A stretch of 64,000 nucleotides of DNA from Clostridia bacterium (lineage in GTDB: Bacteria > Bacillota > Clostridia > Oscillospirales > CAG-272): the NCBI GenBank assembly GCA_017453365.1, contig JAFTKH010000003.1, forward strand, positions 1,866 through 65,865, written 5' to 3'. Shown here piece after piece: positions 1 through 64,000 of the stretch (positions within the stretch are counted from its first letter, which is position 1; each line of letters starts with the position of its first letter). Made by a program: the position numbers and the translations under genes. The notes below the pieces were generated by a model, which had not been told where the DNA came from, did not search any database, and saw only the letters and a program-made list of their open reading frames with translations.

Positions 1-279
1 AAGACGGTTGCCGCTATGGACCTACTCGTTCCCGGTGTCGGTGAGATAATCGGCGGCTCGCAGCGTGAGGAAAGACTCGACGTCCTCACTGCCCGTATGG
101 CAGAGCTCGGCCTTGCGGAAGAGGACTATTGGTGGTACCTCAACCTCCGCAGATGGGGCGGAACGAAGCATGCAGGCTACGGACTCGGCTTTGAGCGTAT
201 TATTATGTACCTTACCGGCGTGTCGAATATCCGAGACGTTCTACCCTATCCGAGAACTGTCGGAAACGCAGAGTATTAA
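1..279 (+). CDS. asnS: asparagine--tRNA ligase, C-terminal fragment (gene begins upstream of window)
   Basis: Frame open from base 1. The tail [12 protein letters not shown]...[11 protein letters not shown]...[30 protein letters not shown] is the class-IIb AsnRS C-terminus. A hairpin terminator follows. Confidence 0.85.
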
Positions 280-290
280 TTTCTGATATA

Positions 291-338
291 AAAAACCACA
301 GATTAAGTAAACTAATGTTTGCAAAATCTGTGGTTTTT
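291..338. terminator. bidirectional hairpin between convergent asnS and decarboxylase genes
   Basis: aaaaaccacagatt (291..304) pairs perfectly with aatctgtggttttt (325..338). A/T runs sit on both sides. Confidence 0.7.
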
Positions 339-341
339 TCT

Positions 342-1679
342 TTATTGCTTTATGACGCTAATTTTGTCCATACCGAGGGAGAGCATAAGCTTCACCGTAG
401 CTTCATCTATTATCTCACCGCTCACCGCTATCGGTATCGCGGGCGGACAGGAGACCGTGGGAGATGCGCATATCCTGCCTAAAGACAGCGAGGGGGGAAT
501 CTCCTCGCTCTTTGCGAAGATGGCTTCCCTTATCGACATAGCCCGCAGGGGGCGTGTCGAGCAGAAGGTCGCGGCAGGTACATTCTTCGGCGCTCTTTTA
601 GGTATCTTCTTCACAGTCTCAAGAAGATAGTCGAGCTCGCAGTCGGCGGTCTCGGTGCTCACCATAAGAACGGTGTATGAGCCATCAGAATACTCACACT
701 CTATTCCCGAGAGCCTGAGCAGCTCCGCGAGCTCCGTGCCCGTGTAGCCGATGCCCGCGGGCGCTAGGGTTATTTTAAGAGGCTCGCTCTCGGGCACGGT
801 AAGCCCGATATGAGCAAGAGCCCTCTTTATTTCCTCTGTCTTCCGTATCTTATCTTCGAGCCTCTTTCGGTAGCCTTCAGTGAGATATTTATTACATAGG
901 TCGAGCGAGGCGAGCGTAAGATAGGACGGGCTCGTCGAGGAGAAGAGCGAGAGCGCTCCTCTTGCCCCCCTTGCGTAGTGCGGATATTTCTTCGATATAT
1001 GCAGATACGCACCGCCCGTGAGTGCGGGCAGGGTCTTGTGTGCGGAGTCGGCGCACATAGCAGCGCCGAGAGCTATCGGGTGGCGCGATGGGGAGAGAAA
1101 GCCCAGATATGCACCGTGTGCATTGTCGACTAGAAGGGGTACCGAGAATTCGTCGCACACACGGGAGATACCTTCGATATCCGCTATATTGCCAAGATAA
1201 TCGGGAGAGGTGATATATACGGCGGCGGGCATATTTTGCCGCCGCTCGAGCATACTCCTCACAGCTTCGTCCGAGATAGTGCATACGGATATATGCGAGC
1301 TCTCTTCGGGATATATCCACTCCACGTCGATTCCGATAAGTCCTGCGGCACTTATGAACGCTCTGTGTGCGTTTCTGCCCGCGAGAACGGTGGGGGTGCC
1401 CGTGACACCCTCTGTCGCGAGCTTCAGCATAGCTTTTATAGCCAGCGTCGAGCCCTCGGTACAGAAGAAGGTGTGCTCTGTGTCGTAGAGCTCCGAGGTG
1501 TAGCACTCACTCTCGTGAATAATACCCTCTGCGGCGGTGAGGACGTCAGCGCCCGCGACCTCGGTTATGTCGAGCCCCTCGATACCGAGAAAGCTCCGAC
1601 CCTTATGCCCCGGCATATGAAATCTTCTGGTGCCGCTATCCCTGTAGGCACTCAGAAAGTCAAAAATCGGTGTTTTCAT
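342..1679 (-). CDS. PLP-dependent Orn/Lys/Arg decarboxylase family protein
   Basis: MKTPIFDFL...RFHMPGHKGR N-terminus and a SAHKTLPALTGG PLP-lysine box. Start chosen at 1679, where the ATG overlaps the upstream stop as ATGA; the track ORF extends to 1715. Confidence 0.8.
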   Translation of the reverse strand: MKTPIFDFLSAYRDSGTRRFHMPGHKGRSFLGIEGLDITEVAGADVLTAAEGIIHESECYTSELYDTEHTFFCTEGSTLAIKAMLKLATEGVTGTPTVLAGRNAHRAFISAAGLIGIDVEWIYPEESSHISVCTISDEAVRSMLERRQNMPAAVYITSPDYLGNIADIEGISRVCDEFSVPLLVDNAHGAYLGFLSPSRHPIALGAAMCADSAHKTLPALTGGAYLHISKKYPHYARGARGALSLFSSTSPSYLTLASLDLCNKYLTEGYRKRLEDKIRKTEEIKRALAHIGLTVPESEPLKITLAPAGIGYTGTELAELLRLSGIECEYSDGSYTVLMVSTETADCELDYLLETVKKIPKRAPKNVPAATFCSTRPLRAMSIREAIFAKSEEIPPSLSLGRICASPTVSCPPAIPIAVSGEIIDEATVKLMLSLGMDKISVIKQ

Positions 1680-3049
1680 TCTTCGGCTTCCGCCACCTGC
1701 ATCATTACGGCACATTCTATACGCTTCTTGAAGAGCTCGCAGCCGTATTCGTAAACGCCGCCGATGCTGCCCGTCGCGTGGTAGGCGTTAGCGGCACAGC
1801 CCCCGGAGCAGTATAGCTTCGCCCAGCAGTCGCGGCACTCGGGGCGCGAATAGGAGTTGCAGCCGCGGAATTCATCCTGCACTGCGGTGTTTGTCACTCC
1901 GTCCCATATATTGCCGAGCGAATACTTGGGGTCACCGACGAATTGGTGGCAGGGGAAAAGCTCTCCCCACGGAGTTACTGCCATATATTCCGTACCCGAG
2001 CCGCAGCCGGTTATTCTCTTATAGATACACGGCCCGTGCTTAAGGTCAAGCATATAGTGGTAGAACGTGAAGGGGCGCCCCTCACGGCGTCGTTTTATCA
2101 TTTCCTTCGCGAGTATCTCGTATTGCTCGAGAAGCTTCGGCAGGTCCTCGTCCGTCAGAGCATACGGGTCACCCTTGGGGCATACCACGGGCTCCATGCT
2201 AAGCTCGGTAAAGCCGAGGTCAGCCATGTGGAAAAGGTCGTTTGTGAAATCAACGTTGTTGTGGGTGAACGTGCCTCTTACGTAGTAGTTTTTTCCCTCG
2301 CGGCGTCTTACAAGCTCGAGAAATTTCGGAACTATAACGTCATAGCTTCCGTCACCGTTGTAGTTCTTCCTGAAATGGTCGTTTATTTCCTTCCGCCCGT
2401 CGAGGCTGAGAACCACGTTGCTCATCTCTCTGTTGGCGAAATCTATAACGTCATCATCGATAAGCACGCCGTTGGTGGTAAGGGTGAAACGGAATTTCTT
2501 CCCGTGCTTACCCTCGACCTCTCTTGCGTAGGCAACGAGTCGCTTCACAACGTCGAAATTCATAAGCGGCTCGCCGCCGAAGAAATCGACCTCGAGGTTC
2601 CTTCTCGTCCCCGAGTTCTCGATAAGGAAATCAAGAGCTCGCTTACCCACCTCGTAGCTCATAACGGCTCTGTCACCGTGATATTTTCCCTGACTCGCGA
2701 AGCAATAGGAGCAGTTCAGATTACACGTGTGCGCCACGTGGAGACAGAGTGCCTTTACAACCTTGCTGTTGTTCTTGAAATCGTATGCGAGCTTCTCGTA
2801 TTTATCCTCGGAGAAGAGCTTTCCCGCATCCTCAAGTGCGCGTACGTCCGAGATACACTCCAACACGTCCTCGCGCGTGACGTCCTCTCTCCCTGCGTAT
2901 TTTTTTAAAATCTCCGCAGCTATTTCCTCGTCTGCGGCGCTTTTGTACATTTCTATTATGTCGTATGCCACCTCGTCGACCGCGTGAACAGAGCCGCTTG
3001 CAGTGTCGAGCACTATGTTATAACCGTTTAACTTATACTGATGTACCAT
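1676..3049 (-). CDS. scfB: radical SAM/SPASM thioether-forming SCIFF peptide maturase
   Basis: CNLNCSYC (CX3CX2C) radical-SAM cluster and a Cys-rich SPASM C-terminus (CRDCWAKLYCSGGCAANAY). It lies immediately downstream of a SCIFF precursor gene. Confidence 0.85.
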   Translation of the reverse strand: MVHQYKLNGYNIVLDTASGSVHAVDEVAYDIIEMYKSAADEEIAAEILKKYAGREDVTREDVLECISDVRALEDAGKLFSEDKYEKLAYDFKNNSKVVKALCLHVAHTCNLNCSYCFASQGKYHGDRAVMSYEVGKRALDFLIENSGTRRNLEVDFFGGEPLMNFDVVKRLVAYAREVEGKHGKKFRFTLTTNGVLIDDDVIDFANREMSNVVLSLDGRKEINDHFRKNYNGDGSYDVIVPKFLELVRRREGKNYYVRGTFTHNNVDFTNDLFHMADLGFTELSMEPVVCPKGDPYALTDEDLPKLLEQYEILAKEMIKRRREGRPFTFYHYMLDLKHGPCIYKRITGCGSGTEYMAVTPWGELFPCHQFVGDPKYSLGNIWDGVTNTAVQDEFRGCNSYSRPECRDCWAKLYCSGGCAANAYHATGSIGGVYEYGCELFKKRIECAVMMQVAEAEE

Positions 3050-3136
3050 TTTAATCTCCTAAATCAAGCTCCTATATCAATGACAAGGGGCTGTCGGCTT
3101 GATAGCGGACAACCCCTAGAACAGAAGGAAAATCTA

Positions 3137-3280
3137 TTACTTACGATTTTCGCACTGCTGATTTGCAACGCCGCAAGAAGTCTTGCACGCAGACTGGCAG
3201 GAGGTCTGGCACTCGCCACATCCGCCGTCCTTAACGGTATTAGCAATATCCTTAGTCTCAATAGTCTTGATTCTCTTCAT
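3137..3280 (-). CDS. scfA: SCIFF (six-cysteines-in-forty-five) ribosomal peptide precursor, 47 aa
   Basis: Hand translation of the minus strand gives MKRIKTIETKDIANTVKDGGCGECQTSCQSACKTSCGVANQQCENRK* with six Cys. A GGAGG RBS lies 5 nt upstream. The gene is below the ORF-track length cutoff. Confidence 0.9.
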   Translation of the reverse strand: MKRIKTIETKDIANTVKDGGCGECQTSCQSACKTSCGVANQQCENRK

Positions 3281-3384
3281 AATATCCTCCAAAATCAGAC
3301 AAAAGTCTTTATGCCCGTATTATAACATATCCTCGTGCGAATGTCAATAGAATTAATAAATCTTTTAGGGCCAAATCCCATATC

Positions 3385-3957
3385 CTAGGTAAGCAGAGCG
3401 TCAATAATGAGGGAGATTTCCCCGATGAGCTTTTCCTTCGGAGTTGTCATCCCGTCTTCAAACCACCGCGCCACAACGAGCGTGATACCGCCCGTGAGAA
3501 TATTTGCCATAGTTTCTGTTGAAACCGAAAGTCGAAGGCCTCCCTCCATACTCTTGTCGAGTCTCACCTTCGTGTCCGCACAGTTCTGCTCTATCAGCAT
3601 GCCGATTATACTGTGACTGTGGTCGCTACCGAGGATGCTCGACGCTATCTCTGTGTTTTCGGAAAAATAGGTAATGAGAGCTTCGGCATACTTAACGTAG
3701 TATTCACACGAGCCGTCGGGCTCACCGCGACGCCATACCTTTCTGTCAAATTCCTCTCGAGGCAGTCTGATAGCATACGCGAGAAAATCGTACTTATCGG
3801 TGAAATGTTTATAAAAGGTTGCGCGTCTGACCCCCGCCTCATCGCATAGCTCGTTTATGGTTATATCCTCGAACTTTTTCGCCCGTATAAGGGTGTCGAA
3901 GGCGGTCATCAACGCCTTTTTGGTCTTGACCACTCTGTAGTCCTCTTTGCCTGCCAT
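3385..3957 (-). CDS. TetR/AcrR family transcriptional regulator
   Basis: N-terminal HTH region TKKALMTAFDTLIRAKKFEDITINELCDEAGVRRATFYKHFTDKYD is typical of TetR. Confidence 0.85.
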   Translation of the reverse strand: MAGKEDYRVVKTKKALMTAFDTLIRAKKFEDITINELCDEAGVRRATFYKHFTDKYDFLAYAIRLPREEFDRKVWRRGEPDGSCEYYVKYAEALITYFSENTEIASSILGSDHSHSIIGMLIEQNCADTKVRLDKSMEGGLRLSVSTETMANILTGGITLVVARWFEDGMTTPKEKLIGEISLIIDALLT

Positions 3958-3998
3958 TACACCTCTGTCCGTTTCTTTTTTTGGCTAATTATACCATA

Positions 3999-4020
3999 AT
4001 AATTAACAAGTGTCAATTAT
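3999..4020. promoter_or_regulatory. candidate TetR operator (inverted repeat)
   Basis: ATAATTAACA-ag-TGTCAATTAT, with 9 of 10 arm positions complementary. It sits in the divergent tetR/tldD intergenic region. Confidence 0.4.
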
Positions 4021-4075
4021 TTGTTTATTAAAAATTATGAAAGACATTTAAGTTAAAAAAATAAAGCTATTTTTA

Positions 4076-4104
4076 TTGCAAAGGAAACAAATTTGTTGTA
4101 TAAT
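4076..4104 (+). promoter_or_regulatory. sigma-A type promoter for tldD-pmbA
   Basis: TTGCAA (4076..4081), 17 nt spacer, TATAAT (4099..4104). Confidence 0.55.
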
Positions 4105-4148
4105 TATTACAGTTATCAAATTTGAAAATCCGGAAGAGGAGAATTTAT

Positions 4149-5528
4149 ATGTTAGCACAAAGATTACTGGAAGAAATTCTCGGTATTGCAGTATCCGGCG
4201 GCGCAGATTTTGCCGAGGTGTACTGTGAGCTTACGAGAAACGGCAGGGTGTCGCTCCGTAATAACCTCATCGACACGATAGCTGACGAGACGGTATCGGG
4301 AGTAGGTATACGCGCCTTTCGCGGTACGTCGACCGTTTACGGCTCGACGTCGGATATATCGCGCGAGGGACTTATTAAGTGTGCGCGCTCCGTAGCATCT
4401 GCTATGGGGGAGTGCCGCGAGGGACAGAATATTGTCCTCCGCGAGCGCATATTCCCAAACATTCACCCCGTGAGAATAGTTCCCGCGAGCGCAGAGGTTG
4501 GATATAAGACGGAGCTGCTTCGCGCTGCGTGCGCGTCTGCCTCCGAATACGATAAGAGAATTGTTCAGGCGGTAGGCAACCTTATGACCGTCGACCACAC
4601 GATACAGATAGCCAATACAGAGGGGCTCCTTACCACTGACAGGCACGTCAGAACACGTATGGCGGTAAGCGCTATAGCATCAAACGGCACAGAAAACCAG
4701 TCGGGCTCTTCAAGTCCCGGACGCGGTATGGGACTCGAGGTCTTCGAGCTCTTTACTCCCGAGGAGATAGGTAGGACTGCTGCTCAACAGGCAATAACCA
4801 ACCTCGAGGCCGTATATTGTCCCGCGGGAACTATGCCCGTAGCTATCGAGAACGGCTTCGGCGGCGTAATATTCCATGAGGCCTGCGGCCACTCACTCGA
4901 GGCGACCTCGGTCGGTATCGGCTGCTCGCAGATGTGCGGTAAGCTCGGACAGAAAATAGCAAACGAAAAGGTTACCGCTATCGACGACGGAACTATTCCC
5001 GGTGCTTGGGGCTCCGTCAATATAGATGACGAGGGTAACCCCACGCAGCGCAACGTCTTAATAGAAAACGGCGTTTTGAAGAATTATATGATAGACCGCC
5101 TTGGCTCGCGCAGAATGGGTATGCCCATGACGGGTAACAGCCGCCGTGAGAGCTACCTCTACGAGCCTACCTCGCGTATGACTAATACATTTATTGATAA
5201 CGGCCCCGATAAAAACGAGGATATCATAGCGTCGATTGATTACGGACTTTATGCCAAGAGTATGGGCGGCGGCTCCGTAAACCCCCTGACAGGTGCGTTC
5301 AACTTTGCCGTTACCGAGGGATATATCATAAGAAACGGAAAGATATGCGAGGCAGTAAGGGGTGCGTCACTTATCGGTACGGGCTCGCAGATACTCGAGG
5401 ATATCGATATGGTAGGCCAGAACCTCGCCACGGGTCAGGGCATGTGCGGAAGCTCCTCCGGAAGCGTTCCCACCGACGTAGGACAGCCGCTTATCCGTGT
5501 GTCGAAGATTACAGTAGGAGGCAGATAA
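4149..5528 (+). CDS. tldD: TldD family metalloprotease
   Basis: Length and the HEACGHSLE zinc motif match TldD. An ATG at 4149 with a GAGGAG RBS is preferred over the TTG at 4122. Confidence 0.85.
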   Translation: MLAQRLLEEILGIAVSGGADFAEVYCELTRNGRVSLRNNLIDTIADETVSGVGIRAFRGTSTVYGSTSDISREGLIKCARSVASAMGECREGQNIVLRERIFPNIHPVRIVPASAEVGYKTELLRAACASASEYDKRIVQAVGNLMTVDHTIQIANTEGLLTTDRHVRTRMAVSAIASNGTENQSGSSSPGRGMGLEVFELFTPEEIGRTAAQQAITNLEAVYCPAGTMPVAIENGFGGVIFHEACGHSLEATSVGIGCSQMCGKLGQKIANEKVTAIDDGTIPGAWGSVNIDDEGNPTQRNVLIENGVLKNYMIDRLGSRRMGMPMTGNSRRESYLYEPTSRMTNTFIDNGPDKNEDIIASIDYGLYAKSMGGGSVNPLTGAFNFAVTEGYIIRNGKICEAVRGASLIGTGSQILEDIDMVGQNLATGQGMCGSSSGSVPTDVGQPLIRVSKITVGGR

Positions 5529-6881
5529 ATGAATTTTGAAGCACTTAAAAACGCTCTTGTCGAGGAGCTCACCGCCCTCGGTATATCGGAGTATGAAATA
5601 TACTATATGTCGAATTCCGACACGTCTGTCGAAACTCTCAACAAGGAGATAAGTTCTTTTACCTCCGGCAACCGTGGCGGACTTTGCCTGCGCGTCGTCT
5701 ATGACGGTAAGCTTGGCTATGCGTCGAGTGAGCTTATGGACACAGAGGAAATGAAGGAGCTTGCGCGTCGTGCGCTAGAGAACGCGAAGCATGTCGAGAA
5801 GCCAGATAAGGTAGGTATTTTTAAGGGAAGCGACTCCTACGAGGAATCGAGAGTTCCCGAGTACCGTGCACTCTCGGCAGAGGAGCTTAAGCGCGCCGCG
5901 AAAGAAGCGGGTGAGGCTATCTTCGCATATAGCGATAAGGTGAAGGACGGCAGTATGTCCCAGACCGTGTCGACCGGCTTCGTTATCCGTATAGTAAACT
6001 CTCACGGTCTCGACCTCTCAACCTCGTGCGGTGTGAATGCCGCTATAGCGGAGGCAGTAGTCGCAGAGGGCGAGGAGTTTCAGTCGGCATTTGCTCTCGA
6101 GGAGCTGAAGCCCGAGGATATCGGCGGCTCTCTTAATAAGCTCGTGGGGAAGGCGACGGACGAGGCTCTTTCGAAAATAGGAGCAGGGCTCGTCCCCTCG
6201 GGTAAATACAATATAATCTTTGACGGAAAGCAGATGCGTCAGCTTCTCTCCGTGTTCTCGTCGGTATTCTCCGCGAGAATGGTGCTCGACGGAATGTCGA
6301 TGCTCAAGGGCAAAATAGGCGAAAAAATAGCTGCACCCATAGTAACCGTAACCGACGACCCGCAAAGAGATGGAAGCTCCATAGGAACTACCTTTGATGC
6401 CGAGGGTGTTGCAACACACAGACGCGCGGTCGTTGAAAACGGAGTTCTTATTACCTATCTTCACAACCGTGAAACAGCGCTGGAGATGGGTGTAGAGAGC
6501 ACGGCAAACGCGAGCAAGGGCGATTATTCCTCTCCCGTAAGCATTATGCCGCACTCGTTTGCAATAGAGCCCGGCGATAAGAGCTTCGATGAGCTTCTCG
6601 CTCTTGCCGGTGACGGCATTCTCGTCACCGAGCTTAAGGGGCTTCACGCGGGTGCAAATCCTATAACCGGAGATTTCTCGCTCGAGAGCGCCGGATTTAT
6701 GGTAAGGGACGGCAAGGTATGCGAGGCAGTGAAGTCGTTTACCGTAGCAGGCAATTTTCTTTCGCTGCTCGAGAATATATCTGCTCTTTCCAATGAGCTT
6801 GAGCTCGGCGTGGCTACGGGCTTTACGGGATTTGCCTCTCCCGCAGTGCTTGTTCCCGGTATGAGTGTTGCAGGCAAGTAA
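5529..6881 (+). CDS. pmbA: PmbA/TldE family protease partner
   Basis: PmbA/TldD-fold paralogue lacking the HExxxH motif. Its start abuts the tldD stop. Confidence 0.8.
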   Translation: MNFEALKNALVEELTALGISEYEIYYMSNSDTSVETLNKEISSFTSGNRGGLCLRVVYDGKLGYASSELMDTEEMKELARRALENAKHVEKPDKVGIFKGSDSYEESRVPEYRALSAEELKRAAKEAGEAIFAYSDKVKDGSMSQTVSTGFVIRIVNSHGLDLSTSCGVNAAIAEAVVAEGEEFQSAFALEELKPEDIGGSLNKLVGKATDEALSKIGAGLVPSGKYNIIFDGKQMRQLLSVFSSVFSARMVLDGMSMLKGKIGEKIAAPIVTVTDDPQRDGSSIGTTFDAEGVATHRRAVVENGVLITYLHNRETALEMGVESTANASKGDYSSPVSIMPHSFAIEPGDKSFDELLALAGDGILVTELKGLHAGANPITGDFSLESAGFMVRDGKVCEAVKSFTVAGNFLSLLENISALSNELELGVATGFTGFASPAVLVPGMSVAGK

Positions 6882-6974
6882 GACATCGATAAATATTTAA
6901 CAATTTCTATTGACTTGATAGGGCAACTATGCTATTATGTTTAAGGAAAATAATTAGTTTAAGGAGAAAATAAA

Positions 6975-8291
6975 ATGGCAGCTTACAACAAGAAGACTAT
7001 TGAGGACATCGACGTAGCCGGAAAAACCGTGCTCGTCCGTTGTGACTTCAACGTTCCCATGAAGGACGGTGTTATCACGTCCGATAAGAGAATCGTCGGT
7101 GCGCTCCCCACTATCCGGTACCTGCTTGATAAGGGTGCGAAGGTCGTGCTTTGCTCTCATATGGGTAAGCCTCACAGTATCTTTACCGAGGGCTTCGGAC
7201 TTACCAAGAAGGAGAAGAAGGCGGTAGAGGCGCTTCCCGCCGAGGAGCAGGCAGCGGCAACGAAGGAGTATCTTGATAAGGCTCTTAAGAACGATAAGAA
7301 GAAGCTTACTCTTAAGCCCGTGTGCGCTCGTCTTAACGAGCTTCTCGGTGCAGAGAAGGTCGTGTTTGCCGAGGATATAATCGGCGAGGACGCGAAGGCG
7401 AAGGTTGCGGCTCTTAAGCCCGGATATGCAGTGCTTCTCGAGAACACGAGATTTGATGCAAGAGAGACGAAGAACGGCGCAGACTTTGCGAAGGAGCTTG
7501 CAGCTTATGCCGATATATTTGTAAACGATGCTTTCGGTGCTGCTCACAGAGCGCACGCATCTACTGCCGGCGTTGCTGATTATATTCCCGCAGTTTGCGG
7601 ATACCTTATTCAGAAGGAGATATCCGTTATGGGTAAGGCTCTTTCGAATCCCGAGCGCCCCTTTGTGGCGATACTCGGCGGTGCGAAGGTTGCAGATAAG
7701 CTCAACGTTATAGATAACCTTCTCACAAAGGTTGACACGCTTATTATAGGCGGCGGTATGGCATTTACCTTTGCAGCAGCGAAGGGACTTTGTGTAGGAA
7801 ACTCGCTTCTTGACGAAACGAAGCTTGATTACTGCCGTGAGATGATGGCAAAGGCGAAGGAAAAGGGCGTAAATCTCCTTCTCCCCGTCGATACCGCTAT
7901 TGCGAAGAGCTTTCCTAACCCCATCGATGCTCCAATCGACGTAGACTACGTTGACGTCGAGAACATTCCTGCTGATATGGAGGGACTTGACATAGGTCCG
8001 AAGACTGCGAAGCTCTTTGCTGATGCAGTTCTCGCTGCGAAGACCGTTGTATGGAACGGACCTATGGGTGTTTTTGAGAACCCGACCCTTGCGAAGGGAA
8101 CTATAGCTGTAGCCCAGGCGCTTGCGGAGAGCTCTGCTATAACCATAGTAGGCGGCGGCGACTCCGCAGCAGCCTGCGAGCAGCTCGGATACGCAGAGAA
8201 AATAACCCACATTTCCACAGGCGGCGGAGCATCGCTGGAATTCCTTGAGGGTAAGGACCTTCCCGGCGTTTCCTGCCTTTTGGACAAATAA
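6975..8291 (+). CDS. pgk: phosphoglycerate kinase (with an internal insertion of about 40 aa)
   Basis: Contains [34 protein letters not shown] and [14 protein letters not shown] motifs. It is 438 aa against about 395-400 aa typical. Confidence 0.95.
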
Positions 8292-8473
8292 TTTCGGTGT
8301 AAATCGTCTGCGGCGAGTCTTGCAATAGGTTTCTATTGCCGGCGACTCCCCTCGGCGATTTCCGCTCGAAATTCTTTATTCCAAAATTGGATAAGTAAAG
8401 CTAAATACAATTCCCGACAAGACGGAGATGTTTTGTCGGGAATTTACGAGAAATAAGAGAAAAGGATAGAAAA

Positions 8474-9232
8474 ATGAGAAGAACAGTAATAGCAGGCAAC
8501 TGGAAAATGAATATGACTCCCGCTGAGACGAAGAAATTCATCGGCGAGCTCGCACCTATGGTTGCGGGGCTCGATAAGTGTGATATAGTGCTTTGTGTTC
8601 CCGCGATAGATATTCCCGCCGCAGTTGAGGCAGCGTCCGGCACTAATATCAGGATTGGTGCCGAGAATGTGCACTTTAAGGAGTCCGGCGCTTACACGGG
8701 TGAGATATCCGCGAAGATGCTCGTCGAGGCAGGCGTAGAGTACGTCGTTATCGGTCACTCCGAGCGCAGACAGTATTTCGGCGAGACCGATAAGACTGTG
8801 AACCTTCGTACCAAGGCGGCTCTTGCAGCAGGTCTTAAGACTATCGTCTGCGTAGGCGAGAGCCTCGAGGAGCGCGAGCTCGGTTATACGGAGACACTTC
8901 TTAAGTATCAGACGAAAATGGCGCTTACGGGCGTTACTGCCGAGCAGCTTAAGAATGTCGTAGTCGCTTACGAGCCCGTATGGGCTATAGGTACGGGCGT
9001 TACCGCTACCGCAGAGCAGGCAGATGAGGGCAACGGCTTTGTTCGCGCGGCTATCGCGGAGGCTTACGGTGCCGAGGCGGCTGAAGAGGTAACCGTTCAG
9101 TACGGCGGCTCTATGAACGACGGCAACGCGGCAGAGCTCCTCTCGAAGGTGAACGTCGACGGCGGCCTTATCGGCGGCGCATCGCTTAAGACCGATAAGT
9201 TCACCGCCATAGTTAAGGCGGCTAATGCGTAA
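8474..9232 (+). CDS. tpiA: triosephosphate isomerase
   Basis: Contains IAGNWKMN, VIGHSERR, AYEPVWAIGTG and GGASL motifs. Confidence 0.95.
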   Translation: MRRTVIAGNWKMNMTPAETKKFIGELAPMVAGLDKCDIVLCVPAIDIPAAVEAASGTNIRIGAENVHFKESGAYTGEISAKMLVEAGVEYVVIGHSERRQYFGETDKTVNLRTKAALAAGLKTIVCVGESLEERELGYTETLLKYQTKMALTGVTAEQLKNVVVAYEPVWAIGTGVTATAEQADEGNGFVRAAIAEAYGAEAAEEVTVQYGGSMNDGNAAELLSKVNVDGGLIGGASLKTDKFTAIVKAANA

Positions 9233-9419
9233 GCAGTAATGTTTCTAATAAATTAGAAAACCTTTGTTTTGTTAGTAATTTTGTAATATTTGATTGAATA
9301 AGAATTGTGCAAATTCTACAAGGATGGTTTTTTTAAAATGTTGAAACTGCCCCTTGCCTTGCGGTGGATTGTATGTTAAAATAAAAAAGCTAGAAAAAAT
9401 TAATTTAGGAGAATTAAAA

Positions 9420-10553
9420 ATGGCAGGTCTTTCACTCAGACACATTTACAAGAAGTATCCCGGCGGCGTTACTGCCGTATCCGACTTCAACCTTGAGATT
9501 AAGGATAAGGAGTTCCTTATCTTCGTCGGCCCTTCGGGATGCGGTAAGTCCACCACTCTTCGTATGATAGCAGGCCTTGAGGAAATTTCAGAGGGTGAGC
9601 TCTACATAGGCGACAGATACGTTAACGACGTAGCGCCGAAGGACAGAGATATCGCGATGGTGTTCCAGAACTACGCCCTTTATCCTCACATGACCGTGTT
9701 CGATAACATGGCATTCGGCCTTAAGCTTCGTAAGGTTCCGAAGGAAGAGATAAAGAGACGTGTTGAGGAGGCTGCCAGAATACTTGACATAAGCCACCTT
9801 CTCGAGAGACGTCCGAAGGCTCTTTCGGGCGGTCAGAAGCAGAGAGTTGCGCTCGGACGTGCTATCGTCCGTAATCCGAAGGTATTCCTTCTCGACGAGC
9901 CGCTTTCCAACCTTGACGCTAAGCTTCGTGCGAGCATGAGAACCGAGCTTACCAAGCTTCACAAGAAGGTTGAGACTACCTTCATTTACGTAACGCACGA
10001 CCAGGTCGAGGCTATGACGATGGCTTCCCGTATCGTCGTTATGAGAGACGGTATCATTCAGCAGGTTGATACCCCCCAGAACCTTTACGACTCTCCCTGC
10101 AATCTCTTCGTTGCGGGCTTCATAGGCACTCCCCAGATGAACTTCCTCACCGGTAAGCTTGTTAAGAAGGGCAGTGACCTCTACGCTACACTCGGTACCA
10201 CCGAGGTTAAGCTTCCTGCGGATAAGGCTAATAACCCCGACCTTAAGGAATACATCGGTCAGGACGTTATCTTCGGTATCCGTCCCGAGTCTATTCACGA
10301 CGAGCCTATGTACTTAAGCTCTATGGCTGATACCACTATGGACGTTGACGTTGACGTAACCGAGCTTATGGGTGCTGAAATATATCTCTATCTCGGCTTC
10401 GAGGGTATGGATGATGCTACCGGCGGTAAGAACATTATCGCGAGAGTTTCTTCCCGCTCCACTGCGAAGTCCGGTGATAAGATTAAGGTTGCTATCGACA
10501 CCTCGCGTATCCATATTTTTGATAAGGATAACGAGAAGTGCATCTGCCACTAA
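9420..10553 (+). CDS. sugar ABC transporter ATP-binding protein, MsmX/MalK-type orphan ATPase
   Basis: Walker A GPSGCGKST, signature LSGGQKQRVALGRA, Walker B FLLDEPLS and a MalK-like regulatory C-domain. There are no adjacent permease genes. The ATG at 9420 has an AGGAG RBS. Confidence 0.85.
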   Translation: MAGLSLRHIYKKYPGGVTAVSDFNLEIKDKEFLIFVGPSGCGKSTTLRMIAGLEEISEGELYIGDRYVNDVAPKDRDIAMVFQNYALYPHMTVFDNMAFGLKLRKVPKEEIKRRVEEAARILDISHLLERRPKALSGGQKQRVALGRAIVRNPKVFLLDEPLSNLDAKLRASMRTELTKLHKKVETTFIYVTHDQVEAMTMASRIVVMRDGIIQQVDTPQNLYDSPCNLFVAGFIGTPQMNFLTGKLVKKGSDLYATLGTTEVKLPADKANNPDLKEYIGQDVIFGIRPESIHDEPMYLSSMADTTMDVDVDVTELMGAEIYLYLGFEGMDDATGGKNIIARVSSRSTAKSGDKIKVAIDTSRIHIFDKDNEKCICH

Positions 10554-10620
10554 TTTGGCGAATTTCGGTGCTTTTTGCAGAAAATTGACAACTGATATTT
10601 ACAAATATGTAAATTTTATG

Positions 10621-10649
10621 AAAAAATCCGCTATTATGCGGATTTTTTC
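10621..10649 (+). terminator. rho-independent terminator after the ABC ATPase gene
   Basis: aaaaaATCCGCtattatGCGGATttttt. Confidence 0.7.
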
Positions 10650-10661
10650 TTTTGTTAGTTA

Positions 10662-10690
10662 TTGACGGAAACATTGTTATTTGATATAAT
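10662..10690 (+). promoter_or_regulatory. sigma-A type promoter for the coiled-coil protein gene
   Basis: TTGACG, 17 nt spacer, TATAAT. It is followed by a leader hairpin aaaggcacgggtgccttt and an AAGGAGG RBS. Confidence 0.6.
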
Positions 10691-10754
10691 AAAGCAAAGT
10701 CGAGAATTGGAAAGGCACGGGTGCCTTTACCTAAAATCCCAAGGAGGCTAAAAA

Positions 10755-12212
10755 ATGGCAAGAGGGCGTAATAAACGCGAGCTCAACGCCGCAAGACGCG
10801 GCGCCGTAGATGCTATAAAAATGTATAAAGCAGATATTAAGGAAGAGCTTCGCGAATATAAAAAGCTTTCCCGTATTGTAAAGAGCACATACGACGCCTA
10901 TGAGAAAACCCGTATTGCTGTCTCGAAGCGTAGCAGCTCGAGGAGTAATAAGCGAAATGCACGTGCTGAGGAAAGCTACCGTTTTGCGCGTTTGGAATAT
11001 GACCGAGTGCGCGGCAGGCTTGATACCTCGCTTGGATTTTTGGAACGTGAATACGCGAAGCTTATGGACACGTACAGGTCGCGTGGAAATATCAAGGCGG
11101 CAGAGCGCGCCCATAAGGAATATGATGAGTATCACGAGAGTGTGCTTACCGTAATGGAGAAGTATGCAAGCAGCGAGCTCTGCTTGCCGACGGGTTCGGA
11201 CTCTGATTTCCTGCATGAGCCTGAGCCTAAAGAATTAGCGACGGTATCCGAGTCAAGGCAAGAAGCTGCACCCGAGCCCGAGAGCCGTCAGACTCCCCCT
11301 ATTCGCCCGAGTGCGGTGTCGTCTACCGTTACGTCGGTGACCGTAGCACCCGTGACTATTGATGTTACCCCTATAGTTGAGAGAGCAATAGACTCGTTTA
11401 TAGAAAGACTTGACGTGGGGCTTTCCCGACGTATTGACGAATATACGAAGGGCTTGTCTCTTCCTGACGTTACAGAAAAAGTTATTGTTGAGGCTGTGCC
11501 CGTAACTCGCCCCGGGGCTTTGGAGAGAGGAGCTGTGGCAGAGCTCAGCTCCGAGCTTCTTTCGGAAGAGGAGCATATTATAAGTAAGCTTCAAGGTATG
11601 TGCACCTCTATAAGCTCAATGCTTGAGGAGCTTACTGCGCTATCCTCGACCTATCACGACATAAGTCTTAAGTGTAGGGAGCTTGCAGAGCTGCAACGTA
11701 CCGTAAATGATATGCAGAGGCATACGGCCCGTGAGCAGAAGGGCGTTCAGGTAAATCAGAAGCTCGTTGCTGACGAGCAGGCAGAAATCATAGCGGCCGA
11801 GACCCTTGTGGTCGAGAGCCAGCGTGAGCTCGCAGAGCATCAGAGCGCTGTTGCGACACTTCAGCGCGAGGCAGAGGCTCTTGGTGCGGAGAACGTGACG
11901 GCTATGGAGTCCATTATCGCCCGTGAGCGTGAGCTTTCTGCGAAGCGTGCTGAGCTGGCCGCCTCCGGTGATAAGCTCGCTGACGCGACAGAGCAGGCTA
12001 TTCTCCGTCAGGAAGAGCTTCACCGTGAGCAGAAAGAAACCCTCTCACGCACGAAGAAGCTCTTGAGGGAGCAGAAGCAGCTGGCCGAGAAGGCTGTCAC
12101 ACCGACGAAGAAAAAGACGGTAAGAAAGACGGACGCGAGCCAAGCCCCCAAAACCGATGAGGAAAATACGGATACAGGCTCGCAGAGTGAGACAGTACCG
12201 AGTGAAGAATAA
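10755..12212 (+). CDS. hypothetical coiled-coil protein (basic N-terminus, Pro/Ser/Val linker, long Glu/Leu/Ala/Gln-rich C-terminal coiled coil, Lys-rich tail)
   Basis: 485-aa ORF with its own consensus promoter and RBS. The composition is clearly protein-like but no family was recognised by eye. Confidence 0.6.
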   Translation: MARGRNKRELNAARRGAVDAIKMYKADIKEELREYKKLSRIVKSTYDAYEKTRIAVSKRSSSRSNKRNARAEESYRFARLEYDRVRGRLDTSLGFLEREYAKLMDTYRSRGNIKAAERAHKEYDEYHESVLTVMEKYASSELCLPTGSDSDFLHEPEPKELATVSESRQEAAPEPESRQTPPIRPSAVSSTVTSVTVAPVTIDVTPIVERAIDSFIERLDVGLSRRIDEYTKGLSLPDVTEKVIVEAVPVTRPGALERGAVAELSSELLSEEEHIISKLQGMCTSISSMLEELTALSSTYHDISLKCRELAELQRTVNDMQRHTAREQKGVQVNQKLVADEQAEIIAAETLVVESQRELAEHQSAVATLQREAEALGAENVTAMESIIARERELSAKRAELAASGDKLADATEQAILRQEELHREQKETLSRTKKLLREQKQLAEKAVTPTKKKTVRKTDASQAPKTDEENTDTGSQSETVPSEE

Positions 12213-12250
12213 TAAAAAGCCCCCAACATACACTGTCGGGGGCAAATTTT

Positions 12251-12559
12251 TTAGACTATATATGAGCTGTCGTCAGAGCTTGAAAGATTGTCGTGCTCTG
12301 CTGCGACCAGCTGTACGTGATACGCATCGATAACCGCTTCCTCGAGCGCACCGCGGAAATCCGCATTTATCGGGTGAACGATATCTCGATAGCTTCCGTC
12401 CGGGTTTTTCCTCGAGGGCATTACGATGAAATATCTGTCGCGCGCATAAATAACCTTGATATCGTGGACCGCGAGGCAGTCGTCGAAGGTAACCGAAACT
12501 ACCGCCTTCATAGGCCCTTCGTCAAAGAATTTTCTGATTTTGATGTCTGTGATTTGCAT
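12251..12559 (-). CDS. spoVG: septation/sporulation regulator SpoVG
   Basis: MQITDIKIRKF...MKAVVSVTFDDCLAVHDIKVI...FIVMPSRK..DG.YRDIVHPIN is the SpoVG signature. The start at 12559 has an AGGAAAGGA RBS. Confidence 0.9.
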   Translation of the reverse strand: MQITDIKIRKFFDEGPMKAVVSVTFDDCLAVHDIKVIYARDRYFIVMPSRKNPDGSYRDIVHPINADFRGALEEAVIDAYHVQLVAAEHDNLSSSDDSSYIV

Positions 12560-12725
12560 AAACTTGTTTCCTTTCCTGTGTTGAAATAGGCACATTCCTT
12601 TTTGTTGCTGCATATAGTATACAATAAAGAACGGTATAATTATGCAATAGCTTTTTAAACAAATTACCTTAATTTGTAAACATTCAATTACCGAATATTT
12701 AACAAGGGCAGAAATATTAGGAAAT

Positions 12726-14102
12726 ATGTCGCTTTATAATTCTAATGTCGGACAGGAAAAGATAAAACGGATAATAACGTCACAGGGCGCACACGTGCAT
12801 TTTATAGGAATTCTCGGTGCCGGAATGGCTCCCCTTGCCGAGCTACTCGCAGCACGAGGGGTATTCGTCAGCGGCTCTGATAGGGACGTTGGGAAGCGTG
12901 AGGTGACACCGCCGCGAGGAGCAGTCATCGCTTCGATATCTGCGCTTCGTCCTCCCGATATCGTAGTTTACTCACTCGCTGTGCCGGAGAATGACAGAGA
13001 GATACGTCTTGCGCGGGAAATGTCAGTTCCTGTTGTGTCACGCGCGGAGCTTCTCGGCGCCGTTATGCTCTCGTATCCGAAGCGCATAGGTATATCGGGA
13101 ACGCATGGGAAGAGTACCGTTACAGCTATTTTTGATTTGCTTCTATCGGGAGCAGAAATACCTCATACGACGGTGTCGGGAGCGGAGCTCACCTCGGGCT
13201 CACCTCTTGTAATAGAGGGCGATGATGCCTTCGTCTTTGAGGCGTGCGAGTACCGTGACTCGTTCCTATCTATGCATCCGACTGTGGCGGTAATAACAAA
13301 TATTGAGCTTGACCACGCGGACTATTTCCGCGATGAGGAGCATTTCTATTCTTCTTTCGAGAGGTGGGCCGAAAGCGCCCGTGACCTTGTGCTCATCGGA
13401 GAGGGAAGGTACAGCTCCCGACTTGCCAAACGCATCGGGGAGAGGGCATACGTCTTCGGCTCATCGGATGAATGCCGCTTTCGTTACTTTGACGTCGAAT
13501 TTTGTGACACGGGAATGGACTTCTCCTTTATAGCCGAAGGTAAGCTGCTCGGACGGTTTCATATATCGGCTTTCGGCGAGCATAACGTGAAAAATGCTTC
13601 GGCAGCCGTCCTGTACGCTTATCTCACAGGTATTCCTATGAATACCGTGCGGCGTGCGCTCTCGACCTTTCGTGGCATTGGACGGCGGCTTGAGCTCCTT
13701 GGATATAAAGAGGGGCGTGCGGTCTATTACGATTACGCACACCACCCTACAGAGATAGAGTGCACCCTTTCGACCCTTGTCCGTATCTATGGCAGTGTTA
13801 CCTGCATATTCCGCCCTCACACATACACGCGCACCGCCGCACTGTGGCGTGAGTTCGCAGAGGCGCTCTCAATAGCCGACAACGCCGTAATTCTCGATAT
13901 ATATCCGGCGAGAGAGGAGCCGATAGATGGTATTACCTCGTCTGAGCTTGCGAGGGAGATAGGGAGTAGTGCCGTGTATCTGAATTTTTCGGAAGCGGCA
14001 AACTATTGTTTACATAATGCCAAAGGTGCAATAGTCCTTATGGGCGCGGGCGAGGTAGACTCTGTGAAGCGTGAGCTTCTTGAAAGTATAATGAAAAAAT
14101 AA
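12726..14102 (+). CDS. murC: UDP-N-acetylmuramate--L-alanine ligase (Mur ligase family)
   Basis: HFIGILGAGMAPLAELLAARGVFVSGSD N-terminal domain and a GISGTHGKSTVTA P-loop. MurC versus Mpl is not fully resolved by eye. Confidence 0.75.
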   Translation: MSLYNSNVGQEKIKRIITSQGAHVHFIGILGAGMAPLAELLAARGVFVSGSDRDVGKREVTPPRGAVIASISALRPPDIVVYSLAVPENDREIRLAREMSVPVVSRAELLGAVMLSYPKRIGISGTHGKSTVTAIFDLLLSGAEIPHTTVSGAELTSGSPLVIEGDDAFVFEACEYRDSFLSMHPTVAVITNIELDHADYFRDEEHFYSSFERWAESARDLVLIGEGRYSSRLAKRIGERAYVFGSSDECRFRYFDVEFCDTGMDFSFIAEGKLLGRFHISAFGEHNVKNASAAVLYAYLTGIPMNTVRRALSTFRGIGRRLELLGYKEGRAVYYDYAHHPTEIECTLSTLVRIYGSVTCIFRPHTYTRTAALWREFAEALSIADNAVILDIYPAREEPIDGITSSELAREIGSSAVYLNFSEAANYCLHNAKGAIVLMGAGEVDSVKRELLESIMKK

Positions 14103-14136
14103 AACATGTGAAAAATAAAGTATGGGGGTATAAATT

Positions 14137-14601
14137 ATGGAAAAAATACTTGTTAGTGCGTGTCTTTTGGGGCTTTCGACAAGATACGACGGGAAAAGCG
14201 TGCCGTGCGACGCCGTGATAAAGCTATCGGATAGGTATACTCTCATACCCTACTGTCCCGAAATATACGGCGGTCTGCCGACTCCTCGTACTCCCTCGGA
14301 GCGTGTTGGAAAAAAGGTGGTAATGAAGGACGGGCGTGACGTTACGGAAAATTATAACGAAGGTGCCGAGGGAGCGCTCGAGCTTTGCCGTATGCTTGGA
14401 ATTAGGCGTGCGGTGCTTAAGAGCAAGAGCCCGTCCTGCGGAAGCGGGCTTATATACGACGGTAGCTTTTCGGGTACTCTAGTGAAGGGAGCGGGCGTTA
14501 CGGCCGAGCTTCTTTTGTCTAGCGGTATAGAGGTTTTTTCGGAGGACGGGCTGTCAGAGCTCGACGGAGGTGATAATAATGAAGGATGTATTGATAATTA
14601 A
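14137..14601 (+). CDS. DUF523 (YbbK-like) family protein
   Basis: The MEKILVSACLLG..TRYDG opening and ..KSKSPSCG.. motif are typical of DUF523. Confidence 0.65.
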   Translation: MEKILVSACLLGLSTRYDGKSVPCDAVIKLSDRYTLIPYCPEIYGGLPTPRTPSERVGKKVVMKDGRDVTENYNEGAEGALELCRMLGIRRAVLKSKSPSCGSGLIYDGSFSGTLVKGAGVTAELLLSSGIEVFSEDGLSELDGGDNNEGCIDN

Positions 14602-15949
14602 AAGGGACGAGCTGTTAGCGCTCGCAGAAGAGCGTCGCTTTGCGATAGCCCGTGAAATACTCCTAGATATACCGGCTCCCGATACCGCGGAGCTTTTATC
14701 AGAGCTTGATTCGCAGCTTCTCACCGCGTTTTTCCGTCTTTTATCGAAGGAGAAGGCGGCAGAGGTGTTCGTAGAGCTTGACACCGATGTGCAAAGGGAG
14801 CTGATAGAGCGCTTCAGCGAGGGAGAGCTTGGCTCGATACTCGACGAGATGTACCTTGACGATACCGTAGACCTCATTGAGGAGATGCCCGCAACGGTCG
14901 TGAAGCGTATAATAAGGTCAGCGCCCCGCGAAAACCGAACCCTGATAAATAAGCTGCTTAAGTTCCCGAAGGACTCCGCAGGTGCGATAATGACTACGGA
15001 GTACGTCCGATTTACACGCGACATGACGGTGCGGGATGCACTTGCACATATAAAGGACGTAGCAATCGATAAGGAAACTATATACACCTCGTACGTTACT
15101 GATAAGGAAAGACATCTTATAGGCATAGTCACTGCTCGCTCGCTTATGCTTTCCGAGGCGGATACGCTTCTGTCCGATATCATGGAGGAGCAGGTGGTGT
15201 ATGCCGAAACCTCATCCGATAAGGAGGAGGTAGCAAATCTCTTTAACAGATACGGCTTTATAGCCCTGCCCGTGGTCGACAGCGAGCGAAGACTCGTCGG
15301 AATAGTTACCGTCGACGATGCTATGGACGTTATGAGAGAGGAGACCGAGGAGGACTTTGCTAAAATGGCGGGTATCACCCCTGCCAAGACGACTTATTTG
15401 AAAACGTCGGTTTTAAGTATATGGAAATCTAGAATACCGTGGCTTCTTTTGCTTATGATATCCGCAACCTTCTCGAGCACGATACTCAACCGCTTCGAGG
15501 CGGCGCTTCCCGCAGTTCTGATACTTTTCGTACCTATGCTTATGGATACGGGCGGAAACTCTGGCGGTCAGACGTCTGTCACGGTAATACGTAGCCTCTC
15601 ACTCGGCGAGATAAGCCCAAGGGACGTTCTATCCGTTTTATGGAAGGAGCTTCGCGTAGGACTTCTCACCGGTATATCTCTCGGCCTCGTTGCCTTCGGT
15701 AAGGTAATGCTCGTCGACTGCCTCATTATGCAGAACGAAGCAGTCACGCTCTCCGTCGCCCTCGCCGTCGCGGTAACGCTGGCTATCACCGTTTTCACCT
15801 CGAAGCTGATAGGCGCACTTTTGCCGATAGGAGCAAAGCGCATAGGTCTTGACCCTGCCGTTATGGCATCGCCCTTCATCACGACACTCGTCGATGCGGC
15901 ATCGCTTCTTTTGTATTTCTTTATAGCGGGCAGCGTTTTTTCACTCTGA
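14579..15949 (+). CDS. mgtE: magnesium transporter MgtE
   Basis: MgtE N-domain, a CBS pair (GIVTARSLM / GIVTVDDAMDVM) and a TM domain with PMLMDTGGNSGGQ. The ATG at 14579 lies 8 nt after GGAGG; the track start at 14570 is GTG. Confidence 0.9.
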   Translation: MKDVLIIKRDELLALAEERRFAIAREILLDIPAPDTAELLSELDSQLLTAFFRLLSKEKAAEVFVELDTDVQRELIERFSEGELGSILDEMYLDDTVDLIEEMPATVVKRIIRSAPRENRTLINKLLKFPKDSAGAIMTTEYVRFTRDMTVRDALAHIKDVAIDKETIYTSYVTDKERHLIGIVTARSLMLSEADTLLSDIMEEQVVYAETSSDKEEVANLFNRYGFIALPVVDSERRLVGIVTVDDAMDVMREETEEDFAKMAGITPAKTTYLKTSVLSIWKSRIPWLLLLMISATFSSTILNRFEAALPAVLILFVPMLMDTGGNSGGQTSVTVIRSLSLGEISPRDVLSVLWKELRVGLLTGISLGLVAFGKVMLVDCLIMQNEAVTLSVALAVAVTLAITVFTSKLIGALLPIGAKRIGLDPAVMASPFITTLVDAASLLLYFFIAGSVFSL

Positions 15950-16022
15950 CCCGAATGACGGAAAATCGCGGAAAATATTTTCGCGGTTTTTTCGTTTTTA
16001 TACTTGACAACGCTCCAGCTCG

Positions 16023-17372
16023 GTGCTATATTATTATGGTGCGAAAAAGAAATTCATTTTAAATATTTTGAAAGAAGGCGATTTTTTGTCAGAGGTATCA
16101 ATTCTTTTAAGCTTGTCTATAGCACTTCTTGCAGGTCTTTTGCTCTCGCGCCTTGCGAAGCTCGTGCAGCTCCCCGCGGTCACAGCGTATCTTGTTGCCG
16201 GTATTCTCGTCGGCCCGTTTGTTCTCGGCCGAATAGGCGTTCCGGGGCTTGGCTTTAACAGTATGGAGCAGCTTGACAGCTTCAATGTACTCTCCGACCT
16301 TGCGCTTGGCTTTATAGCTTTTTCGATAGGAAACGAGTTCCGTCTTTCTCAGCTTAAGAAAATAGGTAAGCAGGCGACGGTGATAGGAATTTTTCAAGCT
16401 ATATTCACTACCCTCATAGTCGATGTTGTGCTTATCGCCGTTCATTTTATGAACCCCACGCTTTTGCCGCTGCCCTCGGCTATAATACTCGGTGCAGTAG
16501 CTACGGCGACTGCTCCTGCCGCTACCCTTATGGTTGTCAGACAGTATAAGGCGAAGGGCCCACTCACCGATATTCTCCTTCCCGTCGTCGCGCTCGACGA
16601 TGCCGTGGGTCTTGTGGTCTTCGCTATTTCCTTCGGTGTTGCGAAGGCAATAAGCACGGGAGCTGTCGACGTGATTTCTATGGTTGTAAATCCGCTTCTC
16701 GAGGTAGTGCTCTCCTTGGCGCTCGGCGCTCTTATGGGCGTGCTTTTCACCGTTTGCGAGCGTCACTTCCATTCTAGGAGTAAGCGTATGGCCGTATCCG
16801 TCACCTTCGTTATGATGACGGTTGCCATATCCCTAATCGATAACATCACCATAGGCCCTGTTCATATTACCTTCTCGAGCCTTCTTGCCTGTATGATGCT
16901 CGGAACGGTATTTTGCAATATCTGTGACTTTTCAGAGGAGCTTATGGAACGCGCCGACAGATGGACGGCTCCTCTCCTAGTGCTCTTCTTCGTTATCAGC
17001 GGTGCGGGACTCGACCTTTCCGTATTTGCTTCAATAGGCTTCGTTCTTGTAGGAGTTGTATACATCATCGCACGTTCCGTAGGTAAGTATTTCGGTGCGT
17101 CAATAAGCGCGAAATTTATGAAATGCGACACGAATATCACGAAATATCTTGGAATTACCCTCCTTCCGCAGGCAGGCGTCGCACTGGGAATGTCGGCACA
17201 GGCTATGTCCTTCGGTGACGAGGCGGGAGCGGTAGTCCGCACGATAACCCTCTTTGCCGTTCTCATCTATGAGATAGTAGGCCCCTTCCTTACCAAAATA
17301 GCCCTCACAAAGGCGGGAGATATAAAGCCCGAGGGTAAGGTCAGCGCAAGAAATACCACGGATAAGGGATGA
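16023..17372 (+). CDS. cation:proton antiporter (CPA family)
   Basis: Polytopic membrane protein with LPAVTAYLVAGILVGP and LALGFIAFSIGNEF motifs. The real start may be the in-frame TTG at 16086, which follows GAAGG. Confidence 0.75.
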   Translation: MLYYYGAKKKFILNILKEGDFLSEVSILLSLSIALLAGLLLSRLAKLVQLPAVTAYLVAGILVGPFVLGRIGVPGLGFNSMEQLDSFNVLSDLALGFIAFSIGNEFRLSQLKKIGKQATVIGIFQAIFTTLIVDVVLIAVHFMNPTLLPLPSAIILGAVATATAPAATLMVVRQYKAKGPLTDILLPVVALDDAVGLVVFAISFGVAKAISTGAVDVISMVVNPLLEVVLSLALGALMGVLFTVCERHFHSRSKRMAVSVTFVMMTVAISLIDNITIGPVHITFSSLLACMMLGTVFCNICDFSEELMERADRWTAPLLVLFFVISGAGLDLSVFASIGFVLVGVVYIIARSVGKYFGASISAKFMKCDTNITKYLGITLLPQAGVALGMSAQAMSFGDEAGAVVRTITLFAVLIYEIVGPFLTKIALTKAGDIKPEGKVSARNTTDKG

Positions 17373-17469
17373 ACCGGAAAAACGGATAAAAAACACCGAG
17401 CCAAGGATATGTGTGCCGAGGCCTCGGTGTTTTCCTGTTTTAGGAAAACGGAAATTTTCAAATATCCCC

Positions 17470-17498
17470 TTGACAAATGAAATATGCCGCGTTATAAT
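17470..17498 (+). promoter_or_regulatory. consensus sigma-A promoter for the lexA-like/polY/yolD operon
   Basis: TTGACA (17470..17475), 17 nt spacer, TATAAT (17493..17498). Confidence 0.65.
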
Positions 17499-17539
17499 AA
17501 AAGAGAACTTAAACTTCTTTTATGTGAAAGGACAGAACA

Positions 17540-18145
17540 ATGAAAAGGATAGATGAAGAAAAGCTCTCGAGAATGGCGGATTTTATAAAGGGCTATATAG
17601 CCGAGCATAACGGCACCTCGCCGAAATTCCGTGAGATACTCGAATATATGCAGATGTCGAACTCCGTCGGCTACAGGTATCTTATGATACTCCGCGACAG
17701 AGGTATTGTCGAATATTCTGGGAAGGATACGCTCACCGTCCCCGGTCAGGAGCGTATGCGTGTTAATTTCACGTCCGTGCCCGTGCTCGGTGCTATCCCC
17801 TGCGGATTGCCCGAGGAGCATACACAGCTGATAGAGGGCTACGTAGCATTGCCCGGCGAATGGGCGGGAGGAGACTGCTACCTTCTGCGCGCCGACGGCG
17901 ACTCTATGACGGGCGCGGGGATTGACGACGGCGACCTTGTTTTGATAAGGAGGACCGCTCTCGCGAGAACGGGCAGTATCGTAGTCGCGCTCGTCGACGG
18001 CACAGACACCACGCTGAAAAGATATCTTCGCGACACGGATGGCTCGCCGATACTTCGTGCGGAAAATCCGAGATACCGCGATATCCGTCCCTTCCACCTC
18101 GCGGTGCAGGGCGTTGCGGTAAAGGTTATTAAGGATGTCGGATAG
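17540..18145 (+). CDS. LexA-like repressor (winged HTH plus S24 self-cleaving peptidase domain)
   Basis: N-terminal HTH (GTSPKFREILEYM..GYRYL..LRDRGIVE), S24 Ser box ADGDSMTGAG, Lys box TLKRY. The predicted cleavage site is Cys88-Gly89 (IPCGLP). Confidence 0.8.
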   Translation: MKRIDEEKLSRMADFIKGYIAEHNGTSPKFREILEYMQMSNSVGYRYLMILRDRGIVEYSGKDTLTVPGQERMRVNFTSVPVLGAIPCGLPEEHTQLIEGYVALPGEWAGGDCYLLRADGDSMTGAGIDDGDLVLIRRTALARTGSIVVALVDGTDTTLKRYLRDTDGSPILRAENPRYRDIRPFHLAVQGVAVKVIKDVG

Positions 18146-19418
18146 GGTATACGCCTGCATTGATTTAAGGTCGTTTTACGCCTCGGTTGAGTGTGTGGAG
18201 CGCGGACTCGACCCACTCACGGCTCGGCTTGCCGTAGCGGACCCCGAGAGGGAGCGGGGGACTATTTGTCTGGCCATAACCCCTGCTATGAAGAAAATGG
18301 GGATAAAGAACCGTTGCCGTATCTTCGAGATACCGACTGGCATAGATTATATAAAGGCGAAGCCGAGAATGAAGCTCTATATGGAGCGTTCTGCGGAGAT
18401 ATATTCGATATACCTTCGCTATATAAGCCCCGATGATATACACGTCTACTCGATAGATGAATGCTTTATAGACCTCACCCCGTATGTGAAGCTGTACGGT
18501 AAGACCCCGAAGGAGCTGACACGTATGCTGATGCTGACGGTGCTCTCGGAAACGGGAATACCGTCCTGTGCAGGGGTGGGGACTAATCTTTTTTTGGCGA
18601 AGGTTGCGTTGGATATTCTGGCAAAGGGCTCGAAGGACGGTATCGCCGAGCTCGACGAGGATAGCTTCTCACGCACCGTTGCCCATCATAGGCCGATAAC
18701 CGATATATGGAATATAGGGGAGGGAACGGCCGGACGCCTTCGCAGAATGGGCGTATACGACCTTCACGGTATTACGAGAATTGACGGGAAATATCTTAAG
18801 GAGGCATTCGGTGTCGATGCGGAGCTGCTTATCGACCACGCGAACGGTCGCGAGAGCTGCACTATCGCGGATATAAAAAAATACCGCCCGAGAGAAAGCT
18901 CGATATCCCATAGCCAAGTTCTGTTCCGCCCATATTCGCGCGACGACGCGCGGCTTATTCTCTCTGAAATGATAGAGGTGTCGGTCCTCGAGATGATAGA
19001 AAAATCGCTGGCCTGTACCTCGATATCGCTGCGGATAGGGTATAATTACTCGGGTCGATACGGTACGTCCTCCTTTTCCCTGCCGCCGCCCACGGGCGGC
19101 TCGATGAAGCTAAAGGGCAGAACCAATTCCTTGCGCCTTTTGACAGAGCATTTTATGGCGATATACAATAAGCATACCCGAGATGACGTTATGATAAAAA
19201 ATATAGGTATATGCCTCGGCGGTCTCGTCGACGAAAAATACGTTGATATAGATATGTTTACCGATGTTGCCGCTCTTGATCGTGAGCATTCGCTCCTGTC
19301 CGCTATAGTGGAGATAAAGGAAAAATACGGTAAGAACGCTATCGTGAAGGGCTCGGCGTTCGAGCCCGCTTCTACCGCTATCGCGAGAAATTCTATGGTC
19401 GGCGGACATAACGGATAA
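18135..19418 (+). CDS. Y-family (translesion) DNA polymerase, UmuC/UvrX-like
   Basis: The N-terminus YACIDLRSFYASVECVERGLDP and SIDECFIDLT are Y-family palm motifs. It overlaps the lexA-like gene by 11 nt. Confidence 0.85.
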   Translation: MSDRVYACIDLRSFYASVECVERGLDPLTARLAVADPERERGTICLAITPAMKKMGIKNRCRIFEIPTGIDYIKAKPRMKLYMERSAEIYSIYLRYISPDDIHVYSIDECFIDLTPYVKLYGKTPKELTRMLMLTVLSETGIPSCAGVGTNLFLAKVALDILAKGSKDGIAELDEDSFSRTVAHHRPITDIWNIGEGTAGRLRRMGVYDLHGITRIDGKYLKEAFGVDAELLIDHANGRESCTIADIKKYRPRESSISHSQVLFRPYSRDDARLILSEMIEVSVLEMIEKSLACTSISLRIGYNYSGRYGTSSFSLPPPTGGSMKLKGRTNSLRLLTEHFMAIYNKHTRDDVMIKNIGICLGGLVDEKYVDIDMFTDVAALDREHSLLSAIVEIKEKYGKNAIVKGSAFEPASTAIARNSMVGGHNG

Positions 19419-19439
19419 ACCGTAAAATGGAGGAATGAA

Positions 19440-19766
19440 ATGAAGGAGTCTTATCAGCCGCGCGCAAAGCAGTTTTTACCGTACGCCTCGCTTCGCGGCT
19501 TTGATGAAATAGTAGCAAGAAAAAGAAAGATAAAGGAACCGAGGCGTGAGCTCGGCGAGGATGCGGCAGAGGAGCTTTCGCGTATGCTGTCGTCGCTTCG
19601 CGGCGGAGAGAGCATTTCTGTCGTATACTACAAAGTTGACAGCTACGTGCAGACGTCCGCTAGGCTTTTGAGAGTGGATATGCTCAAAGGAGAGCTCGTG
19701 CTAGACGGGGGAAGGATACAGATATCAGATATATTTTCACTTGATATTAAGGCCGACGGCTTGTAA
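19440..19766 (+). CDS. YolD-like protein
   Basis: 108-aa protein directly after a Y-family polymerase. The FLPYASLRGFDE opening resembles the YolD-like family that accompanies UvrX/PolY genes in Bacilli. Confidence 0.6.
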   Translation: MKESYQPRAKQFLPYASLRGFDEIVARKRKIKEPRRELGEDAAEELSRMLSSLRGGESISVVYYKVDSYVQTSARLLRVDMLKGELVLDGGRIQISDIFSLDIKADGL

Positions 19767-19819
19767 TCCGTTTGAAATTGTGGTACAATAACAGAAAAAC
19801 GAAAAAAGGAGACCGCTCT

Positions 19820-21256
19820 ATGAAAAAGCGTGCATCGGGCGTGCTTATGCACGTTTCGTCACTGCCCGGAGATTATTCCGTCGGCTCGTTTGGCGGCGGG
19901 GCGTATAAATTTATAGATTTTCTTGCCGACGCGGGCTTTTCCTATTGGCAGGTGCTGCCGTTCTGTATGCCCGACGAATGCGGCTCGCCGTATAAGTCGA
20001 AGGGAAGCTTTAGTGTAAACCCGTGGTTTATAGACCTGCCGATATTGAAAAAGCAGGGACTCATCACCGACTCCGAGCTGGATTCGGCGCGTCAGCATAG
20101 CCCGTATCTTTCGGAATATGCACGCCTCCCCGAGCGGATGTCGCTCCTTCGTCGCGCGGCCGAGCGTGTTACCGATAGGGAGAGGGTAGAGGAGTTCATA
20201 GCGACAAACGGCGAGCTTTCCTATACCGCGAGATATCTCGCAATAGCCGAGGAGCAGGGGGATATTCCCCACCGCCTATGGCGTGATGTGCAGCCCTCTG
20301 CCGACACGCTCTTTTTTCATAAATTTTTGATATATGAGTTCTGCAAACAGTGGCAAGGCGTGAAATCCTACGCCAACAGTCGAGGTATATCCGTTATCGG
20401 AGATATGCCGATATACGCCGCGTATGAGAGCGCCGATGTATGGGCTCGCCCCGAGGCGTTTTTGCTAGACGGGGAGCTTTTGCCGCGCTCCGTTGCGGGC
20501 GTTCCGCCCGACTATTTTGCAAAAGAAGGACAGCTCTGGGGCAATCCCCTCTACAATTGGCGTGGAATGAGGGAGCGTGGCTTTGATTTTTTTCGTGCGA
20601 GAATGGAAAACGCACTCTCGCTCTTCGACGGCGTGCGTATCGACCATTTCAGAGCCCTTGACGCCTATTACAGTATTCCGAGCGCTGCTCTCACGGCAAA
20701 GGAGGGAAAATGGATAAAGGGCCCCGGCCGCGCTCTCGTGCGCGCCCTTCGCGACCTTACGAAAAACAAGCTCGTGATAGCCGAGGACCTCGGCGACATC
20801 ACCGATAGCGTCCGTGACCTCGTCCGCTATAGCGGATATCCGGGAATGAGAGTTTTGCAGTTCGGCTTTATGGGAGAGGAGAATTCAATACATCTGCCGC
20901 ATAACTATACCGAGACCTCATTCGCCTACACGGGCACGCACGATAATAACACGCTCCTCGGCTTTATCTGGGAGTCGGATTCCGTGACCCGTGCGAGAAT
21001 TTTTGATTATTTCGGTATCAGGCATAACGACTGGTCGCTTGCCTGCGAGGATATAATCAGGTGCCTTTTGGCATCCTCGGCCCGCGCGGTTATTCTTCCT
21101 GTGCAGGACCTGCTCGGCTTCGGAGCCGATACGCGAATGAATACCCCGGGTGTCCCTGACGGAAACTGGCGCTTCAGAATAACCGAGGATAACCTTCGCA
21201 CCCTCTCGGAAAATAGCGGGAAATACAGATATTTAAATAATCTTTACGGAAGATAA
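19820..21256 (+). CDS. malQ: 4-alpha-glucanotransferase (amylomaltase, GH77)
   Basis: RASGVLMHVSSLPG, WGNPLYNW, RIDHFRAL and TGTHDNNT motifs. The ATG at 19820 has an AAGGAG RBS. Confidence 0.9.
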   Translation: MKKRASGVLMHVSSLPGDYSVGSFGGGAYKFIDFLADAGFSYWQVLPFCMPDECGSPYKSKGSFSVNPWFIDLPILKKQGLITDSELDSARQHSPYLSEYARLPERMSLLRRAAERVTDRERVEEFIATNGELSYTARYLAIAEEQGDIPHRLWRDVQPSADTLFFHKFLIYEFCKQWQGVKSYANSRGISVIGDMPIYAAYESADVWARPEAFLLDGELLPRSVAGVPPDYFAKEGQLWGNPLYNWRGMRERGFDFFRARMENALSLFDGVRIDHFRALDAYYSIPSAALTAKEGKWIKGPGRALVRALRDLTKNKLVIAEDLGDITDSVRDLVRYSGYPGMRVLQFGFMGEENSIHLPHNYTETSFAYTGTHDNNTLLGFIWESDSVTRARIFDYFGIRHNDWSLACEDIIRCLLASSARAVILPVQDLLGFGADTRMNTPGVPDGNWRFRITEDNLRTLSENSGKYRYLNNLYGR

Positions 21257-21260
21257 AAAT

Positions 21261-21300
21261 CTCTCACAGCAAGCCTTTACGGAAGCTGTGAGAGCTTTTT
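21261..21300. terminator. bidirectional terminator between malQ and the convergent GH gene
   Basis: ctctcacagc (21261..21270) pairs with gctgtgagag (21285..21294) and is followed by cttttt. Confidence 0.7.
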
Positions 21301-21301
21301 A

Positions 21302-22744
21302 TTAGAGCCTTATATCAAGCCTTTCGATATTTTCGCTATGGGCGGAGAGCTCGCCGTCGACAAAGACGGAAAGACCCACGCCGCGTCCGTATCTCTTACC
21401 GTCCCTATCGTACACGACGGTGATAAACTTATCGCCGTATTTCACCCCGTCGAGGCAGAGATAGGAGAGGTCGGACTCGGTGAAAAGCGGCTCTACCGTC
21501 AGCGCCCCGTCCGAAAGACTAACACCGGCAAGTCCCGATATAACGAGGTCACAGAAGGTCGAATGGTTGTAGTCAACACCTCTGTCCCAATCGGCTCTTC
21601 CGCCTGCTATCATTATCTTACGTGCAAGCCACTCGCCCGTGAATGGGTCGAGATTTTCGTCTATCCACAGCTCACGCACTCCGTCGCGCTCTATGTAGTG
21701 GCAGGCGGCGTATCTGTGAAGAAGCTCATAATAGTCGGCCTTCGTCATAACGCCCTGCTCGTAATCGCGAAGAAGGTTTGCGAGTGCTCCGAGCGTCTGA
21801 CAGGTCGAGAACGGCCATGAGGGACCGTTCCAAAGGCACATATGCGTGTGCTCGAACATAAACCTTGGATGACACCTTTCCGCCGTAGTCGGACCGTAGG
21901 GAGCATAGAAATGGTTTTCATCGTTTAAAAATTTCCACGCAGAGGACATTTGCTTCTCGGGTATATGATAGAGCCACGGAATGTAGCCTATCTCCTCTCT
22001 GACGTCCGAAAGCTCATAGCCCGTGCTCTCGGAGCGGTTCTTGTAGAACTCCGCCTCGCTGTCCCAGAGCCTCTCGTTTATAAGCTCGCGGAGTCTTTCT
22101 GCCTTTGCTTGCCATTTCGCGGCCTCGGCCTCGTTGCCAATACGGCGAGCGACCTCGGCAAGAGCTGCGGCGTCGGCGTACATATAGGAATTTATGGTGG
22201 GGCGCTCTCCGTTTCCGCTTATCGAGAACTCCATTCCGTCGTAGTTGTCAATTTGGTAGAAAAGACCGCTCTCTCTGCCGTGAGTTTTTTCCCACTCGGC
22301 ATAATTTTCCTTCATTTCCCCGTATATTTCCGCAGCAAGGGTGTAATCGTCCCACACTCGGCACGCGGCAATAACCGAGTCGGCAAGCGGAAAGCTGTAT
22401 TTCCTTACGTCGCCTTCGCCGCTTACCCAAAATCTCGCGTAATCTCGGAGTATATCCCTGTTGTGAAGCCATCTGCCCTCGTAGAAATGGTGCGTAGCGG
22501 GACAATTTATGGTGTTGTATTTTCCTGCCCAAGATACCTCCGGCAGAAATTCGGTAACGACGAAGCCGCGCGGCGTCATCTTTATCTGCTCCGAGTAGGT
22601 CTGCCACCTGAAATAGTATACGTCCTCAAGTGTCCTGTCCGATATGTCTAGAAGAGGGAAGCCGATATCGAATGCCGCGTACTTGGGATTTCTGCATTCG
22701 TGCTGTCGTCTCTTTTCTTCCTTGTTAAGTAATAAGTAGCTCAT
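21302..22744 (-). CDS. (alpha/alpha)6-barrel glycoside hydrolase, GH63/MGH1-like (tentative family)
   Basis: 480 aa with no signal peptide and a WNGPSWPFSTCQTLGAL type motif. The family assignment is from memory only. Confidence 0.5.
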   Translation of the reverse strand: MSYLLLNKEEKRRQHECRNPKYAAFDIGFPLLDISDRTLEDVYYFRWQTYSEQIKMTPRGFVVTEFLPEVSWAGKYNTINCPATHHFYEGRWLHNRDILRDYARFWVSGEGDVRKYSFPLADSVIAACRVWDDYTLAAEIYGEMKENYAEWEKTHGRESGLFYQIDNYDGMEFSISGNGERPTINSYMYADAAALAEVARRIGNEAEAAKWQAKAERLRELINERLWDSEAEFYKNRSESTGYELSDVREEIGYIPWLYHIPEKQMSSAWKFLNDENHFYAPYGPTTAERCHPRFMFEHTHMCLWNGPSWPFSTCQTLGALANLLRDYEQGVMTKADYYELLHRYAACHYIERDGVRELWIDENLDPFTGEWLARKIMIAGGRADWDRGVDYNHSTFCDLVISGLAGVSLSDGALTVEPLFTESDLSYLCLDGVKYGDKFITVVYDRDGKRYGRGVGLSVFVDGELSAHSENIERLDIRL

Positions 22745-23128
22745 TTTTTAAAGTCTCCGTTATTCTTTGTATTCAGATATGCCCTGTGTTCAGATGGCAG
22801 AGTGCCGAAATGCTTACGCCACGCGAGGTAGAAGCAGGCGAGCGAATTGTACCCGACGCGCGAGGAAATCTCCGATACGGAGAGCTCCTCCTCGAAGAAT
22901 ATATCCATATCCTCCTTGTGGAAGAAGAACATCTCGCAGAATTTGTGAGTATGCAGAGAATTTATATTCCGAGGCTCGCTCGGGGAGAGAGCCCTCTCCT
23001 CTTTTCCCTGCGGGGATTCCGTCCTTAGTGTTGAAGCGGTGCGTGTAGTGCACCGAGACGCACACGTCCTCGATATTGAACTTTAGCTCGGTATATTTAT
23101 ACGACGCGCCCGTGCTATTCTTATTCAT
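22741..23128 (-). pseudogene. decayed AraC-family regulator (frameshifted and internally deleted)
   Basis: Two overlapping minus-strand ORFs in different frames. The 5' one is cupin-like. The 3' one reads ..LHTHKFCEMFFFHKEDMDIFFEE fused directly to ELSVSEISSRVGYNSLACFYLAWRKHFGTLPSEHR, the second AraC HTH. About 100 aa are missing. Confidence 0.55.
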
Positions 23129-23379
23129 ACCGTCGCTCCCATTCTTTAAAAGAAGTTTACCATAAAGCTCGCGCTTTGTCCATAGCTTTCCCGAAAAAAG
23201 CTGTCATTTCGGGACAAAATTCCGTTTTTATGTCCCGATTTTTGTATGGCTGCTTTCTTCTTCCGATTATCCTCGCGGAAGAAATGACAAATATTCGGCA
23301 ATCGAGGCTAAATACATTTGTAGCGATGGGAAGTTATAATGTAATTAGTACTAATAAAATCTCTAAAAGGAGACGAAAA

Positions 23380-24573
23380 ATGAAAAAGATAACCCCCGAG
23401 GTAGTCAAGGATAAGGAAAGGTTTCTCAAGAGCTCATGCTACAGAGAGGAAAAGCTTGACCGCGCCATAGCCGACGCGCTTAAGAAGATAGATTATATGA
23501 TAGAGACTATGGACGGAAAATATCCGTCGCATAGCAGCACGAATAACGTCTACCGCCGTGAGGAAAACAAGGAAGGCGGATGGAATCAGGGCTTCTATTC
23601 GGGAATACTCTGGATAGCCTACGAGCTTTCGGGCGACGAGAAGTATAAGAACCTCGCCCTCTCGCAGATAGACGAGTATTACGACAGAATGGTGAACGTG
23701 TTCGGTAAGATGGGACACGACGTCGGTTTCCTTTACTCACTCTCATGCGTTGCAGCGTATAAGCTCACAGGACATAAGAAGGCGCGCGAGGCAGCTATTA
23801 TGGCGGCAGACCATCTTAAGCTTCGTTTCCAGGAGAAGGGTCAGTTTATAAAGGCATGGGGAACTGTGAACGGTCCCGATAACTACAGACTCATAGTAGA
23901 CACTCTTCTTAACCTCCCGATTCTTTTCTGGGCAGCAGAGGAGACCGGTGACGAGAGCTACAGGAAAATCGCGCATACTCACTACAGAACGACACTTAAA
24001 TATGCGGTAAGAGATAACGGCTCGTCCTTCCACACCTTCTACTTTGCTCCCGAGACGGGCGTTCACCTTCGCGGAGTTACGAAGCAGGGAAGAGACGATG
24101 ACAGCTGCTGGTCCCGCGGTCACGGCTGGGTTGTATACGGCTCTATGCTCGTGAAAAAATACGTGGACGACCCCGACGCAGAGGACGTCTGCCGTGCGGC
24201 TATTAAGTTCTATCAGAACAGACTTCCATCCGATTTCGTACCCTTCTGGGACCTCGAGTTCACAGAGGCGGACGGCGAGGAGAAGGACTCCAGCGCTGCT
24301 CCCATAGTGCTATGCGGAATGCTCGAGCTTCTGAAGAAGCTTCCAAAGGGCGAGGAGTACGATATGATAGAGAACACCGTATGCCACTCTATGGACTCTC
24401 TTTACGAGAATTACAGCACGAAGGACGACCCCACCTCGAACGGTCTTCTTCTCCACGCGGTATATTCGAAGCCTAACGACGTCGGTATCGATGAATGTAA
24501 CATTTGGGGCTGCTACTTCTACATGGAGTGTCTTATCCGTATGAAGAAGCCCGATTGGAAGGCTTATTGGTAA
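23380..24573 (+). CDS. unsaturated glucuronyl/chondroitin-disaccharide hydrolase (GH88)
   Basis: GGWNQGFYSGILWIAYELSGD, HDVGFL, WSRGHGWVVYG and IWGCYFYMECL motifs are typical of GH88. The ATG at 23380 has an AAGGAG RBS; the track ORF starts at 23176. Confidence 0.8.
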   Translation: MKKITPEVVKDKERFLKSSCYREEKLDRAIADALKKIDYMIETMDGKYPSHSSTNNVYRREENKEGGWNQGFYSGILWIAYELSGDEKYKNLALSQIDEYYDRMVNVFGKMGHDVGFLYSLSCVAAYKLTGHKKAREAAIMAADHLKLRFQEKGQFIKAWGTVNGPDNYRLIVDTLLNLPILFWAAEETGDESYRKIAHTHYRTTLKYAVRDNGSSFHTFYFAPETGVHLRGVTKQGRDDDSCWSRGHGWVVYGSMLVKKYVDDPDAEDVCRAAIKFYQNRLPSDFVPFWDLEFTEADGEEKDSSAAPIVLCGMLELLKKLPKGEEYDMIENTVCHSMDSLYENYSTKDDPTSNGLLLHAVYSKPNDVGIDECNIWGCYFYMECLIRMKKPDWKAYW

Positions 24574-24650
24574 GAGAAAAGAAAAAGCAAATAAAAGTAT
24601 ACAAAAAAGACTACCCCGAGCACAAATCTTGACACGGGATAGTCTTTTTC

Positions 24651-25478
24651 TTATATTTCAACCGTCGTTCCTAAGCTTTCGTAAGCCTTGACGGTAGCCT
24701 CGCGTATCTTCATTACCTCGAGCGTCTCTTCCTTTTCGACAGGGGTGGGAGCACCCTCGAAGAAGCGGAGTATATCCGCGATAAGACCACGGAAAAAATC
24801 CGAGGTTATCTTCGCGGTACGCTTACCGTCAGAGAAGGTGAAGGGGTGCTTTTGATTATATCGCATCTCGAGTGAGCGGGAGTCCGGGTAGGTCACCCTG
24901 CATACTGCTTCCTCACCCTCTTCGGTTACGGTAACTGTCTTGGCACCCGTGCCGAGCTTCTTTACACCCATCTCTACCTGATGAATTATATACTCGGGTA
25001 GATTTCCGCCGCCGCCCGTGGTAACTACACGGGTGGGTGCCTCGAACTCCGAAAGCTCCGTCGCATACCGCAGAGCAGAGGTGGAGAATATCGCGGTTCC
25101 CGATGTCCTCGCTATATCGAAAATATCTTTCGCAACGGCATAAGAGGGGGCAAAGGTCTTGTCAATATACGTCCTTTTGCCGCAGGGAAGAGTGCTTTTT
25201 GCGAGGCCAAGGTGTTTCTCGGGGTCTGACGGTGCGAGGATTATCAGGTAGTCGGCCTTCGTGCATATCTCCTCGATGCTCATACATCTTTCAATACCGT
25301 ACTTCTCACACCACTCGTCGGTTGTGAGACCGTCGACGGGAGAGACGTCAAGAGATGCGTACGCATACCTGACCTCGTAGTCGACGCCGAGCGTGGCTGC
25401 GGCGTCCTTTATCCACGCGGGATAATTGTTCGCGTGCCACTCGCTGATGTAGTAATCAATAAATCCTATTGTCTTCAT
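24651..25478 (-). CDS. hypothetical protein, Gfo/Idh/MocA-like Rossmann fold (tentative)
   Basis: MKTIGFIDYYISEWHANNYP opening. Its start overlaps the upstream oxidoreductase stop as ATGA. Confidence 0.45.
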   Translation of the reverse strand: MKTIGFIDYYISEWHANNYPAWIKDAAATLGVDYEVRYAYASLDVSPVDGLTTDEWCEKYGIERCMSIEEICTKADYLIILAPSDPEKHLGLAKSTLPCGKRTYIDKTFAPSYAVAKDIFDIARTSGTAIFSTSALRYATELSEFEAPTRVVTTGGGGNLPEYIIHQVEMGVKKLGTGAKTVTVTEEGEEAVCRVTYPDSRSLEMRYNQKHPFTFSDGKRTAKITSDFFRGLIADILRFFEGAPTPVEKEETLEVMKIREATVKAYESLGTTVEI

Positions 25479-26533
25479 TCGAACGAAATCTCCCTTTTCT
25501 CATCGCTCGAGCGGTAGAGTGTATCGAGGAGCTTCGCGCTCTCGAGTATGTTCTCGATATTGTTCTTGTCCTTAACACCGGTTTTCACCGACTCGATAAA
25601 TGCACGGTCCTCGCAAAGATACATATTAGGTATTTCGTAGTCCTCGGTAACGCCCTCAAGCGTTTCTGCGCTCCACTCGGTGAAATGTCCGCCGTACTTA
25701 AGGCGTGCACCGCCCTTGTCTCCGAGAAAATCAATATACATCTCTCCGATATCGATATTCTGCGCCCACGCCCCCGTGAAGGAAATGCTGGCCTTATCGG
25801 TTCTTACGTATCCGGTTACGAAATCGTCTACGTCGTTCGTACCGTTTTCAATATCTGCGGTATCCTCGGCCCACATATCCTTGTACCTGTAGGATTTCAT
25901 ATCCTTTGCCATCTCGGAGTATGCGTCGCAGGTCACGTTCCTCAGCTTCGCGCCGCCGAGAGCGTAGAGCGCGAGGTCAAGAAAATGAACGCCCCAGTCG
26001 ATGAGAACGCCGCCGCCGGACTGCTCCTTGGTCGTGAAAGCACCGCCGAGACCGGGAATTGAACGGAAGGAACGGAATGAGATATGTACGTGATAAATTT
26101 TGCCGAAATCTCCGTTTGCAATCTTGTCGTGTATAATCTCGACTGACTTGTGATAACGGTTGCATACGCCGATGTTGAGCATTTTACCCTGTTTTTCGGC
26201 TTCCTTTGCCATCTCGCAGGAGAGTGCATAGCTTACGGTGATGGGCTTCTCGCAGAAGACGTGTTTGCCCGCGCGAAGAGCATCCATAGTAACCGTGTAA
26301 TGTACATAATTCGGGGTGAGCACCCATACCGCATCAACCTCGGGGTCGGCGAGCGCCACCCTGTAATCGGTTATAACGTTCTCTATACCTTCAAAATCCT
26401 TCTTAATCGCCTCTGCCTTTTCTCTCACAAGGTCGCAGGCGTACTTGATACGCACGCCGTCGAGCTTCGTGAGCGCGGGGAAATGAGCGTTTCTTGCTAT
26501 TCTTCCGCAGCCTATGACCGCAACAGTAAACAT
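25475..26533 (-). CDS. Gfo/Idh/MocA family NAD(P)-dependent oxidoreductase
   Basis: VAVIGCGRIARNAHFPAL dinucleotide fold and an EKP motif (FCEKPITV). The ATG at 26533 has an AAGGAG RBS. Confidence 0.85.
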   Translation of the reverse strand: MFTVAVIGCGRIARNAHFPALTKLDGVRIKYACDLVREKAEAIKKDFEGIENVITDYRVALADPEVDAVWVLTPNYVHYTVTMDALRAGKHVFCEKPITVSYALSCEMAKEAEKQGKMLNIGVCNRYHKSVEIIHDKIANGDFGKIYHVHISFRSFRSIPGLGGAFTTKEQSGGGVLIDWGVHFLDLALYALGGAKLRNVTCDAYSEMAKDMKSYRYKDMWAEDTADIENGTNDVDDFVTGYVRTDKASISFTGAWAQNIDIGEMYIDFLGDKGGARLKYGGHFTEWSAETLEGVTEDYEIPNMYLCEDRAFIESVKTGVKDKNNIENILESAKLLDTLYRSSDEKREISFE

Positions 26534-26724
26534 ATTTTTCTCCTTATGTGTTTTTGATTTCATTATAGCATAGCGGAAATACGAAACACAATAACATTAT
26601 TTGTGTCTAAATTTAGCATTATTTTGTCTTTGAGGCAAAAACGCCGTTTTTTCTTTTGCTATATTTTATTTTTTCTTGACAAGGGAGTGTGCATTTGTTA
26701 AAATGAAGCAAAGGAGATTTAGAA

Positions 26725-27576
26725 ATGGAAAATATTTACCACATAAATAATGAATATCTCTCCAATCCGTTAAAATTCGAGGATATTTACCTCGTCCAGC
26801 TTGGCAGGCTCTTTTGCCGCGGAGGTGTCGAATACGACGAGCACGTGCACCTTAATTGGTACGAGCTCACCATAGTCACGGGAGGCAGCGGAACGGTTAC
26901 GACGGGCGGCGTCAGCGTGCCTGTTTCGGCAGGTGATATATATCTTTCCTTTCCTGCCGACCTTCACCAAATTTCGTCGGACGCTTCCGACCCTCTGAAA
27001 TACGACTTTTTCTCCTTTCGGACGGAGAATGAGGAGCTCGCAGGTGCGCTTGAAAAAATATACGCCGCCTATGTCTCGGCAGAGAGCAGGGTCTTCTCGG
27101 ACGGCAGAATAAACAATCTCGTTTCCCTCGCTATAAACGAGATTTTGGACGAGTCGCTACCGCTTCGAAATAAGATGATTTACGGTATGCTCTCGCAGAT
27201 AATCATATACATTATACGCGCCTTCGACACTGAACGGGCGGTCACCCCCTTTAAAAATACCGACAGACAGGATATCCTGTGTTATCAGATAATGAGCTAT
27301 ATTGATACACATATTTTTACTCTCTCAAAGCTCTCCGACCTCGCCGTTGTTATGAACTATAACTACAGCTATCTTTCAGCTCTGTTTAAAAAGACCACCG
27401 GCAGGACTCTTTCTGATTATTATATGAGCACAAGGCTAAAGACCGCACGCCTCTTGATAGATGAAGGTAAGCTTAAGATATCCGAAATAGCGGAGCTCCT
27501 TAATTACTCGTCTATCTACGTGTTCAGCAGGGCATATAAAAAGAAATACGGCACGTCACCCTCGGGCACGTCATGA
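26725..27576 (+). CDS. AraC family transcriptional regulator (cupin plus double HTH)
   Basis: The C-terminal LSDLAVVMNYNYSYLSALFKKTTGRTLSDYY...ISEIAELLNYSSIYVFSRAYKKKYGTSP is a canonical AraC HTH pair. Confidence 0.85.
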   Translation: MENIYHINNEYLSNPLKFEDIYLVQLGRLFCRGGVEYDEHVHLNWYELTIVTGGSGTVTTGGVSVPVSAGDIYLSFPADLHQISSDASDPLKYDFFSFRTENEELAGALEKIYAAYVSAESRVFSDGRINNLVSLAINEILDESLPLRNKMIYGMLSQIIIYIIRAFDTERAVTPFKNTDRQDILCYQIMSYIDTHIFTLSKLSDLAVVMNYNYSYLSALFKKTTGRTLSDYYMSTRLKTARLLIDEGKLKISEIAELLNYSSIYVFSRAYKKKYGTSPSGTS

Positions 27577-27579
27577 CAC

Positions 27580-27607
27580 TTTACATAAACTTTACATAAC
27601 TAAAACA
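27580..27607 (+). promoter_or_regulatory. Pho-box-like direct repeats upstream of the Na/Pi cotransporter gene
   Basis: TTTACA-taaac-TTTACA-taact-AAAACA with 11-bp periodicity. A TATAAT lies at 27640..27645. Confidence 0.45.
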
Positions 27608-27691
27608 CAGAGGTGGTAGTCACCTATCGGCAGCTCGTGTATAATATAGACTGGACTAAATTGGTCTAGGCTTAAATTGACAGGAGTAAAT

Positions 27692-29446
27692 ATGGACATT
27701 TTCGATATCCTTATGCTGATAGGCGGACTATGCCTCTTTCTTTATGGAATGAACGTAATGGGACAGGCCCTCGAGAGAAGCGCCGGCTCGAGCCTCGAGC
27801 GTATGCTCGCGAAGCTTACCTCAAATAAATTTGCGGGGCTTCTCACCGGTCTTGGCGTTACCGCGGTAATACAGTCGTCCTCTGCGACGACGGTAATGGT
27901 CGTCGGCTTCGTGAACTCGGGTCTTATGAACCTGCGTCAGGCGATACACGTTATAATGGGTGCCAATATCGGTACGACCGTTACCGCGTGGATACTCAGC
28001 CTTGGCGGCATCTCGGGTGACAGCATCTTTCTTCAGCTGCTGAAGCCCACGTCCTTCACTCCCATACTTGCACTTATGGGAATTATACTCTTTATGTTCT
28101 GTAAGAGTAAAAGAAAGAAGGATATCGGAGTAATACTCCTCGGCTTCGCCGTACTTATGTTCGGTATGGATACGATGACAGGCTCGGTATCGGGGCTTAA
28201 GGACGACCCCGCCTTTACCGAAATGTTCATTATGTTTAAAAATCCCATTCTCGGTGTCCTCGTCGGAGCAGTGCTCACTGCGATAATTCAGTCGTCTTCC
28301 GCCTCTGTCGGTATACTCCAGGCCCTCGCGGCAACGGGTGCCGTATCCTACGGAGCCGCCATCCCTATTATAATGGGACAGAATATCGGTACGTGCGTCA
28401 CGGCAATCATCTCGTCTGTAGGAACTAATAAGAATGCGAAGCGTGCGGCATACGTGCATCTTTCATTCAACATAATCGGTACTATTGTATGGCTTACCGC
28501 CTTTAGCATTGTTAACGCCATATTCTCACCCGCTCTCTTTAACGAGGCTGCAACGCTTTCGGGTATCGCGACGGCACACTCGCTCTTTAACCTCGCGTGC
28601 ACGGTACTTCTGTTCCCGATGTCGCGTCTGCTGGAGCTCCTTGCATATAAGCTTGTTCCGGATGCTAAAACGCCCGAGAAGGTTACCGTCCTTGATGAAA
28701 GGCTTCTAGCTACCCCCGCCGTAGCTCTTGAGAGATGCTATGAGCTCACGCGTGAAATGGCAGAGTGCTCCGCAAGGTCGCTTGAAGAAAGCATAGCTCA
28801 TTTCCGTTCCCAGGGCGATGCGGCTCTTGCCGCCTCAGTGAGGGAGAAGGAGAACGAAACCGACTCCTACGAGGATATGATAGGAAGCTATCTGGTTAAG
28901 CTTTCGAGTAACCAGATGAACGAGGAGGAGGCGACGATGTCCTCTATGCTTCTTAAGGTCATAGGTGACCTTGAGAGGATTTCCGACCACGCCGTGAATA
29001 TCGTCGAGTCCCGTGAGGAGCTTCTTGAAAAGGGAATATCCTTCTCCGACTCGGCGCTTTCCGAGATAAACAATATGTGCGATGCGACCCTCGAGATAGT
29101 AAATCTTTCTCTCTGCGCTTTTCTTAACGAGGATACCTCGCTCGCTCTTTCTGTCGAGCCCCTTGAGGAGGTCATTGACAGACTTAAGGAAACTCTCCGT
29201 ACCCAGCATATCGACAGACTCAGACAGGGTAATTGCAGCATCGAGGCAGGCTTTGTTTGGAGCGACCTTATCACCAATATGGAGAGGGTTTCCGACCATT
29301 GCTCGAATATAGCGGGCTGCGTTATAGATTTGAAGGAGAGAAACCTCTCTATCCACGAGTCCTTGAAGCTTATCAGAGGCGACGGAGAGGAATTTGAGGA
29401 GAAGTTCCGCGAATATGCGGCGAAATATATGAGCTTTATAGGTTAA
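27692..29446 (+). CDS. Na/Pi cotransporter family protein with C-terminal PhoU-like domains
   Basis: Duplicated TAVIQSSSATTV / TAIIQSSSASVG NptA repeats. The C-terminal helical PhoU-like repeats each contain ERISDH/ERVSDH. The ATG at 27692 follows AGGAG. Confidence 0.85.
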   Translation: MDIFDILMLIGGLCLFLYGMNVMGQALERSAGSSLERMLAKLTSNKFAGLLTGLGVTAVIQSSSATTVMVVGFVNSGLMNLRQAIHVIMGANIGTTVTAWILSLGGISGDSIFLQLLKPTSFTPILALMGIILFMFCKSKRKKDIGVILLGFAVLMFGMDTMTGSVSGLKDDPAFTEMFIMFKNPILGVLVGAVLTAIIQSSSASVGILQALAATGAVSYGAAIPIIMGQNIGTCVTAIISSVGTNKNAKRAAYVHLSFNIIGTIVWLTAFSIVNAIFSPALFNEAATLSGIATAHSLFNLACTVLLFPMSRLLELLAYKLVPDAKTPEKVTVLDERLLATPAVALERCYELTREMAECSARSLEESIAHFRSQGDAALAASVREKENETDSYEDMIGSYLVKLSSNQMNEEEATMSSMLLKVIGDLERISDHAVNIVESREELLEKGISFSDSALSEINNMCDATLEIVNLSLCAFLNEDTSLALSVEPLEEVIDRLKETLRTQHIDRLRQGNCSIEAGFVWSDLITNMERVSDHCSNIAGCVIDLKERNLSIHESLKLIRGDGEEFEEKFREYAAKYMSFIG

Positions 29447-29491
29447 ATTATAAGGGGCGGCGCGAAATTTTCGCACCTGCCTCTTTTGCGC

Positions 29492-29520
29492 TTGCAAAGC
29501 CGCCGCGAAAAATGTATAAT
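29492..29520 (+). promoter_or_regulatory. sigma-A type promoter for the two-component system
   Basis: TTGCAA, 17 nt spacer, TATAAT. Confidence 0.55.
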
Positions 29521-29550
29521 ATTAAGTAAGAAAAAAGAAAGGCAGATAAT

Positions 29551-30222
29551 ATGAATTTCGATACACTTATATATATCGTTGAGGACGACGAGGGAATAGG
29601 TGAGGTGTACCTCGGTGCTCTCGAGGACAGCTACAGGGTAGATATATTTGCCACCGGCGGAGAGTTCTTCACCGCATTTGATAAACGCAGACCCGACCTT
29701 ATCATTCTCGATATTATGCTACCGGATATGGACGGATATCAGATACTGTCACGCATAAGAGAGTGCGACGAGCGAGTACCTGTAATCATAGTCAGTGCGA
29801 AATCTGATGAGATAAGCTTTGTTAAGGGGCTCAACAGAGGAGCGGACGATTATATGGCGAAGCCCTTTTCCGTCCTCGAGCTGCTCGCGAGAGTGAAGGC
29901 GGGACTCCGCCGCGCAAACCTATATGTTAAAGTGGCGGGAAATTTTACCGTTGATAACAATACATACCGCGCCGCATGGCACGGGCAGGACCTTGGACTC
30001 ACCCTTAAGGAATTTAAGCTTTTGCGGATGCTTATCGGGCGCTCGGGAGTGACTGTCTCGCGTGAGGAGCTTTTCCGCGAGGTGTGGGGAGAGGAATTTA
30101 TGGGTGAGAGCCGTACTCTCGATATGCATATGGCGACGCTTCGCGAGAAGATAAGTACGCTTGGAGCCCCCGAATGCATAGTTACCGTCAGGGGAATAGG
30201 CTATAGGTTTGAGTCGGTATGA
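29551..30222 (+). CDS. OmpR/PhoB-family response regulator
   Basis: Receiver domain (DLIILDIMLPDMDG, ..SAKSD.., KPF) plus a winged-helix output domain (LTLKEFKLL...VRGIGYRF). Confidence 0.9.
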   Translation: MNFDTLIYIVEDDEGIGEVYLGALEDSYRVDIFATGGEFFTAFDKRRPDLIILDIMLPDMDGYQILSRIRECDERVPVIIVSAKSDEISFVKGLNRGADDYMAKPFSVLELLARVKAGLRRANLYVKVAGNFTVDNNTYRAAWHGQDLGLTLKEFKLLRMLIGRSGVTVSREELFREVWGEEFMGESRTLDMHMATLREKISTLGAPECIVTVRGIGYRFESV

Positions 30223-31925
30223 GAAGAAAAATTTTTGTCAGATGCTTTCTTATAGCCTTTTTGTCCGTATCCATACTTTTCTCCGCGGGAATAGCTACGA
30301 CCTACGTGAGTAATAAAAGTCTTGTTAAGGAGCGCCTCATTACGGAGACAAAGCTCGCCGTAGCGTTGCTTAACAGCGAGGATGACTTTGAAGAGCTTGA
30401 TATATTTATGAACAACGATGAGTGCCGTGTTACGATAATTACCCCCGACGGCGAGGTTTTGTATGACAGTGACACGACCCTCGAGCTTGAGAACCATATA
30501 GACCGTGAGGAGGTCGCGGCAGCACTCGCGGGAGAGCCCGTTGCCGTTGAGCGCTATTCCGAAACCTTCGGCTGCAATATGAATTATTACGCTATGCTGA
30601 CGTCGCTTGATGACGGCAGAGAGGTAATAGTGAGGCTCGCACTTAAAAATACAGAGATAAACTACTACATTTTATCGACTGTCCCCTTCCTGCTCCTTGC
30701 GCTGCTCGTATCCGCTTTTATCGCGGGCGTTTTCGCCCGAAGGCTGTCGGACAGCGTCGGCGAGCGGATATCCGATATAGGACGGAGCCTTAAGAGCTTA
30801 AATGACGGAGATTACGTACCTCTTGCGACCAATAGCTCCGATAGTGAGTTTTTCTCCGTATATAACGAGATAAACGAGCTGAATGAGAAGACCATAGGGA
30901 ATATCCTAAAAAGCGAGAGGGAAAAATGGCGGCTTAATGCAGTTATCGATAACGTGTCGCAGGGGATTATAGCTCTTTCCGGCGAGGAGAGAATACTTCT
31001 TGTAAACGGGAGCGCACTTGACTTGTTCGGGGTTGAGAGGTCGGTAATATCACTTAAGCTTGACAGCCTTATATCAGACAGTGGGCTCCTTATGAAGATT
31101 GAGAGGGCACTGTCTGCCCGTAACTCAAAATTTGAATATACATCCTCGGGCAGGACGGTAACCGTCGAGACCGTTACCCCCGCCGATTCGATGCTCGACG
31201 AAGAGATAAGCAGCATTATCATTATTTCCGACGTAACCTTTGAGAGGGAGTTGGGGAGACAGAAGGAAGAATTCTTTGCAAATGCCTCTCACGAGCTGAA
31301 AACACCGCTTACCGCTATGCGCGGACTTTCCGAGCTGCTCCTTGCGAAAAGCGAGGACAGCACAGACCGTCCGAAGCTTGAAAGAATACATAAGGAGTGC
31401 ATAAGGCTCTCCGATCTCATATCGGATATGCTGAAGTTGAGTCTTCTTGAAGCGCCGAAGGAGAGCGAGTCGGTATTTTCCGTAGATATGCACAGAATTG
31501 CCGAGGAAGCTATAGCGGAGCTCGCCTATGCAATGAAGGAGAAGGGTATCGCGTGCGAGCTCGTCGGCGACGCCGCCGTCTTGGCAGAGGAGAAGAAGAT
31601 GTACGAGCTTATGTGTAATCTTCTCTCGAACGCGGTTAACTATAACGTCGAGGGCGGCAGCATTACCGTGACGCTCGGTACTCGGGAGGATGAAGCCTAT
31701 CTTTCGGTACGCGACACGGGAATAGGTATCTCCCCCGAGCACATCCCTCACCTCTTCGAGAGATTTTACAGAGTGGATAAATCACGCTCGAAGAAGACAG
31801 GCGGTACAGGTCTTGGACTCGCTATAGTGAAGCACATATCGGCGCTCTTCGGCGGAAGGATAACCGTTGAGAGCGAGCCGGGTGAAGGAACGGAGATATG
31901 CATCTTTTTCAAAAAAGAAGCTTAA
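30219..31925 (+). CDS. sensor histidine kinase (PhoR-like: 2 TM, HAMP, PAS, HisKA, HATPase)
   Basis: H-box SHELKTPLTAM, N-box LLSNAVNY, G-boxes RDTGIGI and GGTGLGLAIVK. It overlaps the response regulator stop by 4 nt. Confidence 0.9.
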   Translation: MRRKIFVRCFLIAFLSVSILFSAGIATTYVSNKSLVKERLITETKLAVALLNSEDDFEELDIFMNNDECRVTIITPDGEVLYDSDTTLELENHIDREEVAAALAGEPVAVERYSETFGCNMNYYAMLTSLDDGREVIVRLALKNTEINYYILSTVPFLLLALLVSAFIAGVFARRLSDSVGERISDIGRSLKSLNDGDYVPLATNSSDSEFFSVYNEINELNEKTIGNILKSEREKWRLNAVIDNVSQGIIALSGEERILLVNGSALDLFGVERSVISLKLDSLISDSGLLMKIERALSARNSKFEYTSSGRTVTVETVTPADSMLDEEISSIIIISDVTFERELGRQKEEFFANASHELKTPLTAMRGLSELLLAKSEDSTDRPKLERIHKECIRLSDLISDMLKLSLLEAPKESESVFSVDMHRIAEEAIAELAYAMKEKGIACELVGDAAVLAEEKKMYELMCNLLSNAVNYNVEGGSITVTLGTREDEAYLSVRDTGIGISPEHIPHLFERFYRVDKSRSKKTGGTGLGLAIVKHISALFGGRITVESEPGEGTEICIFFKKEA

Positions 31926-31938
31926 TACCGAATAAAAC

Positions 31939-31987
31939 AAAAACCGGGACTTCATGGCACGGCTGTCACCCTGAAGCTCCGGTTTTT
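31939..31987. terminator. bidirectional terminator between the kinase gene and the convergent fibre-like operon
   Basis: aaaaaccgggacttca ... tgaagctccggttttt imperfect hairpin flanked by A/T runs. Confidence 0.6.
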
Positions 31988-31991
31988 GATT

Positions 31992-33134
31992 TTATTGTTC
32001 TGTAGCATAGGCACTGTATGCGCTTACGGCTTCTTCTATAGTCGCTCCCTTTGAGACAAGGTATCCGTTCGCATCGGGATAGTAGGCGTCTGCATCGTGT
32101 ACCCACGTTTCCGTATTGAAGGAGTCGCACGCAACTCCGCTGGAGAAGGTAGCGTAGTACGAGTTCGTATTTGCCTTGCCCTTATACATATCTCCGTACT
32201 GTGCCCATTTGCCGTCGCTGTCTTTAACGTAGACGATAGCATACACCGTGACGGTGACGGAGCTGTCACTGCCAAAAAATCCCGTTGTTCCCGTAATGGT
32301 ATCCGGTGTCATATACATAACCATTTCGTTTACGTCCGCAGCTCCGTTATAATCAAAAACGTCCTTTTCTTTTATCATAACGGTACATTCATTAGCAACA
32401 GTTCCGTTTAAGCTCACGTTTTTCAGCGTATCTCCGAATACGGATTTAATTAGTGTGGTATCGCTTGAGCTTGTATCTCCCGCGACGTTTCCGACGTAGT
32501 CTCCGCCGAACTTGTAGCCGCCTGCGTTTGAGCTCATTGCATCTTGTATATCAACGAGCACGTCCGGGTCGTTTAACGCTGTGAGGAAGGATTCCGATGC
32601 CTTGTTGACGACTGCCTCATCCTTATCCTCCTCACTCGCGAAGCCAAAATTGAACATCAGCGTAGCGGAAACCAGGCTTGCCCCCGTGTCCGTAGCCTTC
32701 AGCGTAACCGTTATGTCAGAGGTTACCGCTCCTGACGCGAGAGCCTCTTCTGCAGTAATTCCCGAAACGCCCTCGACGGCAAGTCCAGTATTCGTATCGG
32801 TACCCTCTACTGTTGGAGCAGTTACAGACTTGAAAACGAAATTCAGATCTGTATTGTTTCTCACGGTGACAGTGACGGTGACTGTATCTCCCTCCGAAAA
32901 ATCTGCCGTCAGAGAAAGAATACCCGCAGGCTCGGTCAGAGAGCTGTTACCGCCTCTGTAGCCGACGTCGCCCGAGGATATTTCGGCTGTAGCCACGTAG
33001 AGCCACGGCTCTACTCCCGTAAATACTCTTGAAGTCACATTAAGGGTATCGGAAAGGGTCGCGTACCCAACGCTAAGGAACGCGAGAACGAAAAAGAGCG
33101 CACAGAAAACAGTCATTTTAAAAGCTTTTTTCAT
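31992..33134 (-). CDS. secreted protein with SipW-type signal peptide (cargo 2, 380 aa)
   Basis: MKKAFKMTVFCALFFVLAFLSVGYATLSDTLNVT. The mature part is Thr/Val/Ser/Gly/Asp-rich with alternating beta-like stretches (TVTVTVTV). The ATG at 33134 has an AAGGAG RBS; the track ORF extends to 33191. Confidence 0.7.
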   Translation of the reverse strand: MKKAFKMTVFCALFFVLAFLSVGYATLSDTLNVTSRVFTGVEPWLYVATAEISSGDVGYRGGNSSLTEPAGILSLTADFSEGDTVTVTVTVRNNTDLNFVFKSVTAPTVEGTDTNTGLAVEGVSGITAEEALASGAVTSDITVTLKATDTGASLVSATLMFNFGFASEEDKDEAVVNKASESFLTALNDPDVLVDIQDAMSSNAGGYKFGGDYVGNVAGDTSSSDTTLIKSVFGDTLKNVSLNGTVANECTVMIKEKDVFDYNGAADVNEMVMYMTPDTITGTTGFFGSDSSVTVTVYAIVYVKDSDGKWAQYGDMYKGKANTNSYYATFSSGVACDSFNTETWVHDADAYYPDANGYLVSKGATIEEAVSAYSAYATEQ

Positions 33135-33246
33135 AGTGCGCTCTCCTTTTTTATTCTGTCTTGGGAAGGCGTTTTCTAGCCCTTCGTTCACTGTGACGAT
33201 TATAATTTTTAAGCGATGAGGTGCTCTTTTTCGTTAATTCTTCGGT

Positions 33247-35154
33247 TCACTCATCCCCGTCGGGGAGTACTGCGTCGCTCCGTTTGTGTCTTTTGTCACG
33301 GAGGAGCTCCTCTACGTCAGCCTTTTCTGTCGGCGTGTTCGCATCGAGTAATACGCCCGTCGGTGCTATTACCTTTATGAGCTCGCGCTCGATAAGCATC
33401 TCGGTGCTTTCGTACGGCAGTCGGTAGTCAACATTTGGAATATCGCTCTGCTTTATACCGAGGGCATTCATACATTCGTCAATAAGCAGATACGCCTGCT
33501 TCATCGATCGTTCTCCCTTTATCTTGAAGAGCATCGGCACCGTGTCGAGCTTCGGCTTATCTCCGACGTAGGAAACGCGATACTGCTCGTTGCTGTACTT
33601 TTCGGGATCGAGCGCGAGGTAAAGAAGGAGATACGAGCCCTTTACGTTAAGCTTTGCACAGCTTATGCGTCCGCGCTTGAAGGATTCGAAATTCAGACTT
33701 GTTCTTGCCTTCACACCCGAGAAGGAGAGAAGATAGTTTTTGATAAGGGAGTATTTTTCCTTGATCGTGTCCTCCGACTGTATCAGTCGGGACATAAACG
33801 ATGTGCGGTATCTTACCTCGACTGCCGCATCCTCCGTTACAGCAGGTATAGCTGCCTCATTTCGGGGAATCTTCCCTGTATCTGCCTCTGCGGTTGCGGA
33901 CTCTTCCGGCAAAGACTCCTCTCGGATACTCTCATCCGGTGCGGCTTCGGGGCTATCTCCTTCGGTGCCCTCGGGCGTTGCTTCCTCGTAAGCATCATAT
34001 TCCGCCGAGACCGTGAGCTCAGCGCAGTCGGGCGTGTTATCTGTTACCTCTTTGCTATCCTTGCCGACGCCGTAAAGCTCATCGTAGTTGTCCACCTTTA
34101 TCTCAAAAAGGTAGAGAAGCTTCGTCTGTGTGGGAATAAGGAATAGAGTTCTCGTTTCATCAGCATTCTCACTCATAAGTATCGGGGATTGTAAAGTATC
34201 GCGTATCCCGAGCATCTCGGGGAAGGTATCTATCTCGAGAACCTGATAGCCATTGGTGTCAAATTCGCCCTTCAGCTTCTGTATGTAGCTCTTATATGCT
34301 CCGAGAATACGCCTTATCTTGATCGAATAATTAATATCGTGGTTTCTCGTCAAGAAGATGAAGAAGAGCAGCACAATAAAGAGTATGAGTGAAAGGGAAA
34401 GACCACCGACAGCCGAATAGCCGAGTGCCGAGCGGCTGGCTAACGATTCGTCGCATATGAATACCTTTGCTTCACTGCCGGGGGCGGTTTCGGTGAGCGA
34501 CACGCTTACAGTTCTTTTCGTAAGAGGAACGGTAAGGGAGGTTGTATAGCTCATATTGCTGTCGCATCCGAGCTCCTCGGCGCTGCCTGTAACGTCGGTC
34601 TTCATAGTAACGGTAAGGCGCGGCGTCACGGAGGAAAGACCGTAGGTCTTGATGAAGCTCTCTGCTATTCCGTTGTACCTTCTGTAATCGATCTCGGTGC
34701 TGTCTGTTATTATGAGCTCGCCGCCCGTCGCGTACCCCTCCGTGTTTTCACGTATGACGTACTCAGGGGCGAATATTATCGCTTTAGTATCATTATCTGT
34801 AATTTCCAGGGTCGCGTATATACTGTAGGAGTATCGGTACTCCATTTTTTCTTCGTCTGTTCTTAGTACGTAGCTGAAATCAGCCTTAATGGTGTCTATT
34901 ATCGAGGCGACATAGGACTGTCCCTCTCCGAGCTCCTCCGCGTCGTAGAAATCGTTTTGAAGAAGCCTTACCGTGTAATCTATACCGCCCTTTTCGTAAT
35001 AGGGTATCTCGTGTGTGCTCTCGGCTCTGAAATAAAGTGCGCCGAGTGCCACGGAGAGAAGGAAAAATACCGTAAAGAGAGCGGTCAGGGCAGTTATCCA
35101 TTTTTTTCTGTTACGCTTGTAATTAAGCCTTTTTCTTCTTTCGGCTTCAGACAT
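33247..35154 (-). CDS. two-TM membrane protein (DUF5305-like N-terminal part, tentative) with an acidic linker and an extra C-terminal cytoplasmic domain
   Basis: In track numbering the layout runs as follows: basic N-terminus, TM residues 27-50, ectodomain of about 200 aa, TM residues 253-276, cytoplasmic region, Glu/Asp/Pro-rich linker residues 371-452, C-terminal domain of about 150 aa. Start ATG at 35154 (GGAGG 5 nt upstream), overlapping the peptidase stop. Confidence 0.65.
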   Translation of the reverse strand: MSEAERRKRLNYKRNRKKWITALTALFTVFFLLSVALGALYFRAESTHEIPYYEKGGIDYTVRLLQNDFYDAEELGEGQSYVASIIDTIKADFSYVLRTDEEKMEYRYSYSIYATLEITDNDTKAIIFAPEYVIRENTEGYATGGELIITDSTEIDYRRYNGIAESFIKTYGLSSVTPRLTVTMKTDVTGSAEELGCDSNMSYTTSLTVPLTKRTVSVSLTETAPGSEAKVFICDESLASRSALGYSAVGGLSLSLILFIVLLFFIFLTRNHDINYSIKIRRILGAYKSYIQKLKGEFDTNGYQVLEIDTFPEMLGIRDTLQSPILMSENADETRTLFLIPTQTKLLYLFEIKVDNYDELYGVGKDSKEVTDNTPDCAELTVSAEYDAYEEATPEGTEGDSPEAAPDESIREESLPEESATAEADTGKIPRNEAAIPAVTEDAAVEVRYRTSFMSRLIQSEDTIKEKYSLIKNYLLSFSGVKARTSLNFESFKRGRISCAKLNVKGSYLLLYLALDPEKYSNEQYRVSYVGDKPKLDTVPMLFKIKGERSMKQAYLLIDECMNALGIKQSDIPNVDYRLPYESTEMLIERELIKVIAPTGVLLDANTPTEKADVEELLRDKRHKRSDAVLPDGDE

Positions 35155-36283
35155 CACTGCCTCCTTTCCTGTCATCAAACAGTCGTGATAACCATACCGT
35201 AGGCCAGCCTACGTAGGGAATTTTGAATTTTACGGTACCGATTATTTCTTCTTCGGTAACGTATCCTGGATCTGCATCCTCGTTTGCATCCCCCTTTGTG
35301 TAAAACCGGTAGCTGCCGTTCGTGTATTCGAGGTCGTATACTCTGTGAACTACCCTAGAGCCGCCCTTTTCGAAAACTAATATATCCCCGACGGCGACCT
35401 CCTCGCCCCCCGAGTCCGTATATACCGTTACATCTCCGATATGTAGCTCACCCTCCATACTTCCTGAGCCTATGACTATTGCTCCGACGAAGAAGCGGCA
35501 GGAGGTCAGCATTATAAGCCCGATAAGGCAGATGAGGAGGGCAGCGAGAGATATCGGTCCGAGCTTCGTCCCTCTTTTTATGGCGTAGCTTCTTTTTTTC
35601 TCATACAGCGAGCTTATGAAGAGGTATGCGAGAAGGGGAAGTGTTATTCGTGCTGCGGCAACCAGTGCGGGTGCGGCGGTAGGAAGATAGGGAATAAAGT
35701 AAATGTAAATGGTTGTTGTCAGCTTATAGGTCAGGGCGGGTAGAAAGCCGTGCCTACGTGTTAAATAATTGAATAAAAGGTTTTGAGAAATCGACGGCGC
35801 CAGAGTTGCTCCGACGAGCTCAGTGAAGGCGTAGACACTGTTGATGGAGTCAGCCTCGCCCGAAAGCGTTACGTAGGTGAGTATTGCCCCTGCAGAGAAA
35901 ATCAGTGTCGCGGGCTTAGAGGACGCTCCCAGCACCAGGCCTCGTGTGTATTCTACTGACAGTATCACGGCGGAAAGCGGTAAAGCCCGCGTCAGGAGCT
36001 CGAGCGGAGTGTAGCTCGCCGTTTTACCTATACCGAAATAGAGTCCCGAAAGATAATAGAGCATTATCGCCGCCGCTGTACCGACGGATATGATAAGGAG
36101 CACCTGATTTTTATAGATCGACGGTACGCTCCGTTTTTTGATTAGAAAGCTTGCGAAGAGGGCAAGGATGGGGAGCAGGAGAGCAGCATATACCCGACTC
36201 CCCTCAGGAAACGCGAAAAGTAAAATGGGAAGGGCGAGCGCGAGGATAGAGACCGTATATAGTTTTTTTCTGTCCGCCGACAT
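35147..36283 (-). CDS. SipW/ER-archaeal-type signal peptidase I fused to an N-terminal domain of about eight TM helices
   Basis: C-terminal 120 aa carry GSGSMEG (Ser box), VVHRV (His box) and YTKGDANEDAD. They are preceded by about 240 aa of repeated hydrophobic helices. The RBS is AAGGAGGG. Confidence 0.75.
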   Translation of the reverse strand: MSADRKKLYTVSILALALPILLFAFPEGSRVYAALLLPILALFASFLIKKRSVPSIYKNQVLLIISVGTAAAIMLYYLSGLYFGIGKTASYTPLELLTRALPLSAVILSVEYTRGLVLGASSKPATLIFSAGAILTYVTLSGEADSINSVYAFTELVGATLAPSISQNLLFNYLTRRHGFLPALTYKLTTTIYIYFIPYLPTAAPALVAAARITLPLLAYLFISSLYEKKRSYAIKRGTKLGPISLAALLICLIGLIMLTSCRFFVGAIVIGSGSMEGELHIGDVTVYTDSGGEEVAVGDILVFEKGGSRVVHRVYDLEYTNGSYRFYTKGDANEDADPGYVTEEEIIGTVKFKIPYVGWPTVWLSRLFDDRKGGSDV

Positions 36284-36320
36284 TCTTCGCCCTCCTTATC
36301 TCGGCTTTTCTAAATGAAAT

Positions 36321-36866
36321 TTATGCGTTTGCGGTTATTGCGATGGTGAAGGTTTCCTCTGCCGCATCATTACCTGAGATATCGTTTGCCATAGTGATGG
36401 TGACGGTAAGAGTGGTCGTGCCCGTTTTAGGAGCGAGAGTCGTAGCGGCGAGCTCTGCAGTTGCTGTGAACGTGCTGTCAGTTCCCGCAGCAGTAACGGT
36501 AGGATTGCTGAGAGTTACCTCGAAATTACTTTCATTAACTACAGTGAACACGAGAATTATCTCGTCATTCTTCGTTGCGAGGAAGCCGTCAACATCGAGT
36601 ACTATTTCGTCGGTTCCCGTTCCGCTAACGGTGATAGCGTAGTCATCGTTCGAGGTGTCATCGCTCTTAACGTCGCTGACAGCGGCGCCGTTACGTGTAC
36701 CGGAGGTGATATTGTAGTCGCTTGCAAAGTATACATACGGGTCAAACGCGGGGGCGTTAGCTCCTGCTGTGACAGTGAGGTCGTCGGACAATGCTGCGTA
36801 TCCGATACCCAGCGTGAGTATTGCAACTACAAGGAATACGGCTACAACGGTTCTTCTCTTTTTCAT
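36321..36866 (-). CDS. small secreted protein with SipW-type signal peptide (cargo 1, 181 aa)
   Basis: MKKRRTVVAVFLVVAILTLGIGYAALSDDLTVT. The mature part is Thr/Ala/Val/Asp-rich with beta-like composition. AAGGAG RBS. Confidence 0.7.
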   Translation of the reverse strand: MKKRRTVVAVFLVVAILTLGIGYAALSDDLTVTAGANAPAFDPYVYFASDYNITSGTRNGAAVSDVKSDDTSNDDYAITVSGTGTDEIVLDVDGFLATKNDEIILVFTVVNESNFEVTLSNPTVTAAGTDSTFTATAELAATTLAPKTGTTTLTVTITMANDISGNDAAEETFTIAITANA

Positions 36867-36937
36867 TTTTCTTCTCCTTTCCGATATTTCTTTGGTAATT
36901 TATGCCAATTTTAAACTAAAATACCAAAAGATAGCTT

Positions 36938-36967
36938 ATAATAGCACAGTTTTGCACAAAATGTCAA
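36938..36967 (-). promoter_or_regulatory. promoter of the peptidase/cargo operon
   Basis: Minus strand reads TTGACA (36962..36967), 18 nt spacer, TATTAT (36938..36943). A TG lies two nt upstream of the -10, giving an extended -10. Confidence 0.5.
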
Positions 36968-36973
36968 GTGGCA

Positions 36974-37011
36974 CTTATCACAAATGATAATAAATAATCA
37001 TCCGTGATAAG
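36974..37011. promoter_or_regulatory. long inverted repeat, candidate operator of the divergent XRE regulator
   Basis: CTTATCACAAATGAT-aataaata-ATCATCCGTGATAAG, with 13 of 15 arm positions complementary. It lies 6 nt from the operon -35 and just upstream of a TACAAT for the XRE gene. Confidence 0.5.
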
Positions 37012-37059
37012 ATACAATATAAACAAAAAGAGTGCTTTTCTAAAGCGAAGGAGCGAGAA

Positions 37060-37359
37060 ATGGACAGTATTTCGGATAGAATAAGATATCTGCGTGATAA
37101 GGCAGGCTATACACAGACCTACCTTGCGAAGCGGCTCGGTATATCGAGAAGTGCCGTGAATTCGTGGGAAATGTCGCTTTCCTCTCCATCGGTTTCGAAC
37201 ATTATAGAGATGACGTCTCTTTTTAACGTGAGCGCAGATTATCTTCTATCTACCTCGGATAGACTCACCGTCGATATCACCGAGCTTGACAGTGAGGAAC
37301 GTGAGGTGGTTATCAGACTCGTGAACTGTCTTAAGGCTAATCACGCAGAAAAAAGGTGA
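37060..37359 (+). CDS. XRE-family HTH regulator (SinR-like size and position)
   Basis: IRYLRDKAGYTQTYLAKRLGISRSAVNSWE is a Cro/C1-type HTH. 99 aa, divergent from the peptidase operon. Confidence 0.8.
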   Translation: MDSISDRIRYLRDKAGYTQTYLAKRLGISRSAVNSWEMSLSSPSVSNIIEMTSLFNVSADYLLSTSDRLTVDITELDSEEREVVIRLVNCLKANHAEKR

Positions 37360-37456
37360 GGTGCGTTTGAAATGCTCAAATAATTAAAATCTCTTGACAC
37401 AGCAAGAAAGAAGAGTTAAAATGAGTATGGGATAAACCTTAAAAAGGAGACTTGAT

Positions 37457-38242
37457 ATGCATTTAAGACCGAGCAGAGTATTAAGACAAATGAGAGCGGG
37501 TAAGGTTGCCGTTTCGACTAAGCTTAATCTCGACGACCCGAGAGCCGCAGAGATAGCCGCTATGTTCGGCTTCGACTGCATTTGGATAGACCTCGAGCAC
37601 GTTCCCTCGTCGATGGCGAACGTGGAGAATATGGTCAGAGCCGCAAAGATATACGACGTCGATATTATGACGAGAGTGTCGAAGGGCTCGTACAGCGATA
37701 TCGTCCGCCCTCTTGAGGCAGACTCGACGGGCGTTATGGTACCCCATCTTATGAGCCTCGAGGAAGCGAAGAAAATCGCATATTTCACGAAATTCCACCC
37801 AATTGGCAGACGCCCCATCGACGGCGGGAACGCCGACGGCAGATACTGTCTTGTCGGAGTTGAGGACTACATAACCGAGGCTAACCGAGAGCGCTTCACC
37901 GTTGTGCAGATAGAGGATCCGGAGCCCGTAGCCGAGCTTGAGGAAATCTGTCAGCTTCCCGGTATCGATATGATATTCTTCGGCCCTGCCGACTTCAGCC
38001 AGGGTATAGGATGCCCCGTCACCCCCACAGAGGAGGTGGACAGAGTACGCCGCCTTGTAGCAGCAACCTCGAGAAAGCACGGTAAGTTCGCAGGTACTGT
38101 AGGCACTGCCGCGAACTTCGATGAGCTCGTTGATATGGGTTATACCTTTATTAACGTCGGTGCTGACGTTATTGCCCTCGGCGATTACTACCGCGACCTT
38201 TTCCCGAAGGTAGCGGGCAGGAATATCAAGGAAGTTGAATAA
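37457..38242 (+). CDS. HpcH/HpaI family aldolase (2-keto-3-deoxy-sugar-acid aldolase-like)
   Basis: FGFDCIWIDLEHVP, TRVSKG, VMVPHL.S.EEA and FFGPADFS motifs are typical of HpcH/HpaI. Confidence 0.8.
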   Translation: MHLRPSRVLRQMRAGKVAVSTKLNLDDPRAAEIAAMFGFDCIWIDLEHVPSSMANVENMVRAAKIYDVDIMTRVSKGSYSDIVRPLEADSTGVMVPHLMSLEEAKKIAYFTKFHPIGRRPIDGGNADGRYCLVGVEDYITEANRERFTVVQIEDPEPVAELEEICQLPGIDMIFFGPADFSQGIGCPVTPTEEVDRVRRLVAATSRKHGKFAGTVGTAANFDELVDMGYTFINVGADVIALGDYYRDLFPKVAGRNIKEVE

Positions 38243-38249
38243 CCTTAAT

Positions 38250-39134
38250 ATGAGTGAGTATGTTTATCATTATTGTAAGCCGAAGGTTTTTAACAGCATT
38301 ATAAAATCTAAAAAAATATGGCTCTCGGATTTAAGAAAGAGCAACGACTACGAGGAGATAGGCGGTATGATGGCGCGCATCTTTGCAAAGCTGCCAGAGA
38401 TGCTCCGCCGCGAGCGTGACCTGTTCTTTTTAGGTAACAGAGAGCGCTATTACGCCTACGTAGCGAGCTTTGCGAGAGAGTATTGGGAGCGCGAAATATC
38501 CCCCGTCGCTCTTTGGATGGCTATGTGCTTCTCGCGTGCGGAAGACGATCTCTCGCAGTGGCGAGGATATACCGAGCGTGCGACGGGCTTCGCGATAGGA
38601 GTCAAAGTTGCTGACGCCACACGCGAGATAACCCGTATAAATCATAGACTGATAAAGCTTAAGGAGATAGTCTACGATGAAGCCGAGCACGAGCGCTACT
38701 CCGAGGAAGCTATAGGCCGACTTATCGAGGCTATCCGCCTGTCGGAGGGAAAGACGGAAGAGAATATAGAGCTTAAAATACGTGCTATCGTGAAGCGCTG
38801 GTTTGCGCAGCTCGTTCTCGAGCTCGCATACTTTAAAAATCCAAGCTTTGAGGCCGAGGAAGAGGTCAGACTCTGCTACTCCCGTGTCATAAAAATTCAA
38901 CAGCTCGTCAACAGGAGCGAGGGCTCTACCTTAAATTATCTCGGTTACGACGTTACAGAAAACGACGTTGTAGCTCATCTTGAGGTAAACTATCCGCTCG
39001 AGCTTATATCGCGCATAATCATAGGGCCTATGAACCGCGCGACGCCCAACGACATAAAAATGCTCCTCGCTGTAAACGGCTTCAATACCGAGAATATAGA
39101 GGTAGTGAAATCACGCTCTACCTACAGAGGATAA
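38250..39134 (+). CDS. DUF2971 family protein
   Basis: The YVYHYCKPKVFNSIIKSKKIWLSDLRKSNDYEE opening matches the DUF2971 N-terminal signature as I remember it. The track ORF begins at a TTG at 38235, overlapping the aldolase stop. Confidence 0.55.
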   Translation: MSEYVYHYCKPKVFNSIIKSKKIWLSDLRKSNDYEEIGGMMARIFAKLPEMLRRERDLFFLGNRERYYAYVASFAREYWEREISPVALWMAMCFSRAEDDLSQWRGYTERATGFAIGVKVADATREITRINHRLIKLKEIVYDEAEHERYSEEAIGRLIEAIRLSEGKTEENIELKIRAIVKRWFAQLVLELAYFKNPSFEAEEEVRLCYSRVIKIQQLVNRSEGSTLNYLGYDVTENDVVAHLEVNYPLELISRIIIGPMNRATPNDIKMLLAVNGFNTENIEVVKSRSTYRG

Positions 39135-39171
39135 GTGTAAAAAAACTCCCTTTTCAGCATTGGCTGAAAAG
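39129..39171. terminator. strong bidirectional terminator
   Basis: Perfect stem of about 19 bp, aaaaaactcccttttcagc-attg-gctgaaaagggagtttttt. Confidence 0.8.
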
Positions 39172-39409
39172 GGAGTTTTTTGTGGGAGGACATTCGCGCT
39201 CACCCGCAATTTCCCGAGGCTCATCGGTGAGGTGCGCCATAGCGTGCGCTTTTTCGATTTACGAGCTATACTTATGTCAGGCTTGTGCTTTTTTTCGTAG
39301 TTGTCAGGAGTGCATAGCCCATATCTGAACAGCCTGATGCGATGCTTACACTTTGTGCGGCCTTTCAAATTCTCCGCACCTGACAGCATCTATTATCGCG
39401 CCTGTGTAT

Positions 39410-39802
39410 TTAAAAGCTAATCCTTTTGGGAGCGGCGGAGAACGAGCTTATCTCGGCCGTACCGTTTTGCAGGTAGAATACCTCGGTGTTGCCGTCGCCG
39501 GCCTTGTACATTCCCTGCAATGAGGGATATGCTGTCAGCAGATGCTCCTGTGCGGAAATGCTCTCGTCGAGTACCGCCTCGGCCGAGATACGAATCCATC
39601 TGTCACCGAGCATAGCGCTGATTTCAATCTTGGGGTTTTTCTTCATTTGCGCGGATGCTGCCTTGACCCTGCCTGTCTGAATATAGAGCTTTCCGTTGTA
39701 GAGTTCAATAGTGCCGAAGGGGCGCACACGCGGTTGGTCGCCGTCGACTGTCGCGAGGTAGTATACGCCGCTCTCTTTTAAAAAATCATATATTTCCTTC
39801 AT
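39410..39802 (-). CDS. pyridoxamine 5'-phosphate oxidase-like FMN-binding family protein
   Basis: 130-aa split-barrel type sequence (GVYYLATVDGDQPRVRPFG...GKLYIQTG). Confidence 0.7.
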   Translation of the reverse strand: MKEIYDFLKESGVYYLATVDGDQPRVRPFGTIELYNGKLYIQTGRVKAASAQMKKNPKIEISAMLGDRWIRISAEAVLDESISAQEHLLTAYPSLQGMYKAGDGNTEVFYLQNGTAEISSFSAAPKRISF

Positions 39803-39816
39803 AAAATATCCCTTTA

Positions 39817-40227
39817 TCAGCCTTTTATTATATTCTTCGCAAATTCCGCAACATTTATCAGGTCATCATCATTCGGACGGTTTTTGTTAAAGATACCAAA
39901 CCTTCCGCGGCAGTGAAATTCCTCGTCCGACAGTGAAACACCGTATTTTTCCGTAACCTTGCTCATAGGCTTTTTCATTGATTTCATCATAGCGGATGTT
40001 CCGAAGCAAACGATTTTTCCGATTTTTTCGTTGTTTTCAGCGATAAATTTTTTTACCTCTTCATCCATGTCGAAGGCATAGTAGGAGCACCCCAGAAAAA
40101 GAACGTCTACCTTGTCCTCGAGAGGAGTGTCAATGCTTTTTGCGCAACAGCCGATTGCATCAGCAATCGCCGTCGCCAGCTTTTCGGTATTTCCCGAACG
40201 CGTGTAATACCGTACTTGATAGTTCAT
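39817..40227 (-). CDS. flavodoxin family protein
   Basis: MNYQVRYYTRSGNTEKLA FMN-phosphate loop. The start at 40227 is chosen over the track start at 40371, which adds 48 non-homologous residues. Confidence 0.75.
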   Translation of the reverse strand: MNYQVRYYTRSGNTEKLATAIADAIGCCAKSIDTPLEDKVDVLFLGCSYYAFDMDEEVKKFIAENNEKIGKIVCFGTSAMMKSMKKPMSKVTEKYGVSLSDEEFHCRGRFGIFNKNRPNDDDLINVAEFAKNIIKG

Positions 40228-40521
40228 AACGATTTTATTCCTTTCAATTATATTGAGCACAATTAAATTATAGCGCATAATAGGCCTTGTGTCAACGGGG
40301 TTGACAATATATTCGGCAAAATAAATTGCTGTTTTAAAGTGTAAAAGCGCGAAAAAATGAATTTTAGTCATAATATGATAAAAACAAAATTAACCATCTC
40401 TATTTACGAGTGATCAAACACAAAAAAGCGAGGAAGAAAAAAATCTTACCTCGCTTTTGCTTTGATTTTAATTCAATTTTTAATGTGTCAGAACCGATGA
40501 CGGTCGAATAGGTTTGTAAAA

Positions 40522-41733
40522 TTATACCGTCGTCGTATTGATTTTGGACGCCCTCTTTTTTTCCATAAGGTTATCGAGGAACGAGACCCATTTTACGGTC
40601 ATTCTTCTGTCGGGCTCGGGATATACGTATAGGAGTCTCCCGTTATGATATATATCAAAATGGTCTGCCGGCGTTATGGGAAAAGCGCCGATTTTCTCCG
40701 GACTTACCGAGAATTCTATAGGTTCTCCGTGCAGAGTTCCCGAGAGCTTAAAAATATCCTTATCGAGGTATATTTTGCCCTCGCCTGCGTCACCGTCCAT
40801 AAAGCCGTCCTCTCGGCAACAGCCGAACTTAGCATTAGACTCGAGCCTTTCGGTGTCGGTATCTATCGAATTTTGCTGCCACTCAAACCACTCGTTAATG
40901 CGGGTAAACGGGGCGCCCGAGAGCCTGTAGCGTGAATTAAGCTCGGCATCAAGCCCGCACTCGCAGCGAATGTGGTTTTCTCCTGCGGTGAGTCTGCCCT
41001 CATTCATACATTTCGGGCATTTGTAGAGTATCTTGTCAACTCCGCGAGCGAGGTCGGGGCACTTGTACTCGACACCCTGCATCGCGAGCTCGTCGTCGTG
41101 CAGTATAGCCTCTTCGGTAATCCTTTTAATTTCCGATACGTCACGGCTCGCCACCTCGTCAGCGGAAAGCAGAAGCTTAACGGAAGCATTTATCTCGCCT
41201 ATTCGGCCGTCGCCCTTGTCTCGCCACTTGGGGAAGGAGAGATAGGCGCCCTCGGCTTTCCATGCGTAGAGGTCGACCCCGAGCTTCTTGATAAGCTCGG
41301 CTGTACCCTCTGCTACGGGCAGCGTATGCCCGTAGCATGAGAGTCTGCCCTCGGGGAAAATGACTATCACTGCTTTTTCATTTTTCGCACGCATAATATT
41401 AATTATGGTAGAAACGTCGGGTGTGAACATTTTCTTTGTGATAACGTGCATCAGCTTTAAGAGCCTTGCGGTGGATTTTTTATGCATGAAATGCTCACTG
41501 ACTATGTAGGTCGGGCGAATAGGGTAGAGCGTGAGTGCTGATAGGATATGGTCCTCGTCGCAGGTATGAGTAGCAACGACAATGGCAGGTCCCTTAATGC
41601 CTTTTATTGCACTCTTGTCGAATTTTATGCGGTATTTTCTCGTATATTTCCACTTAAGAACGGTGTAGACGATAGCGTAGAGCAGGGGATTAGCCTTGCC
41701 TATACGCTTTTTCTTTTTTCCGGCTTTACTCAT
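40522..41733 (-). CDS. lysophospholipid/1-acyl-glycerol-3-phosphate acyltransferase family protein with a C-terminal extension
   Basis: HTCDEDH (HX4D) and FPEGRLS acyltransferase motifs, plus an uncharacterised C-terminal half of about 200 aa with a CPKC...CECG zinc-ribbon-like motif. Confidence 0.7.
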   Translation of the reverse strand: MSKAGKKKKRIGKANPLLYAIVYTVLKWKYTRKYRIKFDKSAIKGIKGPAIVVATHTCDEDHILSALTLYPIRPTYIVSEHFMHKKSTARLLKLMHVITKKMFTPDVSTIINIMRAKNEKAVIVIFPEGRLSCYGHTLPVAEGTAELIKKLGVDLYAWKAEGAYLSFPKWRDKGDGRIGEINASVKLLLSADEVASRDVSEIKRITEEAILHDDELAMQGVEYKCPDLARGVDKILYKCPKCMNEGRLTAGENHIRCECGLDAELNSRYRLSGAPFTRINEWFEWQQNSIDTDTERLESNAKFGCCREDGFMDGDAGEGKIYLDKDIFKLSGTLHGEPIEFSVSPEKIGAFPITPADHFDIYHNGRLLYVYPEPDRRMTVKWVSFLDNLMEKKRASKINTTTV

Positions 41734-41982
41734 ATAGCATCCCAAATTTGTAAATAATTGTTTTTTATTTTGTTACATTATAACATTTTTGTAATAGACT
41801 TGTCAATAAATTTCGCGCCAAAAGGCTTTTTGAGGCATTTTTGCTTTACAAAACCTACAATAAGCTAACGGCTTTTTTCACGGCACTCTTGATACGGGCC
41901 TCTGCGGAGCGCGGTGAATGTCAAAGGAGGCAAGCCCACCAAGCCCAAACTGAACCTTGGCTTAATTCAGGCTTTAAGCGGC

Positions 41983-41998
41983 GCGGACGACGGGACTT
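41983..41998 (-). repeat. tRNA-Leu 3'-end-derived 16-mer (possible att-type repeat)
   Basis: gcggacgacgggactt versus gcggatgacgggactt at 44511..44526 inside tRNA-Leu. 15 of 16 positions match, in the same orientation. Confidence 0.45.
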
Positions 41999-42083
41999 CC
42001 GCCCGTGGCGGCCTTAACCGACAAACAGTCCACCGGACTGTTTGGTCCCTCGGACAAATTGCCCTTGGCAATTTTCTCCCTAT

Positions 42084-42138
42084 TTCAAATCCCGCCACCC
42101 ATACCACGCAAAAACACCCCCGAAAATTATGGGGTGTT
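42084..42138. repeat. left copy of the repeat 'TTCAAATCCCG.C.CCC..AC.ACG.AAAAACACCCC hairpin'
   Basis: Aligns with 44445..44503. It includes a hairpin aaaaacaccccc/ggggtgtt. Confidence 0.6.
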
Positions 42139-42190
42139 CTCGTATGTGAAGTGGCGATAAAAAGATGTTTTGGCTTTTCAACCGATGAAT

Positions 42191-42224
42191 TTGAACCCAC
42201 GTGAATTGCTCCATCGGAACCTGA
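42191..42224 (-). pseudogene. degenerate tRNA-Leu fragment (T-loop to anticodon loop)
   Basis: ttgaacccacgtgaattgctccatcggaacctga matches 29 of 34 positions of tRNA-Leu at 44525..44558. The acceptor and T stems no longer pair. Confidence 0.6.
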
Positions 42225-42541
42225 TGATAACGCTTCTCGCTGCGGCTCGTGACACGGAAAGTTGCCGAGGCAACGTAGGGGAAAACAACACTCAGTTGTT
42301 TTCTAACACTCTCGCGCCGTTTCGCTACCTCGGTGAAAACTCCAGTACCCGTGTTAAGTTTATTTGTGTACTTAATATGCTATAGAATCGCAACTTAATC
42401 AAGAAATTTTAAGAATTTTGTTCTCTTTTTCAGTAATAGTATTCGCCTTAAGCGTTCTCGCTCGGGGCGACTTCTTTTTATGAGATGATGGTTAAAAAAT
42501 ACGTAGCCTTAAACAAAGAAAAGTAATTTTGAAAGAGCGAA

Positions 42542-42607
42542 CTCTAAAGTGCAATTTTAAAGTGCAAAATCCAAAAGGTTGCACTTTAGAGAAATATGTG
42601 GTATAAT
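42542..42607 (+). promoter_or_regulatory. islet promoter with three TAAAGTGCAA operator-like sites
   Basis: TTGCAC (42579..42584), 17 nt spacer, TATAAT (42602..42607). TAAAGTGCAA occurs at 42545 and 42558, and inverted (TTGCACTTTA) over the -35. The outer 13-bp arms ctctaaagtgcaa/ttgcactttagag are perfectly complementary. Confidence 0.55.
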
Positions 42608-42653
42608 ATATACATCGATAAGCAAAAATTTGCATAACGGGGATATTGGTTTT

Positions 42654-43466
42654 ATGTCGCAAAATCAATTAGTACACTTAAAAAACACCTCAAATATTGA
42701 ACTGTTGAAGCTTGTAGAAGGAAATATCACTTATTCTGTATTGCATCGTATTTTACAAAGCGATTGCACAGATATTTTTTATAACAATAAAAGTGTAATA
42801 GTCTGTTATTCAAATCCTCCTTATCCAATATGGGTTTGGTGTAAGGATGCGAGCGTGCACGGTGATATAGTAAGCATCGCTGAATGTATCAAAAACAACT
42901 ATCCTTTAGAGAAAAGCTATAACGTCATTATGAGCTACGATGTGTTAGAGCAATTAAGAAAATACGATAGTTATTTTGAGAACGTAACATTTAAGATGGA
43001 GTTGTACTCATATCAATTAAGAAAAATAAACAAAATAAATTATTTATGTGACGGTCAAGCTACATTAGCTGAATATGCAGATTTAGATGTCATAGCTAAT
43101 ATGTTCAAAGATATGTATTTCGAAATAGAGGGGCTCGTTTTTGATATAGAGGATTGCAAGGAAAGAGCACTGAAATTTATAAAACATAATCAATTATACG
43201 CTTGGAAAAACCAAAACAACGAAATAGTTACACTTGCATCCAAAAAAATAGAAGGTAAATACGGTACTATTTCTTCGGTATATACCGTAACGAAGGAAAG
43301 AAGAAAGGGGTATGCGATAAATTTAGTGTACACTGTTTCAAAAGAATTGTTATCAGAAAATGTTACTCCTATATTATACACTAACGGCAATTATATTGCT
43401 TCTAACGAATGTTACATAAAAATAGGGTTTGAACAAGTCGGAAGAGTTTGCAATATTAAAAGATAG
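42654..43466 (+). CDS. GNAT family N-acetyltransferase (two-domain, 270 aa)
   Basis: C-terminal acetyl-CoA motif ..VYTVTKERRKGYAINLVYTV... Strongly AT-rich codon usage. The ATG at 42654 was chosen because the track start at 42579 coincides with the -35 box. Confidence 0.65.
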   Translation: MSQNQLVHLKNTSNIELLKLVEGNITYSVLHRILQSDCTDIFYNNKSVIVCYSNPPYPIWVWCKDASVHGDIVSIAECIKNNYPLEKSYNVIMSYDVLEQLRKYDSYFENVTFKMELYSYQLRKINKINYLCDGQATLAEYADLDVIANMFKDMYFEIEGLVFDIEDCKERALKFIKHNQLYAWKNQNNEIVTLASKKIEGKYGTISSVYTVTKERRKGYAINLVYTVSKELLSENVTPILYTNGNYIASNECYIKIGFEQVGRVCNIKR

Positions 43467-43575
43467 CTTCCATTCGGCAAAATATCAAATGTCAATACTC
43501 GTAGCGTAATTGTCTACGGCTGTGTATAGACGATTAAGGTAAAATCCGTTATAACTATGGCGTAAGGAGGTATTT

Positions 43576-44031
43576 ATGACGCTGTCTGAAAAACTTTATG
43601 CCTTGCGCCGAAAACAAGGATTATCACAAGAAGGACTTGCTGAGAAATTGGATTGTTCAAGGCAGGTAATATCAAAGTGGGAAAATGGAACGACAACTCC
43701 CGATGCCGAAATGTTGCAAAAATACAGCGAACTATTTGGTGTCAGTATAGATTATCTTGTAAAGGAAGATATTGAAGAACCGACAAGCGTACAGCCTACC
43801 GAGAAGAACAGCGGAAACAAAAAGCTTCTTGGAATAGTAGGTCTTGTGATTTCGCTCTTGGGGTGCGTTTCACTAATCGTATTCGGTGCTATCACAGTAT
43901 TCAACTCTGAAACCGCCGACCAAATCGCAGGGGCATCTGTAATAGTGATTGACGGAACGTTTATAGCAATGCTGGCTTCGGTGTTGTTTGTAGTGTTTGG
44001 AGCTGTAATACTTATCAAGTCTATGAAATGA
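43576..44031 (+). CDS. membrane-anchored XRE-family HTH protein
   Basis: LRRKQGLSQEGLAEKLDCSRQVISKWENG HTH followed by two hydrophobic helices. AAGGAGG RBS. Confidence 0.75.
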   Translation: MTLSEKLYALRRKQGLSQEGLAEKLDCSRQVISKWENGTTTPDAEMLQKYSELFGVSIDYLVKEDIEEPTSVQPTEKNSGNKKLLGIVGLVISLLGCVSLIVFGAITVFNSETADQIAGASVIVIDGTFIAMLASVLFVVFGAVILIKSMK

Positions 44032-44038
44032 GGTTTCT

Positions 44039-44248
44039 ATGAAAAAACTATCAACGATTTTTGCGGCACTTGCAATCTTGTTAACAAACATTATGTGCGT
44101 TGTTGTAACATATAATTGCACAGTCCTTCGATGGGCGCCCGGCAATAGTGCACCTTGGTATGTAGGACTTCTATTCGGAATTCCATTTACAATTGGAATT
44201 ATCGCTTGCTCTGTCGTTGCGTATATTGCAAAAAAGAGAGGAGAATAA
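44039..44248 (+). CDS. small two-TM membrane protein (69 aa)
   Basis: Two hydrophobic helices. Starts 7 nt after the XRE gene stop, with a GAGG RBS. Confidence 0.5.
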   Translation: MKKLSTIFAALAILLTNIMCVVVTYNCTVLRWAPGNSAPWYVGLLFGIPFTIGIIACSVVAYIAKKRGE

Positions 44249-44444
44249 CTCACGTACAAATTTCAATTTGTCGGGTGTGTTAAAATCATTGCAAATACAA
44301 ATTAAATTAGGGTGGGATTTCGTGTCCCACCCTTTGGCTTACATATTGAATTAAAAAGAGCGTAAGTCAAAACCTTTCGGTTCAGCTTACGCTCATAGTG
44401 GGGCGGACTCGTCATTTAGAAGAGTCAGCTGACACCGCTCCTGC

Positions 44445-44503
44445 TTCAAATCCCGTCGCCCTTACGACGTAAAAACACCCCAACAAAAAGTTGAGGTGTT
44501 TTT
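44445..44503. repeat. right copy of the repeat; includes the tRNA-Leu terminator hairpin (44471..44503)
   Basis: ttcaaatcccgtcgcccttacgacgtaaaaacacccc..gaggtgttttt aligns with 42084..42138. Confidence 0.6.
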
Positions 44504-44506
44504 ACA

Positions 44507-44591
44507 TGGTGCGGATGACGGGACTTGAACCCACATGAATCGCTTCACTGGAACCTGAAACCAGCGCGTCTGCCAATTCCGCCACATCCGC
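44507..44591 (-). tRNA. tRNA-Leu (anticodon CAG), type II with long variable arm, CCA encoded
   Basis: The minus strand reads GCGGATGTGGCGGAATTGGCAGACGCGCTGGTTTCAGGTTCCAGTGAAGCGATTCATGTGGGTTCAAGTCCCGTCATCCGCACCA. The acceptor pair is GCGGATG/CATCCGC, the anticodon loop is TTCAGGT, and the T-arm is GTGGG-TTCAAGT-CCCGT. Confidence 0.9.
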
Positions 44592-44787
44592 ATATTAGGT
44601 TGAAAATGAAAGTGAAAAGTTAAAAAATATTCAGTGAAATTCACTTTCAATGCCTGTTCATTATAACAAATGAGTCTCTAAATGTCAAGAGGAGACGGAT
44701 TATTTTCTAAAAAAAGTTGAATTTCCAAAAGCCTTATGCTATAATGGCTTCGGGCGGTAGCCTGCTTACCAAAAAAGGAGAATAGCT

Positions 44788-46137
44788 ATGGAAGAAGCCA
44801 TCAAGAAAATTGAAGCGGCTGTTGATAAATACAGAAGCGGTATTATCGACGTTGCCAAATTTATGTGGGATAATCCCGAGACGGGATTTCGTGAGTGGCG
44901 CGCCACCCGGTACCTTGAGGAAAAATACGAGGCGCTCGGGTATAAGCTCGTGAAGGCTGAAAATATACCCGGATTTTATACAGTAATTGACACGGGTCGC
45001 CCCGGCCCTGAGATACTCGTGCTAGGAGAGCTCGACGCGCTCGCGTGTCCCGGGCACTTTCACGCCGACCCCACGACGGGAGCGGCGCACGCCTGCGGTC
45101 ACAATGCACAGTCTGCTGCTCTTTACGGTATTGCGGCGGCGCTCACCGAGGAGGGAATGCTCGACGGCCTTTCGGGAAGAATACGCCTGTGCGCCGTGCC
45201 CGCCGAGGAAACGGGCGAGCTCGCCTTCCGCGAGGAGCTTAAGAAGAACGGAATTATATCCTACTTCAGCGGTAAGCGCGAATTTATGCATCGCGGATAT
45301 TTTGACGGGGTCGATATGGCTATGCTCGTCCACACACTGCCCGTCGATTATTATTCGGTAGACGGCAGAGCCGTCGGCCTCGTTGCGAAGCGCGCGACCT
45401 TTAAGGGAGTGTCCGCGCACGCGGGAGCAAATCCCCACGAGGGAAGAAACGCCCTCTATGCCGCGACGCAGGGGCTCTCCGCGATAAACGCGATACGCGA
45501 GACCTTTCGCGATGACGACCACATCCGTGTTCACCCGATTATAACCGAGGGCGGCGGAGCGGTGAATACCATTCCCGACAGAGTAACCCTCGAGAGCTAC
45601 GTGCGAGGGCTCACGATAGAGGCTATCGCCGACGCCAACAGGCGCGTAAACAGAGCGCTCGCAGGCGCTGCAGTTTCACTCGGAGTCCAGCTCGAGATAT
45701 CCGACGTCGCAGGCTCAGCACCTATGATAGACAACCCCGAGCTCGCGAAGGTCGCAGGCGAGGCAATTCACAAGCTGCTCCCCGACGCAGAGTATCATTT
45801 CTTCGATAAGATAGTTACGGGCAGCACCGATATGGGTGACGTCTCCTGCATTATGCCTACGGTGCACGCCTATATTCCCGGCGTAGCAGGAAAGGGGCAC
45901 GGAAACGATTACCGTATCGTAGACCACGATATAGCCTGCCTTATGTCGGCGAAGTGGCAGCTTGCGATGCTCCGCATACTCCTTTCGAACGGGGCAGGGC
46001 GCGCGTATAGCATCCTAGAGGGCTTCACACCGCGCTTTTCCTCGGTAAGTGAGTTTCTCGATACGAAGTCTGATATGTCGGGTGAGGGTGACCGCATATT
46101 CTATGCAGATAACGGAGATATCTGTGTAAAACTATAG
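44788..46137 (+). CDS. M20 family metallopeptidase/amidohydrolase (AbgB-like)
   Basis: The E.GF.E..ATRYL start, the HACGHN metal site and overall length fit M20D amidohydrolases. Confidence 0.75.
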   Translation: MEEAIKKIEAAVDKYRSGIIDVAKFMWDNPETGFREWRATRYLEEKYEALGYKLVKAENIPGFYTVIDTGRPGPEILVLGELDALACPGHFHADPTTGAAHACGHNAQSAALYGIAAALTEEGMLDGLSGRIRLCAVPAEETGELAFREELKKNGIISYFSGKREFMHRGYFDGVDMAMLVHTLPVDYYSVDGRAVGLVAKRATFKGVSAHAGANPHEGRNALYAATQGLSAINAIRETFRDDDHIRVHPIITEGGGAVNTIPDRVTLESYVRGLTIEAIADANRRVNRALAGAAVSLGVQLEISDVAGSAPMIDNPELAKVAGEAIHKLLPDAEYHFFDKIVTGSTDMGDVSCIMPTVHAYIPGVAGKGHGNDYRIVDHDIACLMSAKWQLAMLRILLSNGAGRAYSILEGFTPRFSSVSEFLDTKSDMSGEGDRIFYADNGDICVKL

Positions 46138-46300
46138 TGATTTATGAAAACAGAAGAGAGAGCAGAGTGAAGAGCCCTGTTCTCTCTTTTCTTAATGTAT
46201 TAATTATATATTAAATTTTTAAAATAACTTGAATTACACGCTCCTTTATGCTACAATTATTTTAACTGTGATTTTTTTAAGTGTGTGAAAGGAGAGCCGC

Positions 46301-48076
46301 ATGATTTTCGGTAAGCATATAAATAAATACTACATAAAGCATCTGCCGATTCTCCTGCTCGGCATTTTTGCGCTTTTGCTGGTTGACTTTTTTCAGCTTA
46401 AGATACCCGAGCTTTACAGGATGATAATTAACGGCCTTGAGAACGGAAGCGTCGAGGTCGACGGCACAACGGTGCCCTTCGATATCGACTTTCTCCTAAA
46501 TGAGATATGTCTGCCGATGCTCGTTATAATCGCCGCCCTGATAGTCGGAAGATTTCTTTGGAGAATATGCTTCTTCGGTTCCGCGATAAAGGTTGAAACA
46601 GAAATTCGCTCTGAAATGTTTGACCGCTCTAAAAACCTCTCCCAACAGTTTTACCAGAAGAATAAGGTCGGTAATATGATGTCGCTTTATACCAACGACC
46701 TCGAAACCATAAACGAGTGCTTCGGCGACGGCGTGCTTATGATGTTCGACGCCCTTACGCTCGGCACTCTCGCTATAGTAAAAATGGCGAGAATGAATGG
46801 CATTTTAACGCTCCTTACACTTATTCCTATGGTCTTTCTTCTTGCCGTCGGAACGCTGGTTGGCAAGTATATGATGAAAAAGTGGGAGCAACGCCAGGAG
46901 GCCTTCTCCGCGCTCTCTGATTTCACTCAGGAGAATTTCTCCGGCATCGCGGTTGTTAAGGCATTCGTAAAGGAGTTTCGTGAGCTTTGGGCGTTCAAAA
47001 AGCTCAACCGTGATAATGAAAAGGCTAATATTGAGTTCACAAGAGCCTCTGTGCTTTTACATATATCGGTTACTCTCTTCGTTGAGTCGGTCATCTGTAT
47101 AATACTCGGCTACGGCGGGTACCTCGTGTATAAAGGCACCTTTAACGCAGGAGAGCTCATAGAATTTATCAGCTATTTCAACTCCATAGTATGGCCTGTT
47201 ATGGCCGTGTCGCAGCTCATCGATATGACCTCGAGAGGTAAGGCGTCCTTGAAACGCGTCAGCGAGCTTCTCGATGCCGAGATAGACGTGAAGGACAGAG
47301 AGGGAGTAGAGGACCTCGTGTCCGTGCGCGGTGATATCGAGTTTAAAAATCTCACCTTCCGCTACCCCGACGGCGATTACGATGCACTCGAGGACGTCTC
47401 CTTTAAAATAAATGCAGGAGAGAACGTCGGCATTATCGGAAAAACGGGTTCGGGAAAGACAACTATTGTTGACCTTATCCTTCGCACCTACAATGTGCCC
47501 GACGGAACTGTGTTCGTGGATGGAAGGGACGTAAACGACGTATCGATACACTCGCTCCGTGCGAGCGCCGCATACGTGCCGCAGGATAATTTTCTCTTCA
47601 GCGACACGATAGCGAAAAATATAGCCTTTGCTTCGGATACAGAGGATATAGCTCTTGTTAAGGAGGCGGCGCGTCTGGCCGACGTGCACGACAATATATC
47701 GGAGTTTTCCGAGGAGTACGAAACCGTGCTCGGAGAGCGCGGTGTCACCGTTTCGGGAGGACAGAAGCAGCGTATCTCGATAGCACGCGCGCTTATGAAG
47801 GACGCAGCGATACTTATACTCGACGACTCGGTAAGTGCTGTCGACACGAAGACCGAGGAGGTTATAATCGAAAATCTCAAAATGACGCGTAAGGGCAAAA
47901 CAACGATACTGATAGCCCACCGCATCTCTACTATAGAAAAGATGGATAAGATAATATTCATCGATGACGGACGTGTCGTAGGTGTTGGCACTCATGAGGA
48001 GCTGGTGGCGGCATATCCCGCATATAACACTATGGTCGAGCTGCAGAAGCTCGAGGATGAGAGGGGGAGGCAATAA
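46301..48076 (+). CDS. ABC exporter fused permease/ATPase, subunit 1
   Basis: Six-TM domain plus Walker A GKTGSGKTT, signature VSGGQKQRISIARA and Walker B ILILDDS. Confidence 0.9.
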   Translation: MIFGKHINKYYIKHLPILLLGIFALLLVDFFQLKIPELYRMIINGLENGSVEVDGTTVPFDIDFLLNEICLPMLVIIAALIVGRFLWRICFFGSAIKVETEIRSEMFDRSKNLSQQFYQKNKVGNMMSLYTNDLETINECFGDGVLMMFDALTLGTLAIVKMARMNGILTLLTLIPMVFLLAVGTLVGKYMMKKWEQRQEAFSALSDFTQENFSGIAVVKAFVKEFRELWAFKKLNRDNEKANIEFTRASVLLHISVTLFVESVICIILGYGGYLVYKGTFNAGELIEFISYFNSIVWPVMAVSQLIDMTSRGKASLKRVSELLDAEIDVKDREGVEDLVSVRGDIEFKNLTFRYPDGDYDALEDVSFKINAGENVGIIGKTGSGKTTIVDLILRTYNVPDGTVFVDGRDVNDVSIHSLRASAAYVPQDNFLFSDTIAKNIAFASDTEDIALVKEAARLADVHDNISEFSEEYETVLGERGVTVSGGQKQRISIARALMKDAAILILDDSVSAVDTKTEEVIIENLKMTRKGKTTILIAHRISTIEKMDKIIFIDDGRVVGVGTHEELVAAYPAYNTMVELQKLEDERGRQ

Positions 48077-49977
48077 TGACAGAGCTTGGAAAGCTGTATC
48101 CCATTCTTATTCTAGGGGCAATTATCGGACTTATGTCCATAGTCTTCACCGTGGCGTACGCTATGATGAAGAATAAGAAGGAAGCAATAGGCTTCGACAG
48201 AAATATGAAGGACACGGAGATTGTAAGAAGGCTTCTTGTTTATGCGAAGCCTCACTGGAAAAGCTTCGTCCTCGTATGGATAATAATGCTGATATCGATA
48301 GCGTACGATATAATATCTCCGCTTCTTATCGGACGGATACAGCTCGTCATTTCCGAGAGCTTCGAGATGTATGAGCTGCTCTCTATCGTTGCGGTATACG
48401 CAGGAATACTTATAGTATCGCTCATATCCACCTACGTCCAGTCGCTGATTTTGCAGAAGGTCGGACAGAAAATACTATCGAAGCTCCGCGAGGACACCTT
48501 CGTGCATATCGAGAGTCTCTCGCACGCCCAGCTTCACTCGATGCCCGTAGGAAAGCTAGTTACGCGGGTTACGAACGATTCGAACGCTATATCGATGATG
48601 TTTACAAACCTTCTTGTAAACCTTCTTAAGAACTGCTTTATCATAATAGGCGTCTTTACCGCTATGCTTTGCTTAAACTACGCCTTAACCCTTATGATAC
48701 TTTGCTTTGTTCCGTTTATTATTCTCTTCACGGTTATATTCAGAAAGTTCACAAGAAGTGCCTTCCGTAAGGTGAAGGACAGGACGACGGATATAAACAC
48801 CTTCCTTTCGGAAAACCTTTCGGGTATAAAAATTACCCAGATATTCAACAGAGAGGAGCGTAAATTCTCGGAGTTCGACGAGAAGAACCGTGCCCTCGGA
48901 GAGGCGAAGCGCCGACAGATACTCACCTTTGCTATCTTCCGTCCCACGGTCTATATGCTCTATATATCGTCGAATCTCTGCCTGTTTTATATGGCCTCGA
49001 GAGGGTATATTGACGGCCTTTCCTTCTTTGGACAGAAGATAACGGCAGACGTTCTTATTTCCTTTTATATGTATATAACGAAATTCTTCAACCCGATACA
49101 GAACCTTGCCGAGCAGTTTAACAGGCTGCAGTCGGCGTTTGCCTCTGCGGAGAAGATTTTTACGATACTAGATATGGAGCCCGACGTTGTCGACGAGCCC
49201 GATGCAATAGAGCTCGACGGTGTGAGGGGTGATATTGAATTTCGTAACGTTTGGTTTGCATATAATGAGGACGAATGGGTGCTCCGTAACGTATCCTTCC
49301 GCGTAAATGCGCGTGAAACGGTAGCCTTCGTTGGCTCTACGGGCTCCGGTAAGACGACTATACTCTCACTTATCTGCCGTAACTACGATATACAAAAGGG
49401 CGAAATACTTATCGACGGAATTAATATAAGGAAAATAAAAATTTCCTCACTCCGCCGTCATTTTGGTCAGATGCTACAGGACGTCTTCCTCTTCTCGGGA
49501 ACAATACGCTCTAATATCGTTCTTCGCGACGATACTATTCCCGACGAGGAAATAATCCGTACCTGCGAGTACGTAAACGCAAATCATTTCATAAACAAGC
49601 TTGAACGCGGGCTTGACGAGGAGGTCAGAGAGCGCGGCAATAATTTCTCCGCAGGACAGAGACAGCTGCTCTCCTTCGCCAGAACGATAGTGCATAAGCC
49701 GTCTGTGATGATACTTGATGAGGCGACGGCCAATATCGATACCGAAACCGAGGTGCTGATACAGGACTCGCTCGAGAAGATGAGAAACATAGGCACGATG
49801 CTTATCGTGGCGCACCGCCTGTCGACCATACAGCACGCGGATAATATTATCGTCCTCTCCCACGGTGAGATAGTGGAAATGGGCAATCATTTTGAGTTGC
49901 TTGAGAAGCGCGGTAAATATTACGGACTGTATATGCTTCAATTCAAGCGCGAACAGCTAACAGCTAAAAATAGCTGA
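48076..49977 (+). CDS. ABC exporter fused permease/ATPase, subunit 2
   Basis: Walker A GSTGSGKTT, signature FSAGQRQLLSFART, Walker B VMILDEAT. Its start overlaps the subunit 1 stop, consistent with a heterodimeric exporter. Confidence 0.9.
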   Translation: MTELGKLYPILILGAIIGLMSIVFTVAYAMMKNKKEAIGFDRNMKDTEIVRRLLVYAKPHWKSFVLVWIIMLISIAYDIISPLLIGRIQLVISESFEMYELLSIVAVYAGILIVSLISTYVQSLILQKVGQKILSKLREDTFVHIESLSHAQLHSMPVGKLVTRVTNDSNAISMMFTNLLVNLLKNCFIIIGVFTAMLCLNYALTLMILCFVPFIILFTVIFRKFTRSAFRKVKDRTTDINTFLSENLSGIKITQIFNREERKFSEFDEKNRALGEAKRRQILTFAIFRPTVYMLYISSNLCLFYMASRGYIDGLSFFGQKITADVLISFYMYITKFFNPIQNLAEQFNRLQSAFASAEKIFTILDMEPDVVDEPDAIELDGVRGDIEFRNVWFAYNEDEWVLRNVSFRVNARETVAFVGSTGSGKTTILSLICRNYDIQKGEILIDGINIRKIKISSLRRHFGQMLQDVFLFSGTIRSNIVLRDDTIPDEEIIRTCEYVNANHFINKLERGLDEEVRERGNNFSAGQRQLLSFARTIVHKPSVMILDEATANIDTETEVLIQDSLEKMRNIGTMLIVAHRLSTIQHADNIIVLSHGEIVEMGNHFELLEKRGKYYGLYMLQFKREQLTAKNS

Positions 49978-50020
49978 CAGCTAAAATCAGCTAAAAACAG
50001 TTGAAACACCGAGGTGAAAA

Positions 50021-50734
50021 ATGCGAATAGATAAATTTCTCTCGGATATGGGAGTTGCCACGCGTAAAGAGGCGAAGGACAGCGCGAAGCGCGGAGGGGT
50101 GCAGATAGACGGCGTTGCCGTGCGCGACGTGTCGGCGCATATCGACCCCGAGCGCGTCACGGTCAGCTACCTCGGCAGAGTGGTAGAGTATAAGCCTTAC
50201 GTGTACGTAATGCTCAATAAGCCCGAGGGCTATGTCAGTGCGACCGAGGACTCGCGTCTCCCCGTTGTGACCGAGCTTCTTCCCGAGGAGCTCAGGAGGC
50301 GCAGCCTCTTTCCCGTAGGAAGACTCGACAGAGATACGACGGGACTTATGATACTCACCGATAACGGAAAGCTCGCGCACGCGCTGCTTTCTCCGCGCGG
50401 CCACGTAAGAAAGGTGTATAGCTTTTCGGCTGCCGAGCCGCTGCGCGCCGGCGTCGAGGAGGAGTTTCGAGATGGCGTTGTCCTTGCCGATGGATATGAA
50501 TGTAAAAGTGCGAAGATTACGCTTGATGAGGTGCGTACCTCGGGATTTATAACCCTCACCGAGGGAAAGTATCATCAGATAAAGAGAATGGTAGCCTCGA
50601 CGGGAAATAAAGTTACACGCCTCGAGCGTGTGAGCTTCGGAGAGGTGACGCTTGATGCCTCGCTGGAACGCGGCGAGTGGCGATATCTTACCGACTCGGA
50701 AATAAAAACGCTTACAGACGCCCTTGGCGTATAA
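50021..50734 (+). CDS. rsuA: 16S rRNA pseudouridine synthase (RsuA/RluB family)
   Basis: S4 domain MRIDKFLSDMGVATRKEAK and the catalytic GRLDRDTTGL motif. Confidence 0.85.
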   Translation: MRIDKFLSDMGVATRKEAKDSAKRGGVQIDGVAVRDVSAHIDPERVTVSYLGRVVEYKPYVYVMLNKPEGYVSATEDSRLPVVTELLPEELRRRSLFPVGRLDRDTTGLMILTDNGKLAHALLSPRGHVRKVYSFSAAEPLRAGVEEEFRDGVVLADGYECKSAKITLDEVRTSGFITLTEGKYHQIKRMVASTGNKVTRLERVSFGEVTLDASLERGEWRYLTDSEIKTLTDALGV

Positions 50735-50768
50735 GTAAATAAACGTTAGCAAATATAAGGAGCTTATA

Positions 50769-52964
50769 ATGGACATTTTAAAGACACTCGCAGAAGAATT
50801 TAAGATTGGAGAGGAGCAGGTTTCTGCCACCGTCGCGCTTATTGACGAGGGAAATACCATACCCTTCATTTCGAGATACCGTAAGGAGGTTACCGGAAGC
50901 CTTGACGATGCAACGCTCCGCGACCTTTTCGACAGATTACAGTATCTCCGTAATTTTGAGGAGCGCCGCGTGCAGATATCGGGTATTATCGAGGAGCAGG
51001 GGAATCTTACTCCCGAGATAACCTTCGCACTTAACAATGCGAAAACGCTCGTTGAGCTTGAGGATATATACAGGCCTTTTAAGCCGAAGCGCACGACAAG
51101 AGGCTCGATTGCCCGCGCGAAGGGGCTTCTCCCTCTGGCGGAGTATATTATGGAGCAGCGCGATGCCTATGACCCCGAAATAGAGGTATATGCCGAAGAG
51201 TTCATCTCTGCCGAGGAGGGAAAGGAGGTGCCCGATGCGGCGGCAGCTCTTGCGGGTGCGTCCGACATTATCGCCGAGGATATATCGAATGATGCAGAGA
51301 TAAGGAAGGCTCTCCGTGAGCTTGCTATGAAGGTCGGAGCAATAACTACGAAGGCCGCGAAGGACGAGCCCTCGGTCTACGAGAATTACTATGATTTCTC
51401 CGAGCCGATAAAGAAGCTTAAGGGGCATAGAGTCTTGGCTATAAACAGAGGTGAGAAGGAGGATTTCTTAAAGGTGTCCGTGACTCTCGCCGAGGAGGAT
51501 GGAATTGCCGAGATAGTGTCGAAGGTCGTTACGAATAAGCAGTCCCCGGCGCTTCCTCGCATTATGGAAACGATAAGGGATGCCTACGATAGACTCCTTT
51601 TCCCTGCTATAGAGCGCGAGGTGCGTTCCTCGCTCTTCGACGATGCGGCGGAGGGCGCGCTTAAGGTGTTCGCGGAAAACCTTCGTAACCTTCTCCTCGT
51701 GTCGCCTCTTAAGGGTAAGACCGTGCTCGGCTACGATCCCGGATATGGCCACGGCTGTAAGCTTGCGGTCGTCGATAAAACGGGTAAGGTGCTCGATACT
51801 GCGGTGATATATCCCTTCCGCTCGAAGGGCAGAGACAACGAGGACGACCTCGAGCGTGCGAAGGCGGTAGTTCTCCGTCTTATAAAGCGCCACGAGGTAG
51901 ACGTCGTGTCGATAGGTAACGGCACAGCCTCGCGCGAGAGTGAAAAATTCATCGCGGAGCGTGTCATAAAGGACCCTGCCTGCCCGAAGGGGGTAAAGTA
52001 TACCATAGTTTCCGAGGCGGGCGCGTCCGTCTATTCCGCATCGAAGCTCGCGACCGAGGAGTTTCCCGACTTTGACGTTATGCAGAGGAGTGCTGTGTCG
52101 ATAGCCAGAAGGCTTCAGGACCCCCTCGCCGAGCTCGTTAAAATAGAGCCGAAGGCAATCGGTGTCGGCCAGTATCAGCACGATATGAAGCAGGCGAGGC
52201 TTAACGAGGCTCTCGGCGGTGTTGTCGAGGACTGCGTTAACGGTGTCGGCGTTGACCTTAATACCGCATCCTATTCGTTGCTCTCCTACGTGTCGGGAAT
52301 CAATGCAACAGCCGCGAAAAATATTGTAAAATACCGCGAGGAGAACGGTGAGTTTACGACCAGGCGTCAGCTTCTTAAGGTGCCGAAGATAGGCGAGAAG
52401 GCGTTCTTGCAGTGCGCGGGCTTCCTTCGTGTTCCGGGCGGCCGCGAGGTGCTCGACAATACGGGTGTTCACCCCGAGTCCTACGCTGTAGCGGAGGAGC
52501 TTCTCCATAGGTTTGAATTCACGCTCGAGGACGTGAAGGCGGGTAACCTCGTGCTCCTGCGCTTTAAGGCAGAGAAATACGGTATTGCGAAGCTCGCACG
52601 CGAGCTTGGCTGCGGTGAGCCTACCTTAAACGACATAATCTCCGAGCTGGAGAAGCCCGGCCGCGATATAAGAGACGATGCTCCCGCTCCCGTTCTCTCG
52701 ACCGACATTCTCGAGATAACCGACCTTAAGCCGGGTATGCAGCTTAAGGGAACTGTAAGGAACGTAATAGACTTCGGTTGCTTCGTCGATATCGGCGTAC
52801 ACCACGACGGCCTTCTGCACATCTCCGAGATGTCCGACAGATATATTAAGCACCCGTCCGAGCTCTTCTCGGTTGGCGACGTTATTGAGGTAATTATCAA
52901 GGACGTGAACGTTGAGAAGCATAGAATATCTCTTACGAGAAAAGCGCTTAACGCGAAGAAGTAA
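50769..52964 (+). CDS. tex: Tex-like RNA-binding transcription accessory protein
   Basis: IPFISRYRKE N-terminus, YqgF-like and HhH domains, and a C-terminal S1 domain (GTVRNVIDFGCFVDIG...HISEM). Confidence 0.9.
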   Translation: MDILKTLAEEFKIGEEQVSATVALIDEGNTIPFISRYRKEVTGSLDDATLRDLFDRLQYLRNFEERRVQISGIIEEQGNLTPEITFALNNAKTLVELEDIYRPFKPKRTTRGSIARAKGLLPLAEYIMEQRDAYDPEIEVYAEEFISAEEGKEVPDAAAALAGASDIIAEDISNDAEIRKALRELAMKVGAITTKAAKDEPSVYENYYDFSEPIKKLKGHRVLAINRGEKEDFLKVSVTLAEEDGIAEIVSKVVTNKQSPALPRIMETIRDAYDRLLFPAIEREVRSSLFDDAAEGALKVFAENLRNLLLVSPLKGKTVLGYDPGYGHGCKLAVVDKTGKVLDTAVIYPFRSKGRDNEDDLERAKAVVLRLIKRHEVDVVSIGNGTASRESEKFIAERVIKDPACPKGVKYTIVSEAGASVYSASKLATEEFPDFDVMQRSAVSIARRLQDPLAELVKIEPKAIGVGQYQHDMKQARLNEALGGVVEDCVNGVGVDLNTASYSLLSYVSGINATAAKNIVKYREENGEFTTRRQLLKVPKIGEKAFLQCAGFLRVPGGREVLDNTGVHPESYAVAEELLHRFEFTLEDVKAGNLVLLRFKAEKYGIAKLARELGCGEPTLNDIISELEKPGRDIRDDAPAPVLSTDILEITDLKPGMQLKGTVRNVIDFGCFVDIGVHHDGLLHISEMSDRYIKHPSELFSVGDVIEVIIKDVNVEKHRISLTRKALNAKK

Positions 52965-52981
52965 GAAAAGAGAATAAAAGA

Positions 52982-53010
52982 GAAGCAAGTGCCGTTTCGG
53001 CACTTGCTTC
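52982..53010. terminator. bidirectional terminator between tex and the convergent SGNH gene
   Basis: gaagcaagtgccg-ttt-cggcacttgcttc, a perfect 13-bp stem. Confidence 0.75.
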
Positions 53011-53012
53011 CT

Positions 53013-54062
53013 TTATTTCTTTTCAAGTATTTTTTTAAGCACGGGTATGAGTGTTTTCGCCATAGAGTAAAATCCGAGGTCGGTAGGATGGCAGCCGTCG
53101 ACCGTGCCGTGCTCGCGTGCGAACTTCATAAGCGCAGTGCCGGGAATGAAATACACGTTTTCGTCTCCTCTTGCTACCGCATTGTCGTACGTCCTCTTTA
53201 TAATCGCGAGCCTCGTCTTCTCGACGTCCGTAAGATAGTATTTCGGGCGGGATAGGATAACTATGGGGAGGGTGGGCTGAGCCTCTCTTACTGTTCTGAA
53301 CATTTTCTCGTGCGTAGCCTCGAGGTGCTCGAGTGAGGGGGCGTTGTGGTCGTAATCGTATACGAAGACCGACATATCGAGCCCTGCTACGTACTCTGCC
53401 ATAATATCCTCGCCCTTCGCGTTGCCCGAGAAGCCGAGGTTCACGTAGTTCGTGCTGAGAGCACGGGAGATGAAGCCCTGATAGGAGTTTCCGGGACGAG
53501 ACGCGCAGCCGCCCTGAGTTATGGACGAGCCGTAGAATACTATCGGTTGTTCGTACTTATAGCCCTCGGTCGGGAGAATTTTCGCGTTTTCCGAAAGACC
53601 TATATAAACAGCCTCGACGTGGGTATAAAGGGGGAAGTTTATCGTTATCTCTCGCATTCTCCGGCTTTCGAATTTCGCGACGCTCTCAAATCCGTCTGTC
53701 ATTTCGAAGGGCGGGCGAAATGATGCAAAGAAACGCTCGTTTTTACCTACGTAAAGGTCGAAGCCGTGAGAACCTATTGCCGCCATGTGCGTCATGTGGT
53801 GAGGCTCGACTTTTGTTGATATCGCGACGTAGGAGCTATTGGTCCTGAATTTAATTCTTCCGCCGGCGGTATTCTTCGAAAGGTATAGGATGTTTGGATT
53901 TAGAGAGGCTGCAATATTCTCCGGCATTCTTCTGTAAAGGCCGTTTTCGTAATTAACACCGTAAATCGAAAACGGCAGACACCTAGGGTCGTAGAATACC
54001 ACGTCCTGAAGGTCGAGCTTTGTTTCAATTTTAAAATTTTTATCTATTTCGTCGAATCTCAT
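53013..54062 (-). CDS. SGNH/GDSL hydrolase with an N-terminal beta-sandwich domain (carbohydrate esterase-like)
   Basis: FYGSSITQG (block I Ser), GFSGNA, and a DGCHPTDLG (block V Asp/His) C-terminal domain after an N-domain of about 170 aa. Confidence 0.75.
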   Translation of the reverse strand: MRFDEIDKNFKIETKLDLQDVVFYDPRCLPFSIYGVNYENGLYRRMPENIAASLNPNILYLSKNTAGGRIKFRTNSSYVAISTKVEPHHMTHMAAIGSHGFDLYVGKNERFFASFRPPFEMTDGFESVAKFESRRMREITINFPLYTHVEAVYIGLSENAKILPTEGYKYEQPIVFYGSSITQGGCASRPGNSYQGFISRALSTNYVNLGFSGNAKGEDIMAEYVAGLDMSVFVYDYDHNAPSLEHLEATHEKMFRTVREAQPTLPIVILSRPKYYLTDVEKTRLAIIKRTYDNAVARGDENVYFIPGTALMKFAREHGTVDGCHPTDLGFYSMAKTLIPVLKKILEKK

Positions 54063-54071
54063 ATTTCACCT

Positions 54072-54761
54072 TTAGAGCGTTTTCAACCATGCTTCTATTT
54101 TATCGCAGTAATATTTTCTGTATCCCGCTTCGTTCGGATGCCAGCCGTCACCGTTGTTCGTGTACGCTTGTCTCACCGCGTAGAGCTCGGGGTCGCCCTC
54201 CGGTGTGAAATAGGCGAAGGGAGGGACGGTAATATTAAGGTCGAGGAAGGGAACTCCCCATTTCTCACAGCACAGCTTTGCCGTAAGGTAGAAATTGTCC
54301 TCTCCCTTGTACTCGGAGGAAAAATGACGAGTCATCTTGTGTACCGCTATGTAGCCCATTTTCTTGCCGTGAAAGCGTATCAGGAGCTGCTTTAGCATAG
54401 ACTCGAAAGCACCCGCGAAGGTCGTGTCGTCGAGCTCGGCACCGTAGCCCTTGGAGATAGTACCGAGGGCGGGATTGCCGCCACCGCCAAAAAGGGACGC
54501 GTCGTTAACGCCGCCCTCGATTATGGCAAAGTCTGCATCGGCATCCATTTTGTCTATTGTACGGCATATCCAGTGGCGCGGCCGGCCGTCGTCATAATAG
54601 GTTTCGGCGGCGACAGTGCCGCCGCCTATAGCGACGTTCTGATATTGCATATTGTTTCGCTCCGCGATTATTCTGCCGTAGCCGCCGGCGAAGGCTGCGC
54701 CCGAGCAAATACTGTCACCGTTGAAGGTTATTTTCTTTCCGTAAAGCCTTGAATTGTTCAT
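54072..54761 (-). CDS. SGNH/GDSL hydrolase (paralogue A)
   Basis: FNGDSICSG (block I), GGVND, DGWHPNEAGY (block V). Confidence 0.8.
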   Translation of the reverse strand: MNNSRLYGKKITFNGDSICSGAAFAGGYGRIIAERNNMQYQNVAIGGGTVAAETYYDDGRPRHWICRTIDKMDADADFAIIEGGVNDASLFGGGGNPALGTISKGYGAELDDTTFAGAFESMLKQLLIRFHGKKMGYIAVHKMTRHFSSEYKGEDNFYLTAKLCCEKWGVPFLDLNITVPPFAYFTPEGDPELYAVRQAYTNNGDGWHPNEAGYRKYYCDKIEAWLKTL

Positions 54762-54771
54762 TTGTATCTCC

Positions 54772-55470
54772 TTATAGCGTCATCAGCCATTCTTCTATTT
54801 TGTCGCAGTAATAGCTGTTGTAGCCGTATTCGTTGGGGTGGCATCCGTCGTTGTTCTTCGTGCTTTCGACACTTATGAATTCGAGCGCAGGGTCTGCACC
54901 GAACTTCGCCCTGATATATGAGATGGGCGGTACGGTTGCGGTAAGGTCGAGGAAGGGAACTCCCCACTTTCGGCAGCACGCCTTCGCCGCGAGGTATAAA
55001 TTATTTTCTTCTCCGCATATTATGGAGGGTCTGAAATGCCCGGAGCACTGATGTACCGCTATGTAGCCTATTTTCTTTCCTGCGAAGCGTGCGGTCAGCT
55101 GCTTCAGCATTGACTCGAAGCCACCAATAAACGTTGTTTCGTCAAAGGGGCCGGAGTATCCCTCCGTCAGCTCGCCGAAGGCGGGCGTTCCGTATACCTC
55201 CCAGTGCGACGAGTCGTTTACACCGCCCTCTACTATCGCGTAGTCGGCGTCGGCATCCATTCTCCCAATATTGGCAGATATCCAATAGTGAGCCTCCTCG
55301 TGTGAGTAGACCTCTGTTGCCACGGTGCCGCCGCCGACACCGATGTTTTGATATTCCATATTGTTTCGCTCCGCGATTATTTTTCCGTAGCCGCCGGGAT
55401 ATCCGACGCCCTCGCAGATGCTGTCACCGTTGAAGCTTATTTTCTTACCGTAAAGAGGGTTTTCTTCCAT
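54772..55470 (-). CDS. SGNH/GDSL hydrolase (paralogue B)
   Basis: FNGDSICEG, GGVND, DGCHPNEYGY. It is collinear with paralogue A along its whole length. Confidence 0.8.
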   Translation of the reverse strand: MEENPLYGKKISFNGDSICEGVGYPGGYGKIIAERNNMEYQNIGVGGGTVATEVYSHEEAHYWISANIGRMDADADYAIVEGGVNDSSHWEVYGTPAFGELTEGYSGPFDETTFIGGFESMLKQLTARFAGKKIGYIAVHQCSGHFRPSIICGEENNLYLAAKACCRKWGVPFLDLTATVPPISYIRAKFGADPALEFISVESTKNNDGCHPNEYGYNSYYCDKIEEWLMTL

Positions 55471-55638
55471 AAAACATCTCCTTTTTTTATAATTCTAGCA
55501 TAGGGGTTTTTAAAAGTAAATAGAAAAAAGAAAAAAATGTCACCGAAATATTATAAAAAATTTTATAAAAGTTAACACAAAGCCAAAAAAGTGTGTTATA
55601 CTATATACGTTAAAGTATAAAATGGAGGTGTCCCCTGC

Positions 55639-56505
55639 TTGTTCGGCTACGTGAAACCCGTCATAAAGGAGCTGCTCGTTAAGGAATACGAGTTCTACCG
55701 CGCTACCTATTGCGGCATCTGCCGTTCTATGAAAAAGCATACGGGTACGCTCTCTAATATTACCTTGACCTACGACAGCGTGTTTCTGGCACTTGTCAGA
55801 ATGGCTTACATAGACGACGGCGCTATCTCGACCCGTATGGGCAGATGCTTTCTCCACCCTGTAAAGCGACGGTGTATGCTCGTCGATAACGAGGCCGTCG
55901 AGTACACATCTTACGCCTTTGCCATTCTTACCTACTATAAGCTTATGGACGACCTCGACGACGAGGGCTTTGTAAAAAAATGCGCGGTTACTACTGTCCG
56001 TCCGATAGCATCTCGCGCGAAGCGGAGGGCGATGCGAGAGGAGCTCGCGTCACTCGTTCGCGATAAGCTTCTCGAAATACGCACTCTTGAGAAAGAGAGG
56101 TGCGCGAGTGCCGATATTCCTGCGGGTCTTTTCGGAGAGCTGCTCGGTGAAATATTCGCATACGGGCTTTCGGGAAGTGACAGGCTCGTTACCTATCAGC
56201 TCGGCTACCACCTCGGTAAGTTTATATACTGTGCCGATGCGGCGGAGGATTACGAGCGTGACCGTGCGAGCGGGAATTATAACCCATATTGCGTCCTCTA
56301 CGACGGTGCGGAGCTGACTGCAGAAAATAAAAAGAGTATTAAAACAGGCCTTCTTCTCGAATGCCATGAGATAGAGGGAGCTGTAAACCTTGTTCCGTTC
56401 GGAAAGAAAATAACCGCAGAAAATATAGTAAAAAATATAATTTACCTCGGTCTGACGAAGAGAATTGAGTTCCTCGATGCCGAGGACGGAAAGGATAAAA
56501 AATGA
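55639..56505 (+). CDS. DUF5685-like protein (tentative family)
   Basis: The [33 protein letters not shown] opening matches my memory of the DUF5685 signature. TTG start 10 nt after GGAGG. Confidence 0.5.
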
Positions 56506-57158
56506 GAGATCCCTATTCCATACTCGGCGTCGGGCGCGATGCCACCGACGAGGAGATAAAGAACGCCTACCGTAATTTGGCGCGTAAGTATCACCCCGAT
56601 AATTATGCCGACGATAATCCTCTGAAGGAGCTCGCCGAGGAAAAAATGCAGGAGATAAACGCCGCCTACGACGAGATACAGAAGACCCGTGCGAAGGGGC
56701 AGAGCACATCTTCCAATGGCAACAGCTACTCGGGCAGCAATAGCTACTCCGACTCTTACTCCGGGGGCAATACTACGCTCCTTAAGGACGTAAGAGAGAA
56801 AATAAATAAAGGCAAATTCCGCGACGCCGAGGAAATGCTCGCCGCTATAAATGAATACGACAGAGGTGCGGACTGGCACTTTTTAAACGCCGTGTGCCTT
56901 AAACGTCGCGGCCGTATAAACGATGCTATGCGTGAGCTTGAGCTCGCATGCAGTATGGATCCTGCGAACGTAGAGTATCAGAGGGCGAAGGAGATGTTTA
57001 ACCGCTCGGGTAACGCCTACGGCAGTGCCTATTACGGCGATAATAACGGCGGAAGAAGGCGCACCCAAGAGGAGGACGTCTGCGACTGCTGCTATAAGCT
57101 CTGGTGTCTTGACTGTATGTGCGAGTGTATGGGCGGAGACCTTATCCCCTGCATATAA
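56502..57158 (+). CDS. J-domain protein with low-complexity linker, TPR-like segment and Cys-rich C-terminal tail
   Basis: DPYSILGV...[11 protein letters not shown] (HPD at residues 31-33). The tail [27 protein letters not shown] has 8 Cys in 27 aa. The start overlaps the upstream stop as ATGA. Confidence 0.8.
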
Positions 57159-57169
57159 GAGGAGCTGCT

Positions 57170-57709
57170 ATGAAGGAAACGAAGAAGCTGGCCTTCAGCG
57201 CCATTACCGTAGCCCTTGGGGTAGCATTTATGCTACTCGGCGCGGTGTTTGAGCCCCTTGACCTTGCGTCATCCTGTCTTGCTTCGGTGCTTTTGCTCTT
57301 TATATATATCGAGGTCGGTGCGCCTTACACCTATCTTGTATGGCTTTGTACCTCGCTTATCAGCTTTATAGTATACCCGACGGCTCTTATGTGGGTAATG
57401 TACCTTCTTGTTTTCGGTATATATCCCATATTGAAGGGCTATATCGAGCGCGCACCGCGCGCCCTGTGGTGGCCTCTGAAGCTTCTTTTCGGAGCGGTTA
57501 GTCTTACGGCACTTTTTCTTATCACGAGCTTCGTGTTAGGAGTACCGCTTGTTGACGAGGGCCTCTTCGGGCTCCCGACTCCGGTTATCTATGCGGCGAC
57601 CGCGCTTCTCGGAGCACTGTGCTTTTTGCTCTACGATATATTCCTTACTGCCGCTGTGCGTGTCTATTATTCGAAAATAAGAAACAAGCTTAAGAACATA
57701 CTTAAATAA
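57170..57709 (+). CDS. polytopic membrane protein of unknown function (about 5 TM)
   Basis: Hydrophobic helices throughout. The ATG at 57170 lies 5 nt after GAGGAG and 11 nt after the J-domain gene stop. Confidence 0.6.
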   Translation: MKETKKLAFSAITVALGVAFMLLGAVFEPLDLASSCLASVLLLFIYIEVGAPYTYLVWLCTSLISFIVYPTALMWVMYLLVFGIYPILKGYIERAPRALWWPLKLLFGAVSLTALFLITSFVLGVPLVDEGLFGLPTPVIYAATALLGALCFLLYDIFLTAAVRVYYSKIRNKLKNILK

Positions 57710-57720
57710 AGGTACATAAA

Positions 57721-59049
57721 ATGACGAAAGTTGCTTTTATCTCCCTCGGCTGCTCTAAAAATCTCGTTGACACCGAGGTAATGATGCATAATCTACATAC
57801 CTCGGGCTTTGAGGTTACCTTTGATACTGCCGAGGCGGAGATTATAGTTGTAAATACCTGCGGCTTTATCGAGAGTGCGAAAACGGAGGCCATAGAGAAT
57901 ATACTCGATGCCGCCGAGCTGAAAACCTACGGAAAATGCCGACACCTTATCGCGACGGGCTGCCTTGTAGAGCGCTACCGCGAGGAGGTATTTACCGAGC
58001 TTCCGGAGCTCGATGCAATAGTCGGTGTCGGCAGTCTTGATAAGATTGCCGAGGCCTGCGAGGCTGTTCTTCGCGGGGAGAAGTACACCTCATTCGAGGA
58101 TAAAAATAAATCAAAGCTTGGCGGCGGCAGAGTGCTTACCACGCTCGGGCATACCGCATATCTAAAGATTGCGGAGGGGTGTGATAATCGCTGTACCTAT
58201 TGCGCTATCCCGCTGATAAGAGGCGGGCTCCGCTCGCGTCCGATAGAGGATATAGTAGAGGAAGCACGGCAGCTCGAGATGGAGGGCGTGCGTGAGTTAA
58301 ACCTGATAGCGCAGGACACCTCGCGCTACGGTCTTGATATCTACGGCGAGTACAGTCTCGCGCGCCTTGTTAGGGAGATAACCGCGAAGACCGAGATACC
58401 GTGGATACGCCTGCTCTACTGCTACCCCGATAAAATAACTGACGAGCTTATTGATGAGCTTCGAGATAATCCGAGACTTGTCAAGTATATGGATATTCCC
58501 ATTCAGCATATATCGGATAGCGTGCTGAAGAGAATGAACCGCCACGGTGACCGTGCGCTTATCGAGAGCGTGATAGAGAAGCTTCGTCGTGAGGTTCCGG
58601 GCATCGTGCTCCGCACGACGGCTATGGTTGGCTTCCCCGGTGAAACCGAGGCAGATTTCGAGGAGCTCTGCGAATTTGTGAAGCGGACACGCTTTGAGCG
58701 CTTCGGAGCATTTACCTATTCGCCCGAGGAGGATACTGCGGCTTATTCAATGGACGGACAGATAGACGAGCAGGTGAAGCAGGATAGGTACGACTGTCTT
58801 ATGGCGACACAGCTTACCGTTACCGAGGATATTAGCTCCGAGAAAATAGGTGAGGAGCTCGAGGTGCTTGTTGACGGTTACGACACCGTCGCCGAAATAT
58901 ACTACGGCAGAAGCTATGCCGACGCACCCGACGTAGACGGTAAGGTTTACGTACGCGCCCCGAAGGGAAGATATAGCTCCGGTGAATTTATCCGAGTTAC
59001 GGTTACCGAGGCTCTCGACTACGACCTTATAGCGGAGCCGTCGGTCTGA
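57721..59049 (+). CDS. rimO: ribosomal protein S12 methylthiotransferase
   Basis: UPF0004 N-domain (ISLGCSKNLVDTE), radical SAM CDNRCTYC, and a TRAM C-terminus. Confidence 0.9.
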   Translation: MTKVAFISLGCSKNLVDTEVMMHNLHTSGFEVTFDTAEAEIIVVNTCGFIESAKTEAIENILDAAELKTYGKCRHLIATGCLVERYREEVFTELPELDAIVGVGSLDKIAEACEAVLRGEKYTSFEDKNKSKLGGGRVLTTLGHTAYLKIAEGCDNRCTYCAIPLIRGGLRSRPIEDIVEEARQLEMEGVRELNLIAQDTSRYGLDIYGEYSLARLVREITAKTEIPWIRLLYCYPDKITDELIDELRDNPRLVKYMDIPIQHISDSVLKRMNRHGDRALIESVIEKLRREVPGIVLRTTAMVGFPGETEADFEELCEFVKRTRFERFGAFTYSPEEDTAAYSMDGQIDEQVKQDRYDCLMATQLTVTEDISSEKIGEELEVLVDGYDTVAEIYYGRSYADAPDVDGKVYVRAPKGRYSSGEFIRVTVTEALDYDLIAEPSV

Positions 59050-59103
59050 ACCGTACCCGTGTTAAATTTGAAATCAAATAAAAGGAGAGGAAGGAAAGTC
59101 ATT

Positions 59104-59724
59104 ATGAAAAGAACATCTTTAAATATTCCAAATACTCTATCTATAGTAAGAGCGCTTCTCGTGCCGATTTTTGTTGCGACGCTGCTGTTTATGAGAAATC
59201 TCGGCGTATGGGGCTGCATCGTTCCCGCTGTCGTATTCATTATTACGGGACTTACCGATATGCTTGACGGTAAGATAGCGAGAAAATATAATCTCGTTAC
59301 CGACTTCGGTAAATTCATCGACCCCCTGGCTGACAAGTTTATGGTCATAGGCTCGCAGATAGCCATACTAGTTTGGATGATGCTCCGTGCTATGGAAACC
59401 GGCAGCGCCGCTGACCTAATACTCCCGCTCGTTTTCGTATGGGTCGTTCTCATTATCCTCCTTCGCGAGCTTGGTGTAACGAGTCTCAGGCTCGTCGTAG
59501 CGGGTAAGAGCGGCATCGTCGTAGCGGCAAGCATGCTGGGGAAGATAAAGACAGTGTCGCAGATGGCGGGCACGGTTATAATTCTTGTCGAGCCGATAAT
59601 TCCGTTCTTTTCTGAAAATCACATACTCTCATACGTGTCTATGGCGGTTATGGCGTTTACAACCCTTTTCTCGGGGCTTGATTATTTAAAGGCGTATCTC
59701 CCACACATAGACAGTAATAAATAG
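59104..59724 (+). CDS. pgsA: CDP-diacylglycerol--glycerol-3-phosphate 3-phosphatidyltransferase
   Basis: CDP-alcohol phosphatidyltransferase motif DMLDGKIARKYNLVTDFGKFIDPLADK. The ATG is at 59104; the track start at 59059 is GTG. Confidence 0.85.
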   Translation: MKRTSLNIPNTLSIVRALLVPIFVATLLFMRNLGVWGCIVPAVVFIITGLTDMLDGKIARKYNLVTDFGKFIDPLADKFMVIGSQIAILVWMMLRAMETGSAADLILPLVFVWVVLIILLRELGVTSLRLVVAGKSGIVVAASMLGKIKTVSQMAGTVIILVEPIIPFFSENHILSYVSMAVMAFTTLFSGLDYLKAYLPHIDSNK

Positions 59725-59776
59725 TAAAAAGTAAAAGCTGCTTTATTCGGGTCTTCGAGATAAAGCAGCTTTTGTT

Positions 59777-60352
59777 TTACTTTTTATCTATTGCATCGGC
59801 AATGGCATAATAAATAGGTATTGTTAGGAAAATAACCCACAGCGGGTGCCAGACGGCATAGAGCATACCGAAAAGAAAATAAATAAATGTCATAAATACG
59901 GGATAGGCAAATGAGGAGAGCCTTCGTGCTTTAATGCAGTCGATGAGAGAATAGTAGACGGGAATAGTAACGTAGAGCGTCCAGCCGACCGCCCAACCGC
60001 GTTCTGTAAGAAAGCCTAAAAGTAAATAAACGACTGTGACAATAATAGGATAGGGGATAGCGTAAAGTAAGGGAATGCCCCTTTTCACTTTTACAACCTT
60101 GCCGTACCTGTCGTCGCGAGCACCGTCATTTGAGTCAAGCACCGACTCAATGTCGGGAGAGTTCACCAGCTCGTCGAGCGAAACACCGAAAAGCTTCGCT
60201 ATCGCTATCAGATTTTCTGTATCCGGATAGGCCTCGCACCGCTCCCATTTTGACACCGCCTGCCTTGATACACCGAGCCTCTCTGCAAATTCTTCCTGCG
60301 ACATTCCCGCCCTCTTCCGAAGAGTGTATAGGTTGTCGCCAAAGTACGTCAT
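59777..60352 (-). CDS. membrane-anchored XRE-family HTH protein
   Basis: LRKRAGMSQEEFAERLGVSRQAVSKWERCEAYP HTH followed by four hydrophobic helices. Confidence 0.75.
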   Translation of the reverse strand: MTYFGDNLYTLRKRAGMSQEEFAERLGVSRQAVSKWERCEAYPDTENLIAIAKLFGVSLDELVNSPDIESVLDSNDGARDDRYGKVVKVKRGIPLLYAIPYPIIVTVVYLLLGFLTERGWAVGWTLYVTIPVYYSLIDCIKARRLSSFAYPVFMTFIYFLFGMLYAVWHPLWVIFLTIPIYYAIADAIDKK

Positions 60353-60432
60353 CACACTAATCGCCTCACTTTCACGAGAATATTTTAACACGTCATGGAT
60401 GAAAGGTCTATAAACACGGCTTTACAGCCCCG

Positions 60433-61110
60433 CTACTTTTTGTTGCGTTTTTTGATTTTTGTAACCTTGAGTTTACATTCATCTGCGATAAAGAAGATTT
60501 CGTGCTCTCCGTATATCATACCGTACTCTCTGTCGCACTCTCCTTTATACGACGGGCGCGGGTCGTGCGCGAGAATGGCCATTATCTCCCCTCTCTCTCG
60601 CTCGCCGAGGGAAGCTTCGCACTCCTTTGGAATATCCACCTCAATGCAGTAGTCGCGGACACCGTCCGAGAAGCCGCATTTGGCATCGGGGTGCGAATCT
60701 GTGTAGGTGAGATACGGTTTTATATCGTAAATAGGCGTTCCGTCGAGGATATCTGCCCCCTCGACTGTGAGCACCGTGCCTTCGTCCTTCGTGTTCTCGA
60801 CGGAGAGAAGGCGCACCGAGGAGAGTCCTATCGGGTTCGGCCTGTAGGGCGAACGAGTAGCAAAAACGCCGACTCTCTTATTACCCCCGAGCCTCGGTGG
60901 ACGCACTGTCGGAGACCACTCCTCGCGCTCTGCCTCGGAAAAATTCCAGATTAGCCACAGGTGTGAGTAGCCCTCGATACCGCGAAGCGCCTCCGGACGC
61001 CTGTATTCTTCCTCGAAAACTATTCTTCCGACGTTACGGGCTATGCCGCTTTGGCGCGGGATACCGAACTTTTCTTTAAAATCCGTGTATATTCTCGCTA
61101 TAATTTTCAA
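60433..61110 (-). CDS. trmO: tRNA (N6-threonylcarbamoyladenosine37-N6)-methyltransferase TrmO (TsaA/YaeB family)
   Basis: FGIPRQ, GYSHLWLIW.F, FATRSPYRPNPIG and DGTPIYDIKPY motifs. Confidence 0.85.
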   Translation of the reverse strand: MKIIARIYTDFKEKFGIPRQSGIARNVGRIVFEEEYRRPEALRGIEGYSHLWLIWNFSEAEREEWSPTVRPPRLGGNKRVGVFATRSPYRPNPIGLSSVRLLSVENTKDEGTVLTVEGADILDGTPIYDIKPYLTYTDSHPDAKCGFSDGVRDYCIEVDIPKECEASLGERERGEIMAILAHDPRPSYKGECDREYGMIYGEHEIFFIADECKLKVTKIKKRNKK

Positions 61111-61269
61111 GAGCCATCACCTCCCTTTTTTAATATATTTTATCATAATGTAAAATAAAAGTCCACCACTACTTGAAAAAAATGTTTTTTTATGCTACAA
61201 TAAACTCGATTATTGTAGGGGAGTGTGGCCTTGACGCCTCTTCCCATTTGCTCATTTGGAGGAAACGGT

Positions 61270-62370
61270 ATGAATAACGTTTACAATTTTGCCGCAGGCC
61301 CGGCGCAATTGCCCGAGGCAGTGCTCCGCCGCGCGCAGGACGAGCTATCGGATAACCGCAGGCGCGGAATATCGGTTCTTGAGATGAGCCATGATTCGCG
61401 CGAGTTCTCAACGGTAATAAAATCTGCGGAGGCTTCTCTCCGCGAGCTTATGAATATTCCCCAAAACTATAAGGTGCTTTTTCTCCAGGGCGGTGCTACG
61501 ACGCAGTTTGCCGCAATACCTCTAAATCTTCTTTCGGAGAGACGCACCGCTGATTACGTAATAACCGGACAGTCCTCGCGTAATGCGTATCTGCAGGCAA
61601 AGAAATACGGCGATATCGCTATAGCTGCGTCGAGCGCAGGAGCGAGTCCCGCATTTTCGACAGTACCGGAAACGACACGAGCAGACTTCCGTCCGGATGC
61701 CGATTACGTCCACATCTGCTACAATAATACAGTCTACGGAACGAAATTTAATTACGTGCCCGATACGGGTAATATCCCCCTTGTAGCGAATATGTCCTCG
61801 TCTATACTCTCCGAGCCTGTCGACGTTACGAAATTCGCTCTCATCTACGCCTCGGCGCAGAAGAATATCGCCCCTGCTGGTATGACAGTAGTTATCGTGA
61901 GAGACGACCTTATAGGCAACGCCCGTCCCGAGACACCGTTTATGCTTGATTATAAGCTGCACGCAGACAGCCGCTCTATGTATAATACACCGCCCGTGTA
62001 CCAAATATATATGGCGAAGCTGATGTTCGATTGGATACTGTCGGTTGGCGGTCTTGACGAAATGAAGCGCAGAAACGAGCGTAAGGCCAGCCTTCTTTAC
62101 GATTACCTCGACTCCCAGCACTATTATACCGCTCCTGTTGATAAAAAATGCCGTTCTATGACTAATGTAATTTTCATCACGGGAGATGCGAAGCTGGATA
62201 CCAAATTTGCCAAGGAGGCAGACCGCGCAGGGCTTAAAAATCTGAAGGGACACAGCTCTGTTGGCGGTATGAGAGCTTCGCTCTACAATTCTATGACCGA
62301 GCAGGGCGTTGCTGCTCTCGTTGACTTTATGAAGCACTTTGCGGAGGATAATCCGAAGCTCGGTGCATAG
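61270..62370 (+). CDS. serC: phosphoserine aminotransferase
   Basis: YNFAAGPAQLPEAVL, FLQGGATTQF and the YASAQKNIAPAG PLP-lysine region. The ATG at 61270 follows GGAGG. Confidence 0.9.
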   Translation: MNNVYNFAAGPAQLPEAVLRRAQDELSDNRRRGISVLEMSHDSREFSTVIKSAEASLRELMNIPQNYKVLFLQGGATTQFAAIPLNLLSERRTADYVITGQSSRNAYLQAKKYGDIAIAASSAGASPAFSTVPETTRADFRPDADYVHICYNNTVYGTKFNYVPDTGNIPLVANMSSSILSEPVDVTKFALIYASAQKNIAPAGMTVVIVRDDLIGNARPETPFMLDYKLHADSRSMYNTPPVYQIYMAKLMFDWILSVGGLDEMKRRNERKASLLYDYLDSQHYYTAPVDKKCRSMTNVIFITGDAKLDTKFAKEADRAGLKNLKGHSSVGGMRASLYNSMTEQGVAALVDFMKHFAEDNPKLGA

Positions 62371-62397
62371 GGACGCGTTTTTTTGAAAGGAAGCTAT

Positions 62398-64000
62398 ATG
62401 ATACGCACGGATTTAAGAAATATTGCTATAATCGCCCACGTCGACCACGGTAAAACCACTCTTGTCGACGAGATGCTAAGACAGGGCGGAATTTACAGAG
62501 ATAATCAGGAGATGGCGGACCGCGTTATGGACTCGGGAGACCTTGAGCGAGAGCGCGGTATAACCATTTTGGCAAAGAATACGGCTATACATTATAAGGG
62601 CGTTAAGATAAACGTCGTTGACACCCCCGGCCACGCAGATTTCGGCGGTGAGGTCGAAAGAATACTTAAAATGGTAAACGGCGTAATTCTCCTTGTCGAT
62701 GCGGCGGAGGGCCCTATGCCCCAGACGCGTTTTGTTCTTGAGCGCGCATTACAGCTCAACCACAAGGTTATAGTCGTCGTCAACAAGATAGACCGCCCGG
62801 ATGCCAGACTCGATGAGATAGGAGACGAGGTGCTCGAGCTTCTCCTTGAGCTCGATGCTACGAACGAGCAGCTGGACTCCCCGATGCTTTTCTGCTCCGG
62901 CAGAGCGGGAACTGCGTCCTTTGACCCCCATGCTCCGGGTACTGACTTGACCCCCCTTCTTGATACCATAATCGAGTATATGCCCGCCCCCGAGGGGGAG
63001 GAGGATGAGCCGCTTCAGCTCCTTGTGTCGTCAATAGACTATAACGAGTTTGTCGGCAGAATAGGTATAGGAAGAATTGAGCGCGGTACCGTGAAGCAGG
63101 GGCAGGGTGTGGCTATATGCAACTATCACGGAGAGGGGAAATCCCGTCCCTCAAAGATAGTTTCCATTTACCAGTTCGACGGCCTAAAGCGAGTCCCTGT
63201 TACCGAGGCGTCGGTTGGAGATATAGTATGCTTCTCCGGCTGTGAGGATATTGCGATAGGTGATACCGTCTGCTCGCCGATGAAGGTTGAGCCGCTTGAG
63301 TTTGTTAAGGTAGGCGAGCCTACAATGGAGATGACCTTCTCCGTAAACGACTCCCCCTTCGCAGGAAAGGAAGGAAAATTCGTTACCTCGCGCCACTTGC
63401 GTGCACGTCTCTATAAGGAGCTCCTTCGCGACGTGTCCCTGCGTGTTGAGGACGGAGATACCACCGATAGCTTCCGAGTTGCGGGCAGAGGAGAGATGCA
63501 CCTCTCTATACTGATTGAAAATATGCGCCGCGAGGGCTATGAGCTCTGCTGCTCGAACCCCCGTGTGCTTTACCGCGATATAGACGGAGTCCGTTACGAG
63601 CCGATTGAGGACGTTATAGTAGACGTCCCCGAGGAATACGTCGGAGCGGTTATGGAGAAGCTCGGCGCAAGACGGGGAACACTCGTTGATATGCAGCTCC
63701 ACGGTACAAGGCAGAAGCTGTTTTACAATATCCCCACTCGTTGTCTTTTCGGCTACAGAAGCGAGCTTCTTACCGATACGCGCGGAGAGGGACTCATCTC
63801 GACTATTTTCGCGGGCTACGAGCCGTTCAGAGGGGAAATAAAGACAAGATTTACCTCGTCTCTCGTTGCGAGCGAGAAGGGAATATCCACGACCTACGGC
63901 CTGTATCAGTCGCAGGACAGAGGGCCTCTCTTTATCGGCCCTGCAACCCCCGTTTACGAGGGTATGATAGTAGGCGAGAACCCGAAGCCCGACGATATCG
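62398..64000 (+). CDS. typA: translational GTPase TypA/BipA, N-terminal part (runs off the window end)
   Basis: Hand translation gives MIRTDLRNIAIIAHVDHGKTTLVDEML...DTPGHADFGGEVER...NKIDR. It is not in the ORF track because no stop occurs before base 64000. Confidence 0.9.
   Translation, partial: MIRTDLRNIAIIAHVDHGKTTLVDEMLRQGGIYRDNQEMADRVMDSGDLERERGITILAKNTAIHYKGVKINVVDTPGHADFGGEVERILKMVNGVILLVDAAEGPMPQTRFVLERALQLNHKVIVVVNKIDRPDARLDEIGDEVLELLLELDATNEQLDSPMLFCSGRAGTASFDPHAPGTDLTPLLDTIIEYMPAPEGEEDEPLQLLVSSIDYNEFVGRIGIGRIERGTVKQGQGVAICNYHGEGKSRPSKIVSIYQFDGLKRVPVTEASVGDIVCFSGCEDIAIGDTVCSPMKVEPLEFVKVGEPTMEMTFSVNDSPFAGKEGKFVTSRHLRARLYKELLRDVSLRVEDGDTTDSFRVAGRGEMHLSILIENMRREGYELCCSNPRVLYRDIDGVRYEPIEDVIVDVPEEYVGAVMEKLGARRGTLVDMQLHGTRQKLFYNIPTRCLFGYRSELLTDTRGEGLISTIFAGYEPFRGEIKTRFTSSLVASEKGISTTYGLYQSQDRGPLFIGPATPVYEGMIVGENPKPDDI

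Follow-up and report, generated by a model that had tools for sequence, protein, structure and literature searches.

The window, the 64-kb stretch of DNA analysed here, carries a four-gene minus-strand operon that probably (we put the probability at roughly 0.7) constitutes a self-contained system for building an extracellular protein fibre, either a bundling pilus or a matrix fibre, of the TasA/AbpX/Tafi kind. The operon encodes (i) a small secreted protein, c181, (ii) a fused signal peptidase, pep378, (iii) a DUF5305 membrane protein, and (iv) a large secreted protein, c380 (Table 1). The cassette is a new variant, or else a divergent member, of this recently described kind of fibre system. 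A preliminary description of the same DNA, which spoke of an uncharacterised variant, was only half right, as the parts list has already been described for Tafi and AbpX loci.

In the proposed mechanism, the c181 and c380 precursors would be exported by Sec and cut after G-Y-A by the private peptidase, with the DUF5305 protein as accessory subunit, which would expose a conserved N-terminal segment. This segment would act as a donor strand and enter the incomplete β-sandwich of the next subunit, so that c181 would polymerise head to tail outside the cell. c380 shares this putative donor strand and the sandwich module but also carries a further globular domain; it would join as a minor subunit, serving either as a tip/adhesin or as a TapA-like nucleator/anchor. 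Donor-strand polymerisation, cleavage by pep378, and the cleavage site are the steps that we infer. The composition of the two subunits, both very acidic, further suggests that divalent cations take part in assembly, as in AbpX.

Table 1. Features of the fibre cassette and its surroundings, in window coordinates.
Feature	Position	Strand	Basis or remark
XRE-family HTH gene, divergent, 99 aa	37060..37359	+	HTH_3, E 1.2e-15
Promoter-like site, TTGACA-18 nt-TATTAT with TG extension	36938..36967	-	11/12 matches to consensus; 5′ of c181
c181, secreted small subunit, 181 aa	36321..36866	-	ORF
c181 signal peptide, aa 1-24	36795..36866	-	MKKRR, hydrophobic stretch, LGIGYA
c181 segment after the predicted cleavage site, ALSDDLTVTAGANAPA, putative donor strand	36747..36794	-	family conservation
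pep378, fused polytopic signal peptidase I, 378 aa	35147..36283	-	ORF, homologues
pep378 N-terminal membrane domain, aa 1-245	35549..36283	-	8 hydrophobic segments (hydropathy)
pep378 anchor helix and catalytic domain, aa 246-378	35150..35548	-	TIGR02228
pep378 catalytic residues	Ser275 35459..35461; His313 35345..35347	-	invariant in homologues
DUF5305 two-TM membrane protein, 635 aa	33247..35154	-	PF17231
Extra cytoplasmic C-terminal module of DUF5305 protein, ~180 aa	33250..33798	-	after acidic linker
c380, secreted large subunit, 380 aa	31992..33134	-	ORF
Intrinsic terminator hairpin with U-rich tail	~31934..31990	-	-26.8 kcal/mol

The four ORFs lie where the preliminary description had placed them, and its spacing, in operon order 37 nt, an 8-nt overlap (ATGTCTGA), and 112 nt, is confirmed; each gene has a good RBS. 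The overlap joins the pep378 stop to the start of the DUF5305 gene, and the two genes are translationally coupled. The latter starts at ATG 35154, with a AAAGGAGG site 5 nt upstream, and c380 at ATG 33134, preceded by AAGGAGAG; the mechanical ORF list runs these two genes on to TTG at 35178 and GTG at 33191, respectively. By its consensus match, the promoter-like site at 36967..36938 is the candidate promoter of the operon. The hairpin said to close the block folds strongly (z = -6.5 versus shuffles, with 0 of 200 shuffles folding as well) and is common to the operon and a convergent histidine-kinase gene ending at 31925. A simple terminator scan overlooked it because its stem is bulged.

Relatives of the cassette occur in at least 527 species-representative genomes, and a synteny census covered 80 fetched loci, 78 of them labelled Clostridia. 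Because almost every one of these loci repeats the gene order and strand, the arrangement is not a product of chance, and the co-occurrence of the four genes elsewhere, proposed earlier as a neighbourhood check, is borne out. A c181 homologue lies directly 5′ of the peptidase gene in 73 loci and a DUF5305 homologue immediately 3′ of it in 79; among the 62 loci having enough flank, about 54 encode a second GYA-type protein. This gene order is kept in uncultured gut Clostridia belonging to hundreds of species. One distant locus adjoins cotJB/cotJC-like genes.

The divergent XRE gene does not share this conservation. It is present as an HTH_3 gene, as described before, but is not SinR-like: the protein scores 15.6 bits versus 250 for the SinR paralogue SlrR, no match at SinR/SlrR level. 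A homologue stands near the cassette in just 5 of the 80 loci, others carrying a LytS-type kinase and a response regulator instead. The earlier view of a SinR-like regulator as part of the system is not supported; the XRE protein may at most regulate locally and is no conserved component.

On sequence grounds, pep378 is classed as a signal peptidase I of the ER/archaeal, or SipW, type. Its C-terminal domain, where the preliminary description had located such a peptidase, matches TIGR02228 over aa 248-365 at 85.5 bits (cutoff 51.85). The catalytic Ser and His, singled out there for checking, are both present; S275, H313, D332, and D338 are invariant across an alignment of 24 diverse homologues. 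In this protein, whose large size had been remarked upon, the catalytic domain is fused to an eight-segment membrane domain, whose fourth segment holds E111 and R114, invariant among homologues. This membrane domain belongs to no known family, with Pfam and PDB searches returning no match, and is found in 406 clusters among 1.84 billion representatives, the full-length matches all being ~370-385 aa. At least 139 pep378 homologues, of ~375 aa each, have one architecture throughout.

The 635-aa protein matches PF17231 (DUF5305) at 37.8 bits (cutoff 29), in agreement with an earlier guess, and has two TM segments. It is a putative signal-peptidase accessory or assembly factor, by analogy with the role proposed for DUF5305 proteins in PMC11821415 and bioRxiv 10.64898/2026.01.04.697558. 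Its extra C-terminal module, present in 19 of the 80 loci and in tandem in some, is an optional accessory domain without a match in Pfam or PDB searches.

Among 206 members of the c181 family, the signal peptide ends in G-3 (100%), Y-2 (94%), and A-1 (100%), and the extension that follows is conserved at A1 (93%), L2 (82%), D4 (83%), L6 (95%), I/V8 (92%), G10 (93%), and A12 (79%). Cleavage of c181 is predicted after G-Y-A from its likeness to TasA, which is cleaved at TWA↓AFND, and to AbpX (TYA↓QWSE); on the same analogy the extension is a putative donor strand. c181 and c380 have in common the motif (V/I)G(Y/F)A↓A-L-(T/S)-D-x-L-x-I-x-G(-x-A), the part behind the predicted cleavage site being amphipathic; the motif hardly varies among 206 small and 48 large subunits. 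In all six frames of the window it occurs in these two ORFs only, which supports the proposed pairing of a private peptidase with both flanking secreted proteins.

c181, the putative major fibre subunit, belongs to a family of more than 1077 members and has a mature form of ~157 aa with a pI of 4.05 and 14.6% Asp+Glu. Its AF2 monomer model is a β-sandwich (pLDDT 77.3) in which the conserved residues 25-44 are unstructured coil. In c380, a signal peptide (aa 1-25, ending in SVGYA) is followed by a donor-strand-like segment TLSDTLNVTSRV, a c181-like β-sandwich module to ~aa 165, and a ~215-aa C-terminal domain that finds no match in PDB and Pfam searches. The c380 and c181 families align in hhalign with a probability of 98.7% (E 1.6e-16, 146 columns). 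Judged from this alignment, c380 is a c181 module with an additional C-terminal domain; its putative role is that of a minor, tip, or nucleator subunit.

Neither cargo, nor any of 73 + 48 family members, matches Peptidase_M73 or TIGR04088, in line with the earlier remark that the cargos are not recognisable as TasA/camelysin. A profile search of the PDB returns just weak Fn3-like domains of C5a peptidase, and the weak Pfam matches of the subunits are to DUF11/CARDB/Fn3_5 Ig-like sandwiches, not to the TasA jelly roll. Foldseek with the c181 model gives a best E of 6e-3, generic Ig-like adaptin-ear domains ranking level with pilins; its weak top 50 holds five donor-strand polymers, namely CfaB, FimG, the PapG pilin domain, 8AUR (the TasA fibre), and 7PNB (an archaeal thread, TM 0.41). 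Against AbpX, the full-length c181 family reaches an hhalign probability of 75% (E 2.5e-5); with signal peptides removed the score is 15.1, and shuffles give 10.9 ± 2.0 with a maximum of 17.4. HMM, profile, and Foldseek searches, all negative or weak, thus give no sequence or fold evidence that the subunit core belongs to the TasA superfamily.

The same observations could be read as dedicated sorting and maturation of non-polymerising surface or secreted proteins, with G-Y-A↓A-L-S-D serving only as the tag by which the peptidase/DUF5305 pair recognises its cargo, much as in other cognate signal/peptidase systems. On this view c181 and c380 would work as monomers, be it as adhesins, as binding proteins, or as parts of a coat. 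The motif is indeed kept in two otherwise unlike proteins, whose cores resemble common Ig-like surface domains (DUF11, CARDB, Fn3_5) and match the fold of no fibre subunit significantly. We nevertheless regard this reading as unlikely. Conservation extends 12-14 residues beyond the cleavage site, with strictly alternating hydrophobics at 2, 6, 8, 12, and 14; a type I signal peptidase, which reads chiefly positions -3 and -1, would require much less. The post-cleavage segment is also unstructured in the c181 monomer model, and all characterised systems that combine DUF5305 with a dedicated SipW-type peptidase make donor-strand fibres.

A spore-associated or S-layer-like two-dimensional coat, assembled from both acidic proteins after processing, takes up the surface-layer alternative of the preliminary description and is far less probable still. 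Acidic subunits are common among S-layer proteins, TasA was originally found in association with spores, and the cotJB/cotJC-like genes beside one locus would fit, but the surface-layer idea gains no specific support: domains of the SLH, cell-wall-binding, or sporulation-specific kind are absent from the cassette, S-layer proteins are usually larger than the 157-aa mature subunit, and in the neighbourhood census neither spore nor S-layer genes recur. A type IV pilin-like (class III signal) or sortase-dependent pilus, either of which would yield Gram-positive surface filaments from small subunits with conserved N-termini, is effectively refuted by the class I leader (basic n-region, 18-aa hydrophobic stretch, small residues at -3 and -1), by the lack of the prepilin layout G↓F-x-x-x-E before a hydrophobic helix and of a prepilin peptidase, ATPase, sortase, or LPXTG in the cassette or its recurrent neighbours, and by the enzyme encoded, a type I signal peptidase.

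The donor-strand fibre reading can be set beside four known systems. Chaperone-usher pilins (CfaB, FimG, PapG pilin domain), incomplete Ig-like sandwiches completed by a neighbour's N-terminal strand, are top but weak Foldseek matches to the c181 model (E ~6e-3 to 5e-2, TM ~0.25-0.3); they belong to Gram-negative systems, however, and depend on a chaperone in the periplasm and an usher in the outer membrane, neither of which is present here.

Like Bacillus subtilis tapA-sipW-tasA and Clostridium perfringens sipW-bsaA, the operon places an ER/archaeal Ser/His peptidase gene between its secreted cargos, and the TasA cleavage context A↓A-F-N-D resembles the A↓A-L-S-D of c181 and c380. TasA polymerises by N-terminal donor-strand exchange (PMC9674648), and nucleation or anchoring of the fibre falls to TapA, whose N-terminus resembles a donor strand (PMC10151520). 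SipW, on the other hand, has ~190 aa and one or two TM segments, and pep378 falls far below the SipW equivalog (48.7 versus 190 bits); the tapA operon has no DUF5305, the present subunits match neither Peptidase_M73/TasA nor TIGR04088, the locus has no SinR/SinI module, and the intermolecular isopeptide bonds of BsaA have no sign here.

The haloarchaeal Tat-fimbriae (Tafi), which are bundling pili, combine TafA/TafE subunits with a many-TM peptidase and DUF5305 (PMC11821415, PMC12337348); the TafD peptidase is required for TafA processing, and TafG is the DUF5305 protein (PMC11821415). The present operon likewise encodes a multi-TM S26-type peptidase with a DUF5305 protein and several putative donor-strand subunits, and in both the enzymes are conserved and the structural genes diverge fast. 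In Tafi, genetics has shown that subunit processing and fibre formation require the peptidase. Tafi differs in being archaeal, with haloarchaeal signals of the Tat rather than Sec type, in its Lrp-like regulator TafB, and in TafD, which has four TM segments, an N-terminal catalytic domain, and a C-terminal extra domain, whereas the extra membrane domain of pep378 is N-terminal.

AbpX loci, described from Archaea and Bacillota and named for AbpX of Pyrodictium abyssi, encode major, minor, and tip subunits along with a ten-TM SPase I and DUF5305; the DUF5305 protein combines an ectodomain with two TM segments and a cytoplasmic domain, and the donor strand is reported to be unstructured in the monomer (bioRxiv 10.64898/2026.01.04.697558). 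Compared with these, the subunit core here, taken without the signal peptide, has no significant sequence similarity to AbpX, the putative donor strand has Leu (82%) at position 2 where AbpX and TasA conserve an aromatic residue, and the c380 C-terminal domain and DUF5305 cytoplasmic module match nothing known. The present locus lacks a sortase and c-di-GMP genes, and no LPXTG or SLH cell-wall anchor is seen within the window. The c181 family, confined to uncultured gut Clostridia, was probably missed by the BLAST-based family definition of the AbpX paper. The likeness is otherwise close: both have a small acidic subunit (pI ~4 and ~15% acidic residues in AbpX homologues; a mature pI of 4.05 and 14-15% Asp+Glu here), subunit-like minor or tip proteins, a SPase I of about ten TM segments, and DUF5305. 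The AbpX strand Q-W-S-E-T-L-S-L-S-A-T-I is matched by the c181 extension (TYA↓QWSETLSLSA versus GYA↓ALSDDLTVTA), with an acidic residue at 4 and hydrophobic ones at 2, 6, and 8, and GLTYA↓QWSETLSLSATIS of AbpX closely resembles GIGYA↓ALSDDLTVTAGAN of c181.

The four minus-strand genes make up a compact cassette whose most probable product, at a probability of roughly 70%, is a Sec-exported, peptidase-matured fibre assembled by donor-strand exchange of its subunits. In this model, (i) c181, the small secreted protein, would be the major fibre subunit, (ii) pep378, the fused signal peptidase, and the DUF5305 protein would form a processing complex that may also serve in assembly, and (iii) c380, the large secreted protein, would be a minor subunit acting either as a tip/adhesin or as a TapA-like nucleator or anchor. 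The coordinates of the cassette and of the genes around it are collected in the table.

Features of the cassette, its flanks and comparable regulators in related loci
Feature	Position	Strand	Remark
c181 gene, 181 aa	36321..36866	minus	
pep378 gene, 378 aa	35147..36283	minus	
Codons E111 to R114 of pep378	35942..35953		
DUF5305 gene, 635 aa	33247..35154	minus	
Extra C-terminal module of the DUF5305 protein	33250..33798	minus	also in related loci L004, L011, L015, L026, L068
c380 gene, 380 aa	31992..33134	minus	
Promoter-like site	36967..36938		
TATAAT hexamer	33199..33204	minus	
Na/Pi-cotransporter-PhoU fusion, then OmpR-type response regulator and PAS histidine kinase	27677..31925	plus	
XRE gene, 99 aa	37060..37359	plus	divergent from the cassette
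HpcH/HpaI aldolase-like gene	37457..38242	plus	just past the XRE gene
DUF2971 gene	38235..39134	plus	start overlapped by the aldolase-like gene
LytS-type kinase and response regulator, related locus L027	6157-6960		same strand as the cassette
LytS-type kinase and response regulator, related locus L029	5072-6367		same strand as the cassette

All four open reading frames of the preliminary description are real, and every start that it picked has a Shine-Dalgarno site, such as AAGGAGG upstream of the pep378 ATG at 36283, AAAGGAGG upstream of the DUF5305 ATG at 35154, and AAGGAGAG upstream of the c380 ATG at 33134. The DUF5305 gene overlaps the pep378 stop by 8 nt (ATGTCTGA), and base composition is even across the block. 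The near-consensus promoter-like site reads TTGACA-18-TATTAT with TG, and the hairpin 3′ of the last gene (-26.8 kcal/mol, z = -6.5) is followed by a U-rich tail. The perfect TATAAT hexamer lies within the 112-nt gap 5′ of c380 with no convincing -35 element and might act as a weak promoter inside the operon, serving the large subunit.

TIGR02228, the model for signal peptidases I of the archaeal/ER type, matches residues 248-365 of pep378 with 85.5 bits against a cutoff of 51.85. The protein falls just below the cutoff of Pfam Peptidase_S26 (21.3 versus 22.9) and below that of the Bacillus SipW equivalog NF046067 (48.7 bits versus 190). S275 (GSxSM), H313 (VHR), and D332 and D338 (TKGDANEDxD) do not vary across 24 homologues with identities as low as 25%. 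The catalytic pair is Ser/His rather than Ser/Lys, the conserved Asp residues of the GDN box are present, and the loss of Ser or His that would have spoken against the preliminary description is thus not seen. By its sequence, pep378 is assigned to the ER/archaeal-type signal peptidases I (MEROPS S26B, SipW/Sec11 type). At least 139 fused homologues of ~375 aa are present in the protein collection, the window's own being MBQ7362962.1 from a Clostridia metagenome-assembled genome (MAG).

The peptidase is also as oversized as first described: SipW proper has ~190 aa and one or two transmembrane (TM) segments, whereas pep378 has 378 aa and nine hydrophobic segments ahead of the catalytic domain. 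Eight of these fall within the first 245 residues, and the ninth is an anchor directly before the catalytic domain; with a basic N-terminus inside, nine segments place the active site outside the membrane. The N-terminal membrane domain has no match in Pfam or in a PDB profile search. A search for it among 1.84 billion representative proteins returned 406 clusters, the full-length members of which are all ~370-385 aa; the domain thus exists exclusively as a fusion with the peptidase. Glu111 and Arg114, both within the fourth hydrophobic segment, are invariant in all aligned homologues, which hints at a functional site in the membrane domain. The E-x-x-R arrangement had suggested a CPBP/Abi-type intramembrane protease, an idea rejected because the domain has neither conserved histidines nor a Pfam match.

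The large membrane protein seen in the middle of the cassette belongs to DUF5305 (PF17231; 37.8 bits against a gathering threshold of 29, residues 139-338 of a 643-aa reading), and precomputed PF17231 matches also fall on the peptidase neighbours in three distant cassettes (L081-L083). Its layout comprises a basic N-terminus, a TM segment at residues 30-48, an ectodomain of ~205 aa, a second TM segment at residues 257-275, and a long cytoplasmic tail, which consists of an acidic low-complexity linker followed by a C-terminal module of ~180 aa. This module is present in only 19 of 80 related loci, in some as a tandem pair, and matches no known family in a Pfam scan or a PDB profile search.

The two secreted proteins have their N-termini in common. 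The signal peptides of 206 small and 48 large family members terminate in (V/I)-G-(Y/F)-A (GYA-type), with G and A at 100%, and the residues after it read A-L-(T/S)-D-x-L-x-I-x-G-x-A in both families. Numbered with cleavage after GYA taken as given, position 2 is Leu in 82% of small and 66% of large subunits (aromatic in at most 4%), and position 4 is acidic, with Asp in 83% and 70%, respectively; among the 206 small subunits, L6 reaches 95%, I/V8 92%, and G10 93%. Across all six frames of the 64-kb window, only the c181 and c380 genes carry this pattern. Cleavage most likely occurs at the GYA end, and pep378 is presumably the enzyme paired with these two substrates. Over its first ~150 residues, the c380 family is homologous to the c181 family in its entirety (hhalign probability 98.7%, E 1.6e-16, 146 columns); c380 is thus a c181-like module joined to a conserved C-terminal domain of ~215 aa, for which a PDB profile search and Pfam scans of 48 large subunits give no match. 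Both mature proteins are strongly acidic, with a pI of 4.05 and an Asp+Glu content of 14.6% (c181) and 13.8% (c380).

Conservation of the subunits reaches 12-14 residues beyond the cleavage site in an alternating, β-strand-like pattern, which argues against the main alternative to a fibre, namely, a private sorting system for surface proteins that do not polymerise; such a system is distinctly unlikely. Polymerisation is suggested indirectly by a conserved amphipathic N-terminal extension that is predicted to be unstructured in the monomer model. Type IV pilin and sortase pilus identities were rejected because of the signal layout and gene content.

Neither cargo is a recognisable TasA or camelysin, as the first reading by eye had held. 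Peptidase_M73 is absent at E ≤ 0.1 for c181 and c380 and at E ≤ 1 in 73 small and 48 large members of their families, the SipW-cognate signal model TIGR04088 gives no NCBIfam match for either protein at E ≤ 0.1, and searches of the two against Pfam and NCBIfam return no DUF1102 or any other family. Pfam scans of the 73 small and 48 large subunits yield weak Ig-like matches alone (DUF7507, fn3_5, DUF11, and CARDB). Against PDB sequences, a c181 profile of 73 members finds weak Fn3-like domains of C5a peptidase and nothing else, with no TasA, AbpA, or thread protein, while the c380 family profile has zero matches.

The subunit cores were further compared with the TasA superfamily, taken in the structural sense to include TasA, AbpA, AbpX (the Pyrodictium abyssi fibre subunit), Tafi (the haloarchaeal Tat-fimbriae), threads, and CanA. 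With signal peptides, hhalign relates the c181 family to AbpX at a probability of 75% (E 2.5e-5); with mature regions, the score is 15.1 against 10.9 ± 2.0 (maximum 17.4) in 100 shuffles, both comparisons being of low sensitivity because they use a single AbpX sequence. Core homology of c181 and AbpX, promising with signal peptides, is not claimed because the mature-sequence score is no longer significant against shuffles, and the subunits are not assigned to the AbpX sequence family. Subunits of L081 and L083, used as a bridge, reach no better than E ~8e-4 against the c181 family and give no match to AbpX. A first AF2 model of c181 from 14 sequences was too poor (pLDDT 64.6) and gave generic Foldseek matches; a second, from 134 sequences, reached a pLDDT of 77.3 and predicts a β-sandwich in which the conserved residues 25-44 are coil, just as the AbpX donor strand is reported to behave when predicted as a monomer. 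Foldseek of this second model against the PDB gives no match with E < 1e-3. Its top 50 weak matches include donor-strand polymers of five families, i.e., CfaB, FimG, the PapG pilin domain, the TasA fibre (8AUR; E 0.049, TM 0.28), and the Saci_0406 thread (7PNB; E 0.073, TM 0.41), but generic Ig-like adaptin-ear domains match equally well, and the AbpX entries 9SJ2 and 9RHP are absent from the matches listed. Cassettes with clearly homologous peptidases have subunits that hardly recognise one another; given such fast divergence, the non-detection of AbpX and TasA is weak evidence against common ancestry and not evidence for it.

The cassette is conserved well beyond the window, with at least 527 relatives confirmed in species-representative genomes by a scan with a 10-sequence alignment. 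The co-occurrence of the genes that the preliminary description presupposed is borne out by a neighbourhood census, the counts of which refer to the best 80 of the at least 527 loci. In these, the gene immediately upstream of the peptidase is a c181 homologue in 73/80, the one immediately downstream is a DUF5305 gene in 79/80, and a c380 homologue comes after it in 47/80 (single-sequence search). A motif search finds at least two GYA-type proteins in ~54 of the 62 loci with sufficient flank, most commonly a small one upstream and a large one downstream. Distant cassettes L081, L082, and L083 retain the order subunit(s), peptidase, DUF5305, with two small subunits in L083; the subunits of distant cassettes read VGFA↓AFSATL and SYA↓TLSQVL, and Phe occupies position 2 in the more distant ones.

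By their titles, 78 of the 80 loci belong to uncultured gut/rumen Clostridia (Oscillospiraceae, Acutalibacteraceae, Faecousia, Ca. Scatosoma, and Lachnospiraceae). The record titles of the two exceptions are Bacilli (L055) and Ca. Saccharibacteria (L079), placements that could reflect binning error or horizontal transfer. Several MAGs hold two cassette copies, either on a single contig or split between contigs of one assembly: L001 (tail to tail), L002 and L022, L015 and L044, and L047 and L071.

Regulation falls outside this conserved set. The divergent gene encodes an XRE/HTH_3 protein by a generic HTH_3 match, and its earlier description as SinR-like does not stand: its SlrR score of 15.6 bits falls short of the required 250, and its top NCBIfam match, the RstR family, stays below that family's cutoff. 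Nor is it a conserved partner of the system, a homologue being near the cassette in 5/80 loci. In 10-12 loci, a LytS-type histidine kinase (PF06580 and HATPase_c) and a response regulator lie upstream on the same strand where the window has the XRE gene, so cassette regulation appears to have been exchanged among lineages. The plus-strand unit on the other side is convergent with the operon, shares its terminator, and appears to be a phosphate-related unit with no connection to the cassette. Its regulator pair (29551..31925) was rejected as a cassette partner because its neighbour is the Na/Pi-cotransporter/PhoU gene and it is not conserved alongside the cassette.

More speculatively, the N-terminal membrane domain of pep378 with its E111/R114 pair and the DUF5305 protein with its variable cytoplasmic modules might together form a membrane machine dedicated to assembly and not simply a processing enzyme, although this extension is itself rather unlikely. 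Such a machine would hold the cleaved subunit and directly link the removal of the signal peptide with the insertion of the donor strand into the fibre as it grows. Functionally, it would be a Gram-positive/archaeal counterpart of the chaperone-usher pathway, with cytoplasmic input via DUF5305, and, in gut Clostridia of the Oscillospiraceae type, a widespread but unstudied organelle for adhesion or biofilms.

If the fibre model holds, an extracellular donor-strand fibre that has never been seen is produced by hundreds of species of uncultured gut/rumen Clostridia, and it is a candidate for attachment to plant particles, mucus, or other cells and for biofilm cohesion. The system is compact, with four genes, one promoter-like site, and one terminator, which would make heterologous reconstitution practical.

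The signal peptide of TasA, the Bacillus subtilis fibre subunit, ends in TWA↓AFND, to which the GYA↓ALSD of c181 is similar by eye. Relative to tapA-sipW-tasA, the cassette is a clear variant, with a fused polytopic peptidase, a DUF5305 protein, non-TasA cargos, and no SinR. Closer counterparts have been described elsewhere. In the Haloarcula hispanica Tat-fimbriae cluster, deletion of the multi-TM signal peptidase TafD stops TafA processing and fibre formation, and the DUF5305 protein TafG is its proposed helper (PMC11821415); DUF5305-peptidase fusions occur in some bacteria (PMC11821415; PMC12337348), and Tafi structural genes diverge fast (PMC12337348). AbpX polymerises by calcium-dependent donor-strand complementation, and in Archaea, Bacillota, and Chloroflexota the AbpX-like loci contain genes for minor subunits that resemble AbpX, for tip proteins, for a dedicated ten-TM-helix signal peptidase I, and for a DUF5305 “accessory” protein with an extracellular β-sandwich, two TM helices, and a cytoplasmic domain (bioRxiv 10.64898/2026.01.04.697558). 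The cassette likewise holds a many-TM signal peptidase I, a DUF5305 protein, and an extra subunit-like protein, conserved across loci. The AbpX precursor, ...AIGLTYA↓QWSETLSLSATIS (bioRxiv 10.64898/2026.01.04.697558, supplement), aligns residue for residue with ...TLGIGYA↓ALSDDLTVTAGAN of c181, and the acidity of c181 and c380 (pI 4.05, 14-15% Asp+Glu) resembles that of AbpX homologues (pI about 4, ~15% acidic residues; bioRxiv 10.64898/2026.01.04.697558). Unlike AbpX, which has an aromatic “clamp” residue, the cassette subunits mostly have Leu at that position.

The “uncharacterised variant” of the preliminary description therefore stands for the large gut-Clostridia family but not for the architecture, already described for AbpX and Tafi (2025-2026). 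The novelty is this very large uncharacterised family, together with subunits without detectable relation to AbpX, an unknown large-subunit domain, and a cytoplasmic DUF5305 module that is optional and matches no known family. The cassette also bears on a question common to Tafi and AbpX, the job of DUF5305 and of the peptidases' extra membrane domain: here that domain is always peptidase-fused, and its two invariant intramembrane charged residues are mutable targets. The cassette is filed as working like the AbpX and Tafi systems, a kind of system described before, and adds to an existing theme without starting a new one.

Follow-up and report, generated by a model that had tools for sequence, protein, structure and literature searches.

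A polytopic signal peptidase I with an eight-helix N-terminal domain, probably dedicated to a TasA/AbpX-type surface fibre in a Clostridia bacterium

The biofilms of bacteria and archaea owe their cohesion to TasA-like fibres, and the step at stake here is what happens to the subunits at the membrane after their export and before they polymerise. The genome of a Clostridia bacterium (GenBank GCA_017453365.1, contig JAFTKH010000003.1), of which we analysed a stretch of 64,000 nucleotides (the window), encodes a type I signal peptidase in which about 240 residues of hydrophobic helices precede the catalytic domain. The locus raises the question of which substrates such an enzyme serves and what its additional helices contribute. 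Our analysis points to a probable answer, namely that the peptidase is the dedicated enzyme of a four-gene operon building a TasA/AbpX-type surface fibre by donor-strand complementation.

Table 1. Features of the operon and domains of the peptidase (positions in the window).
Feature	Position	Strand	Remarks
Sigma-70-like promoter	36938..36967	(-)	TTGACA, 18 nt, TG-TATTAT; 11/12 matches; consensus match only
Small secreted subunit, 181 aa, AbpX/TasA-like	36321..36866	(-)	putative major fibre subunit and substrate
Polytopic signal peptidase I, 378 aa	35147..36283	(-)	NCBI MBQ7362962.1, annotated 'signal peptidase I [Clostridia bacterium]'
N-terminal eight-helix membrane domain	35570..36283	(-)	residues 1-238; AlphaFold2, alignments
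Ninth membrane helix (H9), usual signal-anchor ahead of the catalytic domain	35501..35563	(-)	residues 241-261; AlphaFold2 and hydropathy
Extracytoplasmic catalytic domain, archaeal/ER-type SPase I	35207..35500	(-)	residues 262-359; S275, H313, D332, D338
Short C-terminal helix, WPTVWLSRLF...	35150..35206	(-)	residues 360-378 (modelled helix 360-377); AlphaFold2 and family consensus
DUF5305 protein, 635 aa from ATG 35154	33247..35154	(-)	PF17231; putative accessory subunit
Large secreted paralogue, 380 aa from ATG 33134	31992..33134	(-)	putative minor/tip/adhesin subunit

An earlier note, made from the sequence alone, had described the peptidase gene as 378 codons free of in-frame stops, beginning at 36283 and devoid of methionine between residues 74 and 258. 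The gene is indeed one ORF from ATG with zero internal stops, its start is preceded at 7 nt by a strong AAGGAGG ribosome-binding site, and its four Met residues are at positions 1, 74, 258 and 276. The same architecture recurs in some 360 full-length relatives (366-391 aa), the most distant of them at about 30% identity; among the matches listed, 120 clusters measure 360-386 aa at 30-69% identity, with a 274-aa fragment as the one exception. A genome scan with a 7-sequence subset of the N-domain alignment returned 28 species-representative genomes with the gene, all 28 holding it as one intact ORF (370-387 aa). Because homologue lengths are kept and all of these ORFs are intact, the fusion lies far beyond chance and does not come from a frameshift, so that the hidden stop or frameshift that the earlier note had considered is absent. 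The N-domain profile alone recovers 1513 clusters (50% identity), and among the best 150 of these, the records that bear a name are metagenome-assembled genomes under the labels Clostridia, Oscillospiraceae or Bacilli, sampled from the guts of ruminants and other animals.

Several proteins in the databases are 240-254 aa long and end where the two domains meet, as would be expected if the long ORF were an assembly or sequencing artefact joining two genes. Five such short proteins were examined in a Rosetta-stone test for relatives in which the halves are separate, adjacent genes, as the earlier note had suggested. Four proved to be artefacts or damaged copies, owing to a scaffold gap of Ns (L005), an internal deletion (L006) and frameshifts at an A10 run (L035) and an A6 run (L037). 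The fifth, L036, is apparently a real stand-alone N-domain gene, with a subunit gene beside it and a terminator-like hairpin after it, but it is confined to a single 2.2-kb contig and is not enough to claim a natural separation of the two halves. Separate halves were therefore not established by this test, and the fused form recurs in hundreds of independent assemblies; we give practically no credence to an artefact, which the homologues already refute. The fusion of the signal peptidase with the eight-helix domain is genuine.

The catalytic part is of the archaeal/ER type (MEROPS S26B). Its three boxes, GSGS275MEG, VVH313RV and YTKGDANEDAD, lie at the residues first reported for them, and TIGR02228 (sigpep_I_arch) covers residues 248-365 at 85.5 bits (cut-off 51.85), with Pfam S26 at 21.3 bits, slightly under its cut-off of 22.9. 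The Ser nucleophile, a His general base in place of Lys and a conserved Asp are all present; S275, M276, D332 and D338 are invariant in 119 homologues and H313 is kept in at least 90% of them. In Foldseek searches, the best matches of this part are human SEC11A/SEC11C (7p2p_A, E 2.1e-5, 28% identity, and 7p2q_A), and the third-best is Streptococcus pyogenes SipA (PDB 4N31, E 5e-4). The first description of the enzyme as SipW-type holds for its membership of the ER/archaeal S26 type but not for the SipW equivalog NF046067, which it matches at 48.7 bits, under the cut-off of 190; judged by these profile scores, the peptidase resembles SipW in type without being its orthologue. A K/R-rich loop precedes the anchor helix, and family-averaged hydropathy with the positive-inside rule predicts the N-terminus inside and the catalytic domain outside, an arrangement with which the AlphaFold2 topology is consistent. 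The C-terminal helix seems to have too little hydrophobic sequence for a complete membrane span. In addition to the single N-terminal anchor that the earlier note gave it, B. subtilis SipW has a membrane segment at its C-terminus.

The AlphaFold2 model of the peptidase (mean pLDDT 90.7, pTM 0.83) places eight helices ahead of the anchor (H1 3-22, H2 26-47, H3 58-83, H4 93-119, H5 123-141, H6 150-178, H7 181-195 and H8 205-227), and together with the family-averaged hydropathy it bears out the eight-helix reading of these 240 residues. A small beta-element on the outer side, formed by residues 85-87 and 199-201, adjoins the active site. P102, E111 and P216 do not vary in either alignment of the domain, nor do G179 and P198 in the 31-sequence alignment; R114, N168, Y173, R177, K50, R51 and S55 are nearly invariant. 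E111 sits within a membrane helix with R114 one turn away, N168 lies on helix 6, and E111, R114, N168, Y173, R177, K50 and R51 form a conserved polar cluster at the inner leaflet, most invariant polar residues of the domain being on the cytoplasmic side. Direct-coupling analysis of 360 sequences (Meff 246) for contacts between this module and the catalytic domain gave noisy, mixed inter-domain pairs and was not used, since some of them are physically impossible (depth-inconsistent, e.g., N172-I271).

Searches for the family of the domain returned nothing: its 31 members have no Pfam match at E up to 1 (PF02517 included), NCBIfam and PHROGs gave none, a PDB profile search found 0 matches at E up to 10, and Foldseek with the model of the domain alone reached a best E of 0.42 at an rmsd of about 14 Å, which is not significant. 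As far as sequence and fold comparison can tell, the eight-helix domain belongs to no well-known described family, and this includes any family already described as fused to S26 peptidases. The alignments of residues 1-238 show no conserved His or Cys, in keeping with the earlier statement that the extra domain has no protease, sortase or CPBP motif. Membership of the CPBP/Abi proteases (PF02517), APH-1-like scaffolds included, is not supported, for there is no family match, only an ExxR motif and no conserved His; nor is membership of the exosortases/archaeosortases, which are 8-helix Cys proteases, as the domain lacks conserved Cys or His and a family match. The FxxxH and HxxxN motifs are likewise absent, because the domain has no conserved His.

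The polar residues nevertheless raise the idea of a second activity in the module, either as a degenerate CPBP/APH-1-like glutamate intramembrane protease clearing the cut signal peptide or as a transporter, namely an ion- or lipid-coupled exporter, for an invariant Glu111 in a membrane helix, Arg114 one turn off and a nearly invariant Asn168 would suit such a function. The best fold matches, none of them significant, are 7tm3_6 (224 residues, multipass translocon, TM-score 0.35), which we take to be TMEM147, and 5a63_C (gamma-secretase, TM-score 0.32), presumably APH-1. APH-1 and the CPBP proteases are regarded as distantly related. Given the best E of 0.42, both matches were set aside as not meaningful. 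The empty Pfam and PDB searches, the missing His, a Glu motif that reads ExxR and not EExxxR, and the lack of an internal repeat such as transporters typically have (at most 0.1% probability when halves and quarters of the domain were compared by hhalign) all speak against a second activity, which we regard as quite unlikely.

What the peptidase acts upon is suggested by its neighbours. A consensus match to a sigma-70-like promoter sits some 70 nt ahead of the first of four genes, in the order small secreted subunit, peptidase, DUF5305 protein and large secreted paralogue, and no strong terminator was found among them. The DUF5305 protein (PF17231 at 37.8 bits, cut-off 29) comprises an outer domain, two membrane segments and an extended C-terminal region in the cytoplasm. 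Its gene begins ahead of the peptidase stop codon, with an overlap of 8 nt, and the Shine-Dalgarno sequence that serves it, AAAGGAGG, is located within the peptidase gene. In 31 further distinct loci spanning both flanks, the small subunit gene is directly upstream and the DUF5305 gene directly downstream of the peptidase; the latter holds for every locus reaching that far, and the large paralogue is present in most of the 31. These conserved neighbours span two deep branches at about 30% identity. The cassette has no chaperone or usher gene and no sortase, SLH or LPXTG anchor gene. Histidine-kinase genes and an XRE-type regulator gene lie near the operon in the window. A role as RiPP leader peptidase, as for SipW homologues in lasso-peptide-like clusters, was considered and rejected, since the locus lacks RRE and cyclase genes and its putative substrates are proteins of 180-400 aa.

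Bacterial housekeeping signal peptidases are generally Ser/Lys enzymes of the P-type. The annotation reads simply 'signal peptidase I', which would fit a general housekeeping enzyme with a bigger membrane anchor and meaningless fibre-gene neighbours; the Ser/His type of the peptidase, the overlap of its gene with that for DUF5305 and the recurrence of the same neighbours in 31 other loci of two deep branches make that very improbable.

The secreted proteins share an N-terminal motif, MKNRK-h-region-G[VI]GYA/ALTDTLTIxGxA (the slash marking the predicted cut), which is conserved across 31 small and 19 large paralogues. In the small subunits, G, Y and A occur in 31/31, 30/31 and 31/31, respectively, and in the large ones all three occur in each of the 19 matched, with five more carrying GYA outside the search pattern. 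Mature position 4 is acidic in 21 of the 31 small subunits, position 2 of the donor strand is usually Leu or Val, and the signal peptides have no twin arginine. By analogy, the small subunit is predicted to be cleaved after G22-Y23-A24, exposing ALSDDLTVTAG as donor strand. The large paralogue carries SVGYA/TLSDTLNVT, and its N-terminal domain, a homologue of the small subunit, matches the profile of that protein at E 1.9e-7.

A 41-sequence subunit profile has as its best two PDB matches AbpX structures, 9sj2_C (E 0.016) and 9rhp_A (E 0.022), and hhalign of the subunits against AbpX gives 65-71% probability, both marginal; the subunit motif aligns with ...IGLTYA/QWSETLSLSA of AbpX. Single-sequence and 16-sequence subunit profiles found nothing relevant in the PDB, BLASTP of the 181-aa protein against AbpX produced no alignment, and the TasA/camelysin Pfam family is not matched by the subunits. 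AbpX-like proteins are acidic with a low pI (bioRxiv 10.64898/2026.01.04.697558), as fits the mature small subunit (pI 4.05, Asp+Glu 14.7%) and the large paralogue (pI 4.05). For AbpX, an aromatic residue at donor-strand position 2 is stressed (bioRxiv 10.64898/2026.01.04.697558). The marginal AbpX similarity and the Leu or Val at that position were counted against the fibre explanation.

By the mechanism that we propose, the subunits would be exported with their highly conserved signal peptide (MKNRK, an h-region and G-[VI]-G-Y-A). Helix 9 would keep the catalytic domain (Ser275/His313/Asp) on the outer side of the membrane, where it would cleave behind G-Y-A. The N-terminus so exposed, A-L-T/S-D-x-L-x-[IV]-x-G, would serve as donor strand. 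The eight helices, which we infer to be a non-catalytic docking or scaffold module within the membrane part of the enzyme, may provide a lateral docking site for the signal peptide, with the inner-leaflet polar cluster facing its conserved basic n-region and the outer beta-element beside the active site. The module may also couple the peptidase to its two-span DUF5305 partner, in which case the pair would correspond, in a prokaryote, to the multi-subunit signal peptidase complex of eukaryotes. An invariant Glu buried in a helix, such as E111, is unusual for a pure scaffold, and this was counted against the docking or scaffold explanation. A more ambitious version, which we put forward tentatively and consider possible at best, is that the module is a new membrane fold, unrelated to any in the PDB, forming with DUF5305 a self-contained signal peptidase complex. 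This complex would read MKNRK...GYA through an inner-leaflet Glu/Arg/Asn site and couple cleavage to the freeing of the donor strand, or to its transfer, as the fibre grows.

The module might instead be an assembly platform that holds the cut subunit in the membrane plane and hands its donor strand to the fibre, such that cleavage and polymerisation would be coupled in one protein, as in an usher or the SipA/LepA factor. Its strict tie to fibre subunit genes across all loci, a cassette without chaperone or usher, the stand-alone N-domain gene of L036 adjoining a subunit gene and the rank of SipA, which is required for pilus polymerisation, among the fold matches would agree with such a role. 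Yet the SipA match concerns the peptidase fold and not the extra domain, L036 is one short contig, the invariant polar residues are mostly on the cytoplasmic side, away from polymerisation, and AbpX polymerises in vitro with calcium and without any helper. We hold a platform to be rather unlikely, and docking and cleavage by a dedicated peptidase remain our preferred reading.

The architecture itself has been noted before. Bacterial and archaeal AbpX loci encode SPase I enzymes with ten membrane helices (Sleutel et al., bioRxiv 10.64898/2026.01.04.697558), which this January 2026 preprint mentions in one sentence, leaving the extra helices unanalysed. The peptidase described here is probably a further example, likened to the published ones (A0A1M6GRN4, A0A2R7Y7S8 and WP_338249487.1) by description and not by sequence. 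Both are TIGR02228-type enzymes with many extra membrane helices, adjoined by genes for DUF5305, an AbpX-like subunit (marginally so here) and a larger, putative minor or tip subunit, with histidine-kinase genes nearby. In contrast to the ten helices published, nine full spans are modelled here, together with the short C-terminal helix 360-377 that possibly spans; in contrast to AbpX loci, position 2 of the donor strand is mostly Leu or Val and not aromatic, and sortase, SLH and LPXTG anchor genes are missing from the cassette.

The tat-fimbriae of Haloarcula hispanica likewise cluster a dedicated SPase I (TafD) and a DUF5305 protein (TafG) with donor-strand fibre subunits. The TafD gene shares the taf cluster with the DUF5305 gene tafG, and tafD deletion blocks TafA processing and fibre formation (PMC11821415). 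However, TafD spans the membrane with four helices and carries an Ig-like domain at its C-terminus, with no N-terminal eight-helix bundle, and its substrates use the Tat pathway (PMC11821415), whereas the signal peptides here have no twin arginine. For DUF5305, an accessory role has been proposed (bioRxiv 10.64898/2026.01.04.697558; PMC11821415), the protein being sometimes fused to SPase I and likened to subunits of the eukaryotic signal peptidase complex (bioRxiv 10.64898/2026.01.04.697558).

The tapA-sipW-tasA operon of B. subtilis resembles the present one in holding an ER/archaeal-type Ser/His peptidase within the biofilm-fibre operon that it serves, and in the XRE-type regulator gene found near the operon here, for which SinR is the analogous regulator in B. 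subtilis. SipW, however, has about 190 aa without the eight-helix domain, and its operon has TapA and no DUF5305 gene, whereas the reverse is true here. With human SEC11A/C (7P2P, 7P2Q), the peptidase shares the fold of its catalytic part and the same Ser/His/Asp chemistry; there, the catalytic subunit is surrounded by non-catalytic membrane subunits, whereas here the extra helices are in the same chain. By analogy, the fused helices and DUF5305 could play the part of the SEC11 partner subunits, and no similarity of the extra helices to SPC12, SPC25 or SPC22/23 was detected in PDB sequence and Foldseek searches. SipA/LepA of S. pyogenes pilus loci is alike in its signal-peptidase fold, in its place in a fibre locus and in being needed for fibre assembly; it has one anchor and has lost its catalytic residues, while the present enzyme keeps Ser, His and Asp.

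A large enzyme family thus carries a 240-residue domain without a database description, and the domain merits a family entry of its own because the label 'signal peptidase I' that these proteins now bear conceals it. With its four genes and single promoter, the operon is a compact system for asking whether added helices can specialise a signal peptidase towards one substrate class, and it also lets DUF5305 be examined as a peptidase partner. If the tentative reading of the module as a signal-peptide-reading complex with DUF5305 were true, it would supply a missing membrane step in the biogenesis of TasA/AbpX-type fibres in monoderm bacteria and archaea.

The peptidase is encoded by a single open reading frame of 378 codons that opens with an ATG and runs without internal stops, just as the earlier note had read it; an AAGGAGG stands 7 nt ahead of the ATG. 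The only Met residues are 1, 74, 258, and 276, which confirms that none lies between 74 and 258. The product is identical in sequence to NCBI MBQ7362962.1, "signal peptidase I [Clostridia bacterium]". Residues 248-365 match TIGR02228, the archaeal-type signal peptidase I model, at 85.5 bits versus a cut-off of 51.85, whereas the Bacillus SipW equivalog model gives 48.7 bits versus a cut-off of 190. Since only the first score exceeds its cut-off, the profiles assign the enzyme to the SipW/Sec11 type but not to SipW orthologues, so that the label "SipW-type" holds for the type and fails for orthology. Across 119 aligned homologues, S275, M276, D332, and D338 are invariant and H313 is kept in at least 90%. 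The closest PDB folds to the whole model are those of human SEC11A (E 2.1e-5) and SEC11C (E 3.8e-5), followed by S. pyogenes SipA.

The AlphaFold2 model built from the same 119-homologue alignment (mean pLDDT 90.7, pTM 0.83) places eight helices within residues 3-227, in agreement with the eight extra helices first noticed ahead of the catalytic domain, then a ninth (241-261), a domain rich in beta structure, and, at 360-377, a last short helix. Family-averaged hydropathy and Lys/Arg distribution predict that the N-terminus and loops 48-57, 120-122, 179-180, and 228-240 are cytoplasmic, with the catalytic domain outside.

The fusion of this N-domain (residues 1-238) to a peptidase is real and conserved, not an artefact, and had been correctly described. 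Each of the 28 loci found in species-representative genomes, all gut or rumen MAGs labeled Clostridia, Eubacteriales, Oscillospiraceae, Faecousia, Vescimonas, or Bacilli, carries one intact ORF of 370-387 aa. The 120 clusters listed in the first search (30-69% identity) span 360-386 aa except for one 274-aa fragment, most of them with query coverage of at least 85%. A profile restricted to the 238-residue N-domain retrieved 1513 clusters (50% identity level, E ≤0.001), 969 of them with E ≤1e-10; lengths among the best 150 are mostly 368-391 aa, with about 40 shorter proteins. The same architecture is present in another branch, low in GC and 374-376 aa long, which gave 425 matches at E ≤0.001 and has a sole named entry, labeled "Bacilli bacterium".

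In the search for split genes called for in the earlier note, four of the five shorter database proteins ending at the domain border that we looked up trace to a gap, a deletion, or a frameshift: L005 meets a scaffold gap of Ns, and L006 has a deletion inside the gene. AT-rich relatives use A10 and A6 runs to encode the lysine-rich linker between helices 8 and 9, and the frames of L035 (A10; 2845-2870) and L037 (A6; 1960-1992) break exactly there, probably through assembly error, which generates apparent "N-domain only" proteins in databases. The fifth, L036, a single 2.2-kb Logan contig, carries the 8-helix domain at 913-1740 as a separate 251-aa gene directly 3' of a subunit gene, followed by an inverted repeat with a T-run, resembling a terminator hairpin, and by no peptidase domain. 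It looks like a genuine free-standing N-domain gene, on a contig that may be chimeric, because the next gene is convergent and much higher in G+C.

For the N-domain, Pfam, NCBIfam, and PHROGs have no model, the PDB offers no sequence relative at E ≤10, and the domain's own AlphaFold2 model (pLDDT 89.7, pTM 0.86) finds no significant PDB fold (best E 0.42, TM-score 0.35). It falls in none of the well-known families. No internal repeat was detected in it. P102, E111, and P216 are invariant both in the 119-sequence alignment and in a 31-sequence N-domain alignment covering both deep branches, the latter adding G179 and P198; R114, N168, Y173, Y77, G80, and Y195 are nearly invariant, and the main branch also conserves K50, R51, S55, and R177. 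By predicted topology, E111, R114, N168, Y173, R177, and K50/R51/S55 lie at the inner leaflet or cytoplasmic surface, and the conserved SGLxFGF and IPxxP segments would make up a pair of short strands (85-87 and 199-201) on the outer side of the membrane. The invariant buried Glu could speak for a catalytic or transport role of the module, which we consider improbable. The N-domain has no conserved His or Cys, so that CPBP-type and exosortase-type chemistry are excluded at the motif level; the first reading of the extra domain, that it has no protease, sortase, or CPBP catalytic motif, is upheld.

Four genes run in the same direction downstream of a near-consensus promoter-like site, and the peptidase gene comes second among them.

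Features of the putative fibre operon and its surroundings in the window
Feature	Coordinates	Strand	Support
Promoter-like site, near-consensus	36967-36938	(-)	sequence match
Gene 1, 181-aa secreted protein (small subunit)	36321-36866	(-)	
Gene 2, peptidase, 378 aa	35147..36283	(-)	TIGR02228
Gene 3, DUF5305 protein	33247-35154, ATG at 35154	(-)	PF17231, 37.8 bits vs cut-off 29
Gene 4, 380-aa secreted protein (large paralogue)	31992-33134	(-)	
XRE-family helix-turn-helix protein, 99 aa	37060-37359	(+)	PF01381, E 1.2e-15
OmpR-type response regulator and Cache/PAS histidine kinase	29551-31925	(+)	
DUF2971 protein	38235-39134	(+)	PF11185, E 9.4e-11

The end of the peptidase gene (stop TGA) and the beginning of the DUF5305 gene (start ATG) share 8 nt at 35147-35154, within GTGATGTCTGA. 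The DUF5305 Shine-Dalgarno sequence, AAAGGAGG, falls within the peptidase coding sequence, an arrangement suggestive of coupled translation. The same pair also overlaps by 8 nt in two related loci (L014 and L034), as listed from the earliest start codon. With HMMs built from these proteins, the order small subunit, peptidase, DUF5305 was recovered in 31 other, non-duplicate loci (33 records less two duplicates), most of which encode a 344-621-aa paralogue after DUF5305 or before the small subunit. The DUF5305 protein of the window is long, complete copies elsewhere ranging from 369 to 808 aa; its residues ~290-635, for which no family was found, comprise a large cytoplasmic part with an acidic low-complexity linker, PEGTEGDSPEAAPDESIREESLPEESATAEADTG, and then a C-terminal domain.

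The XRE gene is divergent from the operon, ~90 nt from the promoter-like site, in a layout that recalls SinR, which adjoins tapA-sipW-tasA; it is not conserved beside the cassette in the related loci L001 and L003. The two-component genes converge on the 3' end of the fibre operon, a histidine kinase likewise being often found near bacterial AbpX loci (Sleutel et al., bioRxiv 10.64898/2026.01.04.697558). The DUF2971 gene, directly 3' of an HpcH/HpaI aldolase gene, has no relation to the operon.

The N-terminus of the subunits is strikingly conserved: MKNRK and a hydrophobic stretch precede G-[VI]-G-Y-A-A-L-T-D-T-L-T-I-x-G-x-A. The G, Y, and A are kept in 31, 30, and 31 of the 31 small subunits, respectively, and in 19/19 large subunits that fit the search pattern. 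In the 181-aa protein and its counterparts in the 31 related loci, the cytoplasmic MKNRK n-region nearly matches the cleavage motif in conservation. Such conservation is unusual for Sec signal peptides, and it could reflect recognition from the cytoplasmic side.

The precursor of AbpX, an archaeal fibre protein, from Pyrodictium abyssi reads ...LALTAIGLTYA before QWSETLSLSATISTG, the mature protein starting with Q, and has in common with the subunits here the pattern G-x-x-Y-A, hydrophobic residue, S/T, acidic residue, x, L. An hhalign comparison of AbpX with the subunit N-termini gave 71% probability, and one with a 41-sequence subunit profile gave 65% over 106 columns, including a G-D...F-T-[IL]-x-N motif. 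Against all 177,635 distinct PDB sequences, the same profile ranked AbpX first and second (9sj2_C, E 0.016; 9rhp_A, E 0.022). Cleavage after GYA would give the 181-aa protein a mature form with a pI of 4.05 and 14.7% Asp+Glu, and donor-strand position 4 is D in 21/31 small subunits; AbpX-like proteins have a pI of ~4.0, ~15% acidic residues, and an acidic position 4 (bioRxiv 10.64898/2026.01.04.697558). Each of these lines is weak singly, and jointly they make it likely that the subunits are AbpX-like members of the TasA superfamily.

The SPase I enzymes of AbpX loci are described as having ten membrane helices instead of two (bioRxiv 10.64898/2026.01.04.697558). According to the same preprint, these loci also carry genes for minor and tip subunits and for a DUF5305 protein, viewed as an accessory subunit of SPase I, sometimes fused to it and reminiscent of the eukaryotic complex. 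When the SPase I gene tafD, clustered with the DUF5305 gene tafG, is deleted in Haloarcula, fibre-subunit processing is blocked and no fibres form (PMC11821415). Beyond one sentence in Sleutel et al., we found no paper analyzing the extra helices; the peptidase, likened to the published examples by description, is probably a further case of a kind noted, not studied, in that January 2026 preprint.

An assembly platform is one conceivable role for the 8-helix module, though a rather unlikely one. The best-supported reading is a dedicated operon peptidase with a non-catalytic docking module. That the peptidase would be the operon's own processing enzyme, cutting after G-Y-A and thereby creating the donor strand, is supported by its family and catalytic residues, by synteny and the gene overlap, and by an experimental precedent from a related system. 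From conservation and topology only, we infer that its eight extra helices may provide a docking site for the conserved signal peptide and for the DUF5305 partner.
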